A stretch of 21,622 bases of DNA from a candidate division WOR-3 bacterium. GTDB lineage: Bacteria; Hydrothermota; Tepidihabitantia; Tepidihabitantales; DTDR01. Numbering within the stretch: position 1 is the stretch's first letter; the number at the start of each line of letters is the position of its first letter. Positions 1 through 21,622 of the stretch are shown piece by piece. Location: positions 1-21,622 of the forward strand of contig JBDRVN010000027.1 in NCBI GenBank assembly GCA_039801885.1. Direction: 5' to 3'. The position numbers and the translations under genes were made by a program. Below the pieces are notes generated by a model. It made no database searches. It was not told where the DNA came from and saw only the letters and a program-made list of their open reading frames with translations.

Positions 1-2
1 CT

Positions 3-554
3 GAATATTTAAAAATTTCGGAGATTGATAAGATTTTTAAAATTTCTCGTCGACCAATTTGCGGCACCTGCGGAATGATAAAAAGATATATCTTTAATCG
101 TTTTGCTCGGGAAAATAATTTTAATAAAGTAGCCACTGGTCATTGTGCCGATGATATAATAAAATTCTTCTTTAAAAATTTTGAGAGCGGTTATTTCTCT
201 TGGATAGATAAATTAAAACCCTTAACTCCTTCTTTTCATCCAAAGGTATTGCCCCGTATCCGACCTTTATATAACTGTTTGGAAATAGAAAATTATGCCT
301 ATGTTAAGTTTAAAAGAATAGAAATTGCCACTTGCGTTATGTGCTCTTATTTTACGAGAAAAGATGAATGGGATGAGATATTCAGGTTTATTGATGAGAA
401 AAAACCCCAATTCAAATTAAACTTTGTGAGAAATTTAGCCGAAGTAAAGATAATTGGACCGGAGAAAGAAAAGGAATATTATGAGTGCGAAATCTGTGGT
501 GAAATAACCGATAAAAAAATCTGTACAGTCTGTAATTTGAAATCAAAAATTTAA
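3..554 (+). CDS. TtuA/TtcA-family tRNA thiolation protein (PP-loop family), 5'-truncated by window edge
   Basis: The frame is open from position 3 (EYLKISEIDKIFKISRRPICGTCGMIKRY), so the ATG at 75 is internal. It has CxxC, ATGHCADD (cf. ATGHNLDD), RIRPL and a C-terminal Zn-ribbon CEICGE..KICTVC like TtuA/Ncs6. Confidence 0.85.
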   Translation, partial: EYLKISEIDKIFKISRRPICGTCGMIKRYIFNRFARENNFNKVATGHCADDIIKFFFKNFESGYFSWIDKLKPLTPSFHPKVLPRIRPLYNCLEIENYAYVKFKRIEIATCVMCSYFTRKDEWDEIFRFIDEKKPQFKLNFVRNLAEVKIIGPEKEKEYYECEICGEITDKKICTVCNLKSKI

Positions 555-590
555 TTGGTACAATAAATTATAATTTAAAGGAGAATTTGA

Positions 591-1076
591 ATGGCAAAAT
601 TAAATTATTTTATTTTATTTTTAATAATAATTTTTAGTTGCTCCCAAAAGAAGACCGAGGAAAGAAAAATTGAAAAAATTTTTGCTTACGGAATAACTTT
701 GACCAAAGAGAGTTCTCCGAAAGAGGTGGCTAATCTTTTAATTAAAGGTTTAGATAATGAAGATGAGGAACTGTTGAAAAAATTGGTTGCTGTTGATTAT
801 GAAACAAAAGAAATAGAAAAGATTTTTAAAAACCAAGGTAAAAAAGCAAAAATTAACAAAGAAGAGGTGGCTGATTTGACTGTTAGTGGTTGGCTTTTAA
901 CTTATACCTTTTTTGAGAAAGGAAAGACAAGAGTAATAGAGGAGGAAATAGAAGGAGATTTTGCTTATGTGTATGCTTCGGGAATAAAGCCTAATGGAAA
1001 AGAAAGAACAATAGAGATTAGAATGGTTAAAGAAGAGGGATTTTGGAAGATTCAAGCCGGATTAAAAGAATATTAA
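591..1076 (+). CDS. Putative lipoprotein, DUF4878/NTF2-like
   Basis: SD AAGGAG upstream; signal peptide with lipobox IIIFS-C; 'SPKEVA' and C-terminal 'IRMVKEEGFWKI' pattern typical of DUF4878-like folds. Confidence 0.65.
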   Translation: MAKLNYFILFLIIIFSCSQKKTEERKIEKIFAYGITLTKESSPKEVANLLIKGLDNEDEELLKKLVAVDYETKEIEKIFKNQGKKAKINKEEVADLTVSGWLLTYTFFEKGKTRVIEEEIEGDFAYVYASGIKPNGKERTIEIRMVKEEGFWKIQAGLKEY

Positions 1077-1153
1077 CCTTTGCTAAAAATAAAATTTTTG
1101 TAAATCCTTGTAAAATAAGGTTAAAATTAATTTTAAATTAGATATTTTTCTTA

Positions 1154-1180
1154 TTGACTTTTTTTTTTCATCATTACAAT
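1154..1180 (+). promoter_or_regulatory. Possible sigma70 promoter TTGACT-N15-TACAAT with a T10 tract
   Basis: TTGACT 1154-1159, TACAAT 1175-1180. The spacer is only 15 bp and the T run covers 1159-1168. Confidence 0.35.
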
Positions 1181-1262
1181 TTTTGGAAATGAATATGTTT
1201 GACATATTTTTAAAAAAGACAAAAGATATTTTATTAGGAAGCAAAATAAAATGGAGGTAAAG

Positions 1263-2123
1263 ATGCGAAAGAACTTTTTATTTTTTAGTTTTTTATTGAT
1301 TGGATTATTGTCTTTTTCTCATTCGCAAGGTCAACCTTATGTATTAGAAAATTCTTCTTCTGTTGCAGGTTATTATAATTGGGGAGCAGATTGGTGGACT
1401 CCTTATCAATGGTACAGATATGCGGAATGTTGGGTTGATTTAATTTTTACCCGTTCGCTTGCTCATCCTACTTATTTAAATATTATTGCTGAATGTTCTC
1501 AACGAGGTCTTACTAGCACTATTGATGTATACATTTCTACTACTTCAATGCTATTTAACAATATTCCCGAAGATAGTTGGGTTTACACTGATGGAAACTG
1601 GTGTAATTGGCATACTAAAACAGGTGGTTATTATGTTGGTCGTTATGTAACACCTCCTGGTGGTGAGCGTGGATTGGTATCTTGGAATATTGATTCTTGG
1701 ATAAGGGCTAATCCGTCACATCTATATTATATATGTATTGACCAATTAGGCGTTAATTACGATGTAGGAGTTTTCCAACTATGGTTAGGACCTCAAGGAA
1801 GAATCCAAGATATATCCGAAAATAATACACCATTTTATCCTACATTAAACAGGAAAGCACAAAATATTCCCAATCCTTTTGCTTCTTCCACTACTATTAA
1901 GTATTATCTTTCTACTGAAGGAAATGTTTCAATTGTAATTTATGATAAAAACGGAAATAAAGTTAAAACTTTACTTGATAATGTTTTCCAAAAGGCAGGC
2001 ACCCATACTATATCTTGGAACGGAGTAGATGAATTAGGAAAAAAAGTAAGTCCAGGTACCTACTTTTATAAAATTGAACTGCCTCAGCAGATAATTCAAG
2101 GAAAAATGGTAATTCAAAAATAA
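1263..2123 (+). CDS. Secreted protein with C-terminal FlgD-Ig / T9SS type A-like sorting domain
   Basis: The start is better placed at ATG 1263 (SD GGAGGT 1253-1258) than at 1251. Signal peptide MRKNFLFFSFLLIGLLSFSHS; C-terminus 'NIPNPF..TTIKY.L....V.I.IYD..G..VKTL......G.HTISWNG.D..GKKVSPGTYFY'. The N-terminal Trp/Tyr-rich domain is unrecognised. Confidence 0.8.
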   Translation: MRKNFLFFSFLLIGLLSFSHSQGQPYVLENSSSVAGYYNWGADWWTPYQWYRYAECWVDLIFTRSLAHPTYLNIIAECSQRGLTSTIDVYISTTSMLFNNIPEDSWVYTDGNWCNWHTKTGGYYVGRYVTPPGGERGLVSWNIDSWIRANPSHLYYICIDQLGVNYDVGVFQLWLGPQGRIQDISENNTPFYPTLNRKAQNIPNPFASSTTIKYYLSTEGNVSIVIYDKNGNKVKTLLDNVFQKAGTHTISWNGVDELGKKVSPGTYFYKIELPQQIIQGKMVIQK

Positions 2124-2482
2124 CTAAAATTTACTTTAAAATATGTAATAGACTAAGACATCGTTACCGGTTATGTAAAGAAAATAACCAAAAGCATAAT
2201 AATCTGAAATAATAACTAAGGGCTTGGTGGAGAATAAATAAGATTCTAAAAGGTAGTATGAAAATATTATAAAACCAAAATATTTATTCAAGAAATTCTA
2301 AGATATTTAACCGGTTTCTTAGTTATTATTATAAACCATTATATTTCTTATTATTATCTTTTTTTTTTATAATTTTTAAAAACTAAATCCTATACTATCT
2401 CCTATACTGCTCCCTTTTTAATAGAAAGTAAAATCCCCTTGTTCTAATAAGATAGATTTTAGAAAATATATAAAAAAGAGAT

Positions 2483-2632
2483 TTATTTAAGTATTAAGTA
2501 AAGAAAAATCAATACCTTAGGCACCTCCTTTTTAGGTTTATCTTTTAGTAATTCTTTCTTAATCAAAATCCCAAAATCTAATACCCTCCTTATTCCATAA
2601 TACCGGTATTTTGATTTCCAAATTATCCCCAT
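2483..2632 (-). CDS. Putative leaderless small protein, 49 aa (not in ORF track): MGIIWKSKYRYYGIRRVLDFGILIKKELLKDKPKKEVPKVLIFLYLILK
   Basis: ATG 8 nt after the CGTA box of the repeat promoter. It shares start context, stop codon position and 11/16 C-terminal residues with ORF 20406-20657. Confidence 0.45.
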   Translation of the reverse strand: MGIIWKSKYRYYGIRRVLDFGILIKKELLKDKPKKEVPKVLIFLYLILK

Positions 2633-2640
2633 ATATATAA

Positions 2641-2666
2641 TACGAAAAAAGAGCCCCAAAGGTTAC
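2641..2666 (-). promoter_or_regulatory. ECF-sigma-like promoter GTAAC-N17-CGTA (repeat copy 1)
   Basis: Matches the generic ECF pattern (AAC at -35, CGT at -10). Boxes and spacing are conserved in copy 2. Confidence 0.55.
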
Positions 2667-2680
2667 CACTTTTTTATTAC

Positions 2681-2708
2681 TTGAAATTTAAATTCAAATT
2701 TCTATAAT
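2681..2708 (+). promoter_or_regulatory. sigma70-like promoter, leaderless arrangement
   Basis: TTGAAA 2681-2686, 16-bp spacer, TATAAT 2703-2708, 7 nt to ATG 2716, no SD. Confidence 0.65.
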
Positions 2709-2715
2709 CAAATAA

Positions 2716-4836
2716 ATGATTTTACTATTTCTATTTCTTTTAACCAAGGATTTTTTAGAAGTTTATAAAGTTGATAAAATTTTTATTGATGGGATAGAAG
2801 AGGATTTGTGGCGGTTGGCAGATTCGGTAATTGTTAATAAGCAATTTTATCCTTATTATGATTCTCTTGCCAGTTATAAAACTATTGTAAAGGTTTTGCA
2901 GGATAAAAATAATTTATATTTTCTTATTAAAACTGATTTTAAAAATGACAAACCAAATACTTCTTTGAGTAGCGAAGTCGATTTTTATCGTATTTATCTC
3001 GATCCAACTCTTTCCAGATTGAATGCTTATTCTTTCTATATTAATACAGTTAATAAGAGATATAATTTTCTTTTACTTGATGATGGAAGAAACAGAGAGG
3101 TTTGGGAAGGGGTATTTGATAGCAAGACGAAAATTTACAGAGATAATGATGCTAACTATATTTTAATTTGCGAAATTAAAATTCCTTTTAAGAATTTCCG
3201 TTATAGAAAAGATATAAATGAATGGGGTTTTCAAATAGAAACATATTATCAGAAAAAGCGAGAGACTTGTTATTTTCTTTTGCCCGAGCAAGAAGAAGGG
3301 TTAAGGGTATCAAAATTTGGTACTTTAAAAAATGTTTTACCCCATTCGGAAGGAATTGGTATGGAAATTTATCCGGTTGGAGTTTTAAAGAACGAATATT
3401 ATATTGGTCGGGATGAGAAAAGATTAGGGAAAATTTTACCTTGGAGCGGCTTAGATATTGCTTATAAAAAAGAAGATAAACAGATAAATTTAACTTTCTT
3501 GCCCGATTTTGCCGAAATTGAATCTGACCCATTTACAATGACTTTAAGTAAATACGAAATTTATTATCCGGAAAGAAGACATTTCTTTATAGAAGGTAAA
3601 AATTATTTTGAACCAGCAACAATGGGTGTAGGTCTTTATTCACCGATTAAGATTTTTTATTCAAGAAGGATTGGTAGGAAAATGTGTGATTATTCGGGCG
3701 AAGTGCCAATTTTAAGTGGTCTAAAATTTACTGGTCGGTTTGAGAGGTATGAGATTGGTTTTCTAAATTCTTTTACCGGTGAGAAGTTTGGTGAATGGGA
3801 TACCTCTTTTTATAATACTTGGAATGTATTTCGGATAAAAAGATATTTTTTTACCAACTCAGAGATTGGTTTTCTTGCTACTCATAAATATGATATAGAA
3901 AGAAAAGAAAGTTTCTTTAACTTTGATAATGATGGTGCTTTAAGATTTGGGAAAAATCAGTTTTTATGGCAGATAGTTGGCAATAAAAATAGAAACGAAA
4001 AATTTGGCTATGCTTTTCAAAATGGCGGAATTTATTATTTAACAAAAAATATTTCTACTTTTTATAGTATTAAATATGTAAATAATGATTTTGATATTAG
4101 TTCAATGGGTTATGCTTCGGTCTTTCCCGGTAATAGAAATGTTTATTTAGGAGCAAGTTACCAAGGATTCCCTAAAAGCAAAAAAGTTAATCAATATGTT
4201 TTTACTTCTTCCTTTTGGCAAGGCAAAGAAAGAGAAGATATTGATTGGTCAAGGACTGGTGGAATAGAGTTTAATGTTAATTTTACAAAACCGGAAATTT
4301 TTTATTACAATTATTTTGCTTATGGAAGATGTTTTAAAGGAGATATTAAATATAACTATATTGGAATAAATAATAATCTATCTTTTTCAATTGGGCAGAC
4401 AAGTTTTTGGTTGGGAACTTGGTTGGGAAGGTCCTATAATTATTCAAGGAATTTTGTTGCCTGGCAGGCATTATCTTGGTTTGGTTTTTATTTACCGATT
4501 TTAAATAGATTTTATTTAGACCTCAATATTAATGGTTGGTCACAGTTTGATACTTTAAATAGACATTTATTAACTACTTTAAGCCCTATCTTTTCTCTTG
4601 GCTATAAATTTACTCCTTATATGGGAATAACCTTTTATTCTAACCCTCCTTTAAGTTATCAAAGTTCTCAATTTACTCTCTTCCAATTAAGAACCGCCTT
4701 ATATTATTATTGGGAGATAAAGCCAAAATCAAAGATTTATTTTGTGATAAATGAACTTCTTATAAAAAATAATAATAAATGGCAAGAGAATGAGCGGATA
4801 TTAGCGATAAAAATAAAATATTTCTACTGGTTTTAA
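2716..4836 (+). CDS. DUF5916-family outer-membrane protein with N-terminal CBM9/DOMON-like domain
   Basis: Signature 'PDFAEIESD...YYPERRHFFIEG...IFYSRRIG'; N-terminal 'IDG.....W' and 'QDKNNLYF'; aromatic beta-barrel-type C-terminus (KIKYFYWF). Confidence 0.8.
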   Translation: MILLFLFLLTKDFLEVYKVDKIFIDGIEEDLWRLADSVIVNKQFYPYYDSLASYKTIVKVLQDKNNLYFLIKTDFKNDKPNTSLSSEVDFYRIYLDPTLSRLNAYSFYINTVNKRYNFLLLDDGRNREVWEGVFDSKTKIYRDNDANYILICEIKIPFKNFRYRKDINEWGFQIETYYQKKRETCYFLLPEQEEGLRVSKFGTLKNVLPHSEGIGMEIYPVGVLKNEYYIGRDEKRLGKILPWSGLDIAYKKEDKQINLTFLPDFAEIESDPFTMTLSKYEIYYPERRHFFIEGKNYFEPATMGVGLYSPIKIFYSRRIGRKMCDYSGEVPILSGLKFTGRFERYEIGFLNSFTGEKFGEWDTSFYNTWNVFRIKRYFFTNSEIGFLATHKYDIERKESFFNFDNDGALRFGKNQFLWQIVGNKNRNEKFGYAFQNGGIYYLTKNISTFYSIKYVNNDFDISSMGYASVFPGNRNVYLGASYQGFPKSKKVNQYVFTSSFWQGKEREDIDWSRTGGIEFNVNFTKPEIFYYNYFAYGRCFKGDIKYNYIGINNNLSFSIGQTSFWLGTWLGRSYNYSRNFVAWQALSWFGFYLPILNRFYLDLNINGWSQFDTLNRHLLTTLSPIFSLGYKFTPYMGITFYSNPPLSYQSSQFTLFQLRTALYYYWEIKPKSKIYFVINELLIKNNNKWQENERILAIKIKYFYWF

Positions 4837-4865
4837 TTGACTTTTAAACAATTTTATGTTAAAAT
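4837..4865 (+). promoter_or_regulatory. sigma70-like promoter of clpC, leaderless arrangement
   Basis: TTGACT 4837-4842, 17-bp spacer ending TGn, TAAAAT 4860-4865, 5 nt to ATG 4871, no SD. Confidence 0.7.
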
Positions 4866-4870
4866 AAATT

Positions 4871-7303
4871 ATGCAGGATAGATTTACCAATCGTTTAAGA
4901 AAAGTTATTAACATTGCCCGTCAGGAGGCAATTAGAATGCATCATGATTATATTGGTTCCGAACATTTACTTTTAGGAATTGTAAAGGAAGGCGAGGGGG
5001 TTGCGGCGTTAGTTTTATCCAATTTGGGAATTGAAAGAGACGAATTGATTTCGGCAATTGAAAATGCCATAAGTTATGGCAAAACTCCAATTATTTTAGG
5101 TGAAATTCCTTTAAATCAGGAGGCAAGGAGGATTTTAAATTATGCGATGGAAGAGGCGAGGAGGATGAACCATTCTTATATCGGTACTGAACATCTTTTA
5201 TTAGGAATATTAAGAGAAGACCAATCAGTTGCGGCCCAAGTTTTGTTCTCCTTAGGAATTGATATTGATATTGTTCGCAGCGAAATAATGAAGGTTTTAG
5301 AAGGCGAAACAGTTAGTCAATCTATTCCAAAAGGTAAATCTAAAACACCCGCTTTAGATTATTTCTCAAGGGATTTAACCCAATTGGCAAGAGAAGATAA
5401 ACTTGACCCAATTATTGGTCGAGAAAAAGAGATTGAGAGGGTTATCCAAATATTGGTTAGAAGAAAGAAAAATAATCCCGTTTTAATTGGTGAAGCCGGT
5501 GTTGGTAAAACCGCAATTGTTGAAGGACTTGCCCAAAGGATTGTTGAGGGAAGAGTTCCTTCTCTATTAAAAAATAAAAGGGTTTTGGCATTAGATTTAC
5601 CAGCCTTAATTGCCGGTACAAAATACCGAGGTCAGTTTGAAGAGAGAATGAAGACAGTGCTTAATGAGATAACGAAATCGGGCGATGTTATCATTTTTAT
5701 TGATGAATTACACACAATTGTTGGTGCCGGTGCTGCGGAAGGAGCGATCGATGCCTCTAATATTTTAAAACCGGCATTAGCAAGAGGAGAAATTCAATGT
5801 ATTGGTGCCACTACTTTTGAAGAATATCGAAAGTATATTGAAAAACATTCAGCATTAGAAAGAAGATTTCAGCCAATTATTGTTGAACCGCCATCCGTTT
5901 CTGAAACGATAAAAATTTTACAAGGTTTAAAAGAGAAATACGAATTACATCATGGGGTAATTTATACTGATGAAGCCTTAGAGGCTTGTGCTTATCTTGC
6001 TGACCGGTATATTACTGATCGCTATTTACCCGACAAAGCGATAGATGTGATGGATGAAGCCGGTGCTCGGGTAAAATTGTTAAGACCAGTTTTCAATCCT
6101 GATATTGAAGAATTGGAGAGAAGGATTGAAAGGGTAAAAAAATTAAAAGAAGAAGCAGTAAGAAAACAGGAGTTCGAAAAGGCAGCAGAAATCAGAGATG
6201 AACAGAGGAGGTTAACAGAATTTTTGAAGAGAAAGAGAAAGGAAATTGAAAAGAAAGGTGGTTTTCCGACGGTTATTCCCGAAGATATTGCTCAAGTTGT
6301 TTCAATGTGGTCGGGAATTCCTTTACAAAAGATTGAAGAGAGTGAACAACAGAAGCTTTTGAAAATGGAAGAGGAATTAAAGAAAAGGATTGTTGGTCAG
6401 GACCACGCAATTGAAGTAGTTGCCCAGGCAACGAGAAGAAGTCGGGCAGGAATTAAAGATCCAAGAAGACCAATCGGTTCTTTTATATTTTTGGGTCCTA
6501 CTGGCGTTGGTAAAACTGAATTGGCAAGGGTATTGGCAAGGTTTCTCTTTGGGCACGAAGATGCCTTAATAAGGCTTGATATGTCTGAATATATGGAAAA
6601 ATTTAATGTCTCAAGATTAATTGGTGCACCACCTGGTTATGTGGGTTATGAAGAAGGTGGCCAATTAACTGAGAAAGTGAGGAGAAAACCTTATTCAGTG
6701 GTTTTGTTTGACGAAATTGAAAAAGCCCATCCGGATGTTTTTAATATTTTATTACAAATTTTAGAAGATGGTCAATTAACCGATGCCTTTGGCCGGAGGA
6801 TCAATTTTAGAAATTGTGTGATTATAATGACATCAAATATTGGTACTGCGGAAATAAAGAAATCAAGCGGTTTTGGTTTTGCTTCAGTTAGTCCAGAAGA
6901 AAGTTATGAGAAGATGAAAGAAAGGATTTTAATGGAAGTGAAAAAAGTCTTCCGACCGGAATTTATTAATCGGGTAGATGAGATTATTGTCTTTAGGTCC
7001 TTAGGAAAAGAGGAAATGGAAAAGATTGTTGATATTCAGATTAATGATATAAATGAGAGATTAAAAGAGAAAGGTTTAAAATTGGTTTTATCTCCGGAAG
7101 CAAAAGAGGTTCTTGTTGAACAGGGCTTTGATCCGGAATACGGTGCCCGACCATTAAAGAGAGCAATAAGAAGATTGATTGAAGACCCCTTAGCCGAAGA
7201 GATATTAAAAGGAAAATTTAAAGAAAGTTCTATTGTCTATATTGAAAGGGAAGGAAACGAATTACGTTTTGTTGCCAAAAAACCAGAAGAACTAAAAGTT
7301 TAA
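4871..7303 (+). CDS. clpC: ATP-dependent Clp protease ATP-binding subunit ClpC
   Basis: Two Clp-N repeats (EHLLLG), Walker A motifs GEAGVGKT and [11 protein letters not shown]-like middle domain ([11 protein letters not shown]), GYVGY pore loop, ClpP-docking 'FGF' loop, 810 aa. Confidence 0.95.
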
Positions 7304-7312
7304 ATAAAATAG

Positions 7313-9520
7313 GTGCTTAAAAAGTCTTTATTTTTATCTTTCCTTATTTTCTCTTTTCTTTTTTCACAAATAATCTATCAGGTTCGAGCAAAAACTGAGT
7401 TTGTGGATACTTTAACTCTTCTTAATCTGTGCGGAATAAAGCCGGGAGAAATTCTCTCTTCAGAAAGGGTTGCCGAGGCAATTAAAAAAATTTACAAAAG
7501 CGGTCTTTTCAGCGATATAAAAGCCGAAACCACAATTACTGATAAAGGGATAATTTTAATTTTTACTACTAAAGATAATCCATTATTAAAAGATATCATT
7601 TTTTCGGGTAATCAAAAAGTTAAAACTAAAGAGTTAAAAGAAAAAATTAAATATAAAAAAGGAGAGGTGATTAGTGAATATAAGATATTTAATTATCAAA
7701 AAGAGATTCTTAATCTTTATAAAGAAAAAGGCTTTGTGGCACCAAAGGTTTTTTATACTAAATCAGAAAGAGATTCCCAAAATATGGTAACAATCACCTT
7801 TCATATTGAAGAAGGTAAGAAATATAAAATAAGAAAGATAAATCTGATCGGTGTTAAAAATTTAAAAGAAAATAAGATAAAAAGAAAATTAGTTAATCGG
7901 GAAAAGAGATGGTATCGGAAAGGGATTTTTAAAGAAGAGGAGTTTAAAAAGGATTTGACAAGGATAACCGATTATTACAAAGAGAATGGATTTTTACAAG
8001 CAAAGATAGTTGACTACGAATTAAAAAGCGAAGGTGATTGGTTAGAAATTAATATTCAATTAGAAGAAGGGAAGAGATTTTATTTAGGAGATATTAATTT
8101 TAGCGGTAATAATTCTATCGGCATAGAAAGTTTAAGGAAAGCAATAAAATTGAAAAAAGGTAATTATTATAATGTCAAAAAGATGAATTTAAGTTTGCAG
8201 GAATTGTATAATCTTTATCAAGAAGAGGGTTTTCTATATTGTCAGATTAATCCGATTGAAGAGATTAGAAATGATACCGTTGATGTGAATTATGAGATAA
8301 AAGAAGGAAATCCGGTTAAAATCAGATTGGTTAATATTGAAGGTAATGAACGGACAAAAGATAAGGTTATCAGAAGAGAGATAGTTACTTTACCAGGAGA
8401 TTTGTTTAAGAAATCTTTATTAATAAGAAGTCAAAGAAATATTTTTAATTTGGGATTTTTTGAGGATATCAGTGTTGATTTCACACCGGTAGATAGCGAA
8501 TATATTGATTTAAATTATAAAGTGAAAGAGAAAGTAACTTTTGGACAAGTAAGTGCCAGTGTCTCTTATTCTCAAAAAGAAAAGATTGTCGGTGGTTTTG
8601 AAATTTCTCAACCAAATCTTTTTGGCAAAGGTCAAAAGATATATTTAAAATTAGAAAAAGGTAGAACAGTTACTAATTTACAAATGGGTTTTGAAGAACC
8701 TTATCTTTTTAATATCCCTTTTTCTTTTGGTTTTAATTTATTATACTATTCCTATGCTTATGATTATTATGATAAACTTGACCGAAATCTTTCTTTTAAC
8801 TTCTCCTATCCAATAATTCTTGATTATACAAGAATCTACTGGGGAGTAAAATTGGGTAGTAGTTACATTCCGCCAAAAAGTATTAAGGATACCAAAGTGC
8901 CAAAAGAAGTGTATCGGGATACGATAAAAAAGATATATCTTTCACCAAATTTTTCTATTATCCGGGATGCTCGGGATTATATTTTTAATCCCAGTGCTGG
9001 TTCTTATTATTTATATTCTTTGGATATCTCAACTTTAAAGATTAACTTTTTAAGACAAATAATCGATGTTCGGGTTTATTTCCCATTATTTTGGAAATTT
9101 TCTTTGATGGCAAGAACAAGGATTGGTTATATTACTGAGTTGAAAAAGAACGATACAGTGCCGTTATATGAACGATTTTATTTGGGCGGCATTGGTGAAG
9201 AAGGTATTCGTGGTTATCCCGACCGTTCAATTTCGCCAGCAAAAGATGGTTATTTGGTTGGTGGCAAGGCAATGACAATTTTTAATTTAGAATATAAACT
9301 AAAATTGGCTTATTATCTTTCTTTTATCGCCTTCTTTGATTGTGGAAACTGTTTTGAAGATTTAAATAAGATAAATTTTGGAACCTTTAAAAGGGGAGTT
9401 GGTGTTGGTGTCCGAGTAGAAGTGCCGATGTTAGGATTGATTGGTTTTGATTTAGGATACGGATTTGACCGAGAAGGAAATAAATTAGAACCCCATTTCC
9501 AATTTGGCAAAACCTTTTAA
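7313..9520 (+). CDS. bamA: Outer membrane protein assembly factor BamA
   Basis: GTG start and signal peptide; POTRA repeats (GN..TKDKVIRRE), PNLFGKGQ, ERFYLGG...IRGY, C-terminal Phe (FQFGKTF). Confidence 0.93.
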   Translation: MLKKSLFLSFLIFSFLFSQIIYQVRAKTEFVDTLTLLNLCGIKPGEILSSERVAEAIKKIYKSGLFSDIKAETTITDKGIILIFTTKDNPLLKDIIFSGNQKVKTKELKEKIKYKKGEVISEYKIFNYQKEILNLYKEKGFVAPKVFYTKSERDSQNMVTITFHIEEGKKYKIRKINLIGVKNLKENKIKRKLVNREKRWYRKGIFKEEEFKKDLTRITDYYKENGFLQAKIVDYELKSEGDWLEINIQLEEGKRFYLGDINFSGNNSIGIESLRKAIKLKKGNYYNVKKMNLSLQELYNLYQEEGFLYCQINPIEEIRNDTVDVNYEIKEGNPVKIRLVNIEGNERTKDKVIRREIVTLPGDLFKKSLLIRSQRNIFNLGFFEDISVDFTPVDSEYIDLNYKVKEKVTFGQVSASVSYSQKEKIVGGFEISQPNLFGKGQKIYLKLEKGRTVTNLQMGFEEPYLFNIPFSFGFNLLYYSYAYDYYDKLDRNLSFNFSYPIILDYTRIYWGVKLGSSYIPPKSIKDTKVPKEVYRDTIKKIYLSPNFSIIRDARDYIFNPSAGSYYLYSLDISTLKINFLRQIIDVRVYFPLFWKFSLMARTRIGYITELKKNDTVPLYERFYLGGIGEEGIRGYPDRSISPAKDGYLVGGKAMTIFNLEYKLKLAYYLSFIAFFDCGNCFEDLNKINFGTFKRGVGVGVRVEVPMLGLIGFDLGYGFDREGNKLEPHFQFGKTF

Positions 9521-9542
9521 AAGAAAAGTAAATAATAAAATT

Positions 9543-10073
9543 TTACCAAATAAAAGTAATCTTTTTTATTTCATAATAGTCACCGGTTTGAAATTTTAAA
9601 AAATAGATGCCGGGATTAACCTTTCGCTGAAAGTTATTTTCGCCTTGCCAGTTGATTGAGTAGATACCAGGTTTTTTATTTTCATTAATCAATATCTTTA
9701 TAATCCTTCCCATTCGGTCATAAATAAAAAGTTTTACATTACTTTGATTTTTAAGGGAGAAAAGAATTCTTGTTTTATGAAAGAAAGGATTAGGAAAGGG
9801 GTTATATAATTTTGTTTCTAACTGATAGGGATTTGGTAATTCTTCCTTTTCTTTAATATTTACCTGTGGTTCTCTTATCCAGAAACCAATAAAACCAAGA
9901 TAATTAGGGCTTGTTAGATAGCCGATAGCATTTTGCGAAAGAGAATTTTTTGCTTGATAATTGGTATTAGTTAAATTTTTTCCACCGCTGTTTATTGTAT
10001 ACCAATCACAATAATATTGAGAAAAAGCATAAGAAATAAAAAGAAGAAAAAGAAAGATTTTTAGTTTACTCAT
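9543..10073 (-). CDS. Small secreted protein with C-terminal FlgD-Ig / T9SS-like domain
   Basis: Signal peptide; short 'WYTINSGG...SLSQ...GFW' module; 'PFPNPF...IYDRMGR...PGIYSINWQG...VNPGIYF'. Overlaps the upstream gene by 8 nt. Confidence 0.8.
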   Translation of the reverse strand: MSKLKIFLFLLFISYAFSQYYCDWYTINSGGKNLTNTNYQAKNSLSQNAIGYLTSPNYLGFIGFWIREPQVNIKEKEELPNPYQLETKLYNPFPNPFFHKTRILFSLKNQSNVKLFIYDRMGRIIKILINENKKPGIYSINWQGENNFQRKVNPGIYFLKFQTGDYYEIKKITFIW

Positions 10074-12093
10074 TCTTCCTCCCTTTTTCCTTTAACAATT
10101 TTTCCCATTCTTCTTTTGCCTTTCGGGATGTTTCGTATTCTTTTAATATACCAAAGGCAATCCAATCAAAAGAGATATTAGTATTATCTCCCCAGTTAGG
10201 AATTTTCTTTAAGGTTATTTCAAAACCATTTGTTTTAATTCTGCTTATATAAAGTAAACCAGTAGGCTCTTCTTTCGGAGTAACAATAATTCTAACCGGA
10301 ATGTCGGTTCTAATATTTTGGGAAAAGATTTCTGGAAAAGAGATTTCGGCTTTGCCATTATTGAGTCTTCCACTACCAGCAGTAATTATCGATAAATCGG
10401 GACTGATAATACAAGGTGCTTCTTTGTCATCCAAAAGGCCACCAGTATACCAACCACCAGTCGCATAACCACGACCATAGGCTTGGATAGCAGTATCGGT
10501 TGCCACATTGCCATAGGCATGAGCATAAATTCCTTCGGCTCCGCTATTACCGGCAGAAAAATCACCACCCGCTTGGTCTCCGCTCGCTTGCATACCATAA
10601 TTACCAGCATTATAAACAGTTACACCATAAAGACCAGCCTGGCTAATATGTACACCATAATTCGTAGCATTGTTAATATAGATACCATAAAAAGAAGGAT
10701 TGGAAATATTCAGACCATAACTGGCTCGGTTTATTGTTATACCATTAGAGACGGTATCAATATAAATACCGTTATAGGCACTATCAATATAAATGCCATA
10801 AGAAGATGCCCGATCTACTGATAAACCAACACTTGTTCTTAGAATACCAACACCTAATGGTGCATAACGTATATCAATGCCGGTGCTGGCACTATCAATT
10901 TGCATACCTTTATAGGCACTGTCAATAAAGACGCCGCTTCCTGAACAACGATATACCCGCAAACCGTAATTTCTTGCTCGGGAAATATTTACAGCATAAT
11001 TAGCATTACTGACGATAACTCCATTCTCAGTAGTGCCGGTGTAAACACCATAAAGAGCGCTATCAACCGATAAACCATAGTTACCTGCTCGGTAAACCCT
11101 TAAGCCTGTTTGGGCGCGATTTATATTAAAACCATAAGTAGCAGCACTATCAATATTGATACCAGTATAAGTTGCTCGACCGATAGTAAGGCCGGTGCTC
11201 GCCGATTTCACCCAAACACCGGCACCAGCTGGTGTGGTATCAATTGCTAAACCAGCACCATTACCCGTGTTTTTGATATGGATTATTGCATTAGGATAAC
11301 TAACATTTCCACTAAGAGTGCAAGGTTTAAAAATATCAACTCCTCTTATTGAATTATCAGTAATCTTTTGGGAATTGACAACTTCGTTAGCAATTAATGG
11401 ATTGGGATAATTACCGGTTAAATCGCCACCGGCTGGACCGGTTGGCGGTAAGCCAGTAATAGCAACATTAGTGGCATTTGTTATCTGTCCTTTTTCATTA
11501 ACGGTGATTTGGGCAACATTTGTTGCATCACCATAAGTGCCAGCAGTAACACCGGTAGCAGCTAAATCATCGGCAACAATTGTGCCGTCTTGAATTTCAT
11601 CGGTATTTATTGGTGGACTAATTGGTCTTTGGATTTGGGCATTTAAGGCATAATTGGCGCTATCGGCTTTTCTTGATAGATAAGAGTAGGCATTACTAAC
11701 AATTCTTATTCTTGGTGTCATTGGTGAATGAGGGTTTACTTGCATTTCTAAATAACAATTGCCATCAATCGGAAGAGAAGAAATTGGCGCGACACTTCCT
11801 AAAAGGACATTAAAAAGCCCAGATTGGGTTTGAACATTTTGGGTTTCGTTCCAAAAGGCAGTGCCACCAGTAGGAGAAGTAAATAAGCGAAAAGTTATTG
11901 AATAAATAGAATCTAAAACTGGTTGACCATTAATATCAGTAAGTTTTCCTTGAAAATTAAGCATCAAGGGAATAGTAATTTGGTCGGTATTAGGAGAGAT
12001 AGGTTTTAAGGAATTTAAAGAACTGAGTGTCGGAGGATTAGCAAAAACAATAAAAAAGAGGATTAATAAAAAAATTAAAGAATTTTTAAACAT
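10066..12093 (-). CDS. Secreted fibre/adhesin-like protein with predicted right-handed beta-helix
   Basis: SD AAGGAGGT and signal peptide; 'LNFQGKLTD..GQP....YSITFRLF...TGGTAFWNETQ...GLFNVLLG' domain; tail-fibre-like 'GVTAGTYG...ITVNEKGQIT'; 'AGGDLTGNYPNP'; many 10-11-aa G-x-x-I-x-x-A repeats; charged C-terminal helix. Confidence 0.75.
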   Translation of the reverse strand: MFKNSLIFLLILFFIVFANPPTLSSLNSLKPISPNTDQITIPLMLNFQGKLTDINGQPVLDSIYSITFRLFTSPTGGTAFWNETQNVQTQSGLFNVLLGSVAPISSLPIDGNCYLEMQVNPHSPMTPRIRIVSNAYSYLSRKADSANYALNAQIQRPISPPINTDEIQDGTIVADDLAATGVTAGTYGDATNVAQITVNEKGQITNATNVAITGLPPTGPAGGDLTGNYPNPLIANEVVNSQKITDNSIRGVDIFKPCTLSGNVSYPNAIIHIKNTGNGAGLAIDTTPAGAGVWVKSASTGLTIGRATYTGINIDSAATYGFNINRAQTGLRVYRAGNYGLSVDSALYGVYTGTTENGVIVSNANYAVNISRARNYGLRVYRCSGSGVFIDSAYKGMQIDSASTGIDIRYAPLGVGILRTSVGLSVDRASSYGIYIDSAYNGIYIDTVSNGITINRASYGLNISNPSFYGIYINNATNYGVHISQAGLYGVTVYNAGNYGMQASGDQAGGDFSAGNSGAEGIYAHAYGNVATDTAIQAYGRGYATGGWYTGGLLDDKEAPCIISPDLSIITAGSGRLNNGKAEISFPEIFSQNIRTDIPVRIIVTPKEEPTGLLYISRIKTNGFEITLKKIPNWGDNTNISFDWIAFGILKEYETSRKAKEEWEKLLKEKGRKNE

Positions 12094-12168
12094 TTTTTAC
12101 CTCCTTGATACCTTGCGCACCAAAAGGTATCTTTTCCTCGTCTCAGGCTCAGTGCTGCCTATAAAACT
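12094..12168 (-). promoter_or_regulatory. Structured 5' leader (two hairpins plus SD), candidate cis-regulatory RNA
   Basis: P1 AGGC/GCCU (12157-12160 with 12145-12148); perfect 8-bp P2 GAUACCUU/AAGGUAUC (12124-12131 with 12107-12114) abutting SD at 12099-12106. Confidence 0.55.
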
Positions 12169-12174
12169 TTTTAA

Positions 12175-12203
12175 AATTTAAACTAAAAATATTTTTATGT
12201 CAA
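12175..12203 (-). promoter_or_regulatory. sigma70-like promoter TTGACA-N17-TAAATT
   Basis: TTGACA at 12203-12198, 17-bp spacer, TAAATT at 12180-12175. Predicts a leader of about 75 nt. Confidence 0.7.
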
Positions 12204-12372
12204 TAAAAAAGATATTGAATTAGATAAAAAATTATTATAAATTATAAAAAACAAATGAGATTTTATGTAGATTTCTATTAAAAATTACTTCTAAGGCAGT
12301 CTCTAAGGCGATATAATAAATAGCCCCTATCTGAAGCCTGAAAAAGAAAGATAATTTTTGTCAATATAAAAT

Positions 12373-12996
12373 TTAAGTTAATTTAATCCGCCATTTTGTA
12401 CGGATTATTGGCAGGCAGTTGTTATAATATTTTCTTAAAAATTCTATTGTTTTTTTATCACTGGGATAGCCGGAGCCAAAATCACCATATTGTTTTCTTA
12501 AATTTTTTATAATCCTATCTCTTTCTACTTTAGCAATTATTGAAGCAGCACTTACTACTTCATATTTTTTATCTGCCTTATTTTCGCCAATAATTTTTGG
12601 TGTGATATTCTTCTTATTTAATAAATTTTTTAATTCTTCACAATACTTTTTAATTCCCCTTTGATTTACGGGACAATCAAAATAGATAATATCGGGATTT
12701 AATTTCTCAATAATTTTTGCCATATTTTTCAGTTCCAAAAGATTTAAGTTATATTTATCAATAATTTTTGGTGATATTTTCTTTATAACTATTCTTTTGG
12801 CAATATCTTTTATTTTCTTTGCTAATTTTTCTCTTTTATCGGGTTTAAGTTGTTTAGAATCCTTTACACCAATCTCTTTTAATTTTATTATATCTTTTTC
12901 TTCCATTAATATTCCACAAATTATCATTGGACCAATAACACATCCTCTACCGGCTTCGTCAATTCCTAAGATATAATTTTCTTTATTCAACTTCAA
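12373..12996 (-). CDS. rnhB: Ribonuclease HII (archaeal-type motifs)
   Basis: GIDEAGRG.VIGPM, GVKDSK.L, KAD...VSAASIIAKV.RD, YGDFGSGYPSD. Confidence 0.93.
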   Translation of the reverse strand: MKLNKENYILGIDEAGRGCVIGPMIICGILMEEKDIIKLKEIGVKDSKQLKPDKREKLAKKIKDIAKRIVIKKISPKIIDKYNLNLLELKNMAKIIEKLNPDIIYFDCPVNQRGIKKYCEELKNLLNKKNITPKIIGENKADKKYEVVSAASIIAKVERDRIIKNLRKQYGDFGSGYPSDKKTIEFLRKYYNNCLPIIRTKWRIKLT

Positions 12997-13936
12997 AAGT
13001 TCTGAGAATTACATCTAATTGGAGTAAGTTATTTAACTTCTTTTCACCAGGATAAAACAAGGTGCCATCAATCAAATAGAATTTATCCTGATAGTTAAAG
13101 GCATAAGAGATAAAAGGACCGCCAATTATATCTTTATCATTCTGCCAGACACCAATAAGTTTTAGAGCAATTTGGTTTAAAAAATAGGTGCTTTCAGCAT
13201 AAGTATATTCCCTTAAAATATAATCGCCATTATAAAATTTTATCGTTAAACTATCTCTTAAATTGGCAATCTTTTCGGGCAATAATTCCCTTCTTGTGTT
13301 ATCAAAATAGATAAATATTGACCTATCAGGATAATGGGTAAAGAGATAGATAAAATTATCTTTTTTATATTCTTCTTTTAAAATATATCTCTTGGGAACT
13401 TTAAAAGTAAAATGGTAATTTTCTTTTAAATAATTTATTTTTTCTTTATCAATACCAATAGAATAAGTATAAAGATGGATAAGGTCATAAATATGTTCTA
13501 AAAGAGAATAAAAAATTCTTTTCTCGTATCTTTTTAAGCCTTCTTTTAATAGATTTTTCTCACTACTGACAAAAATAAATATCTGTTGATTTTTGGTATA
13601 TAAGTCTTTTAAACGAAAGAAGCCAAAGGTATCTCTTTTGATAATCTCAATTTTATCACCAACCAAATCCGAAATAAATTCGTCAGATATTGTGCCAACT
13701 AAAAAGAGGGTAGTAAAATCTTTTAATAAGGGAAAACTTGCCAAGTTTTTATATCTAATGGTAAAATAGGGTTCGGGTTGGGGAGTATAAACTTTCTTTT
13801 CTAATATTTGCGAGATTAGATTTTCTATTTCATTTTGATATTCAGTAAAAATAATAACTTCTCTTAATTTACCAATGGTTGGCGGTAGAGGAGAGCAAGA
13901 GAATAAGAAAAGAATAAAAACCAATAATTTTCTCAT
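12983..13936 (-). CDS. DUF4837-family lipoprotein
   Basis: Lipobox LFLFS-C; motifs 'PQPEP', 'G.W......GGPFISY', 'YPG.KK...L.QL'. Confidence 0.7.
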   Translation of the reverse strand: MRKLLVFILFLFSCSPLPPTIGKLREVIIFTEYQNEIENLISQILEKKVYTPQPEPYFTIRYKNLASFPLLKDFTTLFLVGTISDEFISDLVGDKIEIIKRDTFGFFRLKDLYTKNQQIFIFVSSEKNLLKEGLKRYEKRIFYSLLEHIYDLIHLYTYSIGIDKEKINYLKENYHFTFKVPKRYILKEEYKKDNFIYLFTHYPDRSIFIYFDNTRRELLPEKIANLRDSLTIKFYNGDYILREYTYAESTYFLNQIALKLIGVWQNDKDIIGGPFISYAFNYQDKFYLIDGTLFYPGEKKLNNLLQLDVILRTFEVE

Positions 13937-13942
13937 ACTTTT

Positions 13943-13971
13943 ATTTTAAAGAGAAATTTTGAATATATCAA
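13943..13971 (-). promoter_or_regulatory. sigma70-like promoter, leaderless arrangement
   Basis: TTGATA 13971-13966, 17-bp spacer, TAAAAT 13948-13943, 6 nt to ATG 13936, no SD. Confidence 0.65.
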
Positions 13972-14026
13972 ATATTAAAAATTTCTGATAATAAGGGCTT
14001 TCTATTTATAAAAGAGAAATTGATCA

Positions 14027-14869
14027 TTAAAAGTTTATAGAAAAAGAACTCCTTTTCTTAAACCATTTTAGAAAATTTTGTAATTTATTTTTATCAAAAA
14101 TATCTTTTATATGTATTACATGAAGATATCCATAACGGGAAAAATAAATTCCTAGTTTATTTATTTTATATTTAGATGGCATCTTATAAATACCGCCTAG
14201 TTTATATAAGACATAATATCCTATTAGTTGATTAAAATGTTTTCTTTTTAATTTGAATTCTTTTGTTGTTTTTATTTCAATTATCATATCGTCAATCACT
14301 AAATCTGCATCAGCTTTCCCAATTAATAATGGTATATTTTTAAATAACGGATTTAATATACATAAATATTTTGCCCTAAATATTCTTGGATTTACAATAG
14401 AAATTAATTTTTTTAAATCTTTAATATCTTTGGAATCGATGATTCCAATTTTATTTCTTATATTTTCTAAATAAGAAGGACCCGCTCTATATATAAGCTC
14501 TAATTGAGCAAGTAACAAAGCAGATTTTATTAGGTTATTATTTATTTTTCCATTTTGGAGAAAAATTGAATAATTTTTTCTGGCATCCGATATTATTTTG
14601 CTTGCTTTTTCATATAAATTTTTATCATCTTTTATTAATTCAAGAGTTATTTCAGCTGCCAACTTTTCAGTAATCATAATCACGTTTGGATTTAAATATT
14701 TTATATAAAAACGTAAAAGATAATCAAAAGCTGTTCCAACCAAGCTATAATTTTTCGTTAATGGTGGAGCTAATAATTTTTTTCTAATATTAAATTTAGG
14801 TATCAGAAATTCTTGTTTAAATTTCTTTTTCACATCTTGATTCTCTTCTAAAAATGATTTAAGACTCAT
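14027..14869 (-). CDS. Hypothetical protein, PD-(D/E)xK nuclease superfamily
   Basis: 'VGTAFDYLLR' and 'ADADLVIDDMIIEIKT....QLIGY' fit RecB-like motifs (G...; D...ExK; QxxxY). Confidence 0.7.
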   Translation of the reverse strand: MSLKSFLEENQDVKKKFKQEFLIPKFNIRKKLLAPPLTKNYSLVGTAFDYLLRFYIKYLNPNVIMITEKLAAEITLELIKDDKNLYEKASKIISDARKNYSIFLQNGKINNNLIKSALLLAQLELIYRAGPSYLENIRNKIGIIDSKDIKDLKKLISIVNPRIFRAKYLCILNPLFKNIPLLIGKADADLVIDDMIIEIKTTKEFKLKRKHFNQLIGYYVLYKLGGIYKMPSKYKINKLGIYFSRYGYLHVIHIKDIFDKNKLQNFLKWFKKRSSFSINF

Positions 14870-14892
14870 TATATAATTTATATATTTTAATT

Positions 14893-15117
14893 TTATGTGA
14901 TTATTTCAATTATTTTATCTTTACTTTTTTCGCCTTTAATAATCTTTATTTGTCCTTTTCTCACATTAAAATATTCGGCTAAAATTTCAATCAAGACTTT
15001 ATTTGCTTTTCCTTCGATTGGTGGAGCAGTTAAATAAACTTTTAATCTATTTTCTTCTTTTACTACCTCATTCTTTTTGGCGTTAGGAATAACTCGTATT
15101 TTTATTATGTTATTCAA
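14893..15117 (-). CDS. DUF167 (YggU/UPF0235) family protein
   Basis: 'V.PNAKKN...LKV.LTAPP.EGKAN..LI..LA.YF.V....I.I.KGE.SKDK'. Confidence 0.9.
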   Translation of the reverse strand: MNNIIKIRVIPNAKKNEVVKEENRLKVYLTAPPIEGKANKVLIEILAEYFNVRKGQIKIIKGEKSKDKIIEIIT

Positions 15118-15700
15118 TTGCTTTCACCAATAACTCGGCAAGAATTTTTGCGTTTTTAATTGGATTGAGGTCTTTGTCTTTTTTAACATCGCCTTTTCCA
15201 CCGACACCGAAATAGGGATAGGATTTCATCGTAACTGGTTTCATTTTAAGGCATAAAGCAAAATTGAAAAGATGTTCTAATACTGGACGCGGGTCGTCTC
15301 CGCCACAAACAGCGATAAGACCGCAAGGTTTATCATTTAAAGGGGAAGATTCTTTAAATCCTCTCATCTCATAAAAATAGGATAAGCAAGCAAGTCTTTC
15401 CATAAAGGCGGTTAATCTTGATGGTATTTTAAAATAGAGCGGTGAGCCGATAACAATAGCATCAGCCTTCTTCATCTTATCAAAAATATTTGATAGATCA
15501 TCTTTTATGACACATTTATAAGGCTTTTTTGAACATAAATTATAACAAGCACGACAGGGTTCGATATTCAATTCGGAAATATGGATTATTTCTGAAATAA
15601 TATTTGGATTAATTATTCTGGCTGATTTCATTACTGTTTCTACTAAAAGATTAGTATTTCCTTTCTTTCTCATTGAGCCAACTATTCCCAATATTTTCAT
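15110..15700 (-). CDS. Flavodoxin family / iron-sulfur flavoprotein (NADPH-dependent FMN reductase family)
   Basis: GSMRKKGNT FMN loop, Cys cluster CRACYNLC..KC, ADAIVIGSPLY; SD AAGGAGGT. Confidence 0.85.
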   Translation of the reverse strand: MKILGIVGSMRKKGNTNLLVETVMKSARIINPNIISEIIHISELNIEPCRACYNLCSKKPYKCVIKDDLSNIFDKMKKADAIVIGSPLYFKIPSRLTAFMERLACLSYFYEMRGFKESSPLNDKPCGLIAVCGGDDPRPVLEHLFNFALCLKMKPVTMKSYPYFGVGGKGDVKKDKDLNPIKNAKILAELLVKAIE

Positions 15701-15733
15701 TTTACCTCCTTGTTGCTAATTTAATTATTTCAC

Positions 15734-16477
15734 TTAACATAGGTCAACATATTTTATCCAAAACATTAGTCTACCGTATTTATCTCTAATTTTTATCCAA
15801 CCAAGAGGTTCAATCCACTCTTCGTTAGTATCATAATTAAAATGGAAGATTCCTATTTTTATAAATTCGTCTTTCTGTCCTATTATTTTAAATAAGGAAT
15901 ATTTATATTCATCCTTTGAAATTATTATAAAATCAGCATCATTTTTCGGTTCTTTATAAACTTTTCTTTTCCCATTTTCGGTAAAATAGAAAATGTTGAT
16001 AAAGAAGTTATTAGGAATAGGTATACTATCTACCATTAAAATATCGGTGTAAAAATTTTTTTCTATTTCTTTTATATTCACCCATATTTTTAAATTCCTT
16101 ATTGGGTCATAGACAATACATAAAAATTGTTCAAATTTATCTACGATTGGATAACGATAATTTTCAATATATAATTCATCTATTGGCGGATGGAATCCAA
16201 AATTACTAATGGGAATAGTTTTTTTAACTTTCAGAGTTTTCTCATAAATAAATTTTTTCCCCTTTTTAAAATAGCCTTTTAATTTTGTTCCCTTTTTTAT
16301 ACCGGAATTTATCGTTAAAATTCCAATAGTATTTTTTAGAACATCTTTTGAAATATCTTTGTATTCAATATGATATTTTTCATAAGGAGCATCGGCAAAT
16401 AAAGGTAAAGAATATATCAAGATGATCAAACCTAACACAAACATTTTTAAGAAGTGAGATTTTTTAGTTTTATTCAT
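15734..16477 (-). CDS. Hypothetical exported protein
   Basis: 247-aa ORF with signal peptide (..LPLFA); ATGA overlap with the upstream gene; no family recognised. Confidence 0.65.
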   Translation of the reverse strand: MNKTKKSHFLKMFVLGLIILIYSLPLFADAPYEKYHIEYKDISKDVLKNTIGILTINSGIKKGTKLKGYFKKGKKFIYEKTLKVKKTIPISNFGFHPPIDELYIENYRYPIVDKFEQFLCIVYDPIRNLKIWVNIKEIEKNFYTDILMVDSIPIPNNFFINIFYFTENGKRKVYKEPKNDADFIIISKDEYKYSLFKIIGQKDEFIKIGIFHFNYDTNEEWIEPLGWIKIRDKYGRLMFWIKYVDLC

Positions 16478-17019
16478 AATTCCAGTCTCATTAAAGGGAA
16501 TTCTTTATCATTTTTATATATATTAAATCCATTTTTCAAATAAAATTCAATAGGACCCGATGGATTTTCTTCTCTACCTTTTCGGGCAAAGGTTTCAACT
16601 GCTTTTAGTCCTCTTTTCTTTAAATCGTCGATTATTTTTTTGAGAAGTTGGCTACCAATTCCATATCTTCTTAACTCTCTTTTAGGAATAAATAAACACG
16701 AAATCAATATGGCATCGTCACTGGGCATAGATGGGTAATTAAATGAATTGGGAAGAAACTGAGGAGGAGCATATTGGGCATAGCCGGCAGGTTTTCCATC
16801 AGCATAGGCGATCATTCCACAGTTACCAAATATTTTCTTTGTATTAAGTAGCCAATTTAATTTCTTTCTTAACATATCTTCTTTCTTCTCTTTTTTTGGG
16901 TCTATACATTCTTCTGGGAATTCCCAATAGATACAATATTTACAACTAAAAGGATGGCTATCCCATTCCGGAGCATACTTTAAATTTTCCTCATCAAGAT
17001 TAACTATTTCAATTTTCAT
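16474..17019 (-). CDS. GNAT-family N-acetyltransferase (YoaP-like)
   Basis: 'GYAQYAP', 'ISCLFI....RRYGIGSQLL' acetyl-CoA motif, 'FY.KNGF'; N-terminal CKYC. Confidence 0.85.
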   Translation of the reverse strand: MKIEIVNLDEENLKYAPEWDSHPFSCKYCIYWEFPEECIDPKKEKKEDMLRKKLNWLLNTKKIFGNCGMIAYADGKPAGYAQYAPPQFLPNSFNYPSMPSDDAILISCLFIPKRELRRYGIGSQLLKKIIDDLKKRGLKAVETFARKGREENPSGPIEFYLKNGFNIYKNDKEFPLMRLEL

Positions 17020-17102
17020 TTTTTTATTATTTTAATAAGACAAAAGTTCGTGCAGGGGTCATACGCATAATTTATTATACAATAAATAAAAATAAACTTG
17101 CT

Positions 17103-18962
17103 TTACAGTACGGTGACACTCTTTGCTAAATGTCTTGGTTTATCAACATCGCAACCCCGTAAGCAGGCAATGTGATAGGCAAAAAGTTGGAGGGGAATTG
17201 CTACCAAAATTGGTGTTAAAAATTCAATCGTTTCTGGTAGATAGAAAATATCTTCGGAGATTTCTTTTAATCTTTTATCATTCTCATTACCGATGGCAAC
17301 AATTCTTCCACCCCTTGCTTTTGCTTCCATAATATTGGAAATCATTTTTTCATAAGTGGAATCTTTTACACAAATAGAGATGACGGGTGTCTCTTCACTA
17401 ATAACGGAAATTGGTCCGTGTTTCATCTCACCGGCTGGATAGCCGGCAGCGTGGATATAAGAAATCTCTTTTAATTTTAAAGCACCTTCTAAGGCACTGG
17501 GATAGTTAATTCCCCTTCCTAAAAAGACAAAATGGGGAGAGTTATAATATTTCTTTGCTACTTTTTTGATTATCTTATCTAAAAGTAATGCTTTCTTAAT
17601 CTTTTCTGGTATAATTTTTAATTCTTTTAAATAATTTTCTAATTTCTCTCGATTAATTTTTTCTCTTATTAAGGCAAAATATAGTGCCAAAATAAATAGA
17701 TTAAGAATTTGGGCAGTATATGCCTTGGTAGAAGCAACACCAATTTCCGGACCAGCATTTATAAAAATAACATTATCAGCTTCTCTATCCATTGATGACC
17801 TTTTCACATTTAAGATTGCCAAATTTTTTATCTTTCTCTCTTTTGCCTCTCTTAATGCCATTAAGGTATCAGCAGTTTCACCCGATTGGGAAATGGCAAT
17901 CATTAAAGTATTGTTATTAAATAGAAAAGGTCTTGATAATAATTCAGAAGCAATCTCAACATTGGTTGGTATTTCACTTATCTTTTCAAAATAATCTCTG
18001 CCGATTAAACCTGCGTGATAAGAAGTTCCGCAGGCTTGAATTACAATATTACTAATATCTTTTATATCCTCCGGATAAAGATGGAAACTTTCGCCTAAAA
18101 GAATTTCTTTCTCATATATTCTTGTTTCTAAGTTCTCTTTTAAGATTTTAGGTTGTTCATATATCTCTTTTCTCATAAAATGGCGATATCTTCCTTTGCT
18201 TACCTCTTTTGCCTTTAAGTCAATTTTTACGCTTTCCTTTTCTATCTCTTTACCTTCTTCATTATAGAAACTAACTTTATCTTTTCTTAAAAAGCAGATT
18301 TCACCATCCTCCATAATATAAACCTTTTTACAGATACCAACCAATGCCAAGATATCCGAAGCAATCATTCCTTCATTTTTACCAATTCCGCAAAGAAGTG
18401 GACTCCCTTTTTTTATACCAATAAGAAAATCAAAAAGGGAAGAGATAAGGCAAAGGGCAAAACTCCCTTTTAATTCTTTTAATGTCTCACAAAGGGCTTT
18501 TAAAAAACCTTTTTCGGTTAAATTATCTTTCTTGATCTTTTCTTCTAAGAGATGGACAATCACTTCGGTATCGGTTTCGCTTTCAAATTTATGACCATTA
18601 TTAATAAGTTTTTCTTTTAACTCCTGAAAATTTTCAATTATCCCATTATGGACAATTGCTAAAATTTTTTGGCAGTCTAAAAAAGGATGGGCATTTTCGT
18701 CGCTTACCTTTCCGTGGGTTGCCCAGCGGGTATGACCAATACCAATTAAAGTATCTCCTTCTTTGTAAGAAAATAGGGGAGTAGAATTTAAAATCTCTTT
18801 TAATTTAAATAATCGGCCAGCAGTCTTTTTAATAAAGATTTTATCTTGATAATTGATAGCAATTCCACAAGAATCATATCCCCGATATTCTAATCTTTCT
18901 AAGGCAACCAACAAAACTGAAACAATATCCCGCGAACCAATATAGCCAACAATTCCACACAT
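17103..18962 (-). CDS. glmS: Glutamine--fructose-6-phosphate transaminase
   Basis: MCGIVG, LEYRGYDS, GHTRWATHG, HNGIIEN, SQSGETADT, GVASTKAY, GALKLKE, LAKSVT. Confidence 0.97.
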   Translation of the reverse strand: MCGIVGYIGSRDIVSVLLVALERLEYRGYDSCGIAINYQDKIFIKKTAGRLFKLKEILNSTPLFSYKEGDTLIGIGHTRWATHGKVSDENAHPFLDCQKILAIVHNGIIENFQELKEKLINNGHKFESETDTEVIVHLLEEKIKKDNLTEKGFLKALCETLKELKGSFALCLISSLFDFLIGIKKGSPLLCGIGKNEGMIASDILALVGICKKVYIMEDGEICFLRKDKVSFYNEEGKEIEKESVKIDLKAKEVSKGRYRHFMRKEIYEQPKILKENLETRIYEKEILLGESFHLYPEDIKDISNIVIQACGTSYHAGLIGRDYFEKISEIPTNVEIASELLSRPFLFNNNTLMIAISQSGETADTLMALREAKERKIKNLAILNVKRSSMDREADNVIFINAGPEIGVASTKAYTAQILNLFILALYFALIREKINREKLENYLKELKIIPEKIKKALLLDKIIKKVAKKYYNSPHFVFLGRGINYPSALEGALKLKEISYIHAAGYPAGEMKHGPISVISEETPVISICVKDSTYEKMISNIMEAKARGGRIVAIGNENDKRLKEISEDIFYLPETIEFLTPILVAIPLQLFAYHIACLRGCDVDKPRHLAKSVTVL

Positions 18963-18963
18963 A

Positions 18964-20295
18964 TTATTTTAAAATCTCATAAACTTGGTTAGCAATCTTT
19001 TCATCATCAGCATTGATTATTACCCTTAAAAGATTTTCGGTATTAGAAGGTCTTAAATGGAATAAGAAATTTCTTTTAAAAAAGAAAAAACCATCTTCTT
19101 CATTAATAAGATAAGGCTTTCTAAATAACTTAATAAAATTATTCTTTATTCGCTCTTTCATCTTTAAAAAATTTTTAACCTCAAATGCCATTTTCTCTTT
19201 AATAATTATGTAATCATTAAAATTCTTTTTCAATATTGATAAAGGTTTATCTTTTTCTTTGATTAAAGATAGAATAATATAAAAAGCAACAAAACCATCC
19301 CTTGTGAGATTAATATCTTTAACAATCACGCCGCCATTTCCTTCGCCACCAATAAGACTTTTTCTTTTCAACATTTGATAAACAACATTACTTTCACCAA
19401 CCTTTGTTCGATACAAAGGGACATTAAATTTTTCACAAACATCATTTACCAAAAGGCTTGTTGAGAAATTACAAACGATCGGTGTCTTTTTCTTTTCTAA
19501 GAAATATAAAAGAATTAAGGGAAGGGTATATTCTTCACTTAAAATTTCGCCATTTTCACAGACAAAAGCAACTCGATCACCATCCGGATCAAAACCAATT
19601 CCCAAATTTAATTTTTCTTTCTTTATAAAATTAGCTAATTTTCTTAAAGAATTCCCAGAAGGTTCTGGAGGTCTTGGAAAATCTTTTTTAATCTCGGTAT
19701 CACAAAATAAGAAACTTGCCTTTAAATTTAAAGAATTACAGAAATAATTAATTTCTGAACTTGCTGAGCCATTGACACAATCAATTCCGATTTTTAGATC
19801 TCCAAAAGAAAGGTCTCTAAATATTTTATACCTGCTAATTTTTAAGAGATGTTTTTGATAAATAAGCTCTTTATTAAAACTTTCAATTTTGGGCACATCT
19901 TTTCTTTCTAAGTTTTTAATATCATCAAAACTAAATTTTTTAATCTCTTTCTCAAAAAGAAACCGACCTTTACTGGATACAAATTTCAAACCATTTTCAT
20001 TTAATGGATTATGGGAAGCAGTAATAATAATTCCTGGTAATTTGAGTATTCGAGAAGCAAAAACCAATGTTGGTGTTGGAATAATTCCCAAATCAATTAC
20101 ATCTTTATCTGCCTGGATAATTCCTGATATAACCGGTGAATAAAAAATTTTAGAACTTGGTCGGGTATCATAACCTAATAAAATTTTATCTTCCCTTTGA
20201 TTTTTAGAGAAATGGTAAGTAAATATAAAAAAATCATATGGAAAAATATTAAAAAATACCTTTCCCCTTAAACCAGAAACGCTAAATTTATACAT
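18964..20295 (-). CDS. Alpha-D-phosphohexomutase (probable phosphoglucosamine mutase/PMM)
   Basis: TASHNP phosphoserine loop, DPDGDR metal loop, GGEGNGG, RPSNTE. It lies 1 nt from glmS, which suggests GlmM function. Confidence 0.88.
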   Translation of the reverse strand: MYKFSVSGLRGKVFFNIFPYDFFIFTYHFSKNQREDKILLGYDTRPSSKIFYSPVISGIIQADKDVIDLGIIPTPTLVFASRILKLPGIIITASHNPLNENGLKFVSSKGRFLFEKEIKKFSFDDIKNLERKDVPKIESFNKELIYQKHLLKISRYKIFRDLSFGDLKIGIDCVNGSASSEINYFCNSLNLKASFLFCDTEIKKDFPRPPEPSGNSLRKLANFIKKEKLNLGIGFDPDGDRVAFVCENGEILSEEYTLPLILLYFLEKKKTPIVCNFSTSLLVNDVCEKFNVPLYRTKVGESNVVYQMLKRKSLIGGEGNGGVIVKDINLTRDGFVAFYIILSLIKEKDKPLSILKKNFNDYIIIKEKMAFEVKNFLKMKERIKNNFIKLFRKPYLINEEDGFFFFKRNFLFHLRPSNTENLLRVIINADDEKIANQVYEILK

Positions 20296-20303
20296 TTGAT
20301 ATT

Positions 20304-20331
20304 AGTATAAAGAGAAATAAAATTAAGTCAA
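20304..20331 (-). promoter_or_regulatory. sigma70-like promoter, (near-)leaderless arrangement
   Basis: TTGACT 20331-20326, 16-bp spacer, TATACT 20309-20304, 8 nt to ATG 20295, no SD. Confidence 0.65.
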
Positions 20332-20371
20332 GAGTGTTGAATAAGAGCTTATTAAGTTAATAAAAAAAGTG

Positions 20372-20397
20372 GTAACCTTTTGGGGTCTTTTTTCGTA
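20372..20397 (+). promoter_or_regulatory. ECF-sigma-like promoter GTAAC-N17-CGTA (repeat copy 2)
   Basis: GTAAC 20372-20376, CGTA 20394-20397; same spacing as copy 1. Confidence 0.55.
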
Positions 20398-20405
20398 TTA
20401 TATAT

Positions 20406-20657
20406 ATGGGGAGAGTAGAATTAAAAGGATATATTATAGTAATAGATTGTTATCCAAGGGTTGATAAATATACCATTATTAATCCTATGGGCAATTTCAA
20501 AATAATTACAAAGGAAGGCTATTTATCTTTTTACAATTATAATTTCCAAATGGTTTCTAACGATTATTGGAGAAAGGGGTTATTAATTTTAATAAGAAAC
20601 AAATATAAAAAGGAGGTGCTTAAAGCCTGGTATTTTCTTTATTTAATAACTAAATAA
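20406..20657 (+). CDS. Putative leaderless small protein, 83 aa, paralog of 2483-2632
   Basis: 83 open codons in very AT-rich DNA; C-terminus KKEVLKAWYFLYLITK* matches KKEVPKVLIFLYLILK* of copy 1. Confidence 0.45.
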   Translation: MGRVELKGYIIVIDCYPRVDKYTIINPMGNFKIITKEGYLSFYNYNFQMVSNDYWRKGLLILIRNKYKKEVLKAWYFLYLITK

Positions 20658-20971
20658 ATATCTTATTTATATATTTTCTAAAATCTGTATTAATAAAACA
20701 GGAGGATTTTACTTTCTATTGAAAAGGGAGCAGTATAGGAGATAGTATAGAATTTAGTTTTTAAAGATATAATAATTTGAGAAAACTATTTTAAAATGGA
20801 TAAAGATTTCTTTTAAATCTTTTGAAATAAATAAGTTTTGCTTTTGAATGATTATTTTAGTTTTATGATGGTTTTATACTCTGGTTTAGAATTCCTTTTA
20901 TTTTTAGGTTAATTATTATAAGTAAATTTGTTAAGATAGGGTTTTCAAGATAGATAAGAATATAAGATTTT

Positions 20972-20999
20972 TTGACTTTTGATGATAATTTATTATAAT
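20972..20999 (+). promoter_or_regulatory. sigma70-like promoter of gcvT, leaderless arrangement
   Basis: TTGACT 20972-20977, 16-bp spacer, TATAAT 20994-20999, 6 nt to ATG 21006, no SD. Confidence 0.7.
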
Positions 21000-21005
21000 A
21001 CTAAA

Positions 21006-21622
21006 ATGATTAAGAAAACACCTTTTTATGAGAAGCATTTAGAATATAAGGCACAGATGATTGATTTTTTTTCTTATTTGATGCCGATTTCTTATCGCTC
21101 AATTAAAGATGAGGTATTGGCAGTTAGAAATAATTGTGGTCTTTTTGATGTTTCCCATATGGGAAGGATTGAAATTTCCGGAAAGAATTATAAGGAATTT
21201 GTGAATTATCTGATTACTAATGATATTTTTTCTTTAAAAGAGTATCAGGCTTGTTATGCTTGTATGTTATATGAAGATGGCGGGATTGTCGATGATTTGG
21301 TCTGTTATAATTTACCTGATAGAATTTTATTGGTGGTAAATTGTGCCAATTTAGAGAAGGATTATAATTATATTTTATCAATAAATAAAAAATTTAATTG
21401 TGAAGTAAAAAATATTTCCGAAGAGGTCTGCCAATTGGCTTTGCAAGGTAAAAGGGCAGAAAAAATTCTTTCTTTGCTTACTAATGAAAATTTACCAGAG
21501 ATTGGTTTTTATTATTCTAAGGAAATGAAGATATTGGATGTTTTAATGTTAGTCTCCCGAACAGGCTATACAGGTGAAGATGGTTTTGAGTTATATTTTG
21601 ATAAAAGTTATGCCTACAAAAT
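21006..21622 (+). CDS. gcvT: Glycine cleavage system aminomethyltransferase T, 3'-truncated by window edge (absent from ORF track)
   Basis: Manual translation: MIKKTPFYEKH...MPISY..IKDEVLAVRNNCGLFDVSHMG...GGIVDDL...LALQG...SRTGYTGEDGFELY. Confidence 0.95.
   Translation, partial: MIKKTPFYEKHLEYKAQMIDFFSYLMPISYRSIKDEVLAVRNNCGLFDVSHMGRIEISGKNYKEFVNYLITNDIFSLKEYQACYACMLYEDGGIVDDLVCYNLPDRILLVVNCANLEKDYNYILSINKKFNCEVKNISEEVCQLALQGKRAEKILSLLTNENLPEIGFYYSKEMKILDVLMLVSRTGYTGEDGFELYFDKSYAYK

Follow-up and report, generated by a model that had tools for sequence, protein, structure and literature searches.

Dispersed intergenic repeats in a candidate division WOR-3 bacterium as probable remnants of a gene cassette with the capsid fold of archaeal filamentous viruses

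The Adnaviria realm has as its hallmark a coat protein of the SIRV2 fold, known from the structures of SIRV2 (3J9X), SSRV1 (6WQ0), the SIRV C-terminus (3F2E), AFV1 (3FBZ/3FBL/5W7G) and SFV1 (6D5F). In the accessible parts of two papers the realm and its capsid are called archaea-specific (PMC13700489, 2026; PMC10848233, 2024) and Adnaviria are described as unconnected to bacterial viruses (PMC10848233, PMC13700489), and the SIRV2 and AFV1 coats are given 12 bp per dimer in the available portion of a third (PMC5517147). No report of bacterial SIRV2-fold proteins was found in the literature that we covered (mostly outside subscription journals, and exclusive of supplements). Here we describe a dispersed intergenic repeat of a bacterium which, judged by its sequence, descends from a two-gene cassette with this fold.

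The window (the whole analysed stretch of 21,622 nt, contig C27 of the source genome G000, a candidate division WOR-3 bacterium) belongs to an assembly of 1.56 Mb (31% G+C, 91% complete) whose DNA is present in hot-spring metagenomes. An earlier reading of these letters (hereafter the original prediction) had seen in the two largest gaps two diverged inverted copies of one unit with the same order of parts, and the repeat search, BLASTN and alignment all agree. The top two inverted pairs in the window are the arms of the two copies (2372-2551 with 20589-20768, 180 nt, 85%, E 1e-54; 2626-2675 with 20363-20412, 50 nt, 96%, E 1e-16), the third-ranked pair spans 44 nt at 75%, and the aligned copies follow an identical order, the weak 3' 40-nt block included. 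The sigma70-like promoters said to adjoin the copies were recovered at 2681 (+) and 20331 (-), and a third lies at 20972 (+). Two points had to be amended: each copy holds an open frame, and copy 2, although present where it was flagged, is larger (about 20335-20967). We refer to the 5' block of the unit as block A and to the 3' block as block B; the features of the window are the following.

2145..2679, minus strand: whole unit of copy 1 (3' limit approximate; same site filled in G005)
2642..2667, minus strand: predicted ECF-type promoter of copy 1 (-35 GGTAACC at 2667-2661, 16-nt spacer, -10 CGT at 2644-2642, then an AT run)
2483..2632, minus strand: mini-ORF of copy 1 (49 codons, leaderless start), a deletion derivative of the capsid-fold ORF2 with the last helix kept
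2390..2414, minus strand: 3' core of copy 1 (two GTATAG direct repeats 12 nt apart), a candidate protein-binding or nucleation site
2681..2708, plus strand: sigma70-like host promoter (11/12 consensus matches), which copy 1 abuts and points away from
20335..20967, plus strand: complete insertion of copy 2 (G005 has it at this site; G002, G003 and G004 lack it)
20371..20396, plus strand: predicted ECF-type promoter of copy 2 (-35 at 20371-20377, -10 CGT at 20394-20396)
20406..20657, plus strand: mini-ORF of copy 2 (83 codons), terminating in the last helix of ORF2
20726..20750, plus strand: 3' core of copy 2 (GTATAG repeats, 12-nt-spaced)

Both frames match the second gene of the cassette (ORF2) on the element strand: that of copy 1 aligns with ORF2 residues 65-102 (hhalign, 45% identity, E 6.6e-5) and hits the ORF2 profile (hmmsearch, iE 1.6e-4), that of copy 2 matches ORF2 positions 55-104 (hmmsearch, iE 3.4e-3), and none of the reversed controls fell below iE 0.05. 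The closest species, G005 (90% identity at the copy 2 region vs 72-82% for the other congeners), matches the copy 1 site (87% over query 895-2351) and holds the same 49-codon frame; in its copy 2 the first ATG is lost by a 17-nt deletion, and a later in-frame ATG opens 70 codons, frameshifted near the end. The window is also covered by DNA contigs of four hot-spring runs, in which copy 2 has the G005-type 17-nt deletion together with a 36-nt skip; a joint left by whole-copy removal was absent from the 15 of 171 joints listed. Elsewhere in the window, a secreted-looking protein of 675 aa (10066-12093, minus strand; probably a beta-helix) has periodic repeats of about 30 nt at 10570-11170, and an accessory-gene block (14027-17019, minus strand) shows lower and uneven depth across runs and is apparently strain-variable.

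The expectation of many copies genome-wide was borne out: among the nhmmer matches listed for G000, 31/34 for block A and 17/25 for block B have E<0.01 (at least 31 and 17 matches, respectively), and the count is a lower bound since in eight cases a contig breaks off no more than 400 nt past a block A. The distance from A to B forms a series of 70-818 nt, and the shortest copies (about 95-107 nt) retain the ends and have lost the middle. Block matches are also present in congeners, so that the anticipated conservation in relatives stands: promoter matches number 27, 22, 12, 4 and 0 per congener (reversed controls 0-1), copy number and diagnostic motif variants being species-specific. Many contig ends of G000 match other contigs (86-94% over 400 nt), which suggests recent gene duplications or strain mixing.

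The parent of the series is recognizable in the longest copy (contig C2), in which a ribosome-binding site precedes two ORFs, of 120 and 105 codons, that overlap. ORF1 is intact on contig C40, a full-length but broken copy lies on C14, another copy on C2 holds a single 115-codon paralogue, and ORF2 is itself a paralogue of ORF1 (hhalign 94%, E 1e-7). The motif AAAAAGGAGGTGC, apparently Shine-Dalgarno-like, is in fact coding sequence: it represents the K-K-E-V codons of ORF2's last helix. Searched against the PDB, a profile of 20 sequences returned archaeal filamentous-virus coats as its top five hits (SFV1, SIRV2, SSRV1 and AFV1; E 7e-4 to 9e-3), and PF12193 was detected in 9/20 family members at E<=0.1 (best 4e-6; the first member lies below the curated cut-off). 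Structure comparison of the ORF1 model (pLDDT 89) placed such coats in all top six positions (Z 14.3-9.3, the next, unrelated chain reaching 7.3), with Z 14.3 to 6WQ0 and an rmsd of 1.3 Å over 77 residues to 3F2E; Foldseek puts the same coat entries first, at E 2.6e-3 for the best and never under 1e-3. Neither PHROGs, searched with the capsid-fold ORFs, nor the ESM Atlas returned a usable match. On the predicted model, then, the cassette proteins have the SIRV2/Adnaviria capsid fold, and the dN/dS values of intact copies (ORF1 0.10-0.29 in 10 pairs, ORF2 0.08-0.16 in 3 pairs) indicate that their genes are under purifying selection. Two G000 genes (C4, L032:4259-5134; C16, L033:4387-5286) fuse an XRE-HTH to a capsid-fold domain and are candidate system regulators; at the former the 3' end of the XRE-capsid gene is duplicated (L032 about 5020-5140 / 6660-6790, 100/116 nt) across an unrelated 477-aa gene.

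We are highly confident that the repeats descend by internal deletion, as non-autonomous forms, from a unit composed of an ECF-type promoter, capsid gene 1, capsid gene 2 and a 3' signal. The explanation that we prefer as a whole (this identity, plus a virus-like origin and a satellite-like spread) is held with less assurance, as somewhat the better bet. A virus-like element related to Adnaviria would reside in this bacterial order with the cassette as its structural module, an order-specific ECF sigma factor would switch the cassette on, and the short copies would persist like satellites, their promoter, translatable frame and 12-nt repeat serving as the cis parts for copying or packaging whenever the capsid programme runs. 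The translatable frame would let the transcript pass Rho, and the peptide sequence itself would count for little. New copies may insert recombinase-free, by a microhomology-type route, into the AT-rich stretches immediately 5' of host promoters, and may afterwards exchange sequence with one another; this route of spread is proposed tentatively, at slightly under an even chance.

The -35 box reads GGTAACC in 26 and GGTAATC in 2 of the 28 aligned G000 copies, and the -10 CGT falls exactly 16 nt past it in 27/28. This geometry is fixed across copies, with column conservation of 93-100% in the boxes and 46-100% in the spacer. Since the ECF consensus (as given in the part of the source available to us) is 'AAC' / 'CGT' with a -35-proximal T tract (PMC5758882), we infer that block A is an ECF-sigma-type promoter, GGTAACC-N16-CGT, which fits the earlier suggestion that the element has a promoter of its own. 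G000 encodes five sigma-70-family genes, one of them an ECF gene paired with a 333-aa partner, a pair that is unlinked in this genome. The pair occurs in 16/30 genomes of the order (and weakly in 2/121 others); in the order the ECF gene has its partner in 17/17 loci and a capsid gene within 1.5 kb in 8/17, and this order-specific sigma factor is the candidate activator of the cassette promoter. Similar bipartite motifs were seen by eye before the capsid genes of a neighbouring family.

Downstream of the promoter, the short copies show an excess of open frames. A frame that starts at an ATG no more than 75 nt from the promoter stays open into the ORF2 tail in 7/10 copies of G000, 10/13 of G005 and 10/14 of G004; the count covers short copies with the ORF2 tail motif (in G000, 14 units were caught, of which two long ones and two lacking the tail motif are not counted; nor are the units missed by the pattern, among them C28, which is open for 40 codons). 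Shuffles gave on average less than 1 and at most 4 open frames, and neutral deletion-plus-substitution simulations 0.13-0.44 per copy, an excess that is overstated because the copies share ancestry and were treated as independent. Five orthologous pairs give a pooled pN/pS of about 0.7 (single pairs 0.22-1.91), and comparisons among paralogues 0.62-1.08. Given the open-frame excess and the little amino-acid constraint, it seems that the frame rather than the peptide is kept, so that the small-protein family envisaged in the original prediction stands as to its open frames and fares poorly as to amino-acid constraint. Rho is present in 5/5 genomes of the genus, and translation-coupled read-through past Rho is a plausible explanation for the kept frame.

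These frames are also where the strongest competing explanation begins, in which the short copies encode selected small proteins: capsid truncations co-induced by the ECF factor and acting as decoys or dominant-negative inhibitors when an incoming related virus assembles its filaments, with the last amphipathic helix kept and diversification fast. It draws on the frames kept in 27/37 short copies of three species, on the stop position, often fixed after the helix, and on copy 2 of G005, which regains an in-frame start after losing its first ATG. Between G000/G005 orthologous pairs, moreover, the promoter boxes differ at 0/70 and 2/102 positions vs 20/160 in the spacer, a comparison that partly reflects ascertainment because the G005 loci were chosen by motif. 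We nevertheless regard such selected proteins as unlikely, for pN/pS in the last 14 codons is 1.08 and 0.89 (vs dN/dS of 0.08-0.29 in the intact genes), some orthologues are frameshifted near the end, and the lengths range from 12 to 83 codons.

The capsid-fold family was found in all 43 sampled genomes of the order (2-22 matches each) and in none of the 158 other WOR-3 genomes sampled; a single query recovered it in 40/41 relatives, and 1,500 clusters match it in a representative library. A scan of the species genomes yielded 27 capsid-fold loci, either stand-alone beside core genes, beside ECF sigma factors, or on short multi-capsid contigs; in the capsid gene tree 16/29 inner branches (the backbone) are unresolved. 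On the short contigs (L084, L090-L093, L071) two or three capsid-fold genes are followed by structural-looking genes, and the bins of these contigs are labelled as other bacteria or an archaeon; they may be free viruses of this lineage. An archaeal host does not fit the capsid genes, given that the flanks are bacterial core genes and the homologous proteins are named candidate division WOR-3. No relatives were found in phage and IMG/VR collections, a scan by few exact patterns that does not imply absence.

Present in 43/43 genomes and often stand-alone by core genes, the capsid genes look more like host genes than like a virus, and this is the ground for a second alternative: domestication by the host. 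Here the capsid proteins would coat the chromosome in A-form under stress or dormancy, or would package host DNA in the manner of a filamentous gene transfer agent; the scattered units (promoter plus 12-nt repeat) would be kept as ECF-regulon promoters and nucleation sites. Besides the restriction of the family to the order (0/158 elsewhere), the purifying selection on intact genes, the conserved ECF pair and the XRE-HTH fusions to the same fold speak for it, as does the most conserved part of block B, where GTATAG occurs twice 12 nt apart, a spacing equal to the 12 bp per dimer of SIRV2/AFV1 in the portion seen of PMC5517147. Lag-12 identity at block B is 0.49-0.51 vs 0.30 when shuffled, a description rather than an independent test because the search pattern contains both repeats; there are only two repeat units, and the sites are not common to the species. 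The congener G002 has 0 promoter-pattern matches and one 3' match, hence dispersed sites are not needed in the genus. We consider domestication distinctly less likely than selected small proteins.

Returning to the virus-like origin that we prefer, the same promoter heads a second unit, which starts with an HTH_17 gene. In G003 this long unit (about 3.8 kb) comprises HTH_17, two unknown ORFs, two capsid genes, three unknown ORFs, a peptidase M15 (PHROG endolysin, E 1e-27) and a 236-aa ORF; a G004 contig adds an Hjc resolvase, pieces of the unit lie at contig ends of G000, and in another family ECF, partner, capsid and peptidase M15 are consecutive. The 236-aa gene, a putative winged-helix replication initiator, has no Pfam or PHROG match and occurs in 4/66 genomes, all in the genus (a metagenome scan added two short contigs). 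The long unit is virus-like; in the units seen (chromosomal and partial) there was no integrase, packaging gene or complete or circular genome. In the tree, cassette ORF1 and the capsid genes found in the endolysin unit do not group together, so the cassette and the long unit may share only the promoter. Iteron-like direct repeats follow the HTH_17 gene (L053 about 730-860, L043 about 1740-1800, L004 2850-2880) and could mark a replication origin. A nucleotidyltransferase-HEPN pair (L053:4356-5115) stands directly 3' of the G003 unit, and a five-repeat CRISPR array (L043:1020-1315) upstream of the G004 HTH unit. A decayed array with an RHH-like gene (L001:3816-4073) lies just upstream of the intact C2 cassette; the 4 spacers of the one array found (G004) gave 0 matches to the elements.

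That the unit moves follows from the copy 2 site, which is empty in 3/4 congeners covering it (G002, G003, G004) and filled in G005. The insertion (about 625 nt, its ends placeable only to about 10 nt owing to AT-rich flanks) separates two divergent -35 boxes, which we take, by names read from translations, to serve phosphoglucosamine-mutase-like and gcvT-like genes. Copy 1 offers no clean empty site, as G003 and G004 have different upstream neighbours there and an oppositely oriented 3'-block-like remnant. Forty further loci (20 each from G005 and G004, a subset of the matches) gave four clean filled/empty pairs against G000 (460-590 nt, gain being indistinguishable from loss), and many of the fetched G005 loci are common to G000; one shared site carries a different subfamily, which points to exchange between copies. 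Lineage-specific gain or loss thus takes place at defined sites. Some copies are old and decayed in place, for the cassette that is intact at the purH end in G002 is represented in G000 by a 107-nt remnant. Because the unit is mobile, patchy conservation alone does not show selection in place: the repeat is indeed conserved, but the selected module that was deduced from its patchiness is not thereby established. At one site (G000 C11 about 16020-17430 vs L117) G005 has an A-B element and G000 an unrelated 1.4-kb gene cassette; a short motif common to some element ends is also found there.

Mobility, together with ends that are kept around a middle lost down to about 95-107 nt, would suit an ordinary MITE-like element whose transposase is missing from fragmented assemblies (the genome is 91% complete, and eight contigs end within 400 nt after the 5' block). 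We find this very unlikely: there are no terminal inverted repeats (blocks A and B are unrelated and none of the 25 longest inverted pairs joins the ends) and no significant target-site duplication, the 6-8 nt junction repeats exceeding shuffles at 1/6 junctions. Neither G000 nor its congeners yielded Y1, reverse transcriptase, IS110, serine resolvase or DDE_Tnp_1, and TnpB was found in none but the nearly copy-free G002, in a search that covered these six transposase/recombinase families, with DDE_Tnp_1 as the DDE representative; the tyrosine recombinases, two per genome, are probably XerC/D. The traceable contig-end copies lead to HTH_17 and capsid/endolysin genes, not to a transposase. Within the families searched, the original judgement that this is no classical IS or MITE is sustained. 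In 12/29 copies the 45 nt upstream contain a sigma70-like promoter that faces outward, vs 4.9% in shuffles.

A structured non-coding RNA family, the other product once proposed for the element, is hardly credible in spite of its own promoter and a 3' non-coding block conserved across three species, since neither copy has an Rfam match at E<=1 (one chance match lies outside the element) or a terminator pattern, the consensus fold of 31 block B sequences reaches -0.42 kcal/mol with 5 pairs, none compensatory, and the 'conserved' middle motif is coding-derived.

What is new is an intergenic repeat tied to a capsid family, with empty sites, a promoter and a candidate sigma factor, an endolysin-bearing long form and kept frames. 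The data suggest that bacteria, too, harbour the virus lineage or a domesticated version of it. A bacterial family that spans a whole order and comes with a bacterial promoter, lysis gene and regulator is relevant to the origin of the coat and to whether such viruses infect bacteria. The short copies matter in themselves, as a dispersed, capsid-gene-derived repeat that moves with no recognisable transposase. At its furthest (a speculative reading, rather doubtful at present) the system could be a branch in bacteria of the filamentous viruses with A-form DNA, or a filamentous GTA tamed from one, resident throughout the WOR-3 order under a dedicated ECF sigma, with satellites packaged and re-inserted transposase-free; such genus-limited satellites would retain the promoter together with a mini-gene of capsid origin and a candidate coat-nucleation signal phased at 12 bp. 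A ready test set is at hand: one orphan sigma factor with about 30 promoters to try it on, a candidate binding site of 25 nt and, for a DNA-wrapping assay, two small soluble proteins.

With regard to known systems, the element works like a non-autonomous satellite or MITE and fails the MITE tests. With MITEs and non-autonomous IS derivatives it has in common many short copies, kept ends, a deleted middle, filled and empty sites and species-specific bursts; it differs in having no terminal inverted repeats, significant target duplication or, among the families searched, cognate transposase, in a parent that encodes capsid-fold proteins, and in a remnant that keeps promoter and open frame. Long-target-duplication insertions (PMC2853133, as far as its accessible part goes) also place genes without a mobile-element enzyme, and the 116-nt duplication around the gene at G000 C4 resembles them, but that class needs duplications over 30 bp and the elements here have 6-8 nt at most. 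Gene transfer agents share with the capsid family clade-wide retention, purifying selection, a host regulator and a lysis gene; known ones use head-tail (HK97) capsids. Closest are the Adnaviria major capsid proteins (3J9X, 6WQ0, 3F2E, 3FBZ/3FBL/5W7G, 6D5F; PF12193), with which the fold is common and sequence similarity detectable, and the tandem paralogue pair of the cassette recalls the heterodimeric lipothrixvirus coats (in the part available of PMC5517147). Adnaviria are filamentous virions with a linear dsDNA genome, whereas the bacterial family, known here from genes alone, resides on bacterial chromosomes in many copies, behind a predicted bacterial ECF-type promoter and beside a peptidoglycan-type peptidase.

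Follow-up and report, generated by a model that had tools for sequence, protein, structure and literature searches.

Paired micro-ORFs in a WOR-3 genome are probably decaying copies of a chromosomal gene homologous to archaeal filamentous virus capsid proteins

Near either end of a 21,622-nt stretch of DNA from a candidate division WOR-3 bacterium (the window, meaning the whole stretch analysed here) lies a micro-ORF that shares most of a short C-terminal tail with its counterpart and differs from it in length and N-terminal sequence, raising the question of what these two ORFs are and why their tails stay recognisable. The window is contig C27 of a 1.55-Mb genome of 70 contigs and 31% GC (the source genome, G000), DNA of which is present in hot-spring metagenomes, with at least half of the sampled words found in 2 runs and 3 studies represented overall. 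Translation places the first micro-ORF, W1, on the minus strand at 2632..2483 (49 aa; ATG at 2632, stop at 2485-2483) and the second, W2, on the plus strand at 20406..20657 (83 aa), a length difference of 102 nt, and direct reading of the sequence finds ATGGGG 8 nt after CGTA in both. The 16-residue tails are identical at 11 positions, with two synonymous (AAG/AAA and TAC/TAT) and five non-synonymous codon differences. All of this except the strand of W1 had been described in the first-pass annotation, and its view of the two ORFs as paralogues is also borne out, both lying within one inverted repeat with ~18 kb between its copies (arms 2372-2551/20589-20768, 85%, and 2626-2675/20363-20412, 96%). 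Searches of W1 and W2 against Pfam, PHROGs, NCBIfam and PADLOC returned nothing, the window gave no match to Rfam at the gathering threshold and no tRNA or tmRNA with ARAGORN, and the one run labelled metatranscriptomic contributed a single 151-nt contig, which lay outside the ORF.

The N-terminal parts, which had been called poorly alignable, are not random, as they align to the profile of a full-length gene, here termed gene B: residues 6-46 of W1 correspond to profile positions 62-102 (E 5.7e-7), and residues 38-82 of W2 to positions 56-104 (E 2e-5). In an intact cassette on contig C2 of the source genome, gene B (105 aa) follows gene A (120 aa), with the stop of A overlapping the start of B and a ribosome-binding site preceding A; the longest copies, in C2, C40 and C14, all have two genes. 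The C-terminus of gene B is the same tail as in W1 and W2, and this fixed tail corresponds to the start of the last helix of a helical-bundle protein. W1 is a gene B derivative with an internal deletion, W2 is a shortened derivative of the same gene, and other copies are shorter in-frame fusions, of 28 aa in C9, 31 aa in C41 and 12 aa in loci L077 and L082. A and B are themselves paralogous, with a BLASTP E-value of 0.005 between them and matches of A genes from other families of the order to the B profile (E 1e-7 to 1e-12), while an hhalign comparison of A1 with A2 was weak (E 0.065).

Across 43 cassettes from five species of the window's genus, the longest ATG-initiated ORF on the cassette strand fills 63% of the space between the promoter-like module and the 3′ core, compared with 6.7% on the reverse strand and 21% in 200 shuffles (maximum 27%). 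Coverage of at least 70% was reached by 16 of the 43 cassettes, by none of 43 on the reverse strand and by a mean of 0.175 in the shuffles (maximum 2), in a count that skipped 8 of 51 paired elements with unmatched anchor patterns. Since the coverage exceeds that of both the shuffles and the reverse strand, the family is coding in origin. The small-protein family proposed earlier is thus a real paralogous protein-coding family in which frame-preserving length changes are typical, but the membrane, toxin or leader role attached to it is not supported. Taking these observations together, we consider it probable that W1 and W2 are gene B copies, from a small self-promoted cassette, that carry internal deletions and are decaying.

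The W1/W2 cassette is present in ~20-28 copies in the source genome, each opening with a promoter-like module of two blocks, continuing with one or two small genes and closing with a 3′ module that is conserved and unstructured. BLASTN within this genome returned 28 rows with the 5′ module as query and 24 with the 3′ module, several of them at contig ends, and nhmmer returned 73 and 57 hits, respectively, over the same genome and 45 fetched loci, four sister species being covered. As expected of a multi-copy repeat, summed contig depth in one DNA run was ~20 in the flanks, 148 at the 5′ module and as much as 327 at the 3′ module. The DNA repeat is present in four of the five other species of the genus, and 35 genomes from the order's other families gave one marginal match.

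The 5′ module consists, in order, of an A-tract, GTAACC, 15 variable nucleotides, TCGT and a TATATAT run. Upstream of W2 it occupies 20357..20405 on the plus strand, with GTAACC at 20372-20377 and, after the 15-nt spacer, TCGT at 20393-20396, and it ends at the ATG (the nhmmer hit spans 20357-20411); upstream of W1 it lies on the minus strand at 2627..2684, with GTAACC at 2666-2661 and CGT at 2644-2642. A loose regular expression for the module hit the source genome 25 times, 24 of these within the cassette family, and the pattern GTAACC-N17-CGT is found in 24 cassette copies. Its position and conservation suggest a promoter. ECF-sigma promoters have a −35 'AAC' and a −10 'CGT' 16-17 nt apart and often stand before the sigma gene itself; the layout of the module recalls this consensus, and the predicted promoter possibly uses an ECF-type sigma factor. 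The source genome encodes five sigma-70-family genes, three of them of ECF size. Two candidates were set aside: an autoregulated ECF sigma gene, as the motif is absent from the 220 nt upstream of all five sigma genes, and a sigma-54 reading of the module, as conservation does not extend to the −12 GC.

The same promoter-like module also precedes other small genes in the source genome, at the ends of contigs C36, C44, C47, C50 and C59 and within C12 (37051-37267), C13 (34300-34864) and C33 (~20035-19500). One such gene encodes a helix-turn-helix/excisionase-like protein of ~79 aa and is present in at least five copies that break the assembly; after it come GGTGATTTTT iterons, an ORF of 57 aa and small proteins in which 'NNNTFIN' motifs recur. 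A larger mobile element may share the promoter-like module.

The 3′ module starts in the last 16 codons and extends ~95 nt beyond the stop to a 25-nt motif, which contains two AGTATAG units 12 nt apart and occurs 22 times in the source genome and never in three shuffles. Its non-coding part covers 20658..20750 on the plus strand after W2 (terminal motif 20726-20750) and 2390..2482 on the minus strand after W1 (terminal motif 2414-2390). RNAalifold on 46 aligned copies gave no consensus RNA structure for the 3′ module on either strand (−1.6 and 0.0). The module may be a protein-binding DNA site. Solo terminal motifs (GGGGGAA.AGTATA...-like) also stand directly after gene ends without the rest of the cassette, in loci L094/L095 of G004/G003, which are orthologous to window positions ~2100-2700, and at C28:19304, C4:39657 and C5:38200 of the source genome, which suggests that the motif is able to persist or act alone.

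This anatomy bears on the function first proposed for the micro-ORFs, namely membrane-associated or type I toxin-like peptides, leader peptides, or translation as a means of controlling the downstream RNA. Small ORFs with a promoter-like element of their own, a short hydrophobic tail and many copies per genome would suit such a role, but the translations of W1 and W2 hold a hydrophobic C-terminal stretch of only ~10 residues, too short for a membrane span, and the remainder is basic and lysine-rich. Neither alternative hairpins nor a consensus structure nor, by scan, a terminator-like site was found to accompany a leader peptide, and the gene downstream of the cassette is not a consistent one, being co-oriented in 10 of 22 cases and convergent in 12. 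PADLOC, Pfam and PHROGs likewise gave no match. We therefore regard a toxin or leader function as exceedingly improbable.

The short ORFs show no codon-level purifying selection. Eleven orthologous pairs between the source genome and either G005 or G001 were aligned, and pN/pS was calculated on seven, leaving out C31/L052 and C19/L046 for a shifted or broken frame and two further pairs truncated at contig ends. Over these seven pairs, a small sample of 98 differences, pS was 0.099 and pN 0.070, a ratio of 0.71, and the differences fell almost evenly over the three codon positions (30/36/32); the W1 orthologue in G005 (L044) carries eight, distributed 1/4/3. The flanking glmM-like, gcvT-like and 706-aa genes have ratios of 0.137, 0.118 and 0.341, with third positions dominant and pS of 0.24-0.32.

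Such evenness, or orthologue conservation that is not codon-periodic, would also be expected if the ORFs were incidental and the intergenic repeat had a regulatory or structural role exerted solely at the level of DNA or RNA. The tail stretch AAAAAGGAGGT is almost invariant in the DNA of the 46 aligned copies, third positions included, which fits the same explanation. Against it stand the protein-level homology to a gene conserved across the order, the lack of a consensus RNA structure on either strand and of an Rfam match, and the mixed orientation relative to neighbouring genes, and we consider purely incidental ORFs very unlikely.

The start codon does not behave as a family trait. The ORFs had been described as leaderless, yet only 13 of the 43 longest ORFs begin at the ATG in question, and a single subfamily has an ATG at the predicted transcript start, lost or broken in three G005 copies. 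The G005 orthologue of W2 (L041) is without ATGGGG and starts at an SD-led ATG that is ATA in W2. The ATG at the predicted transcript start would then be a by-product of mutations where other copies have a ribosome-binding site. As for stops between this ATG and the conserved TAA, none occurs early in the eight source-genome copies that have the ATG, five of which run to the homologous TAA, but the frame is broken in two other copies, ending after 3 codons in L052 and after 13 codons in L047 (read by eye).

More serious is the possibility that the short ORFs are functional small proteins, for example capping, poisoning or regulating the assembly of A and B, and that this is why they persist. 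In favour of this, ORF coverage of the stretch from promoter to 3′ module is far higher than chance would give, in-frame deletions have occurred repeatedly (C9, C41, L077 and L082), and L043 carries two single-base indels, 25 nt apart, that together restore the frame. In addition, the promoter-like module is, by eye in the alignments, the best conserved part between orthologues, and the last helix is kept in all short forms. The ORFs are open more often than simple decay predicts, which leaves room for selection on translation or on short peptides. The pN/pS ratio and the even spread of changes over codon positions speak against a kept peptide, however, as do the truncated or frame-shifted state of about half of the G004 copies and the reading of supposedly fixed residues in other frames, that is, of the tail in the orthologues C31/L052 and C19/L046 and of the 'fixed' KKEVL motif in L043. 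A cassette of the source genome next to PurH, described below, has lost every ORF. We judge functional peptides unlikely, though the likeliest of the alternatives, and prefer to regard the short copies as gene B remnants that would have no peptide function.

Orthologous sites in related species record both the gain and the collapse of cassettes. The W1 and W2 cassettes sit at the same sites in the sister species G005. The segment carrying W2 (20337..20965) is present in G000 and G005 and absent from the same intergenic site, between the glmM-like and gcvT-like genes, in G002, G003 and G004, where the downstream gene's native promoter and the two flanking genes adjoin directly; this sigma-70-type promoter, TTGACT-N16-TATAAT (20972-20999), is conserved in G000, G002, G003 and G004. 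At the W1 site, the intergenic region of G004 is ~431 nt shorter and lacks the cassette, and that of G003 aligns only from the cassette's 5′ edge onward. The locus adjacent to PurH carries the full A-B pair in G002 and G004; in G000, both flanks align and 8 nt without any ORF stand in place of 760 nt in G004, and G001 and G003 have 12-aa ORFs in cassettes with near-identical downstream flanks. The empty and filled sites, together with the collapse at PurH, indicate that cassettes arrive at new sites and then collapse between conserved ends. As to how they move, we found no transposase and no clear terminal inverted repeats, and the one filled/empty junction examined closely, that of W2, has no clear inverted ends and a direct repeat of 9-10 nt that is doubtful. 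Also within the segment missing from G002-G004 is a stretch at 20769-20965, reaching ~200 nt past the terminal motif, which is ~98% identical between G000 and G005, above the conservation of the ORF, and contains a TATAAT box and an AU-rich 8-bp hairpin near 20813-20833 (approximate positions).

In the scheme we favour for W1 and W2, cassettes ordered as promoter-like module, gene A, gene B and 3′ module would be gained at new intergenic sites and would later shrink by internal deletions, often frame-preserving, in the interval from the promoter to the 3′ module. The last helix of B, which forms the fixed C-terminus, would remain recognisable because the deletions spare the ends of the cassette and not because of selection on the peptide. 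MITEs, Correia and BOX elements are non-autonomous intergenic repeat elements of bacteria, and the cassette resembles them in its tens of intergenic copies, its presence or absence between close species, its internal promoter and its modular build with conserved ends and a variable middle. It differs from them in that the junction examined showed neither terminal inverted repeats nor clear target duplications, in having a decaying protein gene as its middle, and in that one locus has been shortened in place by deletion and not by transposition.

What, then, are the intact proteins? The two paralogues A and B are homologues of the archaeal filamentous virus (Adnaviria) major capsid proteins. 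The sequences of A and B from the source genome give nothing significant in Pfam, PHROGs, NCBIfam or PADLOC and no usable hit in the ESM Atlas, their profiles find only chance-level rows among PDB sequences, and a scan of IMG/VR with the B alignment found no relative. AlphaFold2 models, built from 9- and 8-row alignments, are all-helical with pLDDT of 73.6 and 75.2, and their best Foldseek matches are capsid proteins of archaeal filamentous viruses, with probabilities of 0.92-1.0 and weak E-values of 0.03-1.1. A fold comparison of B scored 12.1, 12.0, 11.0, 10.5 and 10.5, with the next score at 6.9, and a viral model library agrees with the capsid matches. The predicted models also have the N-terminal helix arm and C-terminal four-helix bundle of the SIRV2-type fold.

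Sequence profiles connect the same families. Gene A of the source genome matches PF12193, 'Sulfolobus virus coat protein C terminal', at E 0.044; the best match in the window's genus scores 24.7 bits (G002), and no protein of that genus reaches the Pfam cut-off of 25.2 bits. A search of 1.84 billion proteins with the B profile found 10, one of which (P0027) scores 36.6 bits on PF12193. Prediction of the A+B complex fell into the class 'weak support', with a score of 0.52 against 0.00 for the best of three controls. Of 157 solved complexes, 116 reach the mark that it passed, as do 2 of 215 mismatched pairs; passing scores of 0.60 or below account for only 18 of the 157 solved complexes and for both passing mismatches. 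The runs agreed in at least 0% of contacts, with a partner pLDDT of at least 63, and a pass could also reflect the model's memory of solved capsid dimers. By analogy with their viral relatives, A and B may bind each other and DNA. No title or abstract listed by the literature search dealt with homologues from bacteria or other cells; bacterial members of PF12193 may already appear in InterPro-type listings.

The distribution of these genes extends across the order. The A profile matches 64 of 66 genomes of the order, including all 45 that are of high quality, covers all 26 genera and gives 1-27 matches per genome, and among 201 sampled genomes of the phylum it is positive in 35, namely all 34 of the window's order plus the source genome, and in none of the 166 others. 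PF12193 has matches at E ≤ 0.01 in 50 of the 66 genomes, rises above its cut-off in 24 of the 66, and matches none of 14 control genomes; among the PF12193 places listed, 14 fall on genes also found by the A profile when the two tables are compared. PF21660 gives weak matches in 3 of the 66 genomes, none above the cut-off. Word-indexed protein searches returned eight relatives each, understating the family, and six-frame profile searches were needed. L107 and L109, two distant relatives from metagenomes, have the A-B pair, as do family f4 and the window's genus, and one family of the order has single-gene loci whose gene matches both the A and the B profiles.

The loci are chromosomal, flanked by housekeeping genes (PurH, Clp ATPases, aldehyde dehydrogenase and others) and syntenic within genera; no gene neighbours conserved across genera were seen, and no other virus-like or virion genes lie beside the capsid-like loci. 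Given this chromosomal housekeeping context and the lack of virion genes, we call A and B bacterial capsid-protein homologues and not a virus. A ClpB/ClpC-type ATPase gene (window 4871-7303) lies within ~2 kb of a capsid-like locus, and another is directly beside such a locus at L117 and L121, in two genomes of another genus, which may be chance. In G020, a capsid-like gene is directly preceded by an ECF-sized sigma-70-family gene (177 aa; L124, 3324-3854), and a second, weak A-like ORF lies farther upstream; this sigma gene may point to the factor that recognises the cassette promoter.

The cassette also invites comparison with type II toxin-antitoxin cassettes, which it resembles in its two small genes with overlapping stop and start, its one promoter and its several, often decayed copies. 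It is unlike them in that A and B are mutual paralogues with a capsid-protein fold and match no toxin or antitoxin family in PADLOC or Pfam.

The realm Adnaviria is defined by the SIRV2-type capsid fold, which is unseen in other known viruses, and only archaeal hosts are listed for it (PMC12282232); a passage of a 2024 review describes adnavirians as apparently unconnected to the viruses of bacteria (PMC10848233). Rudiviruses have one capsid gene, and the other Adnaviria families have two paralogous genes whose products form MCP1/MCP2 heterodimers (PMC12282232). We compared the WOR-3 proteins with the major capsid proteins of Rudiviridae (SIRV2/SSRV1), Lipothrixviridae and Ungulaviridae (AFV1/SIFV/SFV1) and Tristromaviridae (PFV2), and with the families PF12193 (Sulf_coat_C) and PF21660 (MCP_C). 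Like the viral proteins, they have a predicted fold of an N-terminal helix arm and a C-terminal helical bundle, and relatives in the order lie above the PF12193 cut-off. The two adjacent paralogous genes correspond to the arrangement in the non-rudiviral families, and the single-gene loci elsewhere in the order to that in rudiviruses. By contrast, the WOR-3 genes reside among housekeeping genes in bacterial chromosomes and not in linear archaeal virus genomes, are present in many copies that are mostly decayed fragments, carry a bacterial-type promoter-like module of their own and have no virus-like genes adjacent.

At three loci outside the window's genus, the A-B genes are followed by arrays of 12-nt or 6/12-nt periodicity. 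The array of L107 (6467-6655), directly downstream of the pair, comprises 15.8 copies by TRF of the 12-nt consensus GGGTGATATAGA; that of L109 (~1436-1650) is likewise directly downstream of the pair, and that of L127 runs from ~+84 to +300 after a B-like gene. Their spectral power is 8.1-9.9, where the 95th percentile of controls is 3.49. They are the 3 positive loci out of 18 tested, among which the 11 single-gene loci are all negative and one of four in-genus loci falls just under the line. Downstream of 60 cassette ends in the window's genus there is no 12-nt periodicity, with a mean power of 0.82 versus 0.89 in controls. A passage of the PFV2 study gives 12 bp of A-form DNA as the length covered by one capsid heterodimer (PMC7189273). 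The array period equals this footprint, a suggestive match in period and not evidence of binding, and on the strength of that equality the arrays could be nucleation sites for the encoded proteins.

As probable gene remnants, W1 and W2 should not be annotated as toxins or leader peptides. The wider finding is that homologues of a capsid protein whose SIRV2-type fold is a hallmark of Adnaviria occur in 64 of 66 genomes of one bacterial order, which is unexpected. We tentatively propose, with rather less than even confidence, that an order of hot-spring WOR-3 bacteria carries chromosomal, self-promoted, multi-copy homologues of Adnaviria capsid proteins, single or as A/B pairs, which may be domesticated DNA-wrapping proteins with a chromatin-like or heat-protection role, the footprint of a bacterial branch of the realm, or the long-sought cellular relatives of the fold, with the 12-nt arrays as possible nucleation sites. 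Such genes would make a long-standing question testable, namely where this capsid protein came from and what it can do outside a virion.

Follow-up and report, generated by a model that had tools for sequence, protein, structure and literature searches.

Positions 12094-12168 of the 21,622-nucleotide stretch of DNA that we analyzed (the window), which comes from a candidate division WOR-3 bacterium, form on the minus strand the 5' leader of an ORF for a 675-aa signal-peptide protein. We propose with moderate confidence that this leader is a copy of a conserved kissing-loop RNA, restricted to its phylum in the genomes searched, that controls in cis the translation of genes for secreted and surface proteins. 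The sequences of its relatives document the fold and the placement of the RNA and point to a previously uncatalogued, lineage-wide kissing-loop leader, the action of which we infer.

The leader of the 675-aa ORF

The leader lies in an intergenic region of 279 nt that follows the RNase HII gene and precedes the 675-aa ORF. The window copy has two hairpins, P1 and P2, with loops L1 and L2, and the following elements were assigned.

12198-12203, minus strand: -35 hexamer TTGACA (consensus scan; identical at the ortholog locus)
12175-12180, minus strand: -10 hexamer TAAATT (consensus scan; ortholog comparison)
12157-12160, minus strand: P1 5' arm AGGC (family consensus N-GGC)
12149-12156, minus strand: loop L1 AGCACUGA (family consensus GGCACCGA), of which GCACU at 12151-12155 pairs with L2
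12145-12148, minus strand: P1 3' arm GCCU, pairing with AGGC
12132-12144, minus strand: linker J1/2 GAGACGAGGAAAA, with the conserved ACGR as ACGA at 12138-12141 and an A-rich tail
12124-12131, minus strand: P2 5' arm GAUACCUU, pairing with AAGGUAUC
12115-12123, minus strand: loop L2 UUGGUGCGC, of which GGUGC at 12117-12121 pairs with L1
12107-12114, minus strand: P2 3' arm AAGGUAUC, pairing with GAUACCUU
12099-12106, minus strand: SD AAGGAGGU, read from the sequence (the ortholog SD is AAGGGGGU)
12098-12129, minus strand: alternative hairpin that hides the SD, UACCUUUUGGUGC with GUAUCAA(G)GAGGUA (window copy; not conserved)
10066-12093, minus strand: 675-aa ORF with a hydrophobic, signal-peptide-like N-terminus and no Pfam family
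9543-10073, minus strand: 176-aa ORF with an 8-nt overlap with the stop of the 675-aa ORF

The promoter scan gave 10 of 12 consensus matches for TTGACA-17-TAAATT at 12203-12175. This promoter is near-invariant at the sole orthologous locus, and the intergenic DNA farther upstream has diverged. Judged from promoter spacing only, the transcript would start at about 12166-12169. The SD is separated from the ATG (12093-12091) by AAAAA. The preliminary description had placed a GC-rich island between a clear promoter and the ATG. Its quoted sequence was exact; the GC-rich island alone proved unselective, as a crude screen of the intergenic DNA counted 253 islands with a G+C of at least 0.46 in 50-nt windows.

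Between the RNase HII gene and the leader promoter, a terminator-like hairpin (GGCTTCAGATAGGGGCT, 12322-12338, minus strand) with a T-rich tail directly follows the RNase HII gene. The neighbors at 2716-9520 (plus strand) and 12373-13936 (minus strand) are ordinary genes, encoding a DUF5916/CBM9 protein, a ClpB/ClpC-type AAA+ chaperone, BamA (five POTRA domains and Omp85), RNase HII and a DUF4837 protein.

The 675-aa protein is one of a multi-copy family whose members share a conserved N-terminal domain, and its clusters in the protein atlas are all annotated as "hypothetical". The 176-aa ORF is probably co-transcribed with it and carries at its C-terminus a weak type IX-like sorting domain. 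A weak Por_Secre_tail match (E = 1.4e-05, 25.7 bits, under the cut-off of 27) was found in the 176-aa ORF, and its FlgD_ig and CHU_C matches are likewise weak. The sorting-domain-like segment is carried by the second ORF (9543-10073), which follows the 675-aa ORF (10066-12093) on the minus strand, and the pair may represent one surface-protein gene that has been split or frameshifted, or else a two-gene unit.

Folding of 91 nt gave -21.2 kcal/mol (z = -2.25), a value matched by 4 of 200 shuffles. Among the 237 ORFs of the genome with a GGAGG SD, the leader has the most stable 81-nt upstream fold, ranking first by energy, 9th by z-score and 7th by G+C. The loop-loop duplex of the window copy was predicted at -7.6 kcal/mol, a value that 2.5% of 20,000 loop shuffles attained, as did 0.37% of random loops drawn with the composition of the leader. 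L1 of the window copy is off the consensus (AGCACUGA versus GGCACCGA) by two substitutions, G to A and C to U, and the C to U substitution places one G.U pair in the kiss. An outer helix between GAGAC (12140-12144) and GUUUU (12163-12167) is also possible in the window copy.

Protein-guided scans of genome and metagenome collections found only one close ortholog, in genome G005, the protein of which is 86% identical. A metagenome contig carries nearly the same leader as G005, with two differences. The window leader differs from that of the ortholog by about 15 changes, and the promoter is almost invariant. Across the window, G005 and metagenome leaders, all 21 proposed pairs are kept (63 of 63 cells); one P2 pair has changed on both sides, from C-G to U-A, and four changes are one-sided. 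In the ortholog the outer helix is kept by two G.U to A-U changes, and the kiss is stronger through a U to C change in L1 (-9.7 kcal/mol, reached by 0.05% of shuffles). The SD-closing hairpin is absent from the ortholog prediction. Alone, this pairwise comparison is weak, with P2 kept in 12% and P1 in 20% of random mutants. The paralogs of the 675-aa protein within the same genome have unrelated leaders.

Contigs of four sequencing runs showed only the two known leader variants; two runs gave short spurious pieces only. In one run, X2, the type of window positions 12081-12210 and the G005 type were found on separate contigs, so that two related populations coexist.

Distribution and covariation of the motif

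A covariance model (R1) was built from the window leader, the G005 ortholog and one metagenome copy. Over 66 genomes of the order, R1 gave matches of 46-52 bits in other families, and their alignments contained a near-identical core, GGCGGCACCGAGCC ... GACGA ... GGUGC, around a P2 of quite different sequence. A second model (R2) was built from 27 sequences after AT-rich false positives had been taken out by eye. When E ≤ 0.01 was required, R2 matched 34 of the 66 genomes, with 81 matches in total, the E-values of such models being rough. Sixty matches scored at least 27 bits, in 26 of the 66 genomes, with up to 7 copies in a genome and often in clusters. In a sample of 151 genomes from the phylum, R2 matched 26 at E ≤ 1e-4, of which 14 lie outside the order. 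The motif-bearing genomes range in G+C from about 30% to over 60% and in size from 1.5 to 4.7 Mb. The source genome has a single copy, that of the window, which has all motif elements and scores 79.1 bits with R2, though it is itself in the R2 seed.

In the one other phylum sampled, none of 101 genomes gave an R2 match above 24.9 bits, and its four weak matches are coding-like and without P2 and L2. Viral contigs with the 14-nt core were also considered as motif copies and were rejected as chance matches. Among 80 viral stretches with the exact core, the R2 score was at most 22.8 bits and mostly about 16, and R1 gave no full-length match (0 of 80).

Rfam 15 gave no match at the gathering threshold over the whole window, only unrelated weak matches at E ≤ 10 in positions 12000-12400, and no motif-overlapping match at E ≤ 1 at ten loci with consensus-like copies. 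The impression recorded at the outset, that the leader is not recognizable as a known class, was therefore borne out as far as the families of Rfam 15 are concerned. The motifs of a 2017 survey of 224 motifs are reportedly in Rfam, and its supplements may list motifs absent from the text. The main text of that survey makes no mention of kissing loops, secreted proteins or signal peptides. The full-text literature that was searched held no description of such a motif.

The anatomy of the motif was counted in 82 distinct copies (alignment A6). The counts for P1 and P2 come from an alignment fitted to the model. In all, 87.4% of cells were paired compared with 69.3% in shuffles, and none of 500 shuffles reached the observed value, although these shuffle statistics overstate the significance because the alignment was model-fitted and the genomes are related. 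When the partners were slid by 1-3 columns, 39-49% of cells were paired.

P1 consists of 4 bp, N-GGC/GCC-N', and its GGC/GCC pairs are kept in 98.8% of cells. The third pair (columns 26 and 92) is CG in 67 copies, UA in 10, UG in 2 and AU in 1, and the fourth covaries freely (CG 26, UA 13, AU 8, GU 6). L1 has the consensus GGCACCG(A). The linker carries the conserved ACGR (A 62, C 58, G 71, then A 57 or G 16, of 78 copies), followed by A-rich residues. The median number of perfect pairs in P2 is 7, and its 5' arm occurs in 49 distinct sequences. Covariation in P2 is strong, each pair showing double-sided changes in 18 to 43 cells. Next to the loop, nearly all P2 pairs have a pyrimidine on the 5' side and a purine on the 3' side, as in CG 44, UA 21 and UG 6 versus AU 3 and GC 2. 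L2 is NN-GGUGC-NN (NNGGUGCNN), and its GGUGC is found in 73-78 of 78 copies.

GCACC of L1 and GGUGC of L2 pair in a kissing-loop pseudoknot of 5-6 bp. The pairing counts of this loop-loop helix were not fitted, because the helix was outside the model. Of 80 cells, 75-79 are canonical at each of its four innermost pairs and 79 at the next position (GC 74, AU 2, CG 1, UA 1, GU 1). At a sixth, optional outer pair (column 27 with 137), canonical cells number only 27 of 80 (GC 20, GU 4, UG 3). Taken together, the six pairs have 87.3% of their cells paired. Covariation was seen in P1, in P2 and in the loop-loop helix. The two hairpins with complementary loops of the preliminary description, and the covariation in homologous leaders that it had named as a check, were thus both recovered in the relatives.

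The clearest single evidence for the kiss, on sequence grounds, is a tandem array in genome G016 (L086, G016:C4:61746-62683), in which four copies lie within about 1 kb, each before an ORF of 33-40 aa. Their L1:L2 sets are GGCACC:GGUGCC, GCCACC:GGUGGC, GACACC:GGUGU and GUCACC:GGUGAC, so that all four Watson-Crick combinations (G-C, C-G, A-U and U-A) occur at one kissing position, as if neighboring units had been made mutually orthogonal. These four matched sets argue for selection for pairing within each unit.

A weak co-variation was seen between the last linker purine and the sixth position of L2 (AG 35, AA 13, GC 13, AC 7), which hints at a tertiary contact. The outer helix (GUUUU/GAGAC) was rejected as a family feature, with 68.6% of its cells paired and a 3' strand conserved as a sequence, RRGAC.

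Placement, downstream genes and proposed mode of action

A same-strand ORF was called directly downstream of 73 of the 82 copies. The distance from the end of P2 to the start codon has a median of 19 nt (IQR 16-24) and is at most 35 nt in 50 of 52 copies, which leaves enough room for an SD and none for a terminator. In the window copy, the terminator scan found none after P2, where A-rich sequence and the SD stand. This tight placement before start codons without a terminator argues for control of translation initiation, and we propose that the element would act in cis on the initiation of genes for secreted and surface proteins, a secretome-type regulon.

Signal-peptide-like N-termini were found in 43 of 57 downstream ORFs of at least 60 aa compared with 107 of 237 background ORFs, by a crude signal-peptide rule with a high background rate (45%) and with crude ORF starts, especially in GC-rich genomes. 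Pfam scans of 50 downstream proteins found C-terminal sorting domains, several of them type IX-like (FlgD_ig, Por_Secre_tail or CHU_C) in 10 and no Pfam family in 32. Other domains were Kelch, BNR, PQQ-propeller, GH16, C39-like peptidase, CARDB and DUF4962. The N-terminal "NxQGxLTD" domain of the window's protein is common to at least seven downstream proteins. A few downstream ORFs encode small CxxC proteins rich in Cys or very short hydrophobic peptides. In the congeneric genome G001, an SRP RNA of the large bacterial type (L080:583-850, G001:C25; 144 bits) lies about 650 nt from a motif copy that precedes a 52-aa CxxC-rich ORF.

In 14 of 79 copies, P1 is preceded at a distance of 28-65 nt by the end of a sigma-54-type promoter box (GGCAC-N6-TGCA), for example in L263, L244, L266, L252, L082:842, L248, L271 and L279; the controls gave 3 of 79 on the reverse strand and 0.32 in shuffles. 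The promoter of the window copy is of the sigma-70 type, unlike these.

In the window copy, formation of P2 and the kiss would leave the SD free, and without the kiss the 5' arm of P2 would re-pair with AAGGAGGU and close the SD, so that this copy would be ON when folded. The predicted MFE is indeed a register-shifted hairpin of -13.4 kcal/mol, compared with -8.5 kcal/mol for P2, in which CCUUUU pairs with the SD (alternative pairing UACCUUUU). P2 and the kiss (-7.6 kcal/mol) together roughly balance this SD-closing hairpin. The preliminary description had made an anti-SD in the 5' arm of P2 the core of a translational switch. That pairing is the predicted MFE in the window copy, but it is not the general mechanism, because pairing of the SD to the P2 5' arm or loop was predicted in only 7 of 49 evaluable copies. 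It is absent from the ortholog, and the anti-SD switch was rejected as the mechanism of the family. The median probability that the SD is unpaired is 0.66 across the evaluable copies. As modeled, there is no conserved expression platform across the family. What stands of the earlier reading as a cis-regulatory leader is a structured, cis-located RNA; the anti-SD switch at its core does not.

The main rival to cis translational control, which we judge unlikely, is a constitutive leader whose pseudoknot would block 5'-end-dependent decay or enhance the translation of abundant surface proteins without sensing. The ompA and aprE leaders act as constitutive stabilizers, and ompA, aprE and S-layer mRNAs have 5' stabilizer hairpins, encode abundant surface proteins and carry a strong SD. 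The motif resembles them as a structured leader of surface genes with a strong SD and, in the window copy, a helix at the inferred 5' end. This helix lies within about 2 nt of the inferred transcript start in both the window and the ortholog. The mostly open SD predicted across copies, and the hairpins just 5' of the SD in many unrelated leaders of the same protein family, also fit a constitutive role, and tandem copies between short ORFs fit processing and protection of a polycistronic RNA. However, a stabilizer needs structure and not at least 20 invariant nucleotides in loops and linker, and the motif differs from these leaders in its sequence conservation across the phylum, its kissing pseudoknot and its variable promoter distance. 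The sigma-54-like promoters 28-65 nt upstream of P1 would imply a single-stranded 5' tail of at least 16 nt before P1 in 14 of 79 copies, unlike classic stabilizers, and the outer helix that would reach the 5' end is weak across the family (68.6% paired).

An RNA thermometer, in which heat would melt the SD-closing hairpin or the kiss and so change translation, is very unlikely. In fourU and ROSE thermometers a U-rich tract pairs with the SD, and pairing such as that of CCUUUU with AAGGAGG occurs in the fourU type. The MFE fold of the window copy has just this pairing of a U-rich tract with AGGA of the SD. The organism also looks thermophilic: the stretch was found in runs labeled "hot springs metagenome", the tRNA G+C is 60% in a genome of 31% G+C, and the IVYWREL fraction is 0.438, which a formula converts to about 75°C. 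At 65-75°C the folding model gives P1 and P2 marginal stability. Against this, the SD of the window copy is predicted to be open with a probability of just 0.28 even at 65°C, and the SD closure seen in 7 of 49 copies is missing from an ortholog from the same habitat, so that membership in the fourU type was rejected. Unlike the fourU and ROSE thermometers, the family has an invariant-loop pseudoknot as its defining feature, and its SD pairing is not conserved. The thermometer that the preliminary description had listed among its options is unlikely as a general function, because the long invariant loops and linker are atypical of thermometers and the motif-bearing genomes differ widely in G+C and size.

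We regard it as highly improbable that the loops act in trans, with L1 of one mRNA pairing with L2 of another and gathering the mRNAs of secreted proteins. Such intermolecular pairing is chemically possible, since L1 and L2 are near-identical across copies within a genome, but the loops of the tandem array have diversified into four matched sets, and the source genome has a single copy.

That the element is not an RNA and is instead a palindromic DNA operator of a transcription factor or a chance fold is barely conceivable, since P2 is an inverted repeat downstream of a promoter and pair retention against the closest relative is only weakly significant (20% of random mutants for P1 and 12% for P2), but P2 keeps its pairing through 49 arm sequences where binding of a protein to DNA would require half-sites to be conserved, the motif is specific to one strand and lies 5' of ORFs, and the viral and outside-phylum controls are clean.

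Known leader RNAs and the putative effector

The guanidine-II (mini-ykkC) riboswitch, which is in Rfam, has two small hairpins with a variable linker, and the contact of its loops is the active state. Its SD comes just after the second hairpin for translational control, both hairpins carry an ACGR tetraloop, and the kiss consists of 2 bp and the ligand. The motif is alike in its two hairpins, variable linker, kissing loops, SD after the second hairpin and conserved ACGR. It differs in its loops of 7-9 nt, GGCACCG(A) and NNGGUGCNN, in a GCACC:GGUGC helix of 5-6 bp and in the position of ACGR, which is in the linker. In addition, the 50 scanned downstream proteins are without genes for guanidine detoxification or transport (carboxylase, efflux). 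Membership in guanidine-II was rejected, with no ACGR tetraloops, no guanidine genes and no Rfam match.

The guanidine-IV riboswitch (mepA/GGAM-1) has two hairpins, for which ligand-stabilized kissing has been proposed, and is associated with an intrinsic terminator and with sugE or mepA genes (PMC7736828). The motif shares its two-hairpin architecture with kissing loops. Membership would require the second hairpin to be an intrinsic terminator with a U-run after it, and it was rejected since the motif has no terminator after P2, a different gene set and no Rfam match.

Many invariant unpaired nucleotides, fixed helix sequences and a regulon-like gene set argue for a specific partner of the motif, be it a protein or a small molecule, and the compact kissing fold would be the state that this effector recognizes or stabilizes. 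A protein is a possible effector, put forward tentatively, and a small molecule is an equally tentative candidate. Action with no effector at all is slightly less likely.

Among proteins, CsrA/RsmA was rejected as the binder of the leader. CsrA (PF02599) was not found in the source genome, which is 91% complete, with positive controls in E. coli, B. subtilis and T. maritima, and the conserved loops are without GGA.

Among small molecules, cyclic dinucleotides had been suggested at the outset as ligands to try. The regulons of c-di-GMP riboswitches have several copies per genome before genes for surface, adhesion and unknown secreted proteins. The motif resembles them in gene context and in having several copies per genome, but its fold is much smaller and gave no match to the Rfam models c-di-GMP-I or -II. 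The GGDEF domain (PF00990) was not found in the 91% complete source genome by a search that was positive in 8 of 14 control genomes. This weakened the c-di-GMP suggestion, and membership in the c-di-GMP riboswitches was rejected.

The motif may, at the same tentative level, be the aptamer of a new riboswitch class, by which a small signaling molecule or ion would set the translation of the secretome. In that case, a kissing-loop pocket of about 55 nt, formed by GA of L1, ACGR of the linker and the flanks of L2, would bind the ligand. Such a riboswitch would control a secretome that includes type IX-like cargo and other surface proteins throughout an uncultivated phylum with hot-spring thermophiles among its members, and would reveal a signal without a known sensor.

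Structured cis-regulatory RNAs that covary strongly and retain many invariant unpaired positions have repeatedly proved to be sensors, and orphan motifs have led to unknown signals and pathways. The motif is small, pseudoknotted and present in several copies per genome, and its association is with secreted and surface proteins rather than with a metabolic pathway. It could therefore serve as a handle on cell-surface coordination in a poorly known phylum without a cultured model, and its copies form a clear sequence set for ligand or protein fishing. As a compact natural kissing-loop module with natural orthogonal variants, it may also be of use in RNA engineering.

A second recurring leader was observed before very large signal-peptide ORFs of the genus, at the following positions.

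G000 (-): C19:25182-25216, C22:8137-8171, C22:1026-1059 and C41 about 9560-9612
Other genomes: G002:C11:38701-38733, G003:C13:12862-12894, G003:C20:2002-2035 and G004:C5:19962-19997

The DNA pattern for this leader was unspecific in GC-rich genomes. The leader has an AU-rich hairpin with a G-rich loop (AAGGGGUGG), UUCACCC(U) 20-22 nt later and then an SD, an arrangement that suggests an H-type pseudoknot. Two copies have compensatory stem changes (UUAG/CUAA versus CCGG/CUGG), and three copies have an extra 5' hairpin right after the TATAAT box. The second leader and the kissing-loop motif are alike in being built on GGUG:CACC pairing.
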